From: Macrostomum lignano
Taxonomy: Eukaryota
Direction of reading: 5' to 3'
Length of the DNA: 64,000 nt
Assembly (NCBI GenBank): GCA_002269645.1
Contig: NIVC01001049.1
Location: 124,001 to 188,000 of the forward strand
The position numbers were made by a program, and so were the translations under genes. Positions within the stretch are counted from its first letter, which is position 1; each line of letters opens with the position of its first letter. Shown piece by piece: positions 1 through 64,000 of this stretch. Below the pieces are notes generated by a model, which did not search any database, was not told the DNA's origin, and saw nothing but the letters and a program-made list of their open reading frames with translations.

Positions 1-390
1 TAAAAAGATGGAAAAGCAAAAACAGTACATTATGATATCTGTTTTGGAAAAATTGCAAGATTTTTATATTTTCTATGCTAACTTTAATGGATTAAAACCA
101 CAGATACTAAAATAACTAGATAGGCCACTAAGGCATATATATTAAGTAAAACAGCTTTCTACTTTTAGTTCAATAGCAATAGCAAAGAAAGCATATATAA
201 GCTTATTGTATAAAAAAGGTGGCTGAAATGGCTTTGATAAGTTTAGAAGTCCAAGCTTGCAAGTATCAGCAACTTGCTAATTGGTTCAGCAATAATGTAT
301 ATTAGCCAGTCCACTAAAAATATATTTTTAGCAGCTTTATGTTAGAAGTCTAAAAAAGGCAATAATTGAATAAAAATTGAGGTAGGCAAG

Positions 391-686
391 CATACATGCG
401 CAACCTCCAAAATTCGGTCGGCCGTGCGACTTAGTTTTAACAAAAATGCGACGTAGTTTTTGGCCAAAAATGCGACTTGCATGTAAAAAAACCGTAAAGC
501 AAAATCAACGCAACTTTGGGTAAACGGCAGGAGTAACTATAACTTTCTTATTAAGCCAAAATGCCTCGTCAGCTATTTAGTACTACTACTTAGGTGTTTT
601 TGGGTGGGCATTTTTGCGACTTCCTTGGTTGGTCGCCAAATCGGTCGGCCGGATCGGCCGACTCGGCCGACTGTTGCGCATGAATG
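391..686. mobile_element. Non-autonomous TIR element (MITE) with 8-bp TSD, carrying a 28S rRNA-derived fragment
   Basis: TIRs CATACATGCGCAAC (391-404) and GTTGCGCATGAATG (673-686), 13/14 match; perfect TSD TAGGCAAG at 383-390 and 687-694; repeated GCGAC and CGGCCGA subterminal motifs. Confidence 0.85.
518..582 (+). pseudogene. Degenerate 28S (LSU) rRNA fragment, domain IV H69-H71 region (R2/I-PpoI target)
   Basis: GGGTAAACGGCAGGAGTAACTATAACTTTCTTATTAAGCCAAAATGCCTCGTCAGCTATTTAGT aligns by eye to conserved eukaryotic LSU GGGTAAACGGCGGGAGTAACTATGACTCTCTTAAGGTAGCCAAATGCCTCGTCATCTAATTAGT. Confidence 0.8.
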
Positions 687-934
687 TAGGCAAGTGGGGG
701 AGATTGAACATACTATTGAACTGAAAATAGCTTATACCCAAATGCTTAGGCCCTATCATATAAAGTATAAAAAGCATCATGTCAAAAAAGAAGTATCATG
801 TTTTAGTTATGTCAGTGTCATAACATAGTCATAGTCATGTCAAGTTTTAATAGTTTGAAAGGCAACATATATGCTAGGATTTCCTAGTATACAACAAGGG
901 TCTTACCATTTTTCAGCATATATCAGGATATATC

Positions 935-1231
935 TAGGCATTCCAATCCTAGGATCCCGGGATTTAGCCTCAAAACATGGGATTTCAATCTTGGGATTTT
1001 TTGGGACTTGAAATTTTAGGATTTATGATCCTTGGGATTACAACAGTGTGGGATTGCGATCCCGGGATTGTAAGGCTTAAATTCCAGGATTGTTTTGGGA
1101 TTCAAAGCGGGATCCCGGGATTACTCTCAGTTAGGATTTTCCGGGATTAGTGATCCCAGGATTTTAAACCATTGGGATTTTAGGATTTTTTAATCCCAGG
1201 ATTATAAATTGTCAGGATTTTGGAATCCCTA
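935..1231. mobile_element. hAT-like MITE
   Basis: Ends TAGGCATTCCA / TGGAATCCCTA (TAGGG-type TIR); perfect 8-bp TSD GATATATC at 927-934 and 1232-1239; many internal GGGATT/ATCCC(G)GGA motifs. Confidence 0.8.
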
Positions 1232-3294
1232 GATATATCCTGGCGTATATCCCTAGATACATTGTGTGTGTCAAATGCCATTTTTTGTATTGGCATATAA
1301 ACCTGGCATAAAAACAAGGTCTTATCATTTTTTCCAGCATTAAACCTGGCATATACTAATACACAATCCAAACTGTGGCCCAATTGTACTGAGTGGCCTA
1401 TCTAATTATTCTAGTATCTACACATGATTAACACTCATTAACAGGGCCCAACACTGAAGATATCAAAGCTTATAAAAAGGAATTATTACAATAGGATTTC
1501 TTTGGCTTTGATTTATGATCCTTTTTTCACCCACATTTTGGTGAAAAATTGATGATAATCCCTAAGTAATTTGCTACTTTAATGATCATGGCTTGCTCCA
1601 AATAAGCAAAAGTTAATAAACTAGGCCTAAGCTTATATGTTTCACTAGAAAAATTGAACAGAATAGTACCACTAAGCTAACCTAGTTTTTCCTCTGGCAT
1701 AGCAATGCATTGACTATCAAAAAATCCTAGCATACAAATGACCTTCTTCAAAGTTGGCATACATATTTCAGCATACAAATTATGCCAATTTTTAATGTAC
1801 GAATTTTGGCACACAAAAATACACAAATTTTGGAGAGCAGTACATTTTAACATAAATATTAACATATTTTCATAAAATTAAGAAAAAACTTAAAAGGCTA
1901 AAATATTCCTTATTATAGATAGCTTTACTTGAAATACTAAATTAAATAAAAACAAATCAAATTCAGGATAAATGGAACTGCTTCCAAAAAGTATGTATTA
2001 ATATTACATCTTGGATGCTTTGCTTGTTGTTTAAATGTACAGTCTACTAAATTAGCCATTGCGCAATTCTACGAAAGCTTGCATTTTGAAATCGTAAAGT
2101 ATTAAAACAAAGCACTTCTACTTTGTTTATCATGTACTAAATTACTCACACTAGCACACGAAAGCGCTGTCTGAATTATACTACCTAATTACATATAGAA
2201 AGCGCTACATGCACATTTCATTGCTAGAGCGACTAACGTAGGATGCAATCCTTCCAACACGAGATTAAATAATTCCTTCAGCTCGTTATGCTAGAATTAT
2301 AGCCATGTACCATAGTGCACATATATTCTCGTTATAAGGACACTTGTATACTTGCTTTTCGCACTCTCGTAAACTGTTTCAGTCACTGACTTGTATACAT
2401 TAACTTAATAAATGGTAAAGTTTTTTAAATATAGTATAGCATGATAAGCCGACGGTTGGAATAATTTTTTTAGTTTGTTGAATTTAAATTCAAATTGATG
2501 ACTAGTGAGTAGGTAGGTCATTACTTAACCGGTATGAGACGTGTTCCCGCAATCCAATAGTAAAAAAGCGAAGCCAGTGAAAGAAGCAGGCAAAACAGCC
2601 TGGGTTTTTATCTCTCACAATTCACTGCAGGCAGTGCAGTTAAGTTCAAGAGCTGACAAAAATTGCGGAAAAATACAGCGCACACTAACACCTGCTCTGG
2701 TCTATCTCATTGACTCCTCAATTCTGTCTGTCTTTCAGTTCTCTATCTCGCCAGCCAGGGCATCAAGCCGGATAAGCACTTGCGGCAGAATCAAGCAATT
2801 AATAATCGCATATGATTAATAAGAACACATCGGTTAGGGGAGGGGGCCAAGGGGCAGCGCAGAAATCCAAACGCAGGAAGCTGTAGTCGCGAGCTAATTA
2901 TAATATTATAATGTTATAAAAACTGGAAATGATCAGTTCAAGGAAGGAACGGGCATAGATGTTAATAAGCAGGCATTTTATCGAATAGTTTGTTGCAAAC
3001 AGAACAGCAAACCAAGCAACACTGCGTTAAAAAGACCCGCTAATGCCAGTTAAGAATGGGTGTTAATTACGTAAATAATAAAATAGTATAAAAAGCAAAA
3101 CAGGCAACTGTCGCACCCACCCCCAAAACGAACCGAAAATAAATGTGCTTGAGATGTAGAAATGTACTTTTCAACTCAGATAGCCGAATGGGGACTGGTT
3201 GGCTGAACTTACAAGCAAAACCCTGTTTGTGGACTGGCCTGGACACGCCGGGGGCACCGCCTTCACTCTGATGTTCAAATATTTAATCACAGCT

Positions 3295-4205
3295 TAATTA
3301 ATGAGCTGGCTGACTCATATTTATTAATGAGCTGGCTGACTCATATTTATTAATGAGCTGGCTGACTCATATTTATCAATGAGCTGGCTGACTCATATTT
3401 ATTAATGAGCTGGCTGACTCATACTTATTAATGAGCTGGCTGACTCATATTTATCAATGGGCTGGCTGACTCATATTTATTAATGAGCTGGCTGACTCAT
3501 ATTTATCAATGAGCTGGCTGACTCATACTCGTATTTATCAATGAGCTGGCTGACTCATATTTATCAATGAGCTGGCTGACTCATATTTATCTATGAGCTG
3601 GCTGACTCATACTTAATAATGAGCTGGCTGACTCATATTTATCAATGAGCTGGCTGACTCATATTTATTAATGAGCTGGCTGACTCATACTTATTAATGA
3701 GCTGGCTGACTCATATTTATCAATGGGCTGGCTGACTCATATTTATTAATGAGCTGGCTGACTCATATTTATCAATGAGCTGGCTGACTCATACTCGTAT
3801 TTATCAATGAGCTGGCTGACTCATATTTATCAATGAGCTGGCTGACTCATATTTATCAATGAGCTGGCTGACTCATACTCGTATTTATCAATGAGCTGGC
3901 TGACTCATATTTATCAATGAGCTGGCTGACTCATACTTAATAATGAGCTGGCTGACTCATATTTATTAATGAGCTGGCTGACTCATATTTATCAATGAGC
4001 TGGCTGACTCATATTTATCTATGAGCTGGCTGACTCATATTTATCAATGAGCTGGCTGACTCATACTTATTAATGAGCTGGCTGACTCATTTAATAATGA
4101 GCTGGCTGACTCATATTTATCAATGAGCTGGCTGACTCATATTTATTATTAAGCTGGCTGACTCATTTATTAATGAGCTGGCTGACTTATATTTATTAAT
4201 GAGCT
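3295..4205. repeat. ~26-27 bp minisatellite (TTATTAATGAGCTGGCTGACTCATAT), roughly 30+ copies
   Basis: Directly visible tandem array; each unit contains TGACTCA. Confidence 0.95.
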
Positions 4206-4697
4206 CTAGGCTACCTTTATAAGTGCCACGGGATCTGCCACCCTGCAGCTGGGATTTCAGATAAATCTGGGAGAAACCGTAGAAGTTAAAAAAAGCTGAA
4301 ACGCGCACAAAATTAAGAGGAGAATGCGGGCAAGCCGGAGCCAGGAAGCCGGCATACTCGATGCAAGTTCCGCCACTAGAGCCTCAGTCACGCAAGGCCA
4401 GGCCCAGCCTCCGGCACGCAAACTGACCGATGCAGGCACAGAAAAAATTTGAAGCCAAAATGGTTGAGAATGGGGCAAAATATAACTAAATAACGGGGGG
4501 GGGCAGCGGGGAGCGAATGAGCGCACAGACGGAGCGCGGGTCATCGGAGACAGAAAAAGCGCGGGGAGCGGCTAGAAAATAAGAGAAAACGAGCACAAAA
4601 ACACGCCGGACACTCCGCAGAGCGCTGTTTAGGTCAGTATCCGGGTGGGACGCCCGGGCCACAGACGCCCGTCAGTTGCGGAGGCCCGCCCGGCCGC

Positions 4698-5250
4698 TCA
4701 CTTCAGCGCCGGGAACTCGGCCGCGTCGTCGACGCGGATGTTCGCCGCCCTGGCGCCGGCGGCCGACTGCGGCGGTCCCGACGCGCGAGCACCGCTGGCG
4801 CCGGCGCCGCTTTCGCCTCCGCGCCCGCCGCGGCCGCCGCGACCGCCGCGACCACCGCGACCGCCGCCGCGACGACGGCCCTCGTCGAAATTGGCCTGCG
4901 GGTTGTTGACGTTCACGTAGAAGTTGGTCTCAACCTCCGGCTTCTTCACGATGAGCTGGGCGGCCGTGGCCTCGGCCTCCTCCTCGTCATCGGACTCCTC
5001 GTCGGCGATGCGCTGCTTCCTGTAGGCGGTCATCTCCTTGAAGCCGGAGGTGTCCACCTTGCGGCCGGCTTTGCCAGCGTTGGCCTGCAGCTTCGAGCGG
5101 TCCTCGGCCTGCTGGCGGCGCCACTCCTCCAGCGTCATCATGGCCTTGGGCGCCGGCTGGTCCTCGCCAGCGGCCTCCTGGTCCACGGCCTCGGCCCAGT
5201 CCTCCTTCACGGCCGGCTCGGCTGGGGCGGCTCCGTCCTGCAGCTGCTCC
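4698..5250 (-). CDS. SERBP1: SERBP1/Vig/HABP4 family mRNA- and ribosome-binding protein, exon 3 (last coding)
   Basis: Acceptor CCACAG at 5251, phase 2 matches exon 2. Encodes MTLEEWRRQQ, RGG repeats and C-terminal DDAAEFPALK, typical HABP4_PAI-RBP1 family motifs. Stop at 4698-4700. Confidence 0.9.
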
Positions 5251-5657
5251 CTGTGGTGGAATATACAGTGCAAATATAATAATATAATAATAGTGCAAAG
5301 CTCAACTGCAATCGCATACTACTAACAGTAGAGTCACTGCCATAGGCTCAAAACTTGTATACTTTTCTTGCAGCTTTCACTAGAGGGGAACTGCATTGCT
5401 GCGGTCCAGACGGAACAGAGGGGAGAGAAGAGGATAGAGGGTTTGAAAGCCGAGAGAAGAAGTTAAAAGTGAGAGACGACGATGAGAGGAGAGATGCGAA
5501 GGCGCAATCCCTGAACGGGCCAGATAGAGAGGCTTTGCGGGCCGGAGTTTGCCGACCCCTGCTTTATTAAAGCCTCTAAAAATGTATCCAATTTAACGTG
5601 TTTTATCCTATACGCGTCTCTCTGCTTTCAAAGAGGACCGAACGCCTGCGGACTCAC

Positions 5658-6399
5658 TCGAGGTCGTCCTTGACGGTGCCCCAGTTGTGAGCGCCGGCGC
5701 CCTCGCGCTTATCGACGGGTTTCACGCCGGTGGTGGCCGAGCCCGAGTGCCGCTCGTATTCGCGACCGCGGCCGCGCTGGGCTCCGCCGGCGCCGCCGAA
5801 GCCGCCGCGACCGCCGCGTCCACCGCGACCGAAGCCGCCGCGTCCGCGGCCGCGCGGCCTGCCGTCCTCGCCGACAGCCGGAGCTCCGGTCTCCTCGTCG
5901 CCGGTCACCTCGGCGGCGCTGCCGGCGTCGGCGGGCGCCTCCCGGTTGGCAGCAAAGCCGCCAAAGCCACCGCGGCCGCGACCGCGACCACCAAAGCCGC
6001 CGCCTTGCGGGCGATCCTCGCCGGCGCCGCCCTCCTCGCCGCCAGCGGATTCGCCGCGCGGTCCGCTAAAGCCGCCGCCGCGGCCGCGTCCAAAACCGCC
6101 GCGACCTTCGCCGAAGCCGCCACGTCCGCGACCGCGACCTTCGCCGCCGCCAAAGCCGCTGCGACCCTCGCCGCCGCCAAAGCCGCCGCGACCCTCGCCG
6201 CCGCGCCCGCGGCCCCGGCCACCGAAGCCGCCACGGCCGCCTTCGCCAGCCTCGCCGCCAGCGTCGCCAGTGGACGGCCGGGAGCCACCGAAGCCGCCGC
6301 GACCGCCGCCGCCGCCGCCGCGCCCGAAGCCGCGGGGCCGATCCTGGGCGCCAGCCTCTCCACCCGAGGGCTCGTTGAATCGCGGGATGGCGCTGCGAT
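5658..6399 (-). CDS. SERBP1: SERBP1/Vig/HABP4 family protein, exon 2 (long RGG/GGFG region plus conserved core)
   Basis: Acceptor GACAG at 6400, donor GTGAGT at 5657. Contains [36 protein letters not shown], the family hallmark. 742 nt, phase 1 to 2. Confidence 0.9.
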
Positions 6400-6474
6400 C
6401 TGTCAGGCGGATAAGATTGATGCCAATGCAAGCAGTTGCACTTTTACAATCGCAGCGATGTGATCTTAGAAGAG

Positions 6475-6697
6475 TGTGTTAAGTAGTTGAAGGATGTGTT
6501 AAGTAGTTGAAGGATGTGTTAAGTAGTTGAAGAATGTGTTAAGTAGTTGAAGAATGTGTTAAGTAGCAGAAGGATGTTAAGTAGAAGGATGTGTTAAGTA
6601 GTTGAAGGATGTGTTAAGTAGCAGAAGCATGTGTTAAGTAGCAGAAGCATGTGTTAAGTAGCAGAAGGATGTGTTAAGTAGCAGAAGGATGTGTTTA
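6475..6697. repeat. ~20-bp minisatellite (GAAGGATGTGTTAAGTAGTT) at the 3' end of SERBP1 intron 1
   Basis: Visible tandem array of about 11 units. Confidence 0.9.
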
Positions 6698-7589
6698 GCC
6701 CAGCAGGATTATTGGCACAGAATAACTATATAGGAATTAAATATTCCATAATTAAAATAATGGCAAGTGTTAGCACCAATATAAATTGTGCAGATTAAAG
6801 CAGTACATGAAATTGTCAGTGCAATAAGATATTAATATATTATTTACTACTTTGAACTAATACTAATTTACTAAGTATTAATAATTCCATGTGCATATAA
6901 CAATATTACTCATCTAGTGTATGCAATATAATTGTGCTTGGCCATAGGTAGAATTTTTATAGTTAAAACAGGTATGTTTTCCCAAATCACTTCCAATAAA
7001 ATAGAGTATATTCAATATAAAATAAAAAACTATTAACCAAATTTAAATACTTATTATCTTTGAATTTAAATGGCTCACAAAATTTTAATATTTAAATTTA
7101 TGATTTGTATAAACTATTTAATTTTTACTAAAAGGAAAAGAACAAGTTTATTTTAACAATTTTTATTTTTTACATTTAACTTCTTAGAACAGTTGAACAA
7201 ATTTTTTTAATATTTTTTTGTTAAGCTAATCTTTATTTATCAAAACTTAGCTACATTAACTATGTATATTGAGAGTGTGCCAAACTTGAACTTGAGAATT
7301 TTTGTACACCAATTGTATACATTGATTGGGACTTGGAGCTTTGGTCCCATCTACTATCTCAGAAATCTCTATATGCGAAGTTGCATATTAAAGGGTATGC
7401 CAGGCCCCTATAGTCCAGATCATACTGGGTGCATATGGAACTAAAATTGAATAGTTACAAATGCATGCCAAAAATAAGTGCTTGCCCACACTTTCAAATC
7501 TAGGCCAATGTTGAAACAATAAATGACTTTTTTGCATTGCAACAATATATAACTTTTTTGTATTGCATAAAAGACACTTTTCGCTAATA

Positions 7590-8768
7590 TGAGGGGTGTC
7601 CCAAAAGTTGGTGCACTTTTTTCACTACAGCCTTTTCTGACTGATCAGAAATATCAAGTCTGTTGCAGTTGAAAATAGAATTATCTGCCCATTAAAATGA
7701 CTTTCTCTTTATTTCTGTATCTGCTAGCATTCTTAAGATATGAGCACTTTTTTGCCCCACCCCCTGTGCTACTTTTACAAATTGCCATAGACCAAAGCTT
7801 TGTATCTGATGCATGAAACAACAAAACATTCATTGAATCAACAAAACATCTGCAACATGAAAGCTGAGGAAAGAACAGTCAAAGTTAATCATCAACATTG
7901 TCCTGGGGCTTCTCCATATAGTCATTACTGTGCTGCACACTTCTGCCATTGGCTGTGCATGTTGTCAATGGCATCAGCAATAGCATAGACAAATTCAGGC
8001 ATTGCTTGACACTGATGCCAGACTGACAGTTTGTGAGATTGCAGATATGCTCAGCAGTCCAAAGTCCACTGTTCCACTGCACAATGACTGAGGATTTAGA
8101 ACTGTCAAAGATCTTGGCCCACTAGGTACTGCGGATCCATACATTCTATGCCACAACAATGCATATCCCACATGGCCAAGAAAACAGAGGAGACAATTGA
8201 GCAGACAAATTTTGTGCTGCTCTCATTGCCACCCTACTCTCCAGATTTGTCAACAGCTGACTGCATTCTTTCCTAAGAGGAAGAAGCTGCTGCATGGATG
8301 AATCTTTGCTTGTCATGGGAGCATGGAAGCATTGACTTGCCAAGTTCTCCTTCATGAGATGCTGCACTCAGATTTTGCTGGTTGATGACATTGACAACAT
8401 GCATAGCCAATGACAGAAGTGTGCAGCACAGTAATGACTATATGGAGAAGCCCCAGGACAATGTTGATGATTAACTTTGACTGTTCTTTCCTCAGCTTTC
8501 ATGTTGCAGATGTTTTGTTGATTCAATGAATGTTTTGTTGTTTCATGCATCAGATACAAAGCTTTGGTCTATGGCAATTTGTAAAAGTAGCACAGGGGGT
8601 GGGGCAAAAAAGTGCTCATATCTCAAGAATGCCAGCAGATACAAAAATAAACAGAAAGTCATTTTAATTGGCAGATAATTCTTTTTTAACTGCAACAGAC
8701 TTGATATTTCTGATCGGTCAGAAAAGGCTATAGTGAAGAAAGTGCACCAACTTTTGGGACACCCCTTG
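7590..8768. mobile_element. Mariner-derived fold-back element with degenerate transposase N-terminal remnant
   Basis: TA-flanked ends (T/C)GAGGGGTGTCCCAAAAGTTGGTGCAC / GTGCACCAACTTTTGGGACACCCCTTG-TA. Inverted arms ~390 bp (identical ORFs 7800+ and 8559-). Middle reads, with shifts, IDKFR..DARLTVCEIADMLS..TEDLELSKILAH*VLR, like the mariner HTH and WVPR linker. Confidence 0.85.
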
Positions 8769-8940
8769 TAATTTGGTTGCTTATTTTTCTTTTTTGTCAA
8801 TATTACTTTAAGTAGAAAATCAATATGCACAAACATTTGTTTAAATGCCTCATTATAAGCTTAAAAATAGAAAGCTTGAAATTTACATTAAAAAAGAACT
8901 TTTTCAACTTTTTCTACTTAACACTAAACTCTTCCATACG

Positions 8941-9717
8941 ATTCTATGAAGTACACACTAGGTGTATATATACTATTTTCTTAGGAGCCAACTATATATG
9001 CCTAACTTTTGGTATACAAAGCCAATGCTTGCCCAAATTTTTGGGTATATTACATGATCCAGAATGTAGCCAGGCCTTTTTGTATACCAATTTGTATGCC
9101 AATGATGTATACCTGATCTCTTTGCATATCAGAAAATCCTGGCATATATGTATACTATTTAGAGTCTGGTATATATTAAAACTAATATATTATTTTTGGT
9201 ATAGTAAATATATGAAAAGGCATATAATGGATCATTCCACAAGAGGGTCCCATCATGTTTTTGAACTTAAAGCACTTGTAACTTTTAAACCATAATAGAT
9301 GGAACAAAGCTTCAAGTATCAGTCTGTGTCAAACTTCTAGTTTTATATATTTCACATAGCTGCTTATGAATTCTAAACAACTGAACACATATCAGAGGCA
9401 TAAACTATGCTGATGGTCATCTAACAAGTTACAAGTGCTTAAAGTTCAAAAACATAATGGGACCTTTTCGTAGAATGACCCTAATAAATATCATTATAGC
9501 ATGCTTATGCCACTTTTTAGCATGAAATCTAAGCACAGATAGGCAATTTCAAGGTTTTTTTACTCTAAATGCAATAATTATTCCACACTCCAGATAATAT
9601 ATCCAAAAATTTGGGCAAGCATTGGCCTTGCATGCCAAAAGTAGGTATGCACAGTTGATATGCACCACTCCTAAGAAAAAAGTGTATGTGCACACTTGGC
9701 ATGCACCTTATAGAACA
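8941..9717. mobile_element. Older inverted-repeat element (arms ~8941-9060 and ~9585-9717) with nested MITE
   Basis: AAAGCCAATGCTTGCCCAAATTTTTGG (~9018) mirrored by CCAAAAATTTGGGCAAGCATTGGCC (~9603); TTTTCTTAGGAG mirrored by CTCCTAAGAAAA. Confidence 0.6.
9229..9481. mobile_element. MITE with ~60-bp TIRs
   Basis: GGATCATTCCACAAGAGGGTCCCATCATGTTTTTGAACTTAAAGCACTTGTAAC mirrored by GTTACAAGTGCTTAAAGTTCAAAAACATAATGGGACCTTTTCGTAGAATGACCC; TAAT on both flanks. Confidence 0.75.
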
Positions 9718-10573
9718 AATTATTAGCTAAAAAGGGTCCATTACAAAACTTGTATAGATTTAAAAGAGTAAGTGTGTACTAAATTTTTTGGTGTGCATTT
9801 GTAATTATTCACTTTTTGTTTAGGTATGCACCGCACCTAGCATGATCTAGACTATGTTAATTATTTGGGTATTTCTACCAAAATAGAACACAAAGTGTCC
9901 ACCTTAAAACTGAAAAAATATAAGTACTGCAAAACTTTATTAGACAAATACAAATAATACAACAGCAATCATGACATCTACAAAAAGCACAAAAAATGCT
10001 TTATAGTGAAGTATTAAATTGTTAAATAGCTATAAATGTTCTTAAACAACATTTAATACCATACAAATTAAAAAAAAAGATGTTGCAAAGGCGATACTTA
10101 TAGGCTTCAATCAACTTTTACAATTACAATATACATATATGTAGTTTGGATGTTTTATAATTTTTGATAGAAAATGATTAATTTAAAAGACGAATAAGTA
10201 TAAAAAGGTCTATATGACTGCTTAACATTTTTCAATGTGAAAAAATGTCTTAGATATGTTATTGACTCTGACATTCATTGTCAAACTAATTTCTCAACAA
10301 TGCAATATGCTAGAAAAGCAACAAACCACTTATTAGAAAGCTTAGAATGAGTCGATTCATTTAATGAAAAATTGGTCCTTACACATTGTATGTTAGATAC
10401 TTTCGGGTTTTGTAGAAACATTTTCAATGTGATATGGTTGTTTCAGGTATAATTTGACTAATTTTTAGCAATGCAATATGTTCAAAAAACAACCTCAACA
10501 CTTATTACAAAGCTTGGACACAGGGTTTTTTTGTCTATAACTTAGGTGTGATTTCGCACCCTATGCTAGATTT

Positions 10574-10852
10574 CCCTATTGCAGCGCATGGCTTAAGTAC
10601 GCCAGACGCCTACACAACCTGCGCCACGCTGTGAAATGACTTACCTGTGAAAGAAACCCTAAAGCAAAATTAACGCAGTTTTAGGTAAACGGCAGGAGTA
10701 ACTATGACTGTCTTATCAAGCCTAAATGCCTCGGCATCTAATTAGTACCACGCCGCGCCATACTAATTGCTGCGCGCTGTATGCGCCGCGCCGCGCTGTA
10801 TTAGATCTGCGCCGGACGCCGTCCGCCAAAATGCCCATGCGCTGCAATCAGG
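10574..10852. mobile_element. Second MITE with 8-bp TSD, different TIRs, same 28S-derived cargo
   Basis: TIRs CCCTATTGCAGCGCATGG / CCATGCGCTGCAATCAGG (16/18); perfect TSD CTAGATTT at 10566-10573 and 10853-10860. Confidence 0.85.
10684..10746 (+). pseudogene. Degenerate 28S rRNA fragment (R2/I-PpoI target region), copy 2
   Basis: GGTAAACGGCAGGAGTAACTATGACTGTCTTATCAAGCCTAAATGCCTCGGCATCTAATTAGT; matches the LSU consensus apart from three substitutions and the altered AAGGT core. Confidence 0.85.
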
Positions 10853-11165
10853 CTAGATTTTAGGGTCCGATTTTCAAGACCAGGATGCACTGCATTGCTG
10901 CAAACCAAAACTGGTCTAACACTAATAGTGTGTTTCAAATTACTGGCTAATTCTAAGAATATGAAGTTACAGACTTAAGATGTCCATAACACTAAATTGT
11001 GAAATCTGCATCTCATCCTTGCAAAAAATTCTGGTGCACTTTTCGCACCTTGAGTAAAATTTCAGGGTGCAATTTTTAAGAACAAGATGCTATTTGCACC
11101 CATTTGCACAAAAAAAACCAGGCTTGGAATGTCTAGATTAATGTAATAAAAACTTGGCTTTCTAT

Positions 11166-11882
11166 TAGTGATGGATCAAAATTATTTTTCAAATCAAAAT
11201 TGAAATTTTTGGTTCTTTAGAATCAAAATTGAAATTGAAATTGAAATTTTTTAGCTTAACAAATTTTTACTTTTTTGCTAATCATGCAAAAAGGTTAACA
11301 CCTTGCCTTTGCATGTATGAGCTTACATGTTGTATAAAAAGTATCTTTGATATGTTTAAACCAGAATACTTAAGATTCAACTTACTTTAAAAATATGAAA
11401 TAGAAAATGCTGGTGTACTGTGTATTATACACTCGTATATAGAAATATAATAGAAGTTGTATTATACTTCACCACTGTTTAAGCTGAAGATCTAGATATG
11501 AGTAGCCTATATCCATTTCATTAAGGCTTTAAGTCTTTAGCCAATTAAAATCCACGCCAATGAGTTTAGCCAGTGGGCTTGTAGAGGTTGAGGTGGGTGC
11601 AGCACAAGGCCTGGAACAGTGTGTGCCTTGCATAATATTTCTTGTAGAAAAGGCAATTCTCACCTCCCCACTGAGTCTTTAAACCGCACCTCCTTTCATT
11701 TCCTATAGATTTTCTTTCTCATGTAGCATGATCATCAATGTCTAAATTGTTAAAATATAACCAAAACTTTGAAATGATTTTTGATTAATAGTGTCAAAAT
11801 TCAAAATTGAAATTATTTTAATGCAAAATTAGTTTCAAAATTCGGAATATCAAAATTGACATCGAATTTTGATCCATCACTA
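11166..11882. mobile_element. hAT-like non-autonomous element
   Basis: TIRs TAGTGATGGATCAAAATT / AATTTTGATCCATCACTA; TSD CTTTCTAT (11158-11165) / CTTTCTAC (11883-11890); repeated CAAAATTGAAATT subterminal motifs. Confidence 0.8.
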
Positions 11883-14181
11883 CTTTCTACATTCTATATG
11901 TTGGGTACTCTAGGTAGATACTTATTCTCATGCTATCCTAGTTTGACTTGGCAATTAACTCATGTTATAACTATATGATTTAGATTTACAAATGAAAAGT
12001 TATAAAAACTATAATGTATTTTCTTTCATTTGAAAAAAACTTTGCCTTTAAAATCAATTTAAACTTTGAAAAACAGGAAAATGCAATTAGAAATAAAAGC
12101 AAAATATACTTGCTCAAGAAAGTGTATTTAGAAGCTAAAATAGTAAAAATTGCATGCAAATGAAAGCAGGCAGTTTAAAAAAATAGTTAAACTTTGCTAA
12201 ATGAAATGCATTTAAAAACACACTTTATTATGCTTTCAAAGATATGCCTAAAACTTATGAAGTTGAAATCTGTGAGGGCAGATATCCACAAAATTTCTGG
12301 GTTAGACAACATTAAAACATTTTAGAGTTTGTCATTATATATTTTTCTAATAAGTGTTACTTTTATTGCATAAAAACCAAAATGGTTTCATCTAAAAGCA
12401 TGACTTTAATATTTAATTAGTCTACCTTAAAATATTTTTTTAATTTGTTAGGCTTAATTTTCTTGCTATCTTATTTTTGTAGAATTACCCCTTAGCTAAC
12501 TTGCAAAAGTCAACTTTTTAATGTTTATCTCCTTTCATAATTTATCTAACTAGGGACTTCAGTGAGTTATAAGAAGTGCGTGCCAATGGCAAAAAAGTAA
12601 GAAAAAAGTCCAATTTTTCAAGGGCGATTTTAAAGAAACTATAGAAGCCAGGATGAAAGTAAAATATGCATTTAAAAGGTAAAAAGGAGCTCTTTCAAAT
12701 GACACCAACTGCAAGTCTAGCTTTGTTATACTTTTTGCACTGTCTATTTTTAAAGTTGACCATTTTTTAGGAGGAATATAAAATTGAAGCCAAAATGAAT
12801 AAAAAAACAGTGGTTCAGAAAATGCTTTTTCTTAGCTGCAATGTGTTTCTTATAATGGAAACAAAGGTTTTATAGTGTAAAGGGATAATTTAGAAACATT
12901 TTTCTGGTGTTAAAAAAAATTTTTTTTTCTTTTAATGCCCATATGGCTCTATGCAAAATTTCAAATTCAAAATTTTCCATGAAATCCTTTTCCTGCATTG
13001 TTTCTCTTTATATTTTTCATTACCTATTGAAAATACAAGCACAGTAAAAAAAACCGCTTGCCAATAGCTATAGGCGCAAAAATTTTGTGGAGGTTTCTTT
13101 TTTTGATACGTTTACATGTAAAATACCCATTGAAACGTGTATTTCGTGTTTTTTGTGAGACTCTGCCTTCCGGCAAACTAGTTCTCTGTGTCATTTAACT
13201 AATTCTGCTATGCTGAACACGATAGACAAAACCGTTTTTTAATAAACCCATGCGCAAAGCCTGTACAGCACATTACATTGCAGTTGGGGTGTCTGTCATG
13301 CATTAAAAATTTAGGGCAAGAAGTAGAATAGTATTATAGTAGGTAAAAACCTGAACAAAATGACACTAGCCTTGTATAAATTAAGCAAGCAGAACAGATG
13401 CTATTGTATTTTTAAAATTGCAATCATTGCGTATCTGGTTAAAATAGTCAAAATTTCATACACCCATCCTGTTTCAATTAGCTTAGCAACTTGGGCATAT
13501 AAAATAATATTAAAATATATAATTCATACAATTAACACTAAAAAACTGAACAAAATGACACCAAGCACAGTCATTTTGGTTGGCTAGAAAATTAATTACA
13601 AGTGTTCAAAGACAAAAAGCCAACTTTTTGGCCAAAAATGATCACAAACCGTAATGTAAAAATTCCATTGGCTAAAGGCACAAATCGGGGTTACTAAAAT
13701 AGCTGTAGTTTCCTTATTACTCAACCAAATCACTAAAGTTTGGCCATTTTGGAAATGGGAAAGTAAGATCTATCTAGTGAAATAGCAGCCTATAACAATT
13801 TCTGAAATTTAATTTTCTCACTGAAGTGCCTAATCTAACTGCTGCTTCCAAAGTAAAGTATACTAATGTTATACCTTGTTGTAGTATTGTTAATGTTAGA
13901 CCCTAAAAAGCCTATCTTAAGCTAATAAGCCTAAGGCCAAACATAAATATAATATAAAGAATAAAGTTTAAATGTTAATGCCAAGATGATACAAAAGTCA
14001 AAGATAAAATGCAATAGGAAAATATCATGAGGCTAGATTCATAAAATTTATATATTTTTAAATATAATAAAAACTGACTTCAAAACAAGAAAAGTCTTAT
14101 TATTATTTTACTAAAGCTAAAGGTGATATAGGGCCTATAACAAAATAATATTTAAATTAAGAAAAGATTCTATTAACATAC

Positions 14182-14431
14182 TGTCCTGCTGGCCTTGTCG
14201 TTCTCTCCTTGGTTTTTTCGCCCCCGATTGATCTGCTGAGTCAGTCTTAGCAGCCTGCTTCACATCTTCTGGCTTAGCGGCCTTTGGATCTTTTTTCTTC
14301 TTTTGCTTAGATTTTTCACCCTTCTCAGCCAGTGCTGCCTGGAGGATTTCATCAGGATCTTCCACGTCGTCCAGTAGGAAACCAAACTTGTTTCCAGTGA
14401 CAACGGTGTAACTACTTTCCACTTCAGTCAT
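14182..14431 (-). CDS. SERBP1: SERBP1/Vig/HABP4 family protein, exon 1
   Basis: MTEVESSYTVVTGNKFGFLLDDVEDPDEILQAA resembles the family N-terminus (V.NRF..L.DDE.DP.E.L). Donor GTATGT at 14181, phase 1 matches exon 2. Full model 1545 nt, 514 aa. Confidence 0.8.
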
Positions 14432-15843
14432 TTTAGGTGCGGCTTGTTTAGTTTTGACACATTTTCAATTGTGAAAGCTCTTGCTTGTGAGTGTTTTTTC
14501 TGCATATTTTTGCTGAAGAACGTGAAGTGTTTGAATTAGTGCTAATAGAAGTGTTTACAACAAATATAAACTTGAACTTTCGAAAAGAGATGATGCTGAA
14601 AAAAGTAATAAAAATAAATAAAACTTTAAAAAATAGTATAAGAAAACAAAAAATACTATCAAGCAAAATAATTAAAATTCCGTAAGCTAATAAATAATCA
14701 ACTTTATTTCTTTTACCAATCAATTCTGGAGACTTTTTTGAGACTGCCGTCTAAATAAGCTCATATAAAAAAAACAAATTAAGCTTCATTGAAATCAAAT
14801 CATTGCCATTGGATGTTTTTCGGCATAATTTGGTCGATGACGTGAATAAATCAGTTGTCCATGGTTTAAAAAATGGTGTACATTTCTTATGATTTTGAAG
14901 CTATATCCTCGGATCAGGAGTGCGCGGAAGTGAATCGGGAAGCTTATGGAAAAAGGGGGGGTTAATGCTGAGGATGCTATACTGCTTATGATTCTATTAA
15001 AGGACCATTGTGTAGGGACATACGTATAAGTAGTTATCCACTAGTGACTGTGAGGATTCTATCGTAACCAGCGGACTAAAACAACAGTTGTGACAGGCAG
15101 GTTGGGAGCAACACACAGTCAACGATCCGTTCTTTCTCTCTTCGACTTCGAATTTCGTACGCCCAGGTAAGCTTTACAACATTGAACGGTTGACACACAG
15201 GCCACGGACCACACGGTGTACGTAGTATAACTGTCTGTATGACTGTATAAATCTGTTACTACAGCGGTCCTTCGAAACATTTCCTGTTTCTAGAAACCGG
15301 CTTCCCGCATGCCAACAGCGCATCATTTCATCAAAATGATCTAGCTTACATTTGGTCGGACCATCGATATGCATTGACATCTAAGAGCACTTAAGACAGA
15401 AATAAAAAGGTACGTTTAGCAGCTTTATGAATTATTTGACCTTTTCCTTCCCCTCCGATCGTTTAAGTCTTCTGCCAAGTAGCAGATCTCATACAGGCTG
15501 TTCGCTTTTTTGAGATTTCCAGTCAAGTTTACAGCGCTATATCCATTATGCACTATAAAATTGCTTCTGTTAATTCATATATGAATTGGGTACAGGTAGA
15601 CTGTTAAAAATTAAAGTTAAACAAACAAAACTTAGCTTTGATTGACAGCTTTTAACTCGTCCGTTCCGTTATGTACTTTTTGGTGAAGCCAAATTTGATT
15701 AAAATATTCTGTGCAATGGACACCAGGGACCAAAAATCAGAAGTCCCTGACAGAAACATGAATTCAAAAAAACTTCGAGAGAGTAAAGCGCGCGTTCTCG
15801 CTGAGGAGTCTAAAAAAAGCCCACCAGACAGCACCTTTCGGGA

Positions 15844-17668
15844 TCAGCGAGTCCAGCAGAGCCGAAGCTCCTCGGCAGACGCTGCAGCCACCGCCGGAGC
15901 CTTCGCAACCGTCAAGGCGGCGTCCTCACCAGCCGTAGTGCCGACTCGGACGGCGAAATTCTTGGCCAGCGCCTGCAGGCACTCGTCACCGCGCCGCCTG
16001 GCTTCGTCTGGGCCTGGCTGGGCCAGCAGCAGCTGCGCGTACAGCCGCCTGAAGTGGCCGCGGCTGCGCAAGCCCGGCCAGATCAGCCGCAGGTCCAGCT
16101 GTGGCGGCGGCGGCGGCGGCGGCGGCGTTGGCGGTGTCCTGGGGGCCTCTAGCTGCAACTGTTGCTGCTCGCGAAGCTGCTGCTGCACCTTCTCTGTAAT
16201 TGCAGCCGGAATCCGTGGGCATTCACACAGTCACTGACCGGAATCCGTGGGCATTCACACAGTCACTGACCGGAATCCGTGGGCATTCACACAGTCACTG
16301 ACCGGAATCCGTGGGCATTCACACAGTCACTGACCGGAATCCGTGGGCATTCACACAGTCACTGACCGGAATCCGTGGGCATTCACACACTGACCGGAAT
16401 CCATGGGCTTTCACACAGTCACTGACCGGAATCCGTGGGCATTCACACACTGACCGGAATCCGTGGGCTTTCACACAGTCACTGACTGGAATCCGTGGAC
16501 ATTCACACAGTCACTGACCGGAATCCGTGGGCATTCACACACTGACTGGAATCCGTGGGCATTCACACAGTCACTGACCGGAATCCGTGGGCATTCACAC
16601 ACTGACCAGAATCCATGGGCATTCACACAGTCACTGACCGGAATCCGTGGGCATTCACACACTGACCGGAATCCGTGGGCTTTCACACAGTCACTGACCG
16701 GAATCCGTGGGCATTCACACACTGACCGGAATCCGTGGGCTTTCACACAGTCACTGACCGGAATCCGTGGGCATTCACACAGTCACTGACCGGAATCCGT
16801 GGGCATTCACACACTGACCGGAATCCGTGGGCTTTCACACAGTCACTGACTGGAATCCGTGGGCATTCACACAGTCACTGACCGGAATCCGTGAGCATTC
16901 ACACACTGACCAGAATCCGTGGGCATTCACACAGTCACTGACCGGAATCCGTGGGCATTCACACACTGACCGGAATCCGTGGGCATTCACACAGTCACTG
17001 ACAGGAATCCGTGGGCATTCACACAGTCACTGATCGGAATCCGTGGGCATTCACACACTGATCAGAATCTGTGGGCATTCACACACTGATCGGAATCTGT
17101 GTGCATTCACACAGTCACTGACCGGAATCCGTGGGCAATCACACAGTCACTGACAGGAATCCGTGGGCAATCACACAGTCACTGACAGGAATCCGTGGGC
17201 ATTCACACAGTCACTGACAGGAATCCGTGGGCATTCACAGAGTCACTGACCGGAATCAGTGGGCATTCACACAGTGGATGAGGATGAGTGTATCAACACA
17301 AGGTGAGCAATCAGCCCCTCTCACTCACTGGACTTGTACTTAATCGCCTGCTCAAAGCCAACCTGCTTGTTCAGCTGGATCTTTCGCATCACAGCCTCCA
17401 GCAGGCGGCTGTCGGCCTCGCGAGTCTCCCGGGCCTGGTCCCGCTGGACCAGCGCCAGCTGCCGCACCTCCGCGGTCTGCCGCCGCAGCCGCTGCTCCGC
17501 CGCCTCCCGCTCCGCCGCCAGCCGCTGCAGCCGCAGCTCCAGCAGCGCATTCTCCTTGTGCCGCCTGGCGCGCTCCTTGTAGAACCGGGACCGCTCGGCC
17601 CGGCTCAGCACCTCCTGGCACCGAGGCAGCTGGCGGCGGCGCGCCTCCGACAATGCTGATGACGTCAT
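15844..17668 (-). CDS. Uncharacterised coiled-coil protein, 2 coding exons (17668-17329, 16193-15844), ~229 aa
   Basis: TTTCAG just upstream of the ATG; donor GTGAGT at 17328; acceptor TACAG at 16194; phase 1 matches; GC-rich codon usage; E/R/Q/L-rich heptad-like segment and a poly-Pro tract. Upstream exons possible. Confidence 0.6.
16207..17277. repeat. 32/28-bp minisatellite (CCGGAATCCGTGGGCATTCACACAGTCACTGA) filling an intron
   Basis: Visible array; the 28-bp variant lacks AGTC. Confidence 0.95.
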
Positions 17669-17729
17669 TGGTGACTGAAATTGGCGGAACTTGCTGAGAC
17701 TAAAACTCCAACCCTTACAGTATACCCAA

Positions 17730-17990
17730 CCCCAACCCACTGCTTACTCAACCCAACTCACTGCCTACCCAACCCAACCCACCCAACCCACTGCCTACCC
17801 AACCCAACCCACCCAACCCACTGCCTACCCAACCCAACCCACCCAACCCACTGCCTACCCAAACCAACCCACCCAACCCACTGCCTACCCAACCCAACCC
17901 ACCCAACCCACTGCCTACCCAACCCAACCCACCCAATCCACTGCCTACCCAACCCAACCCACTGCCTACCCAACCCAACCCACTGCCTAC
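17730..17990. repeat. ~30-bp C-rich minisatellite (CTGCCTACCCAACCCAACCCACCCAACCCA)
   Basis: Visible array. Confidence 0.9.
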
Positions 17991-18511
17991 CTGGTTGCAG
18001 GCGGCCTCCGTGTGCTGCTGTAGGCCAAGGTTCGAATGCCTTCACGAAAAGCAAACAAACCCGATATTAACAAGACAAGAATTCCACAGCAACTCTGTAT
18101 TTATTACCCACAGCTCAGCGGCAATTATCTGCTCACAAGTCTGGCTGGGCCAGGCAACCCCGCTGTGAGCACTGGGGCGTTGAGAAGTCGCTCGAGCATG
18201 GCTGGAGGCGCGCAGAAGACAATTTTATTAATTAGTTCGTCTGCAGTAATATCTGAGCACCGAGCCACCCACGGGGACTCGAGAACAGGGCAGTAATGAA
18301 GCACTAATACCCCTCGAAAATTGACACACAACTGGACTGACCAGATCATGTCTTAGTACTCAACTTTGAAGCTTCAGGTTCCCCTAATCCCTAAAACCAG
18401 CAAGTAAAACTGGTAATTCCTAAAGTTGCAATAAAGCCAGCCTATACAGGTTATAAAATCTAAGAAAACAGCCAAAATAACTTTCTTCAAAAACTTTCCA
18501 AAGAAACGACA

Positions 18512-19808
18512 TCCTGAGAATCATTTCTAGTCAGCCCTGAGAATCGTCTGTAGTCAGCCCTGAGAATCGTCTCTAATCAGCCTTGAGAATCATCTCTAAT
18601 CAGCCCTGAGAATCATCTCTAATCAGCCTTGAGAATCATCTCTAATCAGCCTTAAGAATCATCTCTAATCAGCCCTGAGAATCGTCTCTAATCAGCCTTG
18701 AGAATCATCTCTAATCAGCCCTGAGAATCATCTCTAATCAGCCTTGAGAATCATCTCTAATCAGCCTTAAGAATCGTCTCTAATCACCATTGAGAATCAT
18801 CTCTAATCAGCCCTGAGAATCATCTCTAATCAGCCTTAAGAATCGTCTCTAATCAACCCTAAGAATCGTCTCTAATCACCATTGAGAATCGTCTCTAATC
18901 AGCCCTGAGAATCGTCTCTAATCAGCCTTGAGAATCGTCTCTAATCACCATTGAGAATCGTCTCTAATCAGCCCTGAGAATCGTCTCTAATCAGCCTTGA
19001 GAATCGTCTCTAATCACCATTGAGAATCGTCTCTAATCAGCCCTGCGAATCGTCTCTAATCAGCCTTGAGAATCATCTCTAATCAGCCTTGAGAATCGTC
19101 TCTAATCAGCCTTGAGAATCATCTCTAATCAGCCTTGAGAATCGTCTCTAATTAGCCCTGAGAATCATCTCTAATCAGCCTTGAGAATCGTCTCTAATCA
19201 GCCTTGAGAATCGTCTCTAATCAGCATTGAGAATCGTCTCTAATCAGCCTTGAGAATCCTCTCTAATCAGCCTTGAGAATCGTCTCTAATCAGCCTTGAG
19301 AATCGTCTCTAATCAGCCTTGAGAATCGTCTCTAATCAGCCCTAAGAATCATCTCTAATCAGCATTGAGAATCGTCTCTAATCAACCATAAGAATAATCT
19401 CTAATCAGCATTGAGAATCGTCTCTAATCAGCATTGAGAATCGTCTCTAATCAGCCCTGAGAATCGTCTCTAATCAGCCATAAGAATCGTCTTTAATCAG
19501 CATTGAGAATCGTCTCTAATCAGCCCTGAGAATCGTCTCTATTCAGCCCTGAGAATCATCTCTAATCAGCATTGAGAATCGTCTCTAATCACCATTGAGA
19601 ATCGTCTCTAATCAGCCCTAAGAATCATCTCTAGTCAGCCCTAAGAATAATCTCTAATCAGCATTGAGAATCGTCTCTAATCAGCCCTAAGAATCGTCTC
19701 TAATCAGCATTGAGAATCGTCTCTAATCAGCCCTAAGAATCGTCTCTAATCAGCATTGAGAATCGTCTCTAATCAGCCCTAAGAATCGTCTCTAGTCAGC
19801 CCCGAGAA
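18512..19808. repeat. 23-bp minisatellite (GAGAATCGTCTCTAATCAGCCCT)
   Basis: Visible array, over 50 units. Confidence 0.95.
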
Positions 19809-20290
19809 TTGCCTCAAACGCTTGTATCTCTAAAAAAGACTCTGAGCTCCCCAATTCGCAGTCAGAAGAACATAAGAACTTTATTGACGCGCTTTGTCAA
19901 GTCTGCAGCAATCTCAAGAACACTCAACACTGTGCTCAAAGGTAGTTAGCTGCTCGGGGCGCAAACAAAGGAGGTCTTGCAGACAAGCAGGTGGAGTTTC
20001 ATTTGATATTTGAGCAGCCTCAACAGCTGCAATACTGGGAACAAATTGACAGCTTGGCAGCTGGAACACCGGAGGCGCTGGCAGCCGGATTAGAAAATTG
20101 GATGATTAGTATCCCTGTGGATTCTGGAAAACTGTTCTTAATAAGCAGTCTCCCATCCCATTAGCTCTTTGGTAGCTAGTTACCGTAGCAACCAAGAATG
20201 CTTATATACTAATCCATCTGCATGAGGCCTATCTGTTTCCCGTTAATCCGAATCCCAACTGAGCTCAATCAAGTCAGCTCAAACGGAGTC

Positions 20291-23240
<2,950 letters not shown>

Positions 23241-23364
23241 CTGCGTCTGCTGGACCAGTGGGAAAGTTTTCCCCACGCTATTAACAGCTTGAGATGAGCA
23301 AATAACTTTTGTCTGACGCATCTGGAATTTTTTCTTATCTGACCTCTGACCCCCCCCTCGGCGT

Positions 23365-24280
23365 TGGCCCAGCAACTGGGGATCTGGGAGGCTGGCCCAG
23401 CAACTGGGGATCTGGGAGGCTGGCCCAGCAACTGGGGATCTGGGAGGCTGGCCAGCAACTGGGGATCTGGGAGGCTGGCCAGCAACTGAGGATCTGGGAG
23501 GCTGGCCCAGCAACTGGGGATCTGGGAGGCTGGCCCAGCAACTGGGGATCTGGGAGGCTGGCCAGCAACTGGGGATCTGGGAGGCTGGCCCAGCAACTGG
23601 GGATCTGGGAGGCTGGCCAGCAACTGGGGATCTGGGAGGCTGGCCAGCAACTGAGGATCTGAGAGGCTGGCCCAGCAACTGGGGATCTGGGAGGCTGGCC
23701 AGCAACTGAGGATCTGGGAGGCTGGCCAGCAACTGAGGATCTGGGAGGCTGGCCAGCAACTGAGGATCTGGGAGGCTGGCCCAACAACTGGGGATCTGGG
23801 AGGCTGGCCCAATGGCTGGGGATCTGGGAGGCTGGCCCTAACGGCTGGGATCTGGGAGGCTGGCCAGCAACTGAGGATCTGGGAGGCTGGCAAGACAGCT
23901 GGGGATCTGGGAGGCTGGCCCAACGGCTGGGGATCTGGGAGGCTGGCCAGCAACTGGGGATCTGGGAGGCTGGCCAGCAACTGAGGATCTGAGAGGCTGG
24001 CCCAGCAACTGGGATCTGGGAGGCTGGCCAGCAACTGAGGATCTGGGAGGCTGGCCAGCAACTGAGGATCTGGGAGGCTGGCCAGCAACTGAGGATCTGG
24101 GAGGCTGGCCCAACAACTGGGGATCTGGGAGGCTGGCCCAATGGCTGGGGATCTGGGAGGCTGGCCCTAACGGCTGGGGATCTGGGAGGCTGGCCAGCAA
24201 CTGAGGATCTGGGAGGCTGGCAAGACAGCTGGGGATCTGGGAGGCTGGCCCAACGGCTGGGGATCTGGGAGGCTGGCCTA
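23365..24280. repeat. 27/28-bp minisatellite (GGGGATCTGGGAGGCTGGCCCAGCAACT)
   Basis: Visible array. Confidence 0.95.
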
Positions 24281-24904
24281 TTTTCAATTTAGCAGTTAGA
24301 AAAGCTACGCAAACTTCCTTATCTCGCCAGTGCAGTGTATTGAAGCAAATTTTCCCTTCTTTTCGCATGCCCCGCGCTGATCAGCTTGCGGTTCATGGCA
24401 AACGCCAGAGTCAGTGATGAGCAATTGATCTGAGCAAAAGATCGGAGCAATTTTTCAGCAGTAAAATATACATGAAGAGGAACGTACTCAGAAATTCTAC
24501 TGCGAGTAGTTATGTTTAATTTGTCGGCATTCTAAAAGCATTCGGAAGCTTGAGTCTTTTATTTGAGTAGGAGTTTTGCCAGGAAAAATATCCAATATCA
24601 AGTTAGAGACTTAGAGTCCACCAGCTCAGCCTCCCGGCTTCATCCGATACGGCGGCGTCTTAGTCGATTTCAGTTTCCTGAAAGCAGATTGCGTTATACA
24701 TGCATGAAAGGGTTTAGTTCCAAGCAGGATTCCCTATTGGATTGAGATCCCCTACTAAAATTGGGATTCCCTACTAAAATTGGGGTTTGGAGTTTGGAGC
24801 CCCAAAACTAGTTGCCATAGTAACTCGGCGTCAGTGGAAAACGCGGACCCTGGTTCAATTCCGAGCGCGGCCGCATTCATTTGGGGCTTGTCGTGCGATT
24901 TAAA

Positions 24905-25540
24905 CCCGTGAGGGCCAACCCCAGCGCCCGTGGCCCCCATCCCCATCGCCCTTGTCACCACTCGGATCAACCAGTGGGTGGCTTCTAAGCACAGGGAGAG
25001 GTGGGCCAACGCCCCCGACTGCCAGCAATCCCGCGCGGCTGTCCCCTGTCCCTCCTCCGCCCTACGCAGGGCCCTGCTTGGACTCAACCTTAACCGCAGG
25101 GACATCAGGGCGGTGACCATGGCCCTCTCGGGTCATGGCTGCTTTGCCAGGCATCGTTACCTCCAGGAGAAAATCCGCAGTGAGGAATGCCCTTTCTGCC
25201 TCTCCGGTGTCGAGAATGCGGAGCACTTCATCTGTGAATGCCCCGCCTTTACTCAGGACAGGCTCACCTACCTCGGCCCAAACCCGGACCTCTCCGACGT
25301 TTTCAGGCCCGAGAATCTCTGCCAGCTCGTCCGCTACCTAAGGGCTACTGGGCGAGCGAACATCCACCTCCTGGACTCTCCGGAGGGGGACCGCGCTGCG
25401 GACGCCGGCACCACCGGAACTCCCTGCGCGACACCGCAGCACTAGCTGCCCGTGGTCGCCAGGGGTTAGCGAAATGGGCGGCAACGCCTCCTCGCTGTTT
25501 CCGGACGCTGCAGGGAGCCCCCTGCAGCTAAGTCAAGTAA
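24905..25540 (+). mobile_element. 5'-truncated non-LTR retrotransposon 3' end (C-terminal zinc knuckle; I/R1/LOA-group-like)
   Basis: ORF 24930-25445: [42 protein letters not shown] (C-x2-C..E..EH...C.CP), typical of the ORF2 C-terminus after RNase H. Ends near GCTAAGTCAAGTAAG. No RT domain present. Confidence 0.8.
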
Positions 25541-25889
25541 GCCAACCCCAGCGGAACCCCAGCGGCCAAGTCAGCGGAATGGGCAGAATCGCCTCAGCGC
25601 AAATTGTTTTTCGTTGTCGCCGAAGGCGAAACTCATTCAGAGTAGCAAAATAATTACCGAGTTAAAATTCGCCACCGCGTGGAAAAATATTCAGCGTCTA
25701 TTTCGTAGCTTGCTACTGTATGAACTACAAGTAGTATCATGCCAGGAATAAAGCAATAAATAATTATAAAACCTGTTCGGTGCGCAGCAGGGTGGGCAGA
25801 AAAGTGCAAATAGAAAGGGAAATAAAATAAGAAGTATTTGTGAGGAATAATTCTGTGGAAGAGGCGGTGGGGCTGCGGCGTGGACGGCA

Positions 25890-26019
25890 TCAGTAGAGCT
25901 CGTAGGTGGTGTGCAGGAGGTCCCGCTCGGACACTTTCTCAACATTGCCCTCCCTGGCCAGCATTCGCTGATTGTAGTCGCGGTACCAGTTCTTCCGCTG
26001 CTCGTGGAGGCCGGAGAAG

Positions 26020-26098
<79 letters not shown>

Positions 26099-28084
26099 GC
26101 TGCTTCTTGAGCTTCTCAGAGTAAGCCGCTACCGCGGCCCCGTCGCCGCCGCCTGCGGGACCTCCGGCCTGCCGCTCGGCGCCGGTGGCGTACAGCACTT
26201 CGCCCGGCTTCCAGTTCACGAACCGGCGCTGCCGACGCTGCGCCGCCCGTCCGCCGGCCTGCGAGGAGTTCGTCACCGTGGCCGCGTCCGCGTCTTCGCC
26301 GTAATAGTCGGCGAAGTCCATCAGCGAGGAGGTGGTGACTGGCTGGATCAGCTCGCCGCCGTCCGGCCGGTAGTGCGGCAGCTGCTCGGAAGGCTGCAGC
26401 AGCAGGCGGTCCGACAGCTCGTCGGGCTGCGGCTCGGCCTGCTGCGCCAGCGCCTGCGGCTGCTGCACCGGCGGCTGCTGCTGCTGCTCAAAGTTCCTGG
26501 CGTACTGGCCGGTGGACCGCGGCTCCAGCTGGGCGTCGCGCAGCCGCACCTCCGAGTAGAACTGGTTGTTGTAGTCATCCGAGCTGATCAGCGCCACCCG
26601 CTCGCCCTCGGGGTTCACCCGGTAGCCGTGGCGCTCCCGCTGGCGCCGCATGGTCTCGCCGTAGCCCGGCGGCTTGCCCGCCCGCTTGTCCAGGCTGTAC
26701 TGGCTGTAGTGCTTCTTGGGCGCGGCCGGGCTGTCCAGCAGGTTCTCCAGCCGGGGCAGCAGGTGGCCGAGGTCGTCGCCGGTCACCAGCTTCGGCTTCG
26801 GGTCGTAGAGCGGCCGCTCCTTCTTGGAGATGGACGACACGTAGGTGGCCGCGGCAGGCGGGTCGGCCTCCGCCACCCGGGGCAGGCGGGTCGGCACCTT
26901 CCGGTTGGACTTCAGCACCAGGCGGCCCTCGCCGTCCATGCGCACCTTCACATCGGCGTCCTCGTGCCAGTCGTGCCGGTAGTTCTCCAGCGGGGCCAGG
27001 ATCAGCGACCGGTTGGTGACGGAGGCCGGGGCCAGCTCGAAGCGCCTGGCGTAGCCCTCGGTCTTGTACAGGTCCTTGGCGCCCCTGCCCGTCTCGGCGC
27101 CGGCCTCGGCCTCCTCCGGCTGCTGCGCCGGCAGCTCCAGCGGCGGCACCGAAGCTGCTTCATCCGTCGGCTTCTTGCCCGCCTTGTCCGCCGCCTTCTT
27201 CTTCTCTGGGGAGGCCTGTCGGGGCTTGTCGAACTCGTGCCTGGCGTACTCCCACTCGTCCGGCTCCCGCTGCGGCTGCTTTTGCTGCGGCGGAGTCTTC
27301 TTCTTCTGCTGCTGCTGCTTCGGCTGTTTTTGCTTCTGCTGAGCCATACCGCCGCCCGGCTTTGCCTCAGCAGCTCCGGCAGATTTTTTATTACCTGCCA
27401 ATTTGGCTTCACCGGATGGCTTTTGTGCGGCCTGTGAATTGTTGCCAGGCTGCTGCCTCTGCTCCCGTTCCCTCTTCTCCTTCTCCCGCTGCTCCTTCTG
27501 CCTCTGCTGCTCCTGCTGCTTCTGCTGCTGCAAATTTTGTTGCTGTTGCCGCTGCTGCTCTCTCTGCTTCTGCTGCTGCTCCTGCTGCTTCTGCTGCTGC
27601 TCCTGCTGTTGTCGCTGCCGCTGCTCTCGCCTCTCCTTCTCTTCCTGCAGCTGCTGCTGGCGCCGCTTCCTGTCCGCCGCCGCCGCCTCGGCCGCTGGAT
27701 CGGCCTGCTTTGGGTCCCGCTCGTTCGGCAGCCGGCGATGTCGCGTGGCCGCCGGCTTGGCCGCCGCTTCGGCTGCCGTCCGCTGCGCGAACTCTCGCTG
27801 CCGTTCGCGCAAGGCCGCCCGCTGGCCCGCCTCCTCGCTGTTGGCTCGCCGCTGCTGCCGCCGCTGCTGCCCGCGGCCGTCCCCGTCTTGCCGCTGCGCC
27901 CGCTGCTCCACCTCCTCCGCGTATTCCCGCCTGGACTCGAAGCCGCCACCTCTGCCGAGGTCCCCGGAGCCGCGGCGCAGCCTCGGCCGGTTGCTGTCGT
28001 GCTCCAGCCAGGGCAGCCGCTCGTGGTACACCTTCCAGGGGTTCGGGGTCGCGGAGTCGAAGTGTGGAAGATTTGAAGAAGAAG
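25890..28084 (-). CDS. Large terminal exon encoding a ~713+ aa Q/R/E-rich low-complexity protein with ~24-Q tract; probably the last exon of the tau-like gene
   Basis: 2.1-kb open frame with strongly GC-biased third positions; stop at 25890. Acceptor position uncertain (28085 or 28032). No recognisable globular domain. Confidence 0.75.
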
Positions 28085-28599
28085 CTTGACGGATGGGGCA
28101 TAAAGCACGCTCTCAAGGAGCCCTTTGAACCACAGCATGCAGTGCCGACCTCTCCCCAAACCCTAATTTTAATAGGCCGGGGTTTTTCAGTTCACACACA
28201 GCTGATTGCATCAAATTTCTACTTTTATGGGGGGCGCATTTTACATGTGATATGGAGATTTTTATTCAGCAAAAACTGCCACAATCTGCCGTGTGTGAAC
28301 TGAAAAGGTTACAGCATTCATATTGTGTGCATAGAGTGCGCGGGATTGACTTCTGTGCTCAGAGTTTGACTCATGCGGTTGCCCACATCCGGGGTCCTTA
28401 ATCCTCCACTCAATCCAGTTGCTAGGAGGAGGACTCAGGCTTACCAGCAACGGAAGGCGGCAGTCGGGACAGCTGTCTGAGCACTGCTGATTGTGCAGCG
28501 GGGCAGGACGGATGCTCTATTCAGAAACTTTACAATTACATGACAATGGCAAACACCCCAGGGTCTCGCCTGCGACCTCCGTGAGTCAGACTTGAAACT

Positions 28600-29437
28600 G
28601 TGTGCCTGTGTGATTAAGCTGTATGTAGTGTGCCTGTGTGATTAAGCTGTATGTAGTGTGCCTGTGTGATTAAGCTGTCTGTAGTGTGCCTGTGTGATTA
28701 AGCTGTATGTAGTGTGCCTGTGTGATTAAGCTGTATGTAGTGTGCCTGTGTGATTAAGCTGTCTGTAGTGTGCCTGGGGGATTAAGCTGTCTGTAGTGTG
28801 CCTGGGTGATTAAGCTGTCTGTAGTGTGCCTGTGTGATTAAGCTGTATGTAGTGTGCCTGTGTGATTAAGCTGTATGTAGTGTGCCTGTGTGATTAAGCT
28901 GTCTGTAGTGTGCCTGGGTGATTAAGCTGTATGTAGTGTGCCTGTGTGATTAAGCTGTATGTAGTGTGCCTGTGTGATTAAGCTGTCTGTAGTGTGCCTG
29001 TGTGATTAAGCTGTATGTAGTGTGCCTGTGTGATTAAGCTGTATGTAGTGTGCCTGTGTGATTAAGCTGTATGTAGTGTGCCTGTGTGATTAAGCTGTAT
29101 GTAGTGTGCCTGTGTGATTAAGCTGTATGTAGTGTGCCTGGGTGATTAAGCTGTATGTAGTGTGCCTGTGTGATTAAGCTGTATGTAGTGTGCCTGTGTG
29201 ATTAAGCTGTCTGTAGTGTGCCTGTGTGATTAAGCTGTATGTAGTGTGCCTGTGTGATTAAGCTGTATGTAGTGTGCCTGTGTGATTAAGCTGTATGTAG
29301 TGTGCCTGTGTGATTAAGCTGTCTGTAGTGTGCCTGTGTGATTAAGCTGTATGTAGTGTGCCTGTGTGATTAAGCTGTCTGTAGTGTGCCTGTGTGATTA
29401 AGCTGTCTGTAGTGTGTCTGCATGATTAAGCTGTGGT
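28600..29437. repeat. 28-bp minisatellite (GTGTGCCTGTGTGATTAAGCTGTATGTA)
   Basis: Visible array, ~30 units. Confidence 0.95.
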
Positions 29438-29527
29438 GTGCCTGTTCCTCAAAACAAAACTCCTTCCCTCAGTTTCACTGCTCACTGCATCCCGGATGCA
29501 TCCCTAGATCCCGGATCTCCAACTCAC

Positions 29528-32500
29528 TCGAATTCCAGGCCGCCTGGGCTCGTAGTCCTTGTTCTCCAGAGATCTGACCTTTGGCTGCGCCCTGTCCGTG
29601 AAGTCCAGCTGGTCGTTGAAAATCTGAGTTTTTTGGTAGGCATTTAGGAAGGAGAAAAATAAGATTCTGAACTATTTCCAGGATACAAGTGAATGGAAAC
29701 TGGTAAATCAATGTGTTATTTTAGTTAGCGGCACAGCAAAACGCGGGTGTTGTTCGAAACTTGGCTGGCTGGTGAGAGTGGCCAAAGAAACTCTCGAGTC
29801 ACAGAAGCGCCAAAGACTGCATAGGGTGAAAAATATTGTCAGAATTATTGGCAAACAGGGAGAAGCAACTTGTGAGAAGGTGCAAAGCGTCAGGGCTGAG
29901 GGCTACCGAACCCAGGGCTGGCGCGGTCCGCACGCCTCACCCGCGTTTTGGACGGCCGGCTCTGGTAGTCGATGTTCTCCCTGGTGTTCAGGGCCGGCTT
30001 GTCCGTCCATCGAAGCCGCTCGCTGTACACAAACTGCCATCGAGCAGTCGAGAGGGAACAATGCGTTGGTAAAACACTGTCACGTAACTCAAGTTCTCAT
30101 TACGACATTTATTCGGGTTATTTACGATTTTTCGCGGGTTTTCTACGAAACCAATGATTTCAAAAAAAGACAAGGTTTTCCGTCAAATAAGTTCCGAGTT
30201 TTCCGGGAAACAAATACGTTTAGGAAGAGATTTTTTTAAAGCCATTTGTTCACTCAGTTTTCTAGCAATTATTTAATTTAAATACACGAATGCTTTTCTT
30301 AAAATGACTTCAAAACAGCAGAAACTTTTCCGGGTTTTGCAAAAATAAGTTCACGAATAAGTTTGAAGGGCATTTTCCCAACGACCTCGAATACTAAATA
30401 ATCTTAAGTTCGCAAAAACGCCAGGCCATTCGAAAGGCGTTGTTGCCCACCCTGTCAGCGAGCTGTCTGCACCCTCGATCGAGATTTTCTGTGTCCGGTA
30501 AAGTAATCACAAAAAAAAATGTTTTCTTTCTCACTACGCTACAATTAAAAGGAATTGGCTACACGATCTACTGCGAAACACAACAACTACATAAAAAAAT
30601 ATAACGCACAGGGAACTAATGAGCAAACGTATTAGTTTTTGCTACTTCTGGTTTTTATAATAATTTAAATTACAGTTATTTGGTTGGCCCAGTCACCGGG
30701 TTATTAATTTTCTATCAATTGTTGCTATGGTAACACTCTTTAAAAATAATTATGGTGATTATTAACAACTAAAAACGGAACTCCTATTCATCGTGTTATT
30801 GTGTTTATCTATATCTACTGGATAGAAATCAAATCAAGAGTTCTACTCCGCTATAAGTAGTATGCATGGGGGTGTACTTTTTTGTCACCCCCGCCGGGCT
30901 TGTGGGTGGCGTTGTCCAAGGAGCCGATCTTGGAGTGCGCGTGCCACTGGACCGCTTCCTGGAACACCTGACAGCCGCCGCGAGAGTTTGTTGAATATCA
31001 GGGACTGAACAGCTCGTTCAAACTGAATGTTTTTGATTAGACTAAGCAGGAAATCAATCAAAGCCTGCTTTGATATAAAAATAAAACTTAAACATTAAAA
31101 AAAGCATTCCAATCTTCACCTTTTTGTCGCCTCCGCTGGGCCTGTACTCCGCATTCTCCAGCGAGCCAATCTTCGGCTTGGCCTCCTTCTGAAATTGCAG
31201 CCGCTCGTTGAAGATGGGCTTGTTGCCGCCGCCTGCCAGGTTGAGTTTTGGAGGGTTGAAAATCTAGCTGGAATCGCAGTCGAATGTACATGCTAACTCT
31301 GCCTCTTCCGGGCCTCCAGGGTCTATCACGAGAAAGCAGTAAACAAGTGTACAGTAAATCTTGAATTTCCTTCCCTTTTAAAAGTACATTCCAGCTCTGT
31401 CCTTTTCAGCCCTATCCCACCGACCCTACCGTTAGCTAGCAGTAAACAAGTGTACAGTAAATCTTGAATTTCCTTCCCTTTTAAACGTACATTCCAGCTC
31501 TGTCCTTTCCAGCCCTATCCCACCGACCCTACCGTTAGCTAGCAGTAAACAAGTGTACAGTAAATCTTGAATTTCCTTCCCTTTTAAACGTACATTTTAG
31601 CTCTGTCCTTTTCAGCCCTATCCCACCGACCCTACCGTCAGCTGGCAGTAAACAAGTGTACAGTAAATCTTGAATTTCCTTCCCTTTTAAATGTACATTC
31701 CAGCTCTGTCCTTTTCAGCCCTATCCCACCGACCCTACCGTTAGCTAGCAGTAAACAAGTGTACAGTAAATCTTGAATTTCCTTCCCTTTTAAATGTACA
31801 TTCCAGCTCTGTCCTTTTCAGCCCTATCCCACCGACCCTACCGTTAGCTAGCAGTAAACAAGTGTACAGTAAATCTTGAATTTCTTTCCCTTTTAAATGT
31901 ACATTCCAGCTCTGTCCTTTTCAGCCCTATCCCACCGACCCTACCGTTAGCTAGCAGTAAACAAGTGTACAGTAAATCTTGAATTTCCTTCCCTTTTAAA
32001 AGTACATTCCAGCTCTGTCCTTTTCAGCCCTATCCCACCGACCCTACCGTTAGCTAGCAGTAAACAAGTGTACAGTAAATCTTGAATTTCCTTCCCTTTT
32101 AAATGTACATTCCAGCTCTGTCCTTTTCAGCCCTATCCCACCGACCCTACCGTTAGCTAGCAGTAAACAAGTGTACAGTAAATCTTGAATTTCCTTCCCT
32201 TTTAAATGTACATTCCAGCTCTGTCCTTTTTCAGCCCTATCCCACCGACCCTACCGTTAGCTAGCAGTAAACAAGTGTACAGTAAATCTTGAATTTCCTT
32301 CCCTTTTAAATGTACATTCCAGCTCTGTCCTTTCCAGCCCTATCCCACCGACCCAACCGTTAGCTAGCAGTAAACAAGTGTACAGTAAATCTTGAATTTC
32401 CTTCCCTTTTAAACGTACATTCCAGCTCTGTCCTTTTTCAGCCCTATCCCACCGACCCTACCGTTAGCTAGCAGTAAACAAGTGTACAGTAAATCTTGAA

Positions 32501-33696
32501 TTTCCTTCCCTTTTAAAAGTACATTCCAGCTCTGTCCTTTTCAGCCCTATCCCACCGACCCTACCGTTAGCTAGCAGTAAACAAGTGTACAGTAAATCTT
32601 GAATTTCCTTCCCTTTTAAAAGTACATTCCAGCTCTGTCCTTTTCAGCCCTATCCCACCGACCCTACCGTTAGCTAGCAGTAAACAAGTGTACAGTAAAT
32701 CTTGAATTTCCTTCCCTTTTATATGTACATTCCAGCTCTGTCCTTTTCAGCCCTATCCCACCGACCCTACCGTTAGCTAGCAGTAAACAAGTGTACAGTA
32801 AATCTTGAATTTCTTTCCCTTTTAAATGTACATTCCAGCTCTGTCCTTTTCAGCCCTATCCCACCGACAATACCGTTAGGTAGCAGTAAACAAGTGTGCA
32901 TTAAATATTGAATTTCCTTCCCTATCAAATGTACATGCCAACCCATTTCTAACCTTTAGCCAAGGACTACTCAAGTAGGACGGGATCGGGAAACTACGTT
33001 TCTTAGAAAATGTTAAGGAGGCTGATTTTCGCCGAAAAATGCACCACGGAGATAGGAAGTTTTCACTTTTTCATTTTAAAATTGTTATTGCCTTCGATAG
33101 GAGACAGAACCAATGCTCATCTTTTGATATGTTTTGCCTTTCTTATAGCTCTACTGATATTCGTGGAGCTTTTCGTTCAGAAAATTAGGATTCTATTCTA
33201 TTCTATTAGGAATTTTATTCTCCGGCACGGCTCGGCGCATTGGTTTTATGAATCTATTCTGTCATTCTTAGCTGACTGTGTAACAATATGTGTAGCAATT
33301 ATGATAAAATAGATTCATAAAACCAATGAGTCGAGCTGTGCCATGAATTTTATTATTTAGGTAGAGATGTCCGTAAAATAAAAATTGACATAGAATTCAA
33401 ATTTTCTAAACGAACTACTCTTTTCCCACCAGCCATAACTCACCTGGTTGGTAGTCCTGGTTCTCCAGCGATTTAATCTTGCTCTCAGTCTGAAATTCCA
33501 CTTTTTCGTGGAAAATCTTTCTCTGAAATGACAACAAAACGATGTTTAGCTTCGAATTTAACGATTTCTTTTCAAAAGCATTTCAATTTATGCACCATGA
33601 TAAATTTTTAGCTAGCTTACACTCCCTCCTCCAGGCTTGTAATCCTCATTGTAGGCATCCACCTTGGGCTGGATCTCCTCACCTCGGGGGTGACCC
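29528..33696 (-). CDS. Tau/MAP2/MAP4-family microtubule-binding-repeat protein; micro-exons 33696-33621, 33522-33444, 31232-31120, 30967-30878, 30033-29941, 29623-29528
   Basis: Spliced translation: ..IQPKVDAYNEDYKPGGGS|RKIFHEKVEFQTESKIKSLENQDYQPG|GGNKPIFNERLQFQKEAKPKIGSLENAEYRPSGGDKK|VFQEAVQWHAHSKIGSLDNATHKPGGGDKK|FVYSERLRWTDKPALNTRENIDYQSRPSKTR|IFNDQLDFTDRAQPKVRSLENKDYEPRRPGIR. Contains the canonical SKIGSLDN.TH.PGGG motif; GT-AG sites with consistent phases. Confidence 0.88.
31336..32930. repeat. 103-bp satellite-like tandem repeat, ~15 copies, intronic in the tau-like gene
   Basis: Unit GCAGTAAACAAGTGTACAGTAAATCTTGAATTTCC...CTACCGTTAGCTA recurs at 31336, 31439 and onward. Confidence 0.95.
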
Positions 33697-33911
33697 CTGC
33701 AAGGAAGGCAGATACGGTTCTTTGTTGGAAGTCCTGGTAAGACTTTAGAGCAGTCTCAAAGCTCCTATTAGGGTCATTTAGTTTATCATGACAATTGAAC
33801 TGATATCAGATTTGATAAATATTCCAGCGTACACTCGTATACACTTAAAAAGTGACAAATTAGGCCGAAATGGCAACATGAGAGTTGCCATTTTGAATTT
33901 GGGACTCTCAC

Positions 33912-35745
33912 CAGGGTCTGACAGCATGAGAGTCCCAAATACAGGGTCTGACAGCATGAGAGTCCCAAATACAGGGTCTGACAGCATGAGAGTCTCAAAT
34001 ACCAGGGTCTGACAGCATGAGAGTCCTAAATTCCAGGGTCTGACAGCATGAGAGTCCCAAATACAGGGTCTGACAGCATGAGAGTCCCAAATACAGGGTC
34101 TGACAGCATGAGAGTCCAAATACCAGGGTCTGACAGCATGAGAGTCCTAAATTCCAGGGTCTGACAGCATGAGAGTCCTAAATTCCAGGGTCTGACAGCA
34201 TGAGAGTCCTAAATTCCAGGGTCTGACAGCATGAGAGTCCTAAATTCCAGGGTCTGACAGCATGAGAGTCCTAAATTCCAGGGTCTGACAGCATGAGAGT
34301 CCCAAATACAGGGTCTGACAGCATGAGAGTCCCAAATACAGGGTCTGACAGCATGAGAGTCCCAAATACCAGGGTCTGACAGCATGAGAGTCCTAAATTC
34401 CAGGGTCTGACAGCATGAGAGTCCTAAATTCCAGGGTCTGACAGCATGAGAGTCCTAAATTCCAGGGTCTGACAGCATGAGAGTCCTAAATTCCAGGGTC
34501 TGATAGCATGAGAGTACCAAATACAGGGTCTGACAGCATGAGAGTCCTAAATTCCAGGGTCTGACAGCATGAGAGTCTCGAATGTCACAGTCTGACAGCA
34601 TGAGAGTCCCAAATACAGGGTCTGACAGCATGAGAGTACCAAATACAGGGTCTGACAGCATGAGAGTCTCGAATGTCACAGTCTGACAGCATGAGAGTCC
34701 TAAATTCCAGGGTCTGACAGCATGAGAGTCTCGAATGTCACAGTCTGACAGCATGAGAGTCCCAAATACAGGGTCTGACAGCATGAGAGTACCAAATACA
34801 GGGTCTGACAGCATGAGAGTCTCGAATATCACAGTCTGACAGCATGAGAGTCCTAAATTCCAGGGTCTGACAGCATGAGAGTCTCGAATGTCACAGTCTG
34901 ACAGCATGAGAGTCTCGAATGTCACAGTCTGACCGCATTAGAGTCTCGAATGTCACAGTCTGACAGCATGAGAGTCCCAAATACAGGGTCTGACAGCATG
35001 AGAGTACCAAATACAGGGTCTGACAGCATGAGAGTCCCAAATTCCAGGGTCTGACAGCATGAGAGTCTCGAATGTCACAGTCTGACAGCATGAGAGTCTC
35101 GAATGTCACAGTCTGACAGCATGAGAGTACCAAATACAGGGTCTGACAGCATGAGGGTCCTAAATTCCAGGGTCTGACAGCATGAGAGTCTCGAATGTCA
35201 CAGTCTGACAGCATGAGAGTCCTAAATTCCAGGGTCTGACAGCATGAGAGTCTCGAATGTCACAGTCTGACAGCATGAGAGTCTCGAATGTCACAGTCTG
35301 ACAGCATGAGAGTCTCGAATGTCACAGTCTGACAGCATGAGAGTCTCGAATGTCACAGTCTGACAGCATGAGAGTCCCAAATACAGGGTCTGACAGCATG
35401 AGAGTCCCAAATTCCAGGGTCTGACAGCATGAGAGTCCCGAATGTCACAGTCTGACAGCATGAGAGTCCCAAATGCCAGGGTCTGACACAGCAGGGGAGT
35501 CCCGAATGTCACAGTCTGACAGCATGAGAGTACCAAATACAGGGTCTGACAGCATGAGAGTCCCAAATTCCAGGGTCTGACAGCATGAGAGTCCCGAATG
35601 TCACAGTCTGACAGCATGAGAGTCCCAAATGCCAGGGTCTGACACAGCAGGGCAGTCCCGAATGTCACAGTCTATCAGCCTGAGAGTCCCAAATTCCAGG
35701 GTCTGACAGCATGAGAGTCCCAAATGCCAGGGTCTGACACAGCAG
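33912..35745. repeat. ~30-bp minisatellite with constant GTCTGACAGCATGAGAGT core and several alternative spacer variants
   Basis: Visible; variants CCCAAATACAGG, CCTAAATTCCAGG, CTCGAATGTCACA. Confidence 0.95.
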
Positions 35746-35936
35746 GGGAGTCCCAGATTCCCAGATCCCTGGGTCCCGCAGCGCCCCAGATCCCCAGATC
35801 CCAGAGTCCCGCAGCGCCCCAGATCCTCAGATCCCAGGGTCCCGCAGCGCCCCAGATCCTCAGATCCCAAGGTCCCGCAGCGCCCCAGATCCCCAGCTCG
35901 GTCCCCGAAGTCCCCAGAGCCGCCGCGGTGCCTCAC

Positions 35937-36102
35937 AGTCGGCAGGCAGGCCGATGCGCATTCGCTGCCTCGGCGTGTCCTCCTCCTCGGCCATGATCTC
36001 CGGGATCGTCCTTCCGAACTCGTCGAAGCTTCTGAACTCTCTCCGCCTGAGCTGCTCCTCAGCTCTCAGCCTGCTCAGCGCTCGGGAGCGCCGCTCGGCC
36101 AT
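35937..36102 (-). CDS. Candidate first coding exon of the tau-like gene (MAERRSRALSRLRAEEQL...)
   Basis: ATG in GC-rich ORF, donor GTGAGG at 35936. Phase 1 does not match the 33696 exon (phase 2), so a missing exon or 1-nt error is needed. Confidence 0.45.
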
Positions 36103-37512
36103 ATTTGAGCCGAGTTTGTCCAGTCTCAGCTCAGTTCGAATCCGATTGGCCTACCCACCGAGTACACTTGTTCTCCTCTGCTCTCTGCTGCTCTTTATCA
36201 GTTGCAATCTTTCATATTAAATAACTCTGTGTTTCTCTTCTCTGCGTTTTGATGCTTGAAAAAACTGGCGAGCAAAAGGAGCGTCTTGTTGCTTTTGATG
36301 CGGCAGCAGTTCACCCCGAGGGGGGGGGGCAGCCAGGCTGAGAGAGGAGAGTCGGGCAGGCTGGGGAGGTGGGTGAGGGTCGGAGACTGTCGAAGATGGC
36401 GTTGGCAACGGCAACAGCCAGAGCTCATTGTGTGCTCCATCAGCTCAGCCCACAAAGCAGCGCTGCTCACACGGCATCTCGCTCCCTATCTCCCTCTCTC
36501 CCTCTCACTTTTCGCAGCTCAAGTGCCCTCCTTGCGTACACCTCGCTAGCCCGTTTTGCTCGCTGACAGTCGGGTGCACCGGCCTGCCCGTTGCATCAAA
36601 TACAAAGAGAAGGAGACGCGTAGAGATATGAAAATTGCGCTCTGTTTGCACAGAACTGGCAAACTTAAGTGCTCAGTTTATCTAGCGGCACCTAATGGGA
36701 CTAAAATAATGTCCGAATTTGTCTACTAATAGCGAGTGTAACAGTAGTGAAAGCCGCGTTTTGGCATCGGATTTTGCAATCTGTCCTGTCCCAAAAATAG
36801 TGCAAAGCCCTGAAGCCCAGCACTACTCAGGGCAGAGCTGAGGCCAGTTGAGAACAGCTGGCCGACCCCGCAGCCACCACCCTGCTCGTGGCAGGGGCTG
36901 CAACCGCCGGTCCCCGCGCTCCGCCCCCAGTTTTTGCAGGGCAAGTTCACTCATGCGAGCAAGGGACTCCCAGCCAAGCTGTTGCTATGCTGTTTCTAAG
37001 CCAAATTTCTGCTCAGTTTACTCACTTGAAAGGTTGCGTCAGCCCTTGCTTTTTATTGCATCTGGGTAAATAAGTTTGGATCGAGGATCGGACCCGCGTG
37101 GGGGCCCCGATGTCCTTATGCTGCAACCTATTTTTTTCCAGGAACTGAAGTCTATTTTAGCTGTTTATTCCTTACAGCCGAAGGTTATTGTCGGTTTGGC
37201 ATAAGGTCACGCAGACGGCCTCTGCGCGTTCCAAAGCACTTCGATTGGAATAACAAAAACTGCAGCCAAAAAGTGCAGCAGAGACTCTTGGACTGGCTTG
37301 TGTTAGCCGTGTGCAATTTCGGCTGTCTGTCTGGCTGGCGCGTTTGGCTGTTCCGCTGCTACGATTGCGAATTCCGGCCTTGCTGATAACGGGATCCGGT
37401 ATTAATAGCAGGAATTTTGCCAAAACCGGGATCTATTCCCAAGCACAAAATACATGTTGAGGGGGACCATTAAAACATTATTTTTGTCATTTTTTCGCTT
37501 ATATCATCTCTA

Positions 37513-37835
37513 ACTACCGGCATTTCCAATCCCGGGATGCCGGTCTCCAACTACCGGTGTTTCCAATCCCGGGATGCCGGTCTCCAACTACCGGTGTTTC
37601 CAATCCCGGGATGCCGGTCTCCAACTACCGGTGTTTCCAATCCCAGGATGCCGGTCTCCAACTACCGGTGTTTCCAATCCCGGGATGCCGGTCTCCAACT
37701 ACCGGTGTTTCCAATCCTAGGATGCCGGTCTCCAACTACCGGTGTTTCCAATCCCAGGATGCCGGTCTCCAACTACCGGTGTTTCCAATCCTAGGATGCC
37801 GGTCTCCAACTACCGGCATTCCAATCCCGGGATGC
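37513..37835. repeat. 37-bp minisatellite (CCAATCCCGGGATGCCGGTCTCCAACTACCGGTGTTT)
   Basis: Visible, ~8 units. Confidence 0.9.
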
Positions 37836-39218
37836 CGATATTTTATTCCCTAGATTGCAGACACCGAGACCGCCCCGCAACCATGCAGTTGAGAAGCACC
37901 GCCACTGAGACTCACCGGCTGCAGGCGCGTCCGTCGTCTGAAAATGCAGGGCGCGTTGTTGAAGGCTGGGGTTGAGGCGGAAGAACTGGCCCCGACTGGA
38001 AAACTGCGGCTGCGGCTGCTGCTGTATCATTTTCTCTAGCGGTGAACTGGCTTCGCTAAAGCCCGCATCTGCAGTAGCGGGACCGAGAGAGAACCTGGGA
38101 AGCTGCCTAACAGCGGCACAGGAGCTGATGGAATCACTGCTAAATATGCAAGCTGGCCTGTTTGAGGGCTCATGTTTGCCTATGCAACTGGCTGTGCAAC
38201 TGACTGAGGCCTGCACCGCCTGCTAGCTATAGTCCTAGCTATCTTCTGCTGAGATTTGCTGCTATGCAAATAGTAGAGATAGGAGGCTGGAGGCTGATGA
38301 GCAGGTGAACTGCTGGGCTTTGCTCACCTGTGAGTTTTCCGCTTTGGCTGTCCTTGACAAGCTGGTCGAACTCGGCTCTGCGAAAGGTGGCGGCAAGGAG
38401 CTCGAATGTTATTCGGATGGCTTAAGAAAAATATGAACTCAGGATTCTGTGAAAAATGCTAGGGGAGTACAGGAGGGAAGGAGGGGAGAGAGGGAGGGTA
38501 TAGAGAGAGGGTATAGAGGAGGGTATAGCAGGAGGATATAGGGGGTGTATAGGAGGGTACAGAGGTTGAGCGGCAATAAACAAAATAAAAATAAAACGGC
38601 TTGAAACAATCTCAAACGAATGTCAATTTTTAATCATTTTCAAGCCTCCAGTTTCCATGTCATCCGCAAGCGCAGGCGAGATCAGGGCGCCCCCCACCCC
38701 TAACGCCTCCGCAGTGTTTGCGCTGCCATCGAATTTCGATTTGTGAAATTCTAACTTGATTAGACTCAGTGACATCTCGCAGGATGTCCCACAGGAGTGC
38801 CGTGTTTACGGCAGCCGAGAGCCCGAAGGACGCGATGACAGAGACGGACAAATCTAAAAACAGCACTAAAAAGTTCCCAATTTCCCAGCCAGCCGAATTC
38901 TGACAACGAGAAAAAAATCAGACAAAAGGGAGAAAATGCTATTAAGCTGCTATTTTTAGTTTGAGTCGCTTTAGAGCTGCTCGGTCTGTCAACATACCCC
39001 AGCGGTCGATGATCCATTGAAGAGGACTGCGATCACGTAGCGATTGGGTCTTCCAAAATATCCGCTTCAGGCAACCCGATCCCCACCGCCTGCTGACGTC
39101 AGGCAGGGGCAATCAGACCTGAGAGGTGCGCCTAATGGGAGCTGGGGGGGGGTCGCTGCCCGAAATTGGAGCAGGACCCGCCCTAAATCCAAATTGAGAC
39201 TTTAATCTCCGCCCCCGT

Positions 39219-40943
39219 TTATTTTCCCCGATTATCCACCATCCCCGCTGCCCCCGAATCACCTGACTTGCCATCCGCCCCCGGCTCTCGGCCGCCTCCG
39301 CCCACCTCTACTTCGTCAGCTGCTGCACAGGAAATTGCATCAGTGGAGGCAGGAGCTGCTTTACGGATATCTTTAGAGCATTTGGCGCTGGTTTCTGTAC
39401 TTTTAGAAGGTCCTTTGCCGGCGCCTGTACTTTTAGCAGGTCCTTTGCTGGTTCCTGCACTGTTAGCAGGTCCCTTGCCGGTGCTTGTACTTTTAACAGG
39501 TCCTTTGCTGGTGTCTGTACTTTTAACAGGTCCTTTGCTGGTGTCTGTACTTTTAGCAGGTCCTTTGCCGGTGTCTGTACTTTTAGAAGGTCCTTTGCTG
39601 GTTCCTGCACTTTTAGCAGGTCCTTTGCTGGTCCCTGAACTGTTAGCAGGTCCCTTGCCGGTGCCTGTACTTTTAACAGGTCCTTTGCCGGTGTCTGTAC
39701 TTTTAACAGGTCCTTTTCCGGTGTCTGTACTTTTAACAGGTTCTTTGCCGGTGCCTGTACTTTTAGCAGGTCCTTTGCTGGTTCCTGCACTGTTAGCAGG
39801 TCCCTTGCCGGTGTCTGTACTTTTAACAGGTCCTTTTCCGGTGTCTGTACTTTTAGCAGCAGCCTTGTTGATGCTTGCAGGTCTAGTAGCCGGACTTCTA
39901 TTGCTAAAAATTTTAGCCACACTCGTGCCAGAGTCTGAGCTGCGGCTACTGCTGCCCGTTCTGCTTCTCCCGCCTGCCACAGCAGCCTCCGTCAGCTGCC
40001 CCTCAGAGCCACCAAAGCCGCGACGTCCGCCGTTGCCCGACAGGCGCGTCTGAGAAGGTGCAGCCGATGAGGCTCGGTGGGTCTTCGCTGCGGCAGCGCC
40101 TCGGGGACCTGTCACTCCGGCTGGCTGCTGTTTACCGCCTGTCACTCTGGCTGGTCGCTGTTTACCGCCTGTCACTCCGGCTGGTTGCTGCTTACCGCCT
40201 GTCACTCCAGCTGGCTGCTGTTTACCGCCTGTCACTCCGACTGGCTGCTGCTTACCGCCTGTCACTCCAGCTGGCTGCTGCTTACCGCTTGTCACTCCGA
40301 CTGGCTGCTGCTTACCGCCTGTCACTCCAGCTGGCTGCTGTTTACCGCCTGTCACTCCAGCTGGCTGCTGTTTACCGCCTGTCACTCCGGCTGGCTGCTG
40401 TTTACCGCCTGTCACTCCGGCTGGCTGCTGCTTACCGCCTGTCACTCCGGCTGGCTGCTGTTTACCGCCTGTCACTCCGGCTGGCTGCTGTTTACCGCCT
40501 GTCACTCCGGCTGGCTGCTGTTTACCGCCTGTCACTCCGGCTGGCTGCTGCTTACCGCCTGTCACTCCAGCTGGCTGCTGCTTATCGCCTGTCACTTTGG
40601 CAGGTAGCTGCTCACCAGCGCCTGTCACTCCAGCCGGTAGCTGCTCACCAGCGCCTGTCACTCCAGCTGGCTGCTGCTTATCGCCTGTCACTCTGGCAGG
40701 TAGCTGCTCACCAGCGCCTGTCACTCCAGCCGGTAGCTGCTCACCAGCGCCTGTCACTCCAGCCGGTAGCTGCTCACCAGCGCCTGTCACTCCAGCCGGT
40801 AGCTGCTCACCAGCGCCTGTCACTCCAGCCGGTAGCTGCTCACCAGCGCCTGTCACTCCAGCCGGTAGCTGCTCACCAGCGCCTGTCACTCCAGCCGGTA
40901 GCTGCTCACCAGCGCCTGTCACTCCAGCCGGTAGCTGCTTCAC
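39219..40943 (-). CDS. 574-aa low-complexity ORF made of 10/11-aa repeats (AGVTGAGEQLP, AGVTGGKQQP, STDTGKGPVK); product unknown
   Basis: Repeat units are 33 and 30 nt, so frame-preserving, and unique linkers stay open. The upstream ORF 41194-40940 joins only with a frame change. Confidence 0.4.
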   Translation of the reverse strand: MKQLPAGVTGAGEQLPAGVTGAGEQLPAGVTGAGEQLPAGVTGAGEQLPAGVTGAGEQLPAGVTGAGEQLPAGVTGAGEQLPARVTGDKQQPAGVTGAGEQLPAGVTGAGEQLPAKVTGDKQQPAGVTGGKQQPAGVTGGKQQPAGVTGGKQQPAGVTGGKQQPAGVTGGKQQPAGVTGGKQQPAGVTGGKQQPAGVTGGKQQPAGVTGGKQQPVGVTSGKQQPAGVTGGKQQPVGVTGGKQQPAGVTGGKQQPAGVTGGKQRPARVTGGKQQPAGVTGPRGAAAAKTHRASSAAPSQTRLSGNGGRRGFGGSEGQLTEAAVAGGRSRTGSSSRSSDSGTSVAKIFSNRSPATRPASINKAAAKSTDTGKGPVKSTDTGKGPANSAGTSKGPAKSTGTGKEPVKSTDTGKGPVKSTDTGKGPVKSTGTGKGPANSSGTSKGPAKSAGTSKGPSKSTDTGKGPAKSTDTSKGPVKSTDTSKGPVKSTSTGKGPANSAGTSKGPAKSTGAGKGPSKSTETSAKCSKDIRKAAPASTDAISCAAADEVEVGGGGREPGADGKSGDSGAAGMVDNRGK

Positions 40944-41585
40944 CAGCGCTGTGCGCTCACTCTAGCTGGCTGCCGCTTCCCGCCTGTCGCTCCTTTAACC
41001 TCCTGGCTCCCAGTGCACTCTTCCACAGTGCTGTCAGAATCGCCGCTGACAAGCTGGTGCAGCACGGTCTCCACCGGATCCCAGTTTGGATCTTCAGCAG
41101 CCAGCACCGACTGTTCCTGTGCCGCCGCGGCGGGTGGCCCGGAGCTCACTCCAGTATCCGACGGCTGCATGCCGAAAAACTGGCTCAAAATCAAGTCAGA
41201 GATTGACCCCCCTAAGAGCGGCTCCAGAGGTTTTATAGCATTTTAAAACACGCATGGCGGCTCCAGTGGGCAGCCAGGGCGGCAAAGATCTATCGATTGT
41301 ATCGATTTTGGGATTTGCTAAATTCAGCCAAGCAACCGGGAGAGCGGCGGTGCGGTGACCAAAGAAAGCTCAGTGCTGCTCAGCGGGATAAAGGCGGTAA
41401 GCTGCAGGACTCCCATGTAGCCTGAACCATTTATGGCCAAATCAAGTTCCTCGTCAACTGCATTCAAGGCAGCCGAGGTGGTCAGATAATCAATGTAAAA
41501 AATGCAATACTTTTCCCCCATTTCTGAGCCGCCAGGAGAAACCAGAATGTCGAGCGCTTGAGTTCTTTTGTAGAGCCGTACTGAA

Positions 41586-42036
<451 letters not shown>

Positions 42037-42410
42037 TCCTTAGTCCTTTCGTCCGTCCGTTTGTCTGCGCCTCAATGTCTTAGTATCTGTCCCAAAGTCA
42101 TTTGCTTTGCAGCCAGTGTCCGCCCCCGCACAGCCCTGTCCCGCGGGCTCTCCCCTCTCTCCCTCGCCCACCCTACACAGCCGTGGGGGCCAATAAGTCG
42201 GCCAGCTGGGCTACCAGCAGCTGCAGAACAATGGCAGTCCGCAATTGGCAGGGGGAGCGGAGTAGGGGCGGCCCCGCTGCTCGCGAACACATAAGACCAC
42301 CCGGCGCGGGTATCGCAATGCCGCATCCGCTGCGCTCAGCTTCCCGTCCTCTGCTTTCTCCCGCCTCTATTGAGCAGTTCCTCAGAACTCAAGCTATTCA
42401 ACAATACTCG

Positions 42411-45400
42411 ATGGTGAAGACTCTCAGCTGCCTGAGCTGTTGCCTGGTTGCGGTGGCCCTGACGACCATCGCCGGCGCTGAAGATGCTGGTGAGTTCGAG
42501 TCCAGTATTTGGCGATCTTTTTGAGCACGAGCTGAAAGTGTTCTCTGAGTCTTTTAAAGTCGCCTTTCTATCAACTTTTTTTGACAATTGTAAAAATTTA
42601 GATTCAAAACTTGATTGGCGAGGGGGGGTCCGTGACCCCTCTTGGCGATGCACCAGTGAAAATATCTTTCATGGCTTCGGTTTGACTGAATCTCGGCCGG
42701 GGCCTTGCATCAGAAAACAGAAGCAAGTGAAAACTGCAGCCGTAGAAGCGCAAAAACAGAGACGCAAATTCCATCTAGGGAATTCCCTCAAGGTCGAAAA
42801 TAAGCAACAAATTGGAAATGAAACTGGCGCAAAAACAAGCCGCTGGCAGACTATTTTTAGCTGCTCTGTAAAAACTGCACTCAGCTGACCGCCCGCCCCC
42901 GCCTGCCGGCCTGCGCAGGCTGCAACCAGTGCGAGCCCGGCGCCATCTGCGTGGACTTGGAGGCCCGCTGGGTGGAGAGACGCAAGGCCAACATCCAGGA
43001 GATCTTGGTGCCCAATGCGCACGAGCTCATTGCCCAGCACTCCAGCCGTTGCCGCGAGCTCAGCCATGTCATCGTCCGTGGCAGCCTCGCCGAGTTTGCG
43101 GCTTCGAGGCGCGGCGGCAGCCTACAGATTTCCACCGGCCCGCTGCACAGCCTGAGCCCGGCCGGCGGCCGGCATGCGGACGGCTCCAGCATGGCCATGG
43201 TGAGCAGCGGCCACGCGCTGAGCGGCGGCCACGCGCTGAACGTCGGCCAGGCGCACCAGGTCCGCTGCGACAACTCGGTGGGCCGCCTGCCAAGCGCCGA
43301 GGCGTCGGTCGCCCTCTGCCCGGCCGCCGCTCCGGCCGTGGTGGTGCAGGACATCGACTACAGCGGCGCCGGCGTCTCCATGACCTGCGCGCTCTGCTCG
43401 GTGACGCACGCCTTCGCCAGCGTCTCGGCGCTGGGCTCTGCGCCCCACGTGGACATCGTGATGCCCGTCAACAACACGGGCCAGGCTGCTGTACACCTCC
43501 TGCTGGAGACGCTGCCGCCCAGTGGGGACACCGGTGAGGATTAACTGGATTCGGGCTAGCGTTGCCTGCCGAGTGCCTTTGTGTCTGCCGAGTGCCTTTG
43601 TGTCTGCCGAGTGCCTTTTTGTCTGCCGAGTGCCTTTGTGTCTGCTGAGTGCCTTTGTGTCTGCCGAGTGCCTTTTTGTCTGCCGAGTTCCTTTGTGTCT
43701 GCCGAGTGCCTTTGTGTCTGCCGAGTTCCTTTGTGCCTCCTGAGTGCCTTTGTGTCTGCCGAGTGCCTTTGTGCCGGCCGAGTGACTTTGTGTCTGCCGA
43801 GTGCCTTTGTGCCTGCCGAGTGCTTTTGTGTCTGCCGAGTGCCTTTGTGCCTGCCGAGTGCCTTTGTGTCTGCCGAGTTCTTTTGTGCCTCCTTAGTGCC
43901 TTTGTGTCTGCCGAGTGCCTTTGTGTCTGCCGAGTTCTTTTGTGCCTCCTGAGTGCCTTTGTGTCTGCCGAGTGCCTTTGTGTCTGCCGGGTGCCTTTGT
44001 GCCTGACGAGTGCCTTTGTGAAGGCCGAGTGACTTTGTGTCTGCCGAGTGCCTTTGTGCCTGCCTTTGTGCCTTTGTGCCTGCCTTTGTGCCTTTGTGCC
44101 TGCCTTTGTGCCTTTGTGCCTTTGTGCCTGCCTTTGTGCCTTTGTGCCTTTGTGCCTGCCTTTGTGCCTTTGTGCCTGCGAGTGCCTTTGTGCCTGCCTT
44201 TGTGCCTTTGTGTCTGCCGAGTGCCTTTGTGTCTGCCGAGTGCCTTTGTGTCTGCCGAGTGCCTTTGTGTCTGCCGAGTTCTTTTGTGCCTCCTGAGTGC
44301 CTTTGTGTCTGCCGAGTGCCTTTGTGTCTGCCGGGTGCCTTTGTGCCTGCCGAGTGCCTTTGTGTCTGCCGAGTGCCTTTGTGAAGGCCGAGTGACTTTG
44401 TGTCTGCCGAGTGCCTTTGTGCCTGCCTTTGTGCCTTTGTGCCTGCCTTTGTGCCTTTGTGCCTGCCGAGTGCCTTTGTGCCTGCCTTTGTGCCTTTGTG
44501 TCTGCCGAGTGCCTTTGTGTCTGCCGAGTGACTTTGTGTCTGCCGAGTGCCTTTGTGAAGGCCGAGTGACTTTGTGTCTGCCGAGTGCCTTTGTGCCTGC
44601 CTTTGTGCCTTTGTGCCTGCCTTTGTGCCTTTGTGCCTGCCGAGTGCCTTTGTGCCTGCCTTTGTGCCTTTGTGCCTGCCTTTGTGCCTTTGTGCCTTTG
44701 TGCCTGCCTTTGTGCCTTTGTGTCTGCCGAGTGCCTTTGTGTCTGCTGAGTGCCTTTGTGTCTGCCGAGTGCCTTTTTGTCTGCCGAGTTCCTTTGTGTC
44801 TGCCGAGTGCCTTTGTGTCTGCCGAGTTCCTTTGTGCCTCCTGAGTGCCTTTGTGTCTGCCGAGTGCCTTTGTGCCGGCCGAGTGACTTTGTGTCTGCCG
44901 AGTGCCTTTGTGCCTGCCGAGTGCTTTTGTGTCTGCCGAGTGCCTTTGTGCCTGCCGAGTGCCTTTGTGTCTGCCGAGTTCTTTTGTGCCTCCTTAGTGC
45001 CTTTGTGTCTGCCGAGTGCCTTTGTGTCTGCCGAGTTCTTTTGTGCCTCCTGAGTGCCTTTGTGTCTGCCGAGTGCCTTTGTGTCTGCCGGGTGCCTTTG
45101 TGCCTGACGAGTGCCTTTGTGAAGGCCGAGTGACTTTGTGTCTGCCGAGTGCCTTTGTGCCTGCCTTTGTGCCTTTGTGCCTGCCTTTGTGCCTTTGTGC
45201 CTGCCTTTGTGCCTTTGTGCCTTTGTGCCTGCCTTTGTGCCTTTGTGCCTTTGTGCCTGCCTTTGTGCCTTTGTGCCTGCCGAGTGCCTTTGTGCCTGCC
45301 TTTGTGCCTTTGTGTCTGCCGAGTGCCTTTGTGTCTGCCGAGTGCCTTTGTGTCTGCCGAGTGCCTTTGTGTCTGCCGAGTTCTTTTGTGCCTCCTGAGT

Positions 45401-48400
45401 GCCTTTGTGTCTGCCGAGTGCCTTTGTGTCTGCCGGGTGCCTTTGTGCCTGCCGAGTGCCTTTGTGTCTGCCGAGTGCCTTTGTGAAGGCCGAGTGACTT
45501 TGTGTCTGCCGAGTGCCTTTGTGCCTGCCTTTGTGCCTTTGTGCCTGCCTTTGTGCCTTTGTGCCTGCCGAGTGCCTTTGTGCCTGCCTTTGTGCCTTTG
45601 TGCCTGCCTTTGTGCCTTTGTGCCTTTGTGCCTGCCTTTGTGCCTTTGTGCCTGCCGAGTGCCTTTGTGCCTGCCTTTGTGCCTTTGTGTCTGCCGAGTG
45701 CCTTTGTGTCTGCCGAGTGACTTTGTCTACTGAGTGCTTTCTTGCCAGCTGTGAGCCTTTGTTCCCACCGAGTCTGTGTCTGCCATGTGTCTGTCATTTG
45801 CGCCTGGTTTCGACTTTGTCCCTCCGCATGCCCCGAGCCCTCTGTGCGTGCCTGGGCTGTGCGAGACTGACAGCTGATCGAATGCTTATCTGTCCATGAG
45901 AAGCTGTCATTAGTGCAGAGAAGTATTCTTGTTTTAATTTCCAGTTTATAACGAACAAAGAATACTTTTTAAAGTAATGTCGAAAAAATTGATTCCTGTC
46001 TGCAGTCAAGTGCAATAACTATTGTAGTCAGTAGCTCAGCTCCCCCTGTCTGCAGTCAAGTGCAGTAACTATTGTAGTCAGTAGCTCAGCTCCCCCTGTC
46101 TGCAGTCAAGTGCAGTAACTATTGTAGTCAGTAGCTCAGCTCCCCCTGTCTGCAGTCAAGTGCAGTAACTATTGTAGTCAGTAGCTCAGCTCCCCCTGTC
46201 TGCAGACAAGTGCAGTAACTATTGTAGTCAGTAGCTCAGTTCCCCCTGTCTGCAGTCAAGTGCAATAACTATTGTAGTCAGTAGCTCAGCTCCCCCTGTC
46301 TGCAGTCAAGTGCAGTAACTATTGTAGTCAGTAGCTCAGCTCCCCCTGTCTGCAGTCAAGTGCAATAACTATTGTAGTCAGTAGCTCAGCTCCCCCTGTC
46401 TGCAGTCAAGTGCAGTAACTATTGTAGTCAGTAGCTCAGCTCCCCCTTTCTGCAGTCAAGTGCAATAACTATTGTAGTCAGTAGCTCAGCTCCCCCTGTC
46501 TGCAGTCAAGTGCAATAACTATTGTAGTCAGTAGCTCAGTTCCCCTGTCTGCAGTCAAGTGCAGTAACTATTGTAGTCAGTAGCTCAGCTCCCCCTGTCT
46601 GCAGTCAAGTGCAATAACTATTGTAGTCAGTAGCTCAGCTCCCCCTGTCTGCAGTCAAGTGCAGTAACTATTGTAGTCAGTAGCTCAGCTCCCCCTGTCT
46701 GCAGTCAAGTGCAATAACTATTGTAGTCAGTAGCTCAGTTCCCCCTGTCTGCAGTCAAGTGCAGTAACTATTGTAGTCAGTAGCTCAGCTCCCCCTGTCT
46801 GCAGTCAAGTGCAGTAACTATTGTAGTCAGTAGCTCAGCTCCCACGCAGCGCCACTTGCCCATAGGACTTGGTAGTTCGGCCCGGGTAGTTGCATCCCAG
46901 CTGAGCCTGGCTGGCACTCGGCAATGATAAATGCCCAACAGTGAACCTCGCAGAATCCGACTGCTACCTGAAGTGCGACCAGAGCACTCGATGCGTCGGC
47001 CGGAGCCGAATCTGCGACGGAGTTCAGGACTGCGGCGCCGGGGTCAACGCCACCAGCAATGACGAGGGCTCCCTGCTGTGCTCGCTGCTGCGCGGTAAGC
47101 AAGAAAAGGCAATTCGCTCGCGCTACTCTACTAACCAAGTAGGGTATAAGTAGACTGTATGAGATACTACGAGCTACATTGAAAAATAAGGGAGAGGCGA
47201 AGTGAAGGCTTGACCTTTTCGACAATGGCCCTGCGCAAACTACCCGAGTTCGGATCGGGGAAGCCTCCGAGGCGGCGTTGTAAAACTGCTTTACAGTCTT
47301 CGAATCGCCAGGCCTGATGCCGGTCTGCCTAGGTCTTTTATGACCCCCATCGAGCTGTGGAATGTCAACCGGCTCCCGGGGGATTAAAATGCCGGGTTGG
47401 AGTATTAGCGAGTCATCGCAGCTATAAATTCACCGTCTCATTGATCCACAGCCTCATACATTCCCATCCTCGTAGATTCAAATCCTCATGCATTCACATG
47501 CTCACAGATTCACATCCTCACAGATTCACATCCTCACAGATTCACATCCTCACAGATTCGCATCCTCACAGATTAGCATCCTCACAGATTCACATCCTCA
47601 CAGATTCACATCCTCACAGATTCATATCCTCACAGATTCACATCCTCACAGATTCGCATCCTCACAGATTCACATCCTCACAGATTCACATCCTCACAGA
47701 TTCACATCCTCACAGATTCACATCCTCACAGATTCACATCCTCACAGATTCACATCCTCACAGATTCACATCCTCACAGATTCACATCCTCACAGATTCA
47801 CATGCTCACAGATTCACATGCTCACAGATTCACATCCTCACAGATTCACATCCTCACAGATTCACATCCTCACAGATTCGCATCCTCACAGATTCGCATC
47901 CTCACAGATTCGCATCCTCACAGATTCACATCCTCACAGATTCATATCCTCACAGATTCACATCCTCACAGATTCGCATCCTCACAGATTCACATCCTCA
48001 CAGATTCACATCCTCACAGATTCACATCCTCACAGATTCACATCCTCACAGATTCACATCCTCACAGATTCGCATCCTCATGAATTCCACCGCCAAGAAT
48101 TTGCAGCCGAGGCCGCAAAGGCCGGCAGTCCCTAATTGGCCTTAGCGGGTCGCGCAGAATTTCCCAGGATTGGAAAGTTCGCGTTGGCGGAAGCCCCCCC
48201 CCCCCAGCATCAGCCCAGCTGCAGATTGGCACGGATCAGCAGCAGAAGACGGTAACTGCAGGTATTCTGGCCCGGCCTGCTTCCTGCCCGCCCTCAGCCT
48301 CTGTCCGTCATCGGCTCGGGCTCCCCGCGGCGCGCAGCCAGCCCGACGCTCCGCAAACAAATATCCCAAATATCCCATCACCCGCACCGGGAGGAATGCC

Positions 48401-50546
48401 CAGTCTGAAAGTGCGTCTGCCGCGACTGGCATTTCAAGGAGCCCCGGAGAAGCCGCGGGGGCGCCATGACGCAGCCGTGATGGCAGCTAAAAGTGCAACT
48501 CGGGCGCAAGACGCTGCGTGTTGCGCTGCTGGCGAAAGTGCACTGCAGTCAAGTGGGAGCTCGGGACGCAAACACGGAATGTCAGACCAACCAGTTCCAC
48601 TTCCGATAGCATGCACTGGATTAGCAATGGATTAGCAATCCATTCTCTGCTCCGGATTAGCAATGGATTAGCAATCCATTCTCTGCTCCTATGCAATGGA
48701 TTAGCAATGGATTAGCAATGGATTAGCAATCCATTCCCTGCTCCTATGCAATGGATTAGCAATGGATTAGCAATGGATTAGCAATCCACTCCTGCTCCCA
48801 CGCAATGGATTAGCAATCCACTCCTGCTCCCATGCAATGGATTAGCAATCCACTCCTGCTCCCATGCAATGGATTAGCAATGGATTAGCAATGGATTAGC
48901 AATGGATTAGCAATGGATTAGCAATGGATTAGCAATGGATTAGCAATGGATTAGCAATGGATTAGCAATGGATTAGCAATGGATTAGCAATGGATTAGCA
49001 ATGGATTAGCAATGGATTAGCAATGGATTAGCAACGGATTAGCAATGGATTAGCAATCTATTCCTGCTCTCATACGAGCCGTATAATGGACTGACTGCCA
49101 CTTATTCCTCCACACAGCAGAACCATTACAACCAGTCAGCCAGCTCAGCGACTATTTTCTGACCAGAAAATCTGAGCAAACCGCGAAGCAAATCTTGAGT
49201 TGGGGCATTGGGGGGTTTGAGAATTACTAGAAAAAACTCTTCTTTCGGAGTGGAGTCAACTCCCTACCCCCTCTGCCGCAGAGCTAACACACAAGGACGG
49301 AAGCGACCTCTCCCTCCGTGCATTTCTGCTCACAGTTTACGTGTCAGCGCTCTGAGGTGTCCGGCACGACCGAATGCGCTTTATTTGTCAAAGACTTGAA
49401 GCCGGAGACGCCTTGGCGCTTGGGGGCCAGCCGGGGTCGCACTGGGAGTCCTGGGAGTCCTGGGAGGGGGCTGCCAAGCAGTGATTCGAACCCCGCGAAC
49501 TTTAAAGCCGTGCAATGCTGCGAGACTGCGAGAAGAAAGTCACAGGGTCACCGAGGGAGATGCAGCTGTCTCAAAATTGGGAGAAGGAATGACAACGAGA
49601 TATGGAGAGGCAGAGAGAGGGATACGGGAAGGCAAAGAGGTGAGAGTCGGAGGAGAGGATCGGAGAGGGAAGGAAGGGAGGTAGAGAGGGCAAGAGGGGG
49701 AAGAGGGGAAGTGAGAAAGGGAAAGAGAGAGGGAGAAGGAGAGAGAGAAGGAGGTAGAGACAGGGAGGGAGAGAGACAGGGAGAGGGAGAGGGAGAGGGA
49801 GAGAGGGGGAGAGGAAAAGGGAGGAGGTAGAGAGAGAGAGGGTGAGAGGGTGAGAGAGGGGAGAGGGAGATAGAGAGGGAGACTGAGAGGGAGAGGGGAG
49901 ATGGGAGAGGGGGAAAGAGGGAGAGACATGCGATCACCCCAAATCCCAAGCACTGACATGACTGCTGTTGCCGATGTGTAACGCATTTAGAACCGAGCCA
50001 CCGACTGCCAGGTGCAGACACGTGGCTAAAGAGGAGTCGGATGCATCCAAAGTTAATGTGCCTTCTAAGAGCCTGCAAAGTGCAAAAAATAAGACAAAAT
50101 ATAAGCGTATAGGTTAATGAGTAGTCGAGTAACAATGCAAAATCAGAGCCAGCAGGCGGACGGAAGTGGGCCTGGCGTGCTGCGCGGCAGGAAGCCGAAC
50201 TCCCACCGTGTGACCGGGTGGAAGCCCTCAGCGCCTCGTACTTAATAGCACTCTACGGGATATGGAGAGGCATGGAGGGGACTCGAACTCAGCGAGCGGG
50301 TTGTAGCCGGACTTTCAAGCGCCTCCCCCCCCCCACCGCCGCCCGGTTGCAGCCGAGCGCGCCGACCGGCACCGCCTGCGCACCGCCACCGTCGCGGCCG
50401 TCGCCGTGGCCGCCCTGGCGCTGCTGGCCCTGCTGGCCGTGGCGGTCGCGGCCGGCCTCGCCCTGCGCCGCTGCGCCATCGCCCGAGCCGCCGACAAGGC
50501 GCAGCAGCTGAACCTCAGCCTGGTGGACAAGTCGCCGCTCATCTGA
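42411..50546 (+). CDS. Type I membrane protein: signal peptide, ~200-aa ectodomain, LDL-receptor class A module, TM helix, short tail; exons 42411-42489, 42919-43533, 46942-47094, 50353-50546 (~346 aa)
   Basis: MVKTLSCLSCCLVAVALTTIAGA signal; LDLa CDQSTRCVGRSRICDGVQDCG..SNDE...C; TM VAAVAVAALALLALLAVAVAAGLAL followed by RR; all introns GT-AG phase 1. Confidence 0.8.
43565..45745. repeat. Complex minisatellite (GTGCCTTTGTGTCTGCCGA and shorter variants) with a 1101-bp higher-order duplication
   Basis: Identical ORF-track peptides at 43649/44750, and matching ORF starts at 43915/45016 and 44037/45138 (offset 1101). Confidence 0.95.
45995..46842. repeat. 50-bp minisatellite (CCCCCTGTCTGCAGTCAAGTGCAGTAACTATTGTAGTCAGTAGCTCAGCT), ~17 copies
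   Basis: Visible array. Confidence 0.95.
47495..48078. repeat. 16-bp minisatellite (CACAGATTCACATCCT)
   Basis: Visible array. Confidence 0.95.
48615..49062. repeat. 11-bp repeat (GCAATGGATTA) with interspersed CCATTCTCTGCTCC blocks
   Basis: Visible array. Confidence 0.9.
49600..49925. repeat. Purine-rich (GA/GGA) low-complexity tract
   Basis: Visible. Confidence 0.85.
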
Positions 50547-50679
50547 GGCCCGCGACTTCGGCTCTCCTACTTCTCAGCATCCCAGTCTGAACAATATGAG
50601 CTCTGCGACATCTTTGAGTCAATTTGACCGCCTCACTACCTCTACTCACTGGTTTCTCGCTGTTTCCTATCTGCACATC

Positions 50680-51117
50680 TGCCTCTCCCTGCATCTCACT
50701 GTGTGATATGTCTCTCTCCCATCTGACTCTCCCTGCATCTCACTGTGTGATATGTCTCTCTCCCATCTGACTCTCCCTGCATCTCACTGTGTGATATGTC
50801 TCCCTCTCATCTGCCTCTCCCTGCATCTCAATGTGGTATGTCTCCCTCTCATCTGCCTCTCCCTGCATCTCACTGTGTGATATGTCTCTCTCCCATCTGA
50901 CTCTCCCTGCATCTCACTGTGTGATATGTCTCTCTCCTCTCTCTGATCTATCTCCCTCTCATCAACATTTCCCTGCATCTCACTGTGTGATATGTCTCCC
51001 TCTCATCTGCCTCTCCCTGCATCTCACTGTGTGATATGTCTCTCTCCTATCTGACTCTCCCTGCATCTCACTGTGTGATATGTCTCTCTCCCATCTGACT
51101 CTCCCTGCATCTCACCA
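50680..51117. repeat. ~42-bp minisatellite (CTCCCTGCATCTCACTGTGTGATATGTCTCTCTCCCATCTGA)
   Basis: Visible, ~10 units. Confidence 0.9.
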
Positions 51118-51725
51118 TGCTTCAAGGACCTCTGGTACCTTGACTTTGTCGCTGTGAGCCCCAGGATTCCATCCTCACTGTTTATCCTCATTGTCTAAAA
51201 AAGCAGTCTTTTTTCACTAGCAGTTTCCGTCATGATTTGTTACAAAATTACTCTCTGGATTTTGCTTCTCCAACTTGTCTCTGCCCCCCTCTTTGGTCAC
51301 CAAGTCCCGGTTGCAAAGCTTTGTCGTCTTGTCCAACTCGGCTCAGTCATCTGGGGGAATTTCTTCAAGCTGAAAATCAGGAATATTAATCAGCAAACAG
51401 CTGAAGAACAAATTTACCGCCCCCCAACCATTGTTAATCTGTTTTTGCTGCATAATGCGAAACCGCAAAGTCCATCTCGATGGATGAACGCCAAGCTCGC
51501 AGAATGTTGGTACCTTGAACACCGTTTGAAACCTGCGCTCGAGTGGGCTGGACGGCGCGACGGGCGAACACCAACTCAGAGAGGAATTTTTTCTAAGTCA
51601 ATTTTTGCTAACTCGCATCCCTGAGCTGCAAAATAAATAAAGCAAAGTTATAAGCGCTTGGTTAATTGGTCCGAAAGGACCCGGCATCTCAAAACAGGAT
51701 GTTCCTGCTGGTATTTCACTTTGCT

Positions 51726-51816
<91 letters not shown>

Positions 51817-51824
51817 TAGTGTCC

Positions 51825-51904
<80 letters not shown>

Positions 51905-51931
51905 TAGTGTCTGTCTGTGTGTCTGTCTGCC

Positions 51932-51974
<43 letters not shown>

Positions 51975-52003
51975 GTGCGTGTCTGTCTGTGTGTCTGTCT
52001 GCC

Positions 52004-52058
<55 letters not shown>

Positions 52059-52071
52059 GTGTCTGTCTGCC

Positions 52072-52166
<95 letters not shown>

Positions 52167-52207
52167 GTGCGTGTCTGTCTGTGTGTCTGTCTGCCTGTCT
52201 GTCTGTG

Positions 52208-52242
<35 letters not shown>

Positions 52243-52243
52243 A

Positions 52244-52330
<87 letters not shown>

Positions 52331-52331
52331 G

Positions 52332-52366
<35 letters not shown>

Positions 52367-52367
52367 A

Positions 52368-52432
<65 letters not shown>

Positions 52433-52467
52433 TTCTGTCTGTCTGTCTGTCTGTCTGTCTGTATGTA

Positions 52468-52498
<31 letters not shown>

Positions 52499-52509
52499 GT
52501 GCATGTCTG

Positions 52510-52567
<58 letters not shown>

Positions 52568-52568
52568 G

Positions 52569-52603
<35 letters not shown>

Positions 52604-52604
52604 A

Positions 52605-52669
<65 letters not shown>

Positions 52670-52696
52670 TTCTGTCTGTCTGTCTGTCTGTCTGTA

Positions 52697-52747
<51 letters not shown>

Positions 52748-52878
52748 GTGCGTGTCTGGTCTGTCTTAGTGTCTGTCTGTCTGTCTGTCTGTGTGCATGT
52801 CTGGTCTGTCTGTCTGTCTGTCTGTCTTACTGTCTGTCTGTCTGTCTGTGTGTCTGTCTGTCTGTCTGTCTGTTTGTG

Positions 52879-52943
<65 letters not shown>

Positions 52944-52946
52944 TAG

Positions 52947-53005
<59 letters not shown>
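51726..53005. repeat. (TCTG)n microsatellite with CTTAGTG and other interruptions
   Basis: Visible. Confidence 0.95.
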
Positions 53006-53009
<4 letters not shown>

Positions 53010-53730
53010 TTCTCAGCACCCGAAGCGCACGGTGCATAAATTTCCTGGTAAAATATCTTATTAATTAAGAAGTTGTTGTTTAAACGCAGCATTGACGGAC
53101 AGACAGACAGACAGGCGGTGACAGGTTCGCAGCGCTGCTAATTGCTTTTAACCTGCACTATTAGCCTCGCAGTGGAGGCCGCACTCGTTGGCTGTCCATC
53201 TTAATTTTGCTTCATTTGCAGCCGGCGACCGTGCGGTCGGGCTGGCTGGCGGGCACAGCGCGGGGGCGGGTGGCAGGCGGCAGGGAAGGCGGGAAGTCGC
53301 GCTGTGCCCGCGCCTCAAGGGCTGCGGAGCCGCCAGGCCACCCACTGCAATAATCGCGCAGGCAGAGGTAATGGACACCAACACAAGAGGGCGAGACAGA
53401 CAGCCCAGACAGGGCCACCCCACCCTCAGCCCCAGGTCTGGGCCTGTGAGCAAAGCAAGCGGACTGCCAATGCAGCATTTGGCGCAGAAGGTGGCTGCGG
53501 CAGGGTGAGCGGAGTAGCAGGAATGCCTGCCGCAGTGGGTTTGGGGCCGGCTGGCAATAGGCTTGCTAAACAATAAAAAAGCAAAATCGTTGGCGAATGA
53601 ATTTTTGTTTATTCACTGCTGCCGCCGCTCTGAAATGCGATTTTATTTCGGGATAAACAAGCGGCTCCGGTCCAGCTGTGGCAGACCGGCTAGAACTGTT
53701 GCTGCCGAGTGCCTGCGGGCTACAGCTCAG

Positions 53731-55011
53731 GTCAGTCAGTCAGGCAGTCAGTCAGTCAGTCAGTCAGTCAGTCAGTCAGTCAGTCAGTCAGTCAGTCAGC
53801 CAGTCAGTCAGTCAGTCAGTCAGTCAGTCAGTCAGTCAGTCAGTCAGTCAGTCAGTCAGTCAGTCAGTCAGTCAGTCAGTCAGTCAGTCAGTCAGTCAGT
53901 CAGTCAGTCAGTCAGTCAGTCAGTCAGTCAGTCAGTCAGTCAGTCAGTCAGTCAGTCAGTCAGTCAGTCAGTCAGTCAGTCAGTCAGTCAGTCAGTCAGT
54001 CAGTCAGTCAGTCAGTCAGTCAGTCAGTCAGTCAGTCAGTCAGTCAGTCAGTCAGTCAGTCAGTCAGTCAGTCAGTCAGTCAGTCAGTCAGTCAGTCAGT
54101 CAGTCAGTCAGTCAGTCAGTCAGTCAGTCAGTCAGTCAGTCAGTCAGTCAGTCAGTCAGTCAGTCAGTCAGTCAGTCAGTCAGTCAGTCAGTCAGTCAGT
54201 CAGCAGTCAGTCAGCCAGTCAGTCAGTCAGTCAGTCAGTCAGTCAGTCAGTCAGTCAGTCAGTCAGTCAGTCAGTCAGTCAGTCAGTCAGTCAGTCAGTC
54301 AGTCAGTCAGTCAGTCAGTCAGTCAGTCAGTCAGTCAGTCACTCACTCAAGTCGGCCAGTCAGTCAGTCAGTCAGTCAGTCAGTCAGTCAGTCAGTCAGT
54401 CAGTCAGTCAGTCAGTCAGTCAGGCAGTCAGTCAGTCAGTCAGTCAGTCAGTCAGTCAGTCAGTCAGTCAGTCAGTCACTCACTCAAGTCGGCCAGTCAG
54501 CCAGTCAGTCAGTCAGTCAGTCAGTCAGTCAGTCAGTCAGTCAGTCAGTCAGTCAGTCAGTCAGTCAGTCAGTCAGTCAGTCAGTCAGCCACTCACTCAC
54601 TCAAGTCAGTCAGTCAGTCAGTCAGTCAGTCAGTCAGTCAGTCAGTCAGTCAGTCAGTCAGTCAGTCAGTCAGTCAGTCAGTCAGTCAGTCAGTCAGTCA
54701 GTCAGTCAGTCAGTCAGTCAGTCAGTCAGTCAGTCAGTCAGTCAGTCAGTCAGTCAGTCAGTCAGTCAGTCAGTCAGTCAGTCAGTCAGTCAGTCAGTCA
54801 GTCAGTCAGTCAGCCACTCACTCACTCAAGTCAGTCAGTCAGTCAGTCAGTCAGTCAGTCAGTCAGTCAGTCAGTCAGTCAGTCAGTCAGTCAGTCAGTC
54901 AGTCAGTCAGTCAGTCAGTCAGTCAGTCAGTCAGTCAGTCAGTCAGTCAGTCAGTCAGTCAGTCAGTCAGTCAGTCAGTCAGTCAGTCAGTCAGTCAGTC
55001 AGTCAGTCAGT
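53731..55011. repeat. (GTCA)n microsatellite
   Basis: Visible; begins at CAG|GTCAGT; interruptions (C)CACTCACTCAAG. Confidence 0.95.
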
Positions 55012-56577
55012 CCCCTCTCCCCATTCAATCCGCAGTTCCAGTCCAGTTCGCATTTACGGCCCCGGGCTTGCAGGCTGAGTGGGTGGGGGCTGAGGCTGAG
55101 TGCAGGGGATGCCAGACAACTACGGCCAATACGCGCACAGCCTCCGCTCCCCAAGGCTGACTGGCGAGACCCAACTGCCCACCCCAGCGATCCCCGACCA
55201 GTCTGAAGTGGCCGGTCCAGGCTTGCCGCTGGATAAACAGCTGCTAGGGGGGGGGGGGGGGGGGGGCAGGTAGGTGGGCGGGTGGGTGAGCGGATCGGGT
55301 GGAACTGGGCCTGTCTGTCTGGTCTCCTAAGGACAGCCAGGACGCCCCCCCTGAGTGGATAAGTTGTGAGGAAAAATGCCTGCTTGTCCTTGCAACTGCA
55401 GCACTCGGACAGGCCCGCCGCCACCTCCCTCAGACGCGTTCCGCCCACTCGTCACTCGTCAGGCGGCAGAATGATGAGGCCGAGAGGGGAGGCTGCCGCT
55501 CCTGCCTGTCCGACTGCCCAGGAGGGAGGGGAGATTAAGAAGCGAAAGGAGGAAATGCGCGCCCAGACAGACGGATTATTGAAGCAGACAGAGAGATGCA
55601 GAAAGAGATCATAATGATGACGCTGACTACAGTGACTACGGATGCTGAGGGATAAAGTGGGCTGGCGGCTCGGTGGGAAGTCTGTGGTGGGGGAGGGGGG
55701 ATCATTCTCCCGCAGGGATTGGGAGGCGGGCGCAGGGAGAGTATATTGAGACTCCCTGGCTGGCGAATTCAGAATTTTTCAGGCTTTGCCAGTCGCTTCC
55801 GCGCCCCTCCCTCCCGTCTGTCCTCGTCTCTCACCCGGGCCAGACGGAACGACCCGAGGCGGCGGCCCTGTGCACTTTGGATTGGCGAGTCTCTCTATCA
55901 TCTCCAAGTCTCCCTTAAGTCCGTCCTCTTCATTCTCTACCCTCCCCCTCCCCCCCCTCCTAGCGTGAGGCCGGAGTTGCGGCTGTCCCGCAGCCAGCCG
56001 GTAGGGCTGTGTTGCGGTGCGGCCGTGACCAAAATTCTGGCCGCTAGGACAGTCAGCCAGTCCCCCGCTGCGCCTTGGCTGGCCCCTCAACCTCCCTCCC
56101 CTGCAATTTTGTATTTTTGCTTTGAAGTACTTTCTACATTACAAGCCTCGTAGCTGTCTGCAGACTGCCGAGCTCCCACCCCAACCCCTGTGCTGCCCTC
56201 CCTCCCCGAGCAACCAAATCTCTCTCTCTCTCTCCACTCTCTGCCTCTGCCACTCTCTCCCCCAGCTGCAGGGCGGCTTGCGCGCCCACCCCAGCGGCCT
56301 CCAGACGACCCCTCCCCCCGCCGCCGCGAAACCCTGCCGCCTTGCCCGGGCTGGCCCGCGTCTGCGGACTCTCCAGCCTTCCCTCTCAGCCCCAGCTAAA
56401 CCGCGGCTATAAATCCAGCAACAACAAGCAGTCCGCTGCCGCCCATTGCCAGTCCCAGCCAGAGATCCCGAGATTCCCTGAAGCTCCCCAACCCACCGCC
56501 TCCCAGGTTAAACTTTGCCGCTCTGCCACTCTAAAGCGGAACTGCAGGCAGGCTGCTGAGGCAGGCGAGCAGTCAGG

Positions 56578-58149
56578 ATGAGTCACGGGCTGTTCCAGTG
56601 TCTTTCACCCGCCAAGGAGGAGGGCGACGCGGCCCAGGCAGCCGACGGCCGGCCCCGCCGCCGGCCACAGCAGCGCCGCTCCAGGTCTGTAGTGTCCGTG
56701 TTGTTGTCGCTTTTCCGCTCCGAGTCGTCCGACTCGCCGGCCGCGGACACGAAGGACTCGGCGACGGCGGCGGCGACGGGGACGACCGCAGCCTCGGCAA
56801 CCGCGGCAGCTGGCGGCTCAGAGCGACGCCGACGGCACCACTCAGCGGGGTCCGGCAAGCCGCCGCACTCTCGGATGAAGCTGAAGCGGGAGCGCTGCCC
56901 CAAGTGCCACGGCGTGCTGCCGCTGAAGACCCCGGATCTGGAGCCCGTGCTGGTGCGGCCTGGGCAGGCCAGGCGGCGTCACGAAATCAAGGAGGATTCC
57001 GGATGTATCATTGCGGTCGAGGTGAGCTGGTGAACTGACTGACTTGAGTGAGTGAGTGGCTGACTGACTGACTGACTGACTGACTGACTGACTGACTGAC
57101 TGACTGACTGACTGACTGACTGACTGACTGACTGACTTGAGTGAGTGAGTGGCTGACTGACTGACTGACTGACTGACTGACTGACTGACTGACTGACTGA
57201 CTGACTGACTGACTGACTGACTGACTGACTGACTGACTGACTGACTGACTGACTGACTGACTGACTGACTGACTGACTGACTGACTGACTGACTGACTGA
57301 CTGACTGACTGACTGACTGACTGACTGACTGACTGACTGACTGACTGACTGACTGACTGACTGACTGACTGACTGACTGACTGACTGACTGACTGACTGA
57401 CTGACTGACTGACTGACTGACTGACTGACTGACTGACTGACTGACTGACTGACTGACTGACTGACTGACTGACTGACTGACTGACTGACTGACTGACTGA
57501 CTGACTGACTGACTGACTGACTGACTGACTGACTGACTGACTGACTGACTGACTGACTGACTGACTGACTGACTGACTGACTGACTGACTGACTGACTGA
57601 CTGACTGACTGACTGACTGACTGACTGACTGACTGACTGACTGACTGACTGACTGACTGACTGACTGACTGACTGACTGACTGACTGACTGACTGACTGA
57701 CTGACTGACTGACTGACTGATTGACTGATTGACTGACTGACTGACTGACTGACTGACTGACTGACTGACTGACTGACTGACTGACTGACTGGTAGCTTTG
57801 CTCCCTTTGCTGGGGTCCTTGGTCAGTGAGTTGGGGTGGACCTACCCCTTCCAGTCTTCACTATGCCCTTAATGTCTCGTCAGCTAATTAGAAACTTCTC
57901 AACTCGAAATTTCAGTCCCGAAGAGCCGCTGATGGCGCCCGCCCGGCAGCCGTCAGCTGCCCGGAGGACTCGGGTAACTTCAGCATGAGCTCAGGCGCTG
58001 GCAGCAGCACCCGGCAACCGGAGCCACCGCTGCCGCTGGCCCGGCCGCCGATGTCCGGCCTCTACGGCACCGGGTTCTCCACCTGCGTGCCGCGAATCCC
58101 CAACCGAGACGCGCCAGTGAGCAACAACTGCCTCCCAATTCGCGGCTGA
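56578..58149 (+). CDS. Uncharacterised ~225-aa low-complexity protein, exons 56578-57021 and 57916-58149
   Basis: ATG, GC-rich open frame, donor GAG|GTGAGC, acceptor TTTCAG, phase 0 match, second exon open to TGA. One CxxC (RCPKCHG). No family recognised. Confidence 0.55.
57035..57790. repeat. (ACTG)n microsatellite, reverse complement of the 53731-55011 array
   Basis: Visible; interruption CTTGAGTGAGTGAGTGG. Confidence 0.95.
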
Positions 58150-59214
58150 GCAGCCGGCCAGCCCCAACTCATATTTTTATTTATGATATTCTTACCGCAA
58201 GGCGGACTCGACTGTAGCTGCGGCTTGAACAGCGCCATTAGATTACTCCCCTCCATTAGTTTCCACACTGTCTCTCAGTCTGTCGTTTCCCATGCCTGAG
58301 ATATTTTTAATCTGTCTTTCTCTGTCGCACCTGTGCAGTACAGCAGCGCACTGGCGACTCTGACCCGTGCTGAGTCTCACAGCGGTTTATGAGGCTGCCC
58401 AATGAGGAGATTTAATAGTCGGTTTGAAGCGCTTTCTTGTCTGTAGCATTGTAACAAAAGACACAACCACAACCACAATAGACACAGCTGCAACCCCAAA
58501 GGACACAACTGTAACCACAAGACACAACCACAACCACAATAGACACAGCTGCAACCCCAAAGGACACAACTGTAACCACAAAAGACGCAATTCTAAAAGA
58601 TAACCAAAACCACAAGTGTTAAAAAAGTGTGAGCCGGCGCTGCTGTTGCACAGGCGAAGGCTTCGCTAATTAGTGAGTTTAGGCCATTCAATGAGCCTGT
58701 TGGACTTGATCCTTAGCTATTCAGTCTTGACGCGATATTTCCTGACCCTCCGCAGGATTCCAGCAGCTTCTCGGAGCCTCATCTGATGCGCTCCTTTGTT
58801 GATTATGCATAGCACTGAATCTTGACTCGTTTCAGTACCTGTACGTCCATGGCCAATGACACTTTTAACTTGAGCCTCCGGGCTCACTACTGGTTTATGC
58901 AAGCCTTCCTTCGTGAGCAATGCTTTTTTTGAGTCCAGCAATTCTATCTATCCTTCAGCGGCCCCCGGCAGAGCAACTCACAGGTACTGACGCGCACCCC
59001 GCATTACTGCAAGTTCGCCCCAGGCATTTCATTTCACATGAGGCTACTCATGCGGCCCAGTTTTTAGCTTTCATTTTCTTGAGCACAGCGCTGCTCTTGC
59101 AAGTTCATTTTTGCTTATCGTTCAAATTCCCGACCGATTTATTATTTAAATAAACTTGCAAATCAGACGTTTCGCTGCACAGCAGTTGCGTTACAAAGCA
59201 ATAGAGATTAAACA

Positions 59215-61960
59215 CTTCACTGGCGCCTCAGTGTCCGCTGATTTCTGTGCCAGCTCCCCGCTATTCACTGCCGCCTCAGTGTCCGCTGATTTCTGTGCCA
59301 GCCCCCCGCTATTCACTGGCACGCTGCCGCCTCAGTGTCCGCTGATTTCTGTGCCAGCCCCCGCTATTCACTGCCGCCTCAGTGTCCGCTGATTTCTGTG
59401 CCAGCCCCCGCTATTCACTGGCGCACTGCCGCCTCAGTGTCCGCTGATTTCTGTGCCAGCCCCCGCTATTCACTGCCGCCTCAGTGTTCGCTGATTTCTG
59501 TGCCAGCCCCCCGCTATTCACTGGCGCACTGCCGCCTCAGTGTCCGCTGATTTCTGTGCCAGCCCCCCGCTATTCACTGCCGCCTCAGTGTTCGCTGATT
59601 TCTGTGCCAGCCCCCCGCTATTCACTGGCGCACTGCCGCCTCAGTGTCCGCTGATTTCTGTGCCAGCCCCCCGCTATTCACTGGCGCCTCAGTGTTCGCT
59701 GATTTCTGTGCCAGCCCCCCGCTATTCACTGGCGCACTGCCGCCTCAGTGTCCGCTGATTTCTGTGCCAGCCCCCCGCTATTCACTGCCGCCTCAGTGTT
59801 CGCTGATTTCTGTGCCAGCCCCCCGCTATTCACTGGCGCACTGCCGCCTCAGTGTCCGCTGATTTCTGTGCCAGCCCCCCGCTATTCACTGCCGCCTCAG
59901 TGTTCGCTGATTTCTGTGCCAGCCCCCCGCTATTCACTGGCGCACTGCCGCCTCAGTGTCCGCTGATTTCTGTGCCAGCCCCCGCTATTCACTGGCGCCT
60001 GCCGCCTCAGTGTCCGCTGATTTCTGTGCCAGCCCCCCGCTATTCACTGCCGCCTCAGTGTCCGCTGATTTCTGTGCCAGCCCCCGCTATTCACTGCCGC
60101 CTCAGTGTCCGCTGATTTCTGTGCCAGCCCCCCGCTATTCACTGGCGCACTGCCGCCTCAGTGTCCGCTGATTTCTGTGCCAGCCCCCCGCTATTCACTG
60201 GCGCACTGCCGCCTCAGTGTCCGCTGATTTCTGTGCCAGCCCCACGCTATTCACTGCCGCCTCAGTGTCCGCTGATTTCTGTGCCAGCCCCCCGCTATTC
60301 ACTGGCACGCTGCCGCCTCAGTGTCCGCTGATTTCTGTGCCAGCCCCCCGCTATTCACTGGCGCCTCAGTGTTCGCTGATTTCTGTGCCAGCCCCCCGCT
60401 ATTCACTGGCGCACTGCCGCCTCAGTGTCCGCTGATTTCTGTGCCAGCCCCCGCTATTCACTGCCGCCTCAGTGTTCGCTGATTTCTGTGCCAGCCCCCC
60501 GCTATTCACTGGCGCACTGCCGCCTCAGTGTCCGCTGATTTCTGTGCCAGCCCCCCGCTATTCACTGGCGCCTCAGTGTTCGCTGATTTCTGTGCCAGCC
60601 CCCCGCTATTCACTGGCGCACTGCCGCCTCAGTGTCCGCTGATTTCTGTGCCAGCCCCCCGCTATTCACTGGCGCCTGCCGCCTCAGTGTCCGCTGATTT
60701 CTGTGCCAGCCCCCGCTATTCACTGCCGCCTCAGTGTCCGCTGATTTCTGTGCCAGCCCCCCGCTATTCACTGCCGCCTCAGTGTCCGCTGATTTCTGTG
60801 CCAGCCCCCCGCTATTCACTGGCGCACTGCCGCCTCAGTGTCCGCTGATTTCTGTGCCAGCCCCCCGCTATTCACTGGCGCACTGCCGCCTCAGTGTCCG
60901 CTGATTTCTGTGCCAGCCCCCCGCTATTCACTGGCGCACTGCCGCCTCAGTGTCCGCTGATTTCTGTGCCAGCCCCCCGCTATTCACTGGCGCACTGCCG
61001 CCTCAGTGTCCGCTGATTTCTGTGCCAGCCCCCCGCTATTCACTGGCGCCTCAGTGTTCGCTGATTTCTGTGCCAGCCCCCCGCTATTCACTGCCGCCTC
61101 AGTGTTCGCTGATTTCTGTGCCAGCCCCCCGCTATTCACTGGCGCACTGCCGCCTCAGTGTCCGCTGATTTCTGTGCCAGCCCCCCGCTATTCACTGGCG
61201 CCTCAGTGTTCGCTGATTTCTGTGCCAGCCCCCCGCTATTCACTGGCGCACTGCCGCCTCAGTGTCCGCTGATTTCTGTGCCAGCCCCCCGCTATTCACT
61301 GGCGCCTGCCGCCTCAGTGTCCGCTGATTTCTGTGCCAGCCCCCCGCTATTCACTGCCGCCTCAGTGTCCGCTGATTTCTGTGCCAGCCCCCCGCTATTC
61401 ACTGCCGCCTCAGTGTCCGCTGATTTCTGTGCCAGCCCCCGCTATTCACTGGCGCACTGCCGCCTCAGTGTCCGCTGATTTCTGTGCCAGCCCCCCGCTA
61501 TTCACTGGCGCACTGCCGCCTCAGTGTCCGCTGATTTCTGTGCCAGCCCCCGCTATTCACTGGCGCACTGCCGCCTCAGTGTCCGCTGATTTCTGTGCCA
61601 GCCCCCCGCTATTCACTGGCGCACTGCCGCCTCAGTGTCCGCTGATTTCTGTGCCAGCCCCCCGCTATTCACTGGCGCCTGCCGCCTCAGTGTCCGCTGA
61701 TTTCTGTGCCAGCCCCCCGCTATTCACTGGCGCACTGCCGCCTCAGTGTCCGCTGATTTCTGTGCCAGCCCCCCGCTATTCACTGGCGCACTGCCGCCTC
61801 AGTGTCCGCTGATTTCTGTGCCAGCCCCCCGCTATTCACTGGCGCACTGCCGCCTCAGTGTCCGCTGATTTCTGTGCCAGCCCCCCGCTATTCACTGGCG
61901 CCTGCCGCCTCAGTGTCCGCTGATTTCTGTGCCAGCCCCCCGCTATTCACTGGCGCCTGC
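59215..61960. repeat. 48/56-bp modular minisatellite (GCCGCCTCAGTGTCCGCTGATTTCTGTGCCAGCCCCCCGCTATTCACT[GGCGCACT])
   Basis: Visible; local 104-bp periodicity (ORF starts 59540, 59644, 59748, 59852). Confidence 0.95.
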
Positions 61961-62294
61961 CACCAGAAAGCAGCTGACAAGCCAGACACGACAGGCTAAG
62001 GCAGGAAACGCCCTTTAAAGCCTTTTGTTTGGCAGCCGGTTTTTGCGACTGCTGAGCCCCAGTTCAAGCACCCAGGCACCGGCCGTTAAAAGAGTGAGAA
62101 TTAGAAAGTACGCTCTGTGCTTTGATGCCGCGCCAGACAACAGGATAGGGGAAGTCGGGCGGAGCGAGACAACACAATGACTCATTTATCGGTCCAACTA
62201 ATTTCATCTGAATCCAGCCCTGCTCTGCGGTTTGCCATTCAGATTCGCGTGTCTCAGCCTCGCTTATCGACCCATCTTGCTGTCTGCTTATTTA

Positions 62295-62608
62295 AGCTCC
62301 TCTCTCCTCTCCTCCCTCTCCTCTCCTCTCCTCTCTCTCTCTCTCTCCTCTCCTCTCCTCTCCTCTCCTCTCTCTCTCTCTCTCCTCTCCTCTCTCTCCT
62401 CTCCTCTCTCTCTCTCTCTCTCCTCTCCTCTCCTCTCTCTCCTCTCCTCTCCTCTCTCCTCCCTCTCTTTCCTCTCTCTCTCTCTCTCTCTCCTCTCTCT
62501 CCTCTCCTCTCTCCTCTCTCTCCTCTCTCTCTCCTCTCTCTCCTCTCCTCTCTCCTCTCCTCTCCTCTCCTCTCTCTCCTCCTCCTCTCTCTCCTCTCCT
62601 CTCCTCTC

Positions 62609-62642
<34 letters not shown>

Positions 62643-63183
62643 CTCTCTCTCCTCTCCTCTCTCTCCTCTCTCTCCTCTCCTCTCTCTCTCTCTCCTCTCC
62701 TCTCCTCTCCTCTCCTCTCTTTCCTCTCTCTCCTCTCCTCTCTCTCCTCTCTCTCCTCTCCTCTCTCTCCTCTCCTCTCCTCTCCTCTCCTCTCCTCTCT
62801 CCTCTCCTCTCCTCTCCTCTCTCTCCTCTCCTCTCTCTCCTCTCCTCTCTCTCCTCTCTCTCCTCTCCTCTCCTCTCCTCTCCTCTCTTTCCTCTCTCTC
62901 CTCTCCTCTCTCTCCTCTCCTCTCCTCTCTCTCCTCTCCTCTCTCTCCTCTCTCTCCTCTCCTCTCCTCTCTCTCTCTCCTCTCCCTCTCTCTCTCTCTC
63001 CTCTCCTCTCCTCTCCTCTCCTCTCCTCTCCTCTCTCTCCTCTCTCTCCTCTCCTCTCCTCTCCTCTCCTCTCCTCTCCTCTCTCTCTCTCCTCTCTCTC
63101 CTCTCCTCTCCTCTCCTCTCCTCTTTCTCCTCTCCTCTCTCTCCTCTCCTCTCTCTCCTCTCCTCTCTCTCCTCTCCTCTCTA
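62295..63183. repeat. Polypyrimidine (CT/CCT) tract ~890 bp
   Basis: Visible. Confidence 0.95.
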
Positions 63184-63384
63184 TCTGATCCTGCCTATAG
63201 CGCTTTCTATCTGATGACACGTGCATCAAGCTCGTGGTGACTCAAACCTCACTACGATGTGTAAAAATCATGCAGTGCACTCGTGTAATTTGTAAAGTTA
63301 TTTTGCATTTGTAGCTCGTAGCCAAGCTTCGCAAAGAGATCTAAATTCCAATTTTTAATCAATTAGAAATGCTTATGCTGCCTA

Positions 63385-63687
63385 GTTATTACTCATTATT
63401 ACTAATTATTACTCATTATTACTCATTATTACTCATTATTACTCATTATTACTAATTATTACTCATTATTACTAATTATTACTCATTATTACTCATTATT
63501 ACTCATTATTACTCATTATTACTAATTATTACTCATTATTACTCATTATTACTCATTATTACTCATTATTACTCATTATTACTCATTATTACTCATTATT
63601 ACTAATTATTACTCATTATTACTAATTATTACTCATTATTACTCATTATTACTAATTATTACTCATTATTACTAATTATTACTAATC
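63385..63687. repeat. 10-bp repeat (ACTCATTATT / ACTAATTATT)
   Basis: Visible. Confidence 0.95.
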
Positions 63688-64000
63688 TCTCAACACTGTC
63701 CGGATTGGAAATTTCGCACCAATTTTTCTACTAATCTTTTATTGGGCCTGTCAGCATAATTTTCATGTTTCACTTCACTCCTCACCTCAGCCTCTTGAGC
63801 TCCGGCAGAGCTGGAAACTCTGAGAATTACTTTTGGCTAAGAATTGTGAGCACGGGTTAATCTCAGCTTCCAAATCTGCTGCTGCCGCATCAGCCGCAGC
63901 GTCCCGGCTCAGATTGACTCACAATGCCGGCGCACGGCACAAGGACCCAAGGCGGCACTCTTTGATCTAGTCAATAAAACATTTTGCGTCTCTATTGCCC

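What the first reader, a model, noticed from the sequence alone, without database searches (positions are those of the whole stretch)
10566..10860. A second, different MITE carries the same ~95-bp 28S-containing cassette
Seen: 10 kb away, in SERBP1 intron 1, a 279-bp element with different TIRs (CCTGATTGCAGCGCATGG), its own perfect 8-bp TSD (CTAGATTT) and different subterminal motifs (GCGCC rather than GCGAC). It shares only the internal cassette AAACC(G/C)TAAAGCAAAAT(C/T)AACGCA(A/G)(C/T)TTT(G/A)GGTAAACGGCAGGAGTAACTAT...TAGTAC, including the G>A change (GGCAGG) and the non-rRNA 5' leader. Inference: the cassette was captured once and then kept or swapped between two TIR families. A conserved cargo inside otherwise diverged wrappers suggests a function, such as a decoy or landing site for R2-type elements or nucleases, a structured RNA, or a source of anti-R2 small RNAs.
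Basis: partly seen in the sequence, partly recalled or inferred. Interest (0 to 1): 0.85.

Follow-up and report, generated by a model that had tools for sequence, protein, structure and literature searches.

The report
Two MITE families sharing one 28S-derived insert
A 279-bp non-coding DNA transposon in intron 1 of a SERBP1-like gene carries a decayed piece of 28S ribosomal DNA that also sits in a differently-ended transposon 10 kb away; it looks like a passenger passed between two transposon families, with no sign of a function.

Summary
Window 10574-10852 is a 279-bp element with 18-nt terminal inverted repeats (16/18, 14-nt perfect core) and a perfect 8-bp target duplication (CTAGATTT). 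It lies in intron 1 of a SERBP1/HABP4-family gene on the minus strand.

It shares a 114-bp segment (85% identity, E 2e-31; about 125-130 bp with one indel) with a second element at 391-686. That element has different ends, a different target duplication and different subterminal motifs. The arms do not align in any orientation.

The shared segment matches eukaryotic 28S rRNA around the R2 insertion site (Rfam LSU positions 2200-2314, E 6e-4). Most differences from 28S are common to both copies, so the fragment was acquired once and then moved between families.

The functional ideas are not supported:
- The R2 nick site is the most altered part of the core.
- The H69 and H71 helices are partly broken.
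- Folding is no better than for shuffled sequence.
- Neither copy is interrupted by an insertion.

Both elements are CpG-rich in CpG-depleted DNA, so they look young. No further copies could be retrieved, so family-wide tests remain undone. This is a modest new variant of host-sequence capture by DNA transposons.

The parts
10566..10573 (.). E2 left target-site duplication CTAGATTT
   Evidence: Perfect 8-nt direct repeat abutting the left inverted repeat
10574..10591 (+). E2 left terminal inverted repeat CCCTATTGCAGCGCATGG
   Evidence: 16/18 complementary to 10835-10852, with a 14-nt perfect core. No other copy in the window
10592..10637 (+). E2 left arm with GACGCC / GCGCC motifs
   Evidence: Motif counts. 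No similarity to the E1 arms
10638..10768 (+). E2 copy of the shared module. The blastn core is 10638-10751; a weaker extension with a 12-nt indel runs to about 10768
   Evidence: 114 bp at 85% identity to 474-586, E 2.5e-31. Alignments
10684..10748 (+). 28S-like core (GGTAAACGGCAGGAG...TAATTAGTAC), covering the equivalents of helices H69-H71. It is sense on the + strand, so antisense to the host gene
   Evidence: cmscan LSU_rRNA_eukarya positions 2200-2314, 24.3 bits, E 6e-4. 81.5% identity to real 28S genes
10710..10722 (+). Altered equivalent of the R2 / I-PpoI / Pokey site: GTCTTATCAAGCC where 28S has CTCTTAAGGTAGCC
   Evidence: This is the cluster of shared derived changes
10769..10834 (+). 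E2 right arm: CpG-rich, with GCGCC x4, CGCGCTGTAT x2, and GCCAAAATGCC abutting the TIR
10835..10852 (-). E2 right terminal inverted repeat (reverse complement CCTGATTGCAGCGCATGG)
10853..10860 (.). E2 right target-site duplication CTAGATTT
383..694 (+). Partner element E1 with its duplications (TAGGCAAG at 383-390 and 687-694). TIRs at 391-404 and 673-686. Tandem subterminal repeats R1-R3 at 425-492
474..596 (+). E1 copy of the shared module (28S-like core 519-583)
6400..14181 (-). Intron 1 of the SERBP1/HABP4-family gene, which hosts E2. GT donor after 14182; AG acceptor at 6401-6400
   Evidence: Pfam IHABP4_N on exon 1

Best explanation
E2 (10574-10852) and E1 (391-686) are young, non-coding cut-and-paste DNA transposons (MITEs) of the 8-bp-duplication type. 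That type is most like hAT and possibly P-like. They belong to two families with different terminal repeats and different subterminal motifs.

Both carry one internal module of about 115-130 bp. Most of it is a decayed fragment of the large-subunit rRNA gene, roughly Rfam LSU positions 2212-2314, spanning the R2 / I-PpoI / Pokey insertion hotspot.

The fragment entered a transposon once. The likely route is template switching during repair of an excision gap, the Pack-TIR route; this step is inferred. The module was later copied from a member of one family into a member of the other by the same kind of template switch or by recombination (also inferred). The 5' edge of the module overlaps a unit of E1's own subterminal repeat (AAATGCGACTT), which E2 has once, exactly at that edge (AAATG-ACTT). 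This mildly favours an E1-type donor.

The module behaves as a passenger. It has lost the R2 nick site and some rRNA pairings, it shows no fold signal, and it is evolving at 11-20% divergence between families.
For: Anatomy:
- TIRs and perfect 8-bp duplications for both elements.
- No room for a transposase in 279 or 296 bp.

Two families:
- Arms unalignable in all orientations.
- Mutually exclusive motifs.
- Each TIR occurs only at its own element.

One module:
- 114 bp at 85% identity, E 2.5e-31.

28S origin:
- cmscan E 6e-4 to LSU 2200-2314.
- The 22-mer GGTAAACGGCAGGAGTAACTAT is exact in 46 real 28S loci.
- 78-82% identity over 65 columns.

Single acquisition:
- 7 shared derived columns in the core, against 3 E1-only, 1 E2-only and 3 columns where both copies differ from 28S in different ways.
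- 15 shared derived columns in the leader.
- Identical module edges.

Passenger status:
- R2 site destroyed.
- Helices partly broken.
- Fold z-scores between -0.2 and +1.6.

Youth:
- CpG observed/expected is 1.43 (E1) and 1.26 (E2), against 0.11-0.29 in the surrounding intron and 0.51 around E1.
- Intact duplications.

Edge overlap with the E1 repeat array:
- R1-R3 are tandem repeats (p < 2e-4).
- E2 10635-10657 is homologous to R3 (p = 0.001).

Mechanism precedent:
- Gap-filling and template-switch capture by hAT and other TIR elements in animals (PMC8277862).
Against: - Only one copy of each family could be examined. Copy number, family consensus and cassette-free members are unknown.
- No transposase partner was seen, so the superfamily assignment rests on duplication length alone. 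E2's ends (CCCTA / CCTGA) do not fit the usual hAT 5'-YARNG.
- A short motif, GCCAAA(A)ATGC, recurs in the arms of both families and in the cassette.
- E1's right terminus (GCGCATGAATG) equals the 28S bases that directly follow the captured stretch.
- These last two points hint that the arms and the cargo may be less independent than a simple passenger model assumes.
Confidence: 0.62

Rival explanations
1. The elements were built from rDNA-derived sequence and did not capture it as cargo. Under this reading the arms and ends also contain scraps of the same 28S stretch, and the two families descend from one rDNA-born ancestor whose termini were remodelled.
For: - E1's right terminus GCGCATGAATG is an 11/11 match to the 28S bases that immediately follow the captured stretch, in the same orientation.
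- GGTCGCCAAAT in E1's right arm matches 28S GGTAGCCAAAT. Colinear alignment gives p = 0.0006 against shuffles.
- E2's left arm CTTAAGTACGCCAGACGCCT resembles 28S CTTAAGGTAGCCAAATGCCT, nominal p = 0.04.
- The motif GCCAAA(A)ATGC has 5 of its 11 window hits inside the two elements, which make up 0.9% of the window.
- Both TIRs contain GCGCATG.
Against: - Against real 28S windows the E1 right-arm alignment is unexceptional: score 30.5 against a 99th percentile of 35.4.
- Arms against the whole 28S are not significant.
- All of these matches were found post hoc and are short.
- Pooled arm-to-arm similarity gives p = 0.19.
Confidence: 0.15
2. The cassette is a separate small mobile element, such as a 28S-derived SINE or another MITE, that inserted independently into one member of each family.
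For: - Sharp edges of homology inside otherwise unrelated sequence.
- 28S-derived SINEs are known (SINE28, listed in PMC10946416).
Against: - The shared segment has no inverted ends, no A-rich or simple 3' tail, and no flanking direct repeats of its own in E2.
- No free-standing copy exists in the 64 kb.
- It sits at nearly the same relative position and in the same orientation in both elements.
Confidence: 0.08
3. The cassette is a conserved functional cargo. Candidates are an R2 decoy or landing site, a structured RNA, a source of anti-R2 small RNAs, or an extra transposase-binding site.
For: - It is the only part conserved between two otherwise different elements.
- Blocks of 22-26 nt remain near-identical to 28S.
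- Its GCCAAAATGCC stretch resembles the arm motif of both families.
Against: - The R2 nick site is replaced in both copies.
- The copies keep different pairs of the H69 and H71 equivalents, and neither helix is intact in both.
- No thermodynamic signal on either strand.
- No interruption of either copy.
- 11-20% divergence spread over the whole module.
Confidence: 0.07
4. The two families captured the same 28S stretch independently.
For: This part of 28S turns up outside an rDNA context in several unrelated metagenome contigs (L004, L010, L015, L034, L037), so it does get dispersed.
Against: - Most differences from 28S are shared.
- The edges are the same.
- Both copies share 5' nucleotides matching E1's subterminal repeat.
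Confidence: 0.04
5. E1 and E2 are diverged copies of one family under uniform neutral decay.
For: Similar size, the same duplication length, the same cassette position and orientation, and GCGCATG in both TIRs.
Against: - The arms are at chance similarity while the cassette is 85% identical.
- The arms are CpG-rich and their TIRs are intact, so they are not decayed.
Confidence: 0.02

Closest known systems
Pack-TIR / Pack-MULE type capture of host DNA by non-autonomous TIR transposons (gap filling with template switching; Tan et al. 2021, PMC8277862)
   Same: A host-derived fragment lies between functional-looking ends of a small TIR element. hAT is the commonest carrier in animals, and multicopy cases have distinct target duplications.
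   Different: - The captured piece is a fragment of the 28S rRNA gene, not of a protein-coding gene.
- It occurs in two families with different ends.
- The parental locus and the junction microhomology could not be established here.
hAT-type MITEs (8-bp target duplication, short TIRs, subterminal repeats)
   Same: 8-bp duplications, 14-18-nt TIRs, arrays of short subterminal motifs, 279-296 bp, non-coding.
   Different: E2's termini (CCCTA / CCTGA) do not match the usual hAT start. No transposase partner was identified. P-like elements also make 8-bp duplications.
TEs with rDNA-derived modules: SINE28 (28S), SINE3 / Cassandra / Ajax (5S promoter), Pokey / mPok (IGS repeats); review PMC10946416
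   Same: A piece of ribosomal DNA has become part of a mobile element.
   Different: - Table 2 of the review lists no TIR element carrying a 28S fragment.
- The 5S cases have a clear use (a Pol III promoter). No use is apparent here.
28S insertion hotspot used by R2, I-PpoI-type introns and Pokey (PMC5035012, PMC3849761)
   Same: The cassette spans exactly this stretch of 28S (…CTCTTAAGG|TAGCCAAATGCC…).
   Different: The site itself is mutated in both copies. The elements are not inserted in rDNA, and their target duplications are unrelated to 28S.

Membership tests
MITE (non-autonomous TIR transposon) | Terminal inverted repeats | tested here: met
   E2 16/18 with a 14-nt perfect core; E1 13/14
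MITE (non-autonomous TIR transposon) | Target-site duplication directly flanking the TIRs | tested here: met
   Perfect 8-bp repeats: CTAGATTT (E2) and TAGGCAAG (E1)
MITE (non-autonomous TIR transposon) | Small size without coding capacity | tested here: met
   279 and 296 bp. Only short spurious ORFs overlap E1's edge
MITE (non-autonomous TIR transposon) | Many homogeneous copies in the genome | not testable with these tools
   One copy of each TIR type in 64 kb. The genome is not in any searchable collection
hAT superfamily | 8-bp target duplication | tested here: met
   An 8-bp reading keeps the TIRs in register better than a 9-bp reading
hAT superfamily | TIR starting 5'-YARNG and duplication consensus nTnnnnAn (from my own knowledge of the family) | tested here: not met
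   E2 starts CCCTA / CCTGA and E1 starts CATAC / CATTC. Each duplication fits only one half of nTnnnnAn
hAT superfamily | Related autonomous element encoding a hAT transposase with matching ends | not testable with these tools
   No transposase ORF in the window
Eukaryotic LSU (28S) rRNA fragment | Sequence and structure match to the LSU model | tested here: met
   E2: RF02543 positions 2200-2314, 24.3 bits, E 6e-4. This is below the 50-bit gathering score, as expected for a 115-nt decayed fragment. E1: 10.5 bits. Core identity to real 28S genes is 78-82%
R2 target site | Intact TTAAGG|TAGCCAAATGCC around the nick | tested here: not met
   TTATTAAGCCAAAATGCC (E1) and TTATCAAGCCTAAATGCC (E2)
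R2 target site | R2-type insertion present in a copy | tested here: not met
   Both copies are uninterrupted. Only two copies were seen
Structured RNA retaining H69-H71 | Helices kept, with compensatory changes and a stable fold | tested here: not met
   H69 5/6 and 4/6 pairs; H71 2/6 and 4/6 pairs. z-scores +1.6, 0.0, +1.3, -0.2. Two sequences cannot give a covariation test
Pack-TIR (captured host DNA) | Host-derived fragment between the ends of a TIR element | tested here: met
Pack-TIR (captured host DNA) | Identified parental locus and microhomology at the capture junctions | tested here: inconclusive
   Host rDNA is not in the window. The left edge shows AAATG(CG)ACTT shared between E1 and E2. 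The right edge is not resolvable

The most novel reading that the evidence does not exclude
The 28S-derived module is kept in at least two active MITE families because it helps the elements. One possibility is that its GCCAAAATGCC stretch mimics the subterminal motif found in the arms of both families and so adds a transposase-binding site. Another is that it ties the elements to rDNA / R2 biology, as a decoy or as a small-RNA source antisense to 28S-R2 co-transcripts.
Probability: 0.08. Interest if true: 0.65.

Novelty: new variant of a known kind. Interest (0 to 1): 0.3.

Why it matters
If the passenger reading is right, this is a clean small example of two things. The first is capture of ribosomal DNA by a cut-and-paste transposon; the 2024 review of rDNA-TE links (PMC10946416) lists no TIR element with a 28S fragment. 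The second is module exchange between MITE families, which bears on how new MITE families arise. It also has a practical side: dispersed 28S-like pieces of this kind can be mis-scored as rDNA or as R2 target sites in genome annotation and FISH. It would matter more only if genome-wide data showed selection on the cassette.

Tried and rejected
1. More copies.
- Exact and degenerate cassette patterns against metagenome, viral and prokaryote-genome contigs gave either real 28S genes only (46 loci, some with R2-type insertions) or nothing.
- The TIRs and arms have no other copy in the window.

2. Organism and extra loci through proteins.
- Two protein searches with the SERBP1-like last exon found no close relative.
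- The source organism stays unidentified.

3. Literature.
- No paper describes a 28S-bearing MITE, and none contains these sequences.
- The lamprey Germ1 lead was tangential.

4. A third cassette copy at 57867-57891. This is only a 25-nt resemblance (blastn E 0.015-0.05) with no cmscan support. Rejected.

5. The arms as a second 28S copy. Significant against shuffles (p = 0.0006) but unexceptional against real 28S windows. Kept only as a hint.

6. Arm-to-arm homology. A 13/14 match gives nominal p = 0.006 but pooled p = 0.19.

7. piggyBac / Pokey affinity, suggested by E2's CCCTA start. Rejected because the duplication is 8 bp and not TTAA.

8. Resemblance of metagenome contig L034 to E1's arms. 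It proved to be microsatellite low complexity.

Full report
**What is at the coordinates**

Window 10566-10860 holds a 279-bp element, E2 (10574-10852). It has terminal inverted repeats CCCTATTGCAGCGCATGG / CCTGATTGCAGCGCATGG (16/18, with a 14-nt perfect core). It is bracketed by a perfect 8-bp direct repeat, CTAGATTT. The TIR motif occurs only at these two places in the 64 kb.

The element lies in intron 1 (14181..6400, minus strand) of a SERBP1/HABP4-family gene. I mapped the exons at 14431..14182, 6399..5658 and 5250..4698. Pfam IHABP4_N matches exon 1 (E 2e-11) and HABP4_PAI-RBP1 matches the last exon. The 28S-like insert is sense on the + strand, so it is antisense to the gene.

**The partner element and the shared segment**

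The 22-mer GGTAAACGGCAGGAGTAACTAT occurs twice in the window, at 519 and 10684; none is expected by chance.

The first occurrence is inside E1 (391-686, 296 bp). E1 has the target duplication TAGGCAAG, the ends CATACATGCGCAAC / CATTCATGCGCAAC, and its own subterminal architecture:
- three tandem 22-24-nt units headed by TGCGAC (425-492);
- TCGGTCGGCCG repeats on both arms.

blastn aligns E1 474-586 with E2 10638-10751: 114 bp, 85.1% identity, E 2.5e-31. With one 12-nt indel the similarity runs on for about ten more bases.

Outside this segment the elements do not align. Local alignment of every arm pairing and orientation against shuffles gives p = 0.19-0.84, except for one 13/14 match with nominal p = 0.006. 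The pooled test gives p = 0.19.

Motifs are mutually exclusive. GCGAC and TCGGCCG occur only in E1. GCGCC, GACGCC and CGCGCTGTAT occur only in E2.

**What the shared segment is**

Rfam's eukaryotic LSU model matches E2 10638-10753 at model positions 2200-2314 (24.3 bits, E 6e-4 for that search). It matches E1 529-583 more weakly (10.5 bits).

I aligned both copies with ten real 28S genes retrieved from metagenomes. The 65-column core (GGTAAACGG…TAGTAC) is 78-82% identical to 28S and 89% identical between E1 and E2. This core covers the equivalents of helices H69-H71 and the site used by R2, I-PpoI-type introns and Pokey (family knowledge; PMC5035012, PMC3849761).

The so-called non-rRNA leader is mixed.
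- Its 26 nt next to the core are colinear with 28S: p about 0.001 for E1 and 0.09-0.15 for E2.
- Its first bases overlap the head of E1's third subterminal repeat unit.
- E2 has a matching AAATG-ACTT exactly at that edge.

GGCAGG is the native sequence of many real 28S genes. It cannot be called a mutation without the host's rDNA.

**One acquisition or two**

Among core columns where the reference 28S genes agree, the counts are as follows:

| State | Columns |
|---|---|
| Unchanged in both copies | 48 |
| Changed identically in both | 7 |
| Changed in E1 only | 3 |
| Changed in E2 only | 1 |
| Changed differently in the two copies | 3 |

The shared changes cluster at the R2 nick site (28S TTAAGGTAGCC becomes TTATTAAGCC / TTATCAAGCC) and at GTGAC→GTAC. 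The leader adds 15 more shared changes. Together with identical segment edges, this points to a single, already altered ancestor of both cassettes. It argues against two captures from functional rDNA. The caveat is that the host's 28S is unknown.

**Age**

The surrounding intron is strongly CpG-depleted (observed/expected 0.11-0.29; 0.51 around E1). The elements have 1.43 (E1) and 1.26 (E2), and their target duplications are perfect. Both insertions therefore look recent. The 15% difference between the cassettes reflects older divergence between the two families' source copies.

**Tests of function**

- The R2 target is destroyed in both copies, and neither copy is interrupted.
- Mapping the rRNA pairs onto the copies shows partial loss: H69 keeps 5/6 and 4/6 pairs, H71 keeps 2/6 and 4/6, and the upstream helices keep 8-11/13 and 3/5.
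- Folding either strand of either copy is no more stable than shuffled sequence: z = +1.6, 0.0, +1.3 and -0.2.
- Divergence between the copies is spread over the core (7/65) and the leader (9/46) alike.
- Nothing supports a decoy, a landing pad or a structured RNA. Small-RNA production cannot be tested here.

**Most likely history**

The shown steps are:
- two MITE families with 8-bp duplications;
- one shared module of single origin;
- a mainly 28S-derived module;
- module decay.

The inferred steps are as follows. The 28S piece entered a transposon by template switching during gap repair, as documented for hAT and other TIR elements in animals (PMC8277862). The module then moved between families by the same process or by recombination. 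An E1-type element is mildly favoured as donor, because the module's edge carries part of E1's repeat unit.

The superfamily is unresolved. The 8-bp duplication fits hAT or P-like elements. The E2 termini do not fit the usual hAT start, and no transposase is present in the window.

**Loose ends**

- E1's right terminus, GCGCATGAATG, equals the eleven 28S bases that directly follow the captured stretch, in the same orientation.
- The motif GCCAAA(A)ATGC has 5 of its 11 window hits inside the two elements. The hits include arms of both families and the cassette position just 3' of the R2 nick.
- E1's right arm aligns colinearly with that 28S stretch against shuffles (p = 0.0006) but not against real 28S windows.

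These hints leave room, at about 15%, for a different origin: the elements were built from rDNA-derived sequence and the families are related by descent.

**Limits**

No further copies could be obtained. The metagenome scan returned only genuine 28S genes. Viral and prokaryote-genome scans returned nothing. Protein searches and contig look-ups gave no access to the source genome. The literature search found no description of such an element. The 2024 review table of rDNA-derived TE sequences lists no TIR element with 28S content. Repbase could not be consulted, so novelty is provisional.

**Verdict**

The 'captured once, shared between two TIR families' inference is supported. The functional speculation is not. 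This is a modest new variant of host-sequence capture and module exchange by MITEs. Interest is about 0.3.

Noticed in passing
window 673-686 (E1 right end): The terminal 11 nt, GCGCATGAATG, are identical to the 28S bases that directly follow the stretch captured in the cassette (…TAATTAGTGAC|GCGCATGAATGG). They are in the same orientation as the cassette.
   Followed up: partly
window 463-473, 554-564, 608-617(-), 10720-10729, 10824-10834: The motif GCCAAA(A)ATGC has 5 of its 11 window hits inside the two elements. It occurs in arms of both families and in both cassettes, where it is the 28S sequence just 3' of the R2 nick.
   Followed up: partly
window 6500-14100 versus 391-686 and 10574-10852: The intron DNA is extremely CpG-depleted (observed/expected 0.11-0.29) while the two elements are CpG-rich (1.26-1.43). 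This implies heavy CpG decay in the host and recent arrival of the elements.
   Followed up: yes
window 7592-7976 and 8383-8766: A large inverted repeat (arms of about 385 nt, 95-97% complementary, about 400 nt apart) lies in the same intron. It is a foldback-like or long-TIR element of about 1.17 kb.
   Followed up: no
window 924-1242, 9005-9642, 9229-9481, 11166-11882, 102-1419: Several other MITE-like inverted-repeat pairs are present, for example a 23-nt TIR CAGGATATATCTAGGCATTCCAA and a 27-nt TIR TAGTGATGGATCAAAATT…. The AT-rich first 16 kb is dense in small TIR elements.
   Followed up: no
window 16000-64000: The composition changes abruptly from about 30-40% GC to 50-69% GC. The GC-rich part has very abundant tetranucleotide and minisatellite arrays: (CTGT)n, (GACT)n, (CAGT)n-type repeats, and repeats of about 75 bp at 16.3-17.0 kb.
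   Followed up: no
window 24930-25445 (+): This ORF contains a CPFC…H…C motif. By eye it resembles the C-terminal zinc knuckle of non-LTR retrotransposon ORF2 proteins. There was no Pfam hit at E <= 0.01.
   Followed up: partly
window 22843-23292 (+): This ORF has a Fibrinogen_C domain (Pfam E 4.8e-14). It is probably an exon of a fibrinogen-related gene.
   Followed up: partly
window 57867-57891: A 25-nt stretch, TAATGTCTCGTCAGCTAATTAG, resembles the cassette's 3' part, including E1's CAGCTA variant. blastn E is 0.015-0.05 and cmscan gives no support. It is probably chance or a tiny relic.
   Followed up: yes
loci L004, L010, L015, L034, L037; also L001, L003, L013, L018, L027, L028, L045: In unrelated metagenome contigs, the same 28S stretch occurs as short fragments outside an rDNA context. 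Some are tandemly repeated (L010, L037). In others, 28S genes are interrupted exactly at the R2 site.
   Followed up: partly
window 4698-14431 (-): The last exon of the SERBP1-like protein has no close relative in the protein database: the best hit is 43% identity over 40% of the query, and nothing was found for the non-repetitive part. The source organism could not be identified.
   Followed up: partly

What the first reader, a model, noticed from the sequence alone, without database searches (positions are those of the whole stretch)
29528..33696. Hidden tau/MAP2-like gene: 5-6 microtubule-binding repeats in micro-exons absent from the ORF track
Seen: six minus-strand exons of 76-113 nt splice in frame into tandem 30-33-aa repeats, including SKIGSLDNATHKPGGG and PKIGSLENAEYRPSGG; three consecutive exons are 90, 93 and 96 nt, one repeat each. 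Established: the tau/MAP2/MAP4/PTL-1 repeat is 31-32 aa ending in PGGG, and a 93-nt in-frame repeat exon is alternatively spliced in vertebrate tau. Here five full repeats plus a partial one are present, two lack PGGG, and phase-0 exons could be skipped freely. Inference: a divergent invertebrate tau with modular isoforms.
Basis: partly seen in the sequence, partly recalled or inferred. Interest (0 to 1): 0.75.

Follow-up and report, generated by a model that had tools for sequence, protein, structure and literature searches.

The report
Flatworm tau/MAP2-family gene in small exons
This is the flatworm Macrostomum lignano's ordinary copy of the tau/MAP2/MAP4 microtubule-binding protein gene, split into one-repeat exons as in snails and fish; public databases already hold partial, mislabelled models of it.

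Summary
Six minus-strand exons of 76, 79, 113, 90, 93 and 96 nt, all AG...GT, splice in frame into a 182-aa peptide that hits Pfam PF00418 (Tubulin-binding) at E = 3.5e-39.

- **Organism and prior annotation:** the window is Macrostomum lignano. The locus matches GenBank contig NIVC01001342.1 except for small indels. Two partial models already exist: PAA69194.1 ("hypothetical protein") and UniProt A0A1I8HWX5 (misnamed "BUD13 homolog").
- **Repeat count:** three repeats pass Pfam's threshold alone (E2, E3, E4). E6 is weaker and E1 is partial. E5 is not recognisable statistically.
- **Exon structure:** three intron positions and phases match a snail gene and an eel tau gene, so the small-exon layout is ancestral.
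- **Isoforms:** modular splicing is only indirectly supported. The two database models skip E4, or E4 and E5, and E4 has a weak donor.
- **Extensions beyond the finding:**
  - A 5' exon at 35937-36102.
  - A probable 2,142-nt last exon at 25890-28031, encoding a 713-aa tail with no homolog that is predicted to be mostly disordered. It could instead be a separate trans-spliced gene.
- **Frame problem:** the window has C5 where other copies have C6, at 33686-33690. As written, this puts the start codon out of frame with the repeats.

An ordinary family member, of low interest.

The parts
35937..36102 (-). E0, the first coding exon. It runs from the ATG (MAERRSRALS...RMRIGLPAD) to the donor T|gtgagg, phase 1. 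The exon may begin further upstream, at or before 36150.
   Evidence: tblastn of P0001 gives 96% identity over 36150-35923. Sequence and donor were read, coordinates. An in-frame TAG lies directly upstream of GCCAATCGG.
33621..33696 (-). E1, 76 nt. Encodes a partial repeat, ...PRGEEIQPKVDAYNEDYKPGGGS, and ends in phase 0 after GGGS.
   Evidence: Family-HMM hit at E = 3.9e-3. No Pfam hit on its own.
33686..33690 (-). C5 homopolymer inside E1. The same locus in GenBank (L001) has C6, and P0001 and P0025 (WVTPRGEE) imply C6. With C5, the E0 reading frame is shifted relative to the repeats.
   Evidence: Alignment. Translating the splice as written gives a stop at residue 189, in E5. An alternative acceptor at 33682 would restore the frame.
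33444..33522 (-). E2, 79 nt, phase 0 to 1. Encodes repeat RKIFHEKVEFQTESKIKSLENQDYQP(G).
   Evidence: Pfam 37.7 bits on its own. The intron position matches the 82-nt exons of the snail and eel genes.
31120..31232 (-). E3, 113 nt, phase 1 to 0. Encodes (G)GGNKPIFNERLQFQKEAKPKIGSLENAEYRPSGGDKK.
   Evidence: Pfam 38.7 bits. Corresponds to the 107-nt exons of the snail and eel genes.
30878..30967 (-). E4, 90 nt, phase 0 to 0. Encodes the most canonical repeat, VFQEAVQWHAHSKIGSLDNATHKPGGGDKK. Its donor GTACAC is weak, and it is a candidate cassette exon.
   Evidence: Pfam 46.2 bits. Family HMM 2e-15. Absent from both database models.
29941..30033 (-). E5, 93 nt, phase 0 to 0. Encodes a degenerate repeat, FVYSERLRWTDKPALNTRENIDYQSRPSKTR.
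   Evidence: CAG acceptor, GTGAGG donor and third-codon-position GC content (GC3) of 0.87. The RNA-seq-derived model P0025 uses its acceptor. There is no significant repeat signal.
29504..29623 (-). E6, 96 nt (29528-29623), repeat IFNDQLDFTDRAQPKVRSLENKDYEPRRPGIR, with a GTGAGT donor. Also covers the 24-nt read-through VSWRSGI-TAG (stop at 29504-29506) that ends model P0001.
   Evidence: Pfam 18.7 bits, E = 0.0016.
25890..28031 (-). E7, probable terminal exon. It is 713 codons plus TGA, has an AAG|GTG acceptor in phase 0, and starts VYHERLPWLEHDSN. The tail is rich in Q, E, R and K, has no homolog, and is predicted to be mostly disordered.
   Evidence: ORF. GC by codon position is 0.74/0.43/0.89. 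GC3 steps from about 0.5 to 1.0 exactly at 28031 and drops after the stop. No Pfam hit and no homolog. AlphaFold2 mean confidence (pLDDT) is 47.8. Its link to E6 is inferred.
28261..28266 (-). AATAAA between E6 and E7. A possible poly(A) signal for a short isoform ending after E6.
33910..35896 (.). Tandem arrays filling the E0-E1 intron: 31 bp x 60 and 33 bp x 4.4.
31335..32940 (.). 103-bp satellite, 15.6 copies, in the E2-E3 intron.
28600..29434 (.). 28-bp satellite, 29.8 copies, between E6 and E7.

Best explanation
**What it is.** The region holds the Macrostomum lignano member of the tau/MAP2/MAP4 family of microtubule-associated proteins. It belongs to the non-vertebrate type, like PTL-1 or Drosophila tau.

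**Gene layout.**
- A short 5' exon (E0) encodes 55 residues from the ATG.
- Six small exons (E1-E6) follow, each carrying one repeat or most of one. The repeats are 30-34 aa and have the form [IV][FY]xE[RK]Lx[FW]...K[IV]xSLxNxxYxPGGG.

**How it works (inferred by homology).** The tandem repeats lie along the microtubule lattice and bind tubulin. The number of repeats sets the affinity.

**Isoforms (inferred).** E4, E5 and E6 are phase-0 exons, and E4 has a weak donor. Repeat number is therefore probably varied by exon skipping, as in vertebrate tau exon 10 and C. elegans PTL-1A/B. My estimate that this happens is about 0.6.

**3' end (inferred).** The E6 donor is probably spliced, at least in some transcripts, to a 2.1-kb terminal exon (E7). 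E7 adds a 713-aa tail that has no homolog and is predicted to be mostly disordered. My estimate for this is also about 0.6. A short isoform would end at a TAG 21 nt past E6.

**Frame.** The 1-nt C5-versus-C6 discrepancy in E1 is most likely an assembly error in the window.
For: **Shown**
- Exon coordinates and splice sites.
- PF00418 at E = 3.5e-39, with E2, E3 and E4 each above Pfam's 27-bit cut-off alone.
- A window-wide six-frame scan with a family HMM finds only these exons.
- The best solved-structure match is human tau at 7e-22. The best database hits are tau/MAP proteins of insects, crustaceans, molluscs and nematodes at 34-50% identity.
- The species is M. lignano, and the locus equals GenBank NIVC01001342.1 apart from indels.
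- Three intron positions and phases are shared with Bulinus truncatus and an eel tau gene: after PGGG+1 (phase 0), inside KPG|GG (phase 1), and after GG-x-KK (phase 0). Both of those genes also carry phase-0 repeat exons (90 nt in the snail, 93 nt in the eel) that their annotated models skip.

**Isoforms**
- P0025 comes from a StringTie/TACO/TransDecoder annotation and joins E3 to E5. P0001 joins E3 to E6.
- The E4 donor GTACAC departs from the species consensus GT[G/A]AG.

**E7**
- GC3 steps from about 0.5 to 1.0 exactly at the acceptor and falls after the stop.
- There is no in-frame ATG for 236 codons.
- It is phase-0 compatible with the consensus GTGAGT donor of E6.
- It opens with the repeat-start motif. 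P0118 has IVNERLPWLKYNKPNL right after its last repeat.

**C6**
- L001 has C6, and both database proteins read WVTPRGEE.
Against: - No RNA reads were examined. Every junction, and all exon skipping, is inferred from sequence and from two database models. One of those models is frameshifted, and the evidence type behind the other is unknown.
- As written, the window does not encode the protein from the E0 ATG: it frameshifts and stops in E5.
- E5 has no statistically detectable repeat signal.
- Against E7 belonging to this gene:
  - It has an unusual AAG acceptor.
  - An AATAAA lies 230 nt upstream of it.
  - It is not annotated in GenBank.
  - P0001 terminates before it.
  - Its match to the repeat-start motif is not significant window-wide (2.7 bits, E = 3.7).
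- The N-terminal region is only 55 aa and has no proline-rich domain. This is unlike classical tau/MAP2/MAP4.
Confidence: 0.9

Rival explanations
1. The tau-like gene ends just after E6, at TAG 29504-29506, with a 3' UTR running through the 28-bp satellite to the AATAAA at 28261-28266. E7 is then a separate downstream gene of the same polycistronic transcriptional unit. It would be spliced-leader (SL) trans-spliced at 28031 and take its start codon from the leader, which ends in ATG.
For: - P0001 ends with the read-through VSWRSGI-stop.
- An AATAAA lies 230 nt upstream of the E7 acceptor.
- The M. lignano SL is ...TTGCATG. About 30% of genes are trans-spliced and 15% lie in operons, with intergenic distances near 100 bp once repeats are discounted.
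- The GenBank locus name ends in 'g2', which is my reading of the naming scheme for a gene cut out of a multi-gene transcriptional unit.
- TransDecoder chose a 124-aa CDS for that transcript, which is unlikely if the transcript contained the much longer E7 ORF.
Against: - E6 ends in a perfect GTGAGT donor exactly at the repeat boundary.
- The E7 acceptor is AAG, not the YTNCAG enriched at trans-splice sites.
- E7 opens with the family's repeat-start motif, and P0118 has a near-identical motif right after its last repeat.
- No gene is annotated at E7 in GenBank either.
Confidence: 0.35
2. The window copy is a decaying duplicate, that is a pseudogene. The 1-nt deletion in E1 (C5) is real and uncouples the start codon from the repeats.
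For: - C5 in the window versus C6 in L001, with a premature stop at residue 189 when spliced as written.
- The M. lignano DV1 genome carries large, nearly identical duplicated blocks.
Against: - Across roughly 9 kb the window and L001 differ by about 6 substitutions. All other exon differences are 1-nt indels, plus a 3-nt GCA insertion in E0 and a 24-nt poly-Q length change in E7, as expected from assembly error in one locus.
- All seven downstream exons keep open frames, consensus splice sites and GC3 of 0.6-0.98.
- An in-frame alternative acceptor exists at 33682.
Confidence: 0.08
3. E5 is not an exon. It is a chance open AG...GT segment in the E4-E6 intron, so the gene has one repeat fewer.
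For: No Pfam or family-HMM hit, and a leave-one-out score of 6 bits at E = 1.1. No database protein contains its in-frame translation.
Against: - The RNA-seq-derived GenBank model uses exactly the E5 acceptor, spliced from the E3 donor.
- It has a CAG acceptor and a GTGAGG donor, a length of 93 nt in phase 0, and GC3 of 0.87, like the neighbouring exons.
- It ranks first among non-member fragments in the leave-one-out search.
Confidence: 0.15

Closest known systems
Non-vertebrate tau/MAP2/MAP4 homologs (C. elegans PTL-1, Drosophila and other arthropod tau, mollusc MAPs)
   Same: - Tandem PF00418 repeats with the K[IV]GSL-N-x-H/Y-x-PGGG core, 34-50% identical over the repeat region.
- Four to seven repeats.
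- Repeat number varied by splicing: PTL-1A has five repeats and PTL-1B four (PMC4155875).
- The snail gene has the same exon boundaries plus 90-nt phase-0 repeat exons.
- Platyhelminth homologs are already placed in the non-vertebrate clade (PMC4815063).
   Different: - The N-terminus is very short (55 aa) with no proline-rich region.
- The last two or three repeats have lost PGGG.
- The arthropod C-terminal KIFDDKDYL motif is absent.
- There may be a 713-aa tail with no homolog after the repeats, instead of a long N-terminal projection domain.
Vertebrate MAPT (tau)
   Same: - It is the best match among solved structures (E = 7e-22).
- In the eel locus the intron positions and phases around the repeats are identical: 82-nt and 107-nt exons, against 79 and 113 nt here.
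- Phase-0 93-nt cassette repeat exons are present. Exon 10 adds 93 bp in human tau (PMC13164133).
- Teleosts reach 5-7 repeats by duplicating a phase-0 exon (PMC4815063).
   Different: - It is not an ortholog of MAPT specifically. Non-vertebrate proteins form an outgroup to MAP4/MAP2/MAPT (PMC4815063).
- The repeats contain no Cys.
- There is no N-terminal projection or proline-rich domain.
- The C-terminal region is unrelated.

Membership tests
tau/MAP2/MAP4 family (Pfam PF00418, Tubulin-binding repeat) | Three or more tandem 31-32-aa repeats matching PF00418 above the curated threshold | tested here: met
   The whole peptide scores 132.8 bits against a 27-bit cut-off, in 4 stretches. E2, E3 and E4 score 37.7, 38.7 and 46.2 bits alone, and E6 scores 18.7 bits. 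The independent family HMM agrees.
tau/MAP2/MAP4 family (Pfam PF00418, Tubulin-binding repeat) | Closest relatives in sequence searches are recognised family members | tested here: met
   202 hits at E <= 1e-5. Every one of the 120 listed carries PF00418, and those with names are tau or MAP proteins. All 44 matches among solved structures are tau.
tau/MAP2/MAP4 family (Pfam PF00418, Tubulin-binding repeat) | Family-typical exon structure of the repeat region: introns after PGGG+1 (phase 0), inside PG|GG (phase 1) and after GG-x-KK (phase 0), plus phase-0 single-repeat exons | tested here: met
   All three boundaries and phases are shared with Bulinus truncatus (L002) and an eel tau gene (L003).
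tau/MAP2/MAP4 family (Pfam PF00418, Tubulin-binding repeat) | Typical architecture: a long N-terminal projection or proline-rich region, with the repeats near the C-terminus. This is typical of the family, not strictly defining. | tested here: inconclusive
   Only 55 codons lie between the first ATG and the repeats, and an in-frame TAG precedes E0. Further upstream exons cannot be excluded, because P0001 starts at an AG boundary without a Met. If E7 is joined, the long extension is C-terminal.
tau/MAP2/MAP4 family (Pfam PF00418, Tubulin-binding repeat) | Binds microtubules and promotes their assembly | not testable with these tools
   Needs co-sedimentation and assembly assays with recombinant protein.
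Vertebrate MAPT (tau proper) | Falls inside the MAPT clade rather than the non-vertebrate outgroup | not tested
   No phylogeny was run here. The literature places Platyhelminth homologs in a non-vertebrate outgroup (PMC4815063), so 'tau-like' is a description and not a claim of orthology.

The most novel reading that the evidence does not exclude
**Proposed reading.** M. lignano makes a tau-family protein with an inverted layout. It has a minimal 55-aa N-terminus, six to seven one-exon repeats, and then a 713-aa glutamine- and charge-rich, largely disordered tail. That tail has no homolog among 1.8-5.8 billion database proteins, so it would be a lineage-specific projection domain on the C-terminal side.

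**Regulation.** An alternative 3' end would switch between this long form and a repeat-only 'mini-tau' of 180-240 aa. The switch is between splicing at the E6 donor and read-through followed by polyadenylation.
Probability: 0.45. Interest if true: 0.4.

Novelty: new member of a known kind. Interest (0 to 1): 0.2.

Why it matters
It matters mainly as annotation repair. The public M. lignano models of this gene are truncated, frameshifted or misnamed, and none includes the best-conserved repeat (E4).

The conserved intron positions across flatworm, snail and fish add a data point. They suggest that the one-repeat-per-exon design, and the variation of repeat number by exon skipping, are ancestral to bilaterian tau-family genes.

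M. lignano is transgenic-tractable. A compact tau-family gene with cassette repeats could serve as a simple in vivo system for studying repeat-number effects. That is a modest gain and does not open a new kind of biology.

Tried and rejected
- **Homologs of the E7 tail.**
  - The whole ORF gave 8000 low-complexity candidates and no hit.
  - The non-repetitive 201 aa gave no hit.
  - A full HMMER scan of 1.84 billion representatives with 386 aa gave no hit.
  - Pfam also gave no hit.
  - So no function can be assigned by homology.
- **Structure of the E7 tail.** Single-sequence AlphaFold2 gave a mean pLDDT of 47.8, with only a helix through the poly-Q run confident. No fold search was worthwhile.
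- **DNA of the second copy (P0001).** Not on record. Loci for P0005 and P0032 were also unavailable. A Ka/Ks test of E4, E5 and E7 between paralogs was therefore impossible.
- **L001 as a comparison.** It turned out to be the same locus with about 0.07% substitutions, so it says nothing about selection.
- **BUD13.** The UniProt name was tested and rejected. P0001 and the E0 peptide give no Bud13 hit.
- **Further repeat exons.** None exist elsewhere in the window.
- **Neighbouring long ORFs.** Pfam scans gave only low-complexity noise.
- **Literature.**
  - No paper mentions Mlig015027 or a Macrostomum tau.
  - The paper describing the assembly behind P0001 was not in the library, so the evidence type of that model stays unknown.
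- **E7 starting with a seventh repeat.** Only the 8-residue start motif matches, at 2.7 bits, and it is not significant window-wide.
Full report
**1. The observation**

Reading the minus strand of 29300-33900 and locating the exons by script confirms six segments:

| Exon | Coordinates | Length (nt) |
|---|---|---|
| E1 | 33621-33696 | 76 |
| E2 | 33444-33522 | 79 |
| E3 | 31120-31232 | 113 |
| E4 | 30878-30967 | 90 |
| E5 | 29941-30033 | 93 |
| E6 | 29528-29623 | 96 |

Each follows a CAG acceptor and precedes a GT donor.

**2. More than chance**

- The peptide matches Pfam PF00418 (Tau and MAP protein, tubulin-binding repeat) at E = 3.5e-39 and 132.8 bits against a 27-bit cut-off, in four stretches.
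- All 44 matches among solved structures are tau, the best at 6.8e-22.
- I built an HMM from 454 repeat instances of 118 non-Macrostomum homologs and ran it over every stop-free fragment of all six frames of the 64-kb window.
  - It hits E4 (2e-15), E3 (9e-12), E2 (1e-6), E6 (3e-4) and E1 (4e-3).
  - Nothing else scores below E = 1.2.
- Scanned one at a time against Pfam:
  - E2, E3 and E4 pass the curated threshold alone, at 37.7, 38.7 and 46.2 bits.
  - E6 is sub-threshold at 18.7 bits, E = 0.0016.
  - E1 (partial) and E5 give nothing.
- In a leave-one-out test against its sister repeats, E5 scores 6 bits at E = 1.1. It ranks first among non-members but is not significant.
- The defensible count is therefore four recognisable full repeats, one partial repeat and one degenerate candidate.

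**3. Organism and existing annotation**

The two best database hits are Macrostomum lignano proteins:

- **P0025** = PAA69194.1 / A0A267F7L0, 'hypothetical protein BOX15_Mlig015027g2', 124 aa, 98% identical.
- **P0001** = A0A1I8HWX5, 200 aa, named 'BUD13 homolog' in UniRef.

P0025 lies on GenBank contig NIVC01001342.1 of assembly GCA_002269645.1 (locus L001). Across about 9 kb, L001 and the window differ by about six substitutions plus 1-nt indels, one 3-nt indel and one 24-nt poly-Q length change. They are the same locus, or a near-identical copy of it.

The BUD13 name has no support. P0001 hits only PF00418.

The GenBank annotation of this assembly was made from RNA-seq transcript assemblies (StringTie/TACO plus a de novo transcriptome), with CDS called by TransDecoder (PMC5730564). 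The exon junctions of P0025 therefore reflect an assembled transcript.

**4. The gene is larger than the finding**

*Upstream exon (E0).*
- tblastn of P0001 finds an exon at 36150-35923.
- It reads ATG (36102) MAERRSRALS...MAEEEDTPRQRMRIGLPAD and ends T|gtgagg at 35937, in phase 1.
- An in-frame TAG sits immediately upstream. The N-terminal region is therefore only 55 codons, unless undetected exons splice in there.

*Downstream exon (E7).*
- A 713-codon ORF lies at 25890-28031.
- GC by codon position is 0.74/0.43/0.89.
- In 20-codon windows, third-codon-position GC content (GC3) steps from about 0.5 to 1.0 exactly at 28031, directly after an AAG acceptor with a pyrimidine-rich tract. It stays at 0.7-1.0 in all but one 20-codon window (0.3 at codons 200-219) and falls to 0.35 after the TGA.
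- It has no in-frame ATG for 236 codons.
- It is therefore a coding exon that needs an upstream partner in phase 0. The donors of E3, E4, E5 and E6 are all phase 0, and E6 ends in a consensus GTGAGT.
- It opens VYHERLPW, which is the same [IV][FY]xE[RK]Lx[FW] start as every repeat exon. One homolog, P0118, reads ...PGGGNVKIVNERLPWLKYNKPNL right after its last repeat.
- The rest of E7 has no Pfam domain and no homolog in any search.
- Single-sequence AlphaFold2 predicts it to be mostly disordered, with a mean pLDDT of 47.8.

**5. Is E7 really part of this gene?**

This is inferred, not shown. Evidence against:
- P0001 stops at a TAG 21 nt past E6 by reading through the donor.
- An AATAAA lies at 28261-28266, 230 nt upstream of the E7 acceptor.
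- GenBank has no CDS over E7.
- TransDecoder chose a 124-aa ORF for the annotated transcript.
- M. lignano trans-splices about 30% of its genes with a leader that ends in ATG, and it has operons with short intergenic distances (PMC8629364). E7 could be a separate trans-spliced gene that borrows the leader's AUG.

Evidence for:
- the E6 donor;
- the repeat-start motif;
- the non-consensus (AAG, not YTNCAG) acceptor.

I put about 0.6 on E7 being spliced to the repeat exons in at least some transcripts, and about 0.35 on the separate-gene reading.

**6. A frame problem in the window**

- E0 ends in phase 1. With the canonical E1 acceptor, the window's run of five C (33686-33690) puts E0 out of frame with the repeats. 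The spliced sequence as written stops at residue 189, inside E5.
- L001 has six C, and both database proteins read WVTPRGEE, which requires six.
- L001's own errors are deletions. One of them falls inside E3 and truncates P0025.
- The simplest explanation is a homopolymer error in the window.
- A real frameshift (pseudogene) is a minor rival.
- An in-frame alternative acceptor at 33682 also exists.

**7. Exon structure is ancestral**

I fetched two other family loci and mapped their exons.

*Bulinus truncatus (L002)*
- One exon ends ...PGGGN| in phase 0.
- The next is 82 nt and ends ...KPG| in phase 1.
- The next is 107 nt and ends ...SGGDKK| in phase 0.
- Three 90-nt phase-0 single-repeat exons follow. 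The annotated model P0052 skips them.

*Eel tau gene (L003)*
- It shows the same three boundaries, with 82-nt and 107-nt exons.
- It has two 93-nt phase-0 repeat exons that its model P0093 skips.

The flatworm's 79/113-nt pair and its 90/93/96-nt phase-0 exons fit this pattern exactly.

*Literature*
- Exon 10 adds 93 bp in human tau (PMC13164133).
- Teleosts reach 5-7 repeats by duplicating a phase-0 repeat exon. Platyhelminth homologs belong to a non-vertebrate outgroup (PMC4815063).
- Molluscs have expanded repeat numbers (PMC8985376).
- C. elegans PTL-1A and PTL-1B have five and four repeats (PMC4155875).

**8. Isoforms**

- E4, E5 and E6 can each be skipped in frame.
- P0025 joins the E3 donor to the E5 acceptor. 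P0001 joins E3 to E6.
- No database protein contains E4 or E5 at high identity.
- Yet E4 is the most canonical repeat, so it must be under selection and expressed somewhere.
- Its donor GTACAC departs from the species consensus GT[G/A]AG, as expected for a cassette exon.
- This is suggestive, and it is not a test. Junction reads are needed.

**9. Mechanism**

- By homology, the tandem repeats bind along tubulin protofilaments. Repeat number sets affinity, and splicing would vary it.
- This is inferred from the family. Nothing here tests binding.
- The short N-terminus, and the possible long disordered C-terminal tail, would be an unusual arrangement for the family.

**10. Verdict**

- This is a real, ordinary member of a well-known family in a species where it is already partly, and poorly, annotated.
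The claims of being hidden, and of five full repeats, are overstated.
- The only unusual element is the orphan E7 exon, whose attachment to the gene is unproven.

Noticed in passing
window 25890-28031 (-): A 713-codon ORF whose third-codon-position GC content rises to 0.9-1.0 exactly at its acceptor. It has no in-frame ATG for 236 codons, no homolog in any database searched, and no GenBank CDS. It is either the last exon of the tau-like gene or an unannotated trans-spliced gene.
   Followed up: partly
window 33686-33690: A C5 run where the GenBank copy of the locus has C6. As written, the window puts the start codon out of frame with the repeats. Probably a homopolymer assembly error.
   Followed up: partly
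window 28600-29434, 31335-32940, 33910-35896: Every large intron of this gene is filled by a tandem array: 28 bp x 30, 103 bp x 15.6, 31 bp x 60 and 33 bp x 4.4.
   Followed up: no
L001 (GenBank NIVC01001342.1), E3 at about 5770 and E0 at 1157-1402: [quoted passage not shown] The E3 deletion truncates the annotated CDS PAA69194.1 into a frameshifted 124-aa product.
   Followed up: yes
P0001 (UniProt A0A1I8HWX5): The UniRef name 'BUD13 homolog' is unsupported. The protein hits only PF00418.
   Followed up: yes
P0078 (Phlyctochytrium arcticum, a chytrid fungus): A 318-aa protein with several good tau-type repeats (E = 2.9e-24) is annotated from a fungus. This means either tau-type repeats outside animals or contamination of that assembly.
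   Followed up: no
L002 14274-14363, about 17286-17375, about 19586-19675, and 31408-31935: The snail Bulinus truncatus tau-like locus has three 90-nt phase-0 repeat exons and a multi-repeat exon that the annotated model P0052 does not use.
   Followed up: partly
L003 2439-2531 and 4748-4840: The eel tau locus has two 93-nt exon-10-like repeat exons that the annotated 156-aa model does not use.
   Followed up: partly
window 24930-25445 (+): A 171-aa ORF with a CPFC...HFICECP Cys/His motif, reminiscent of the C-terminus of non-LTR retrotransposon ORF2 proteins. It gives no Pfam hit.
   Followed up: no
window 22900-24400 and much of 39000-63000: Many long ORFs on both strands are translations of GC-rich tandem or low-complexity repeats. 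Pfam returns only low-complexity noise for them.
   Followed up: partly
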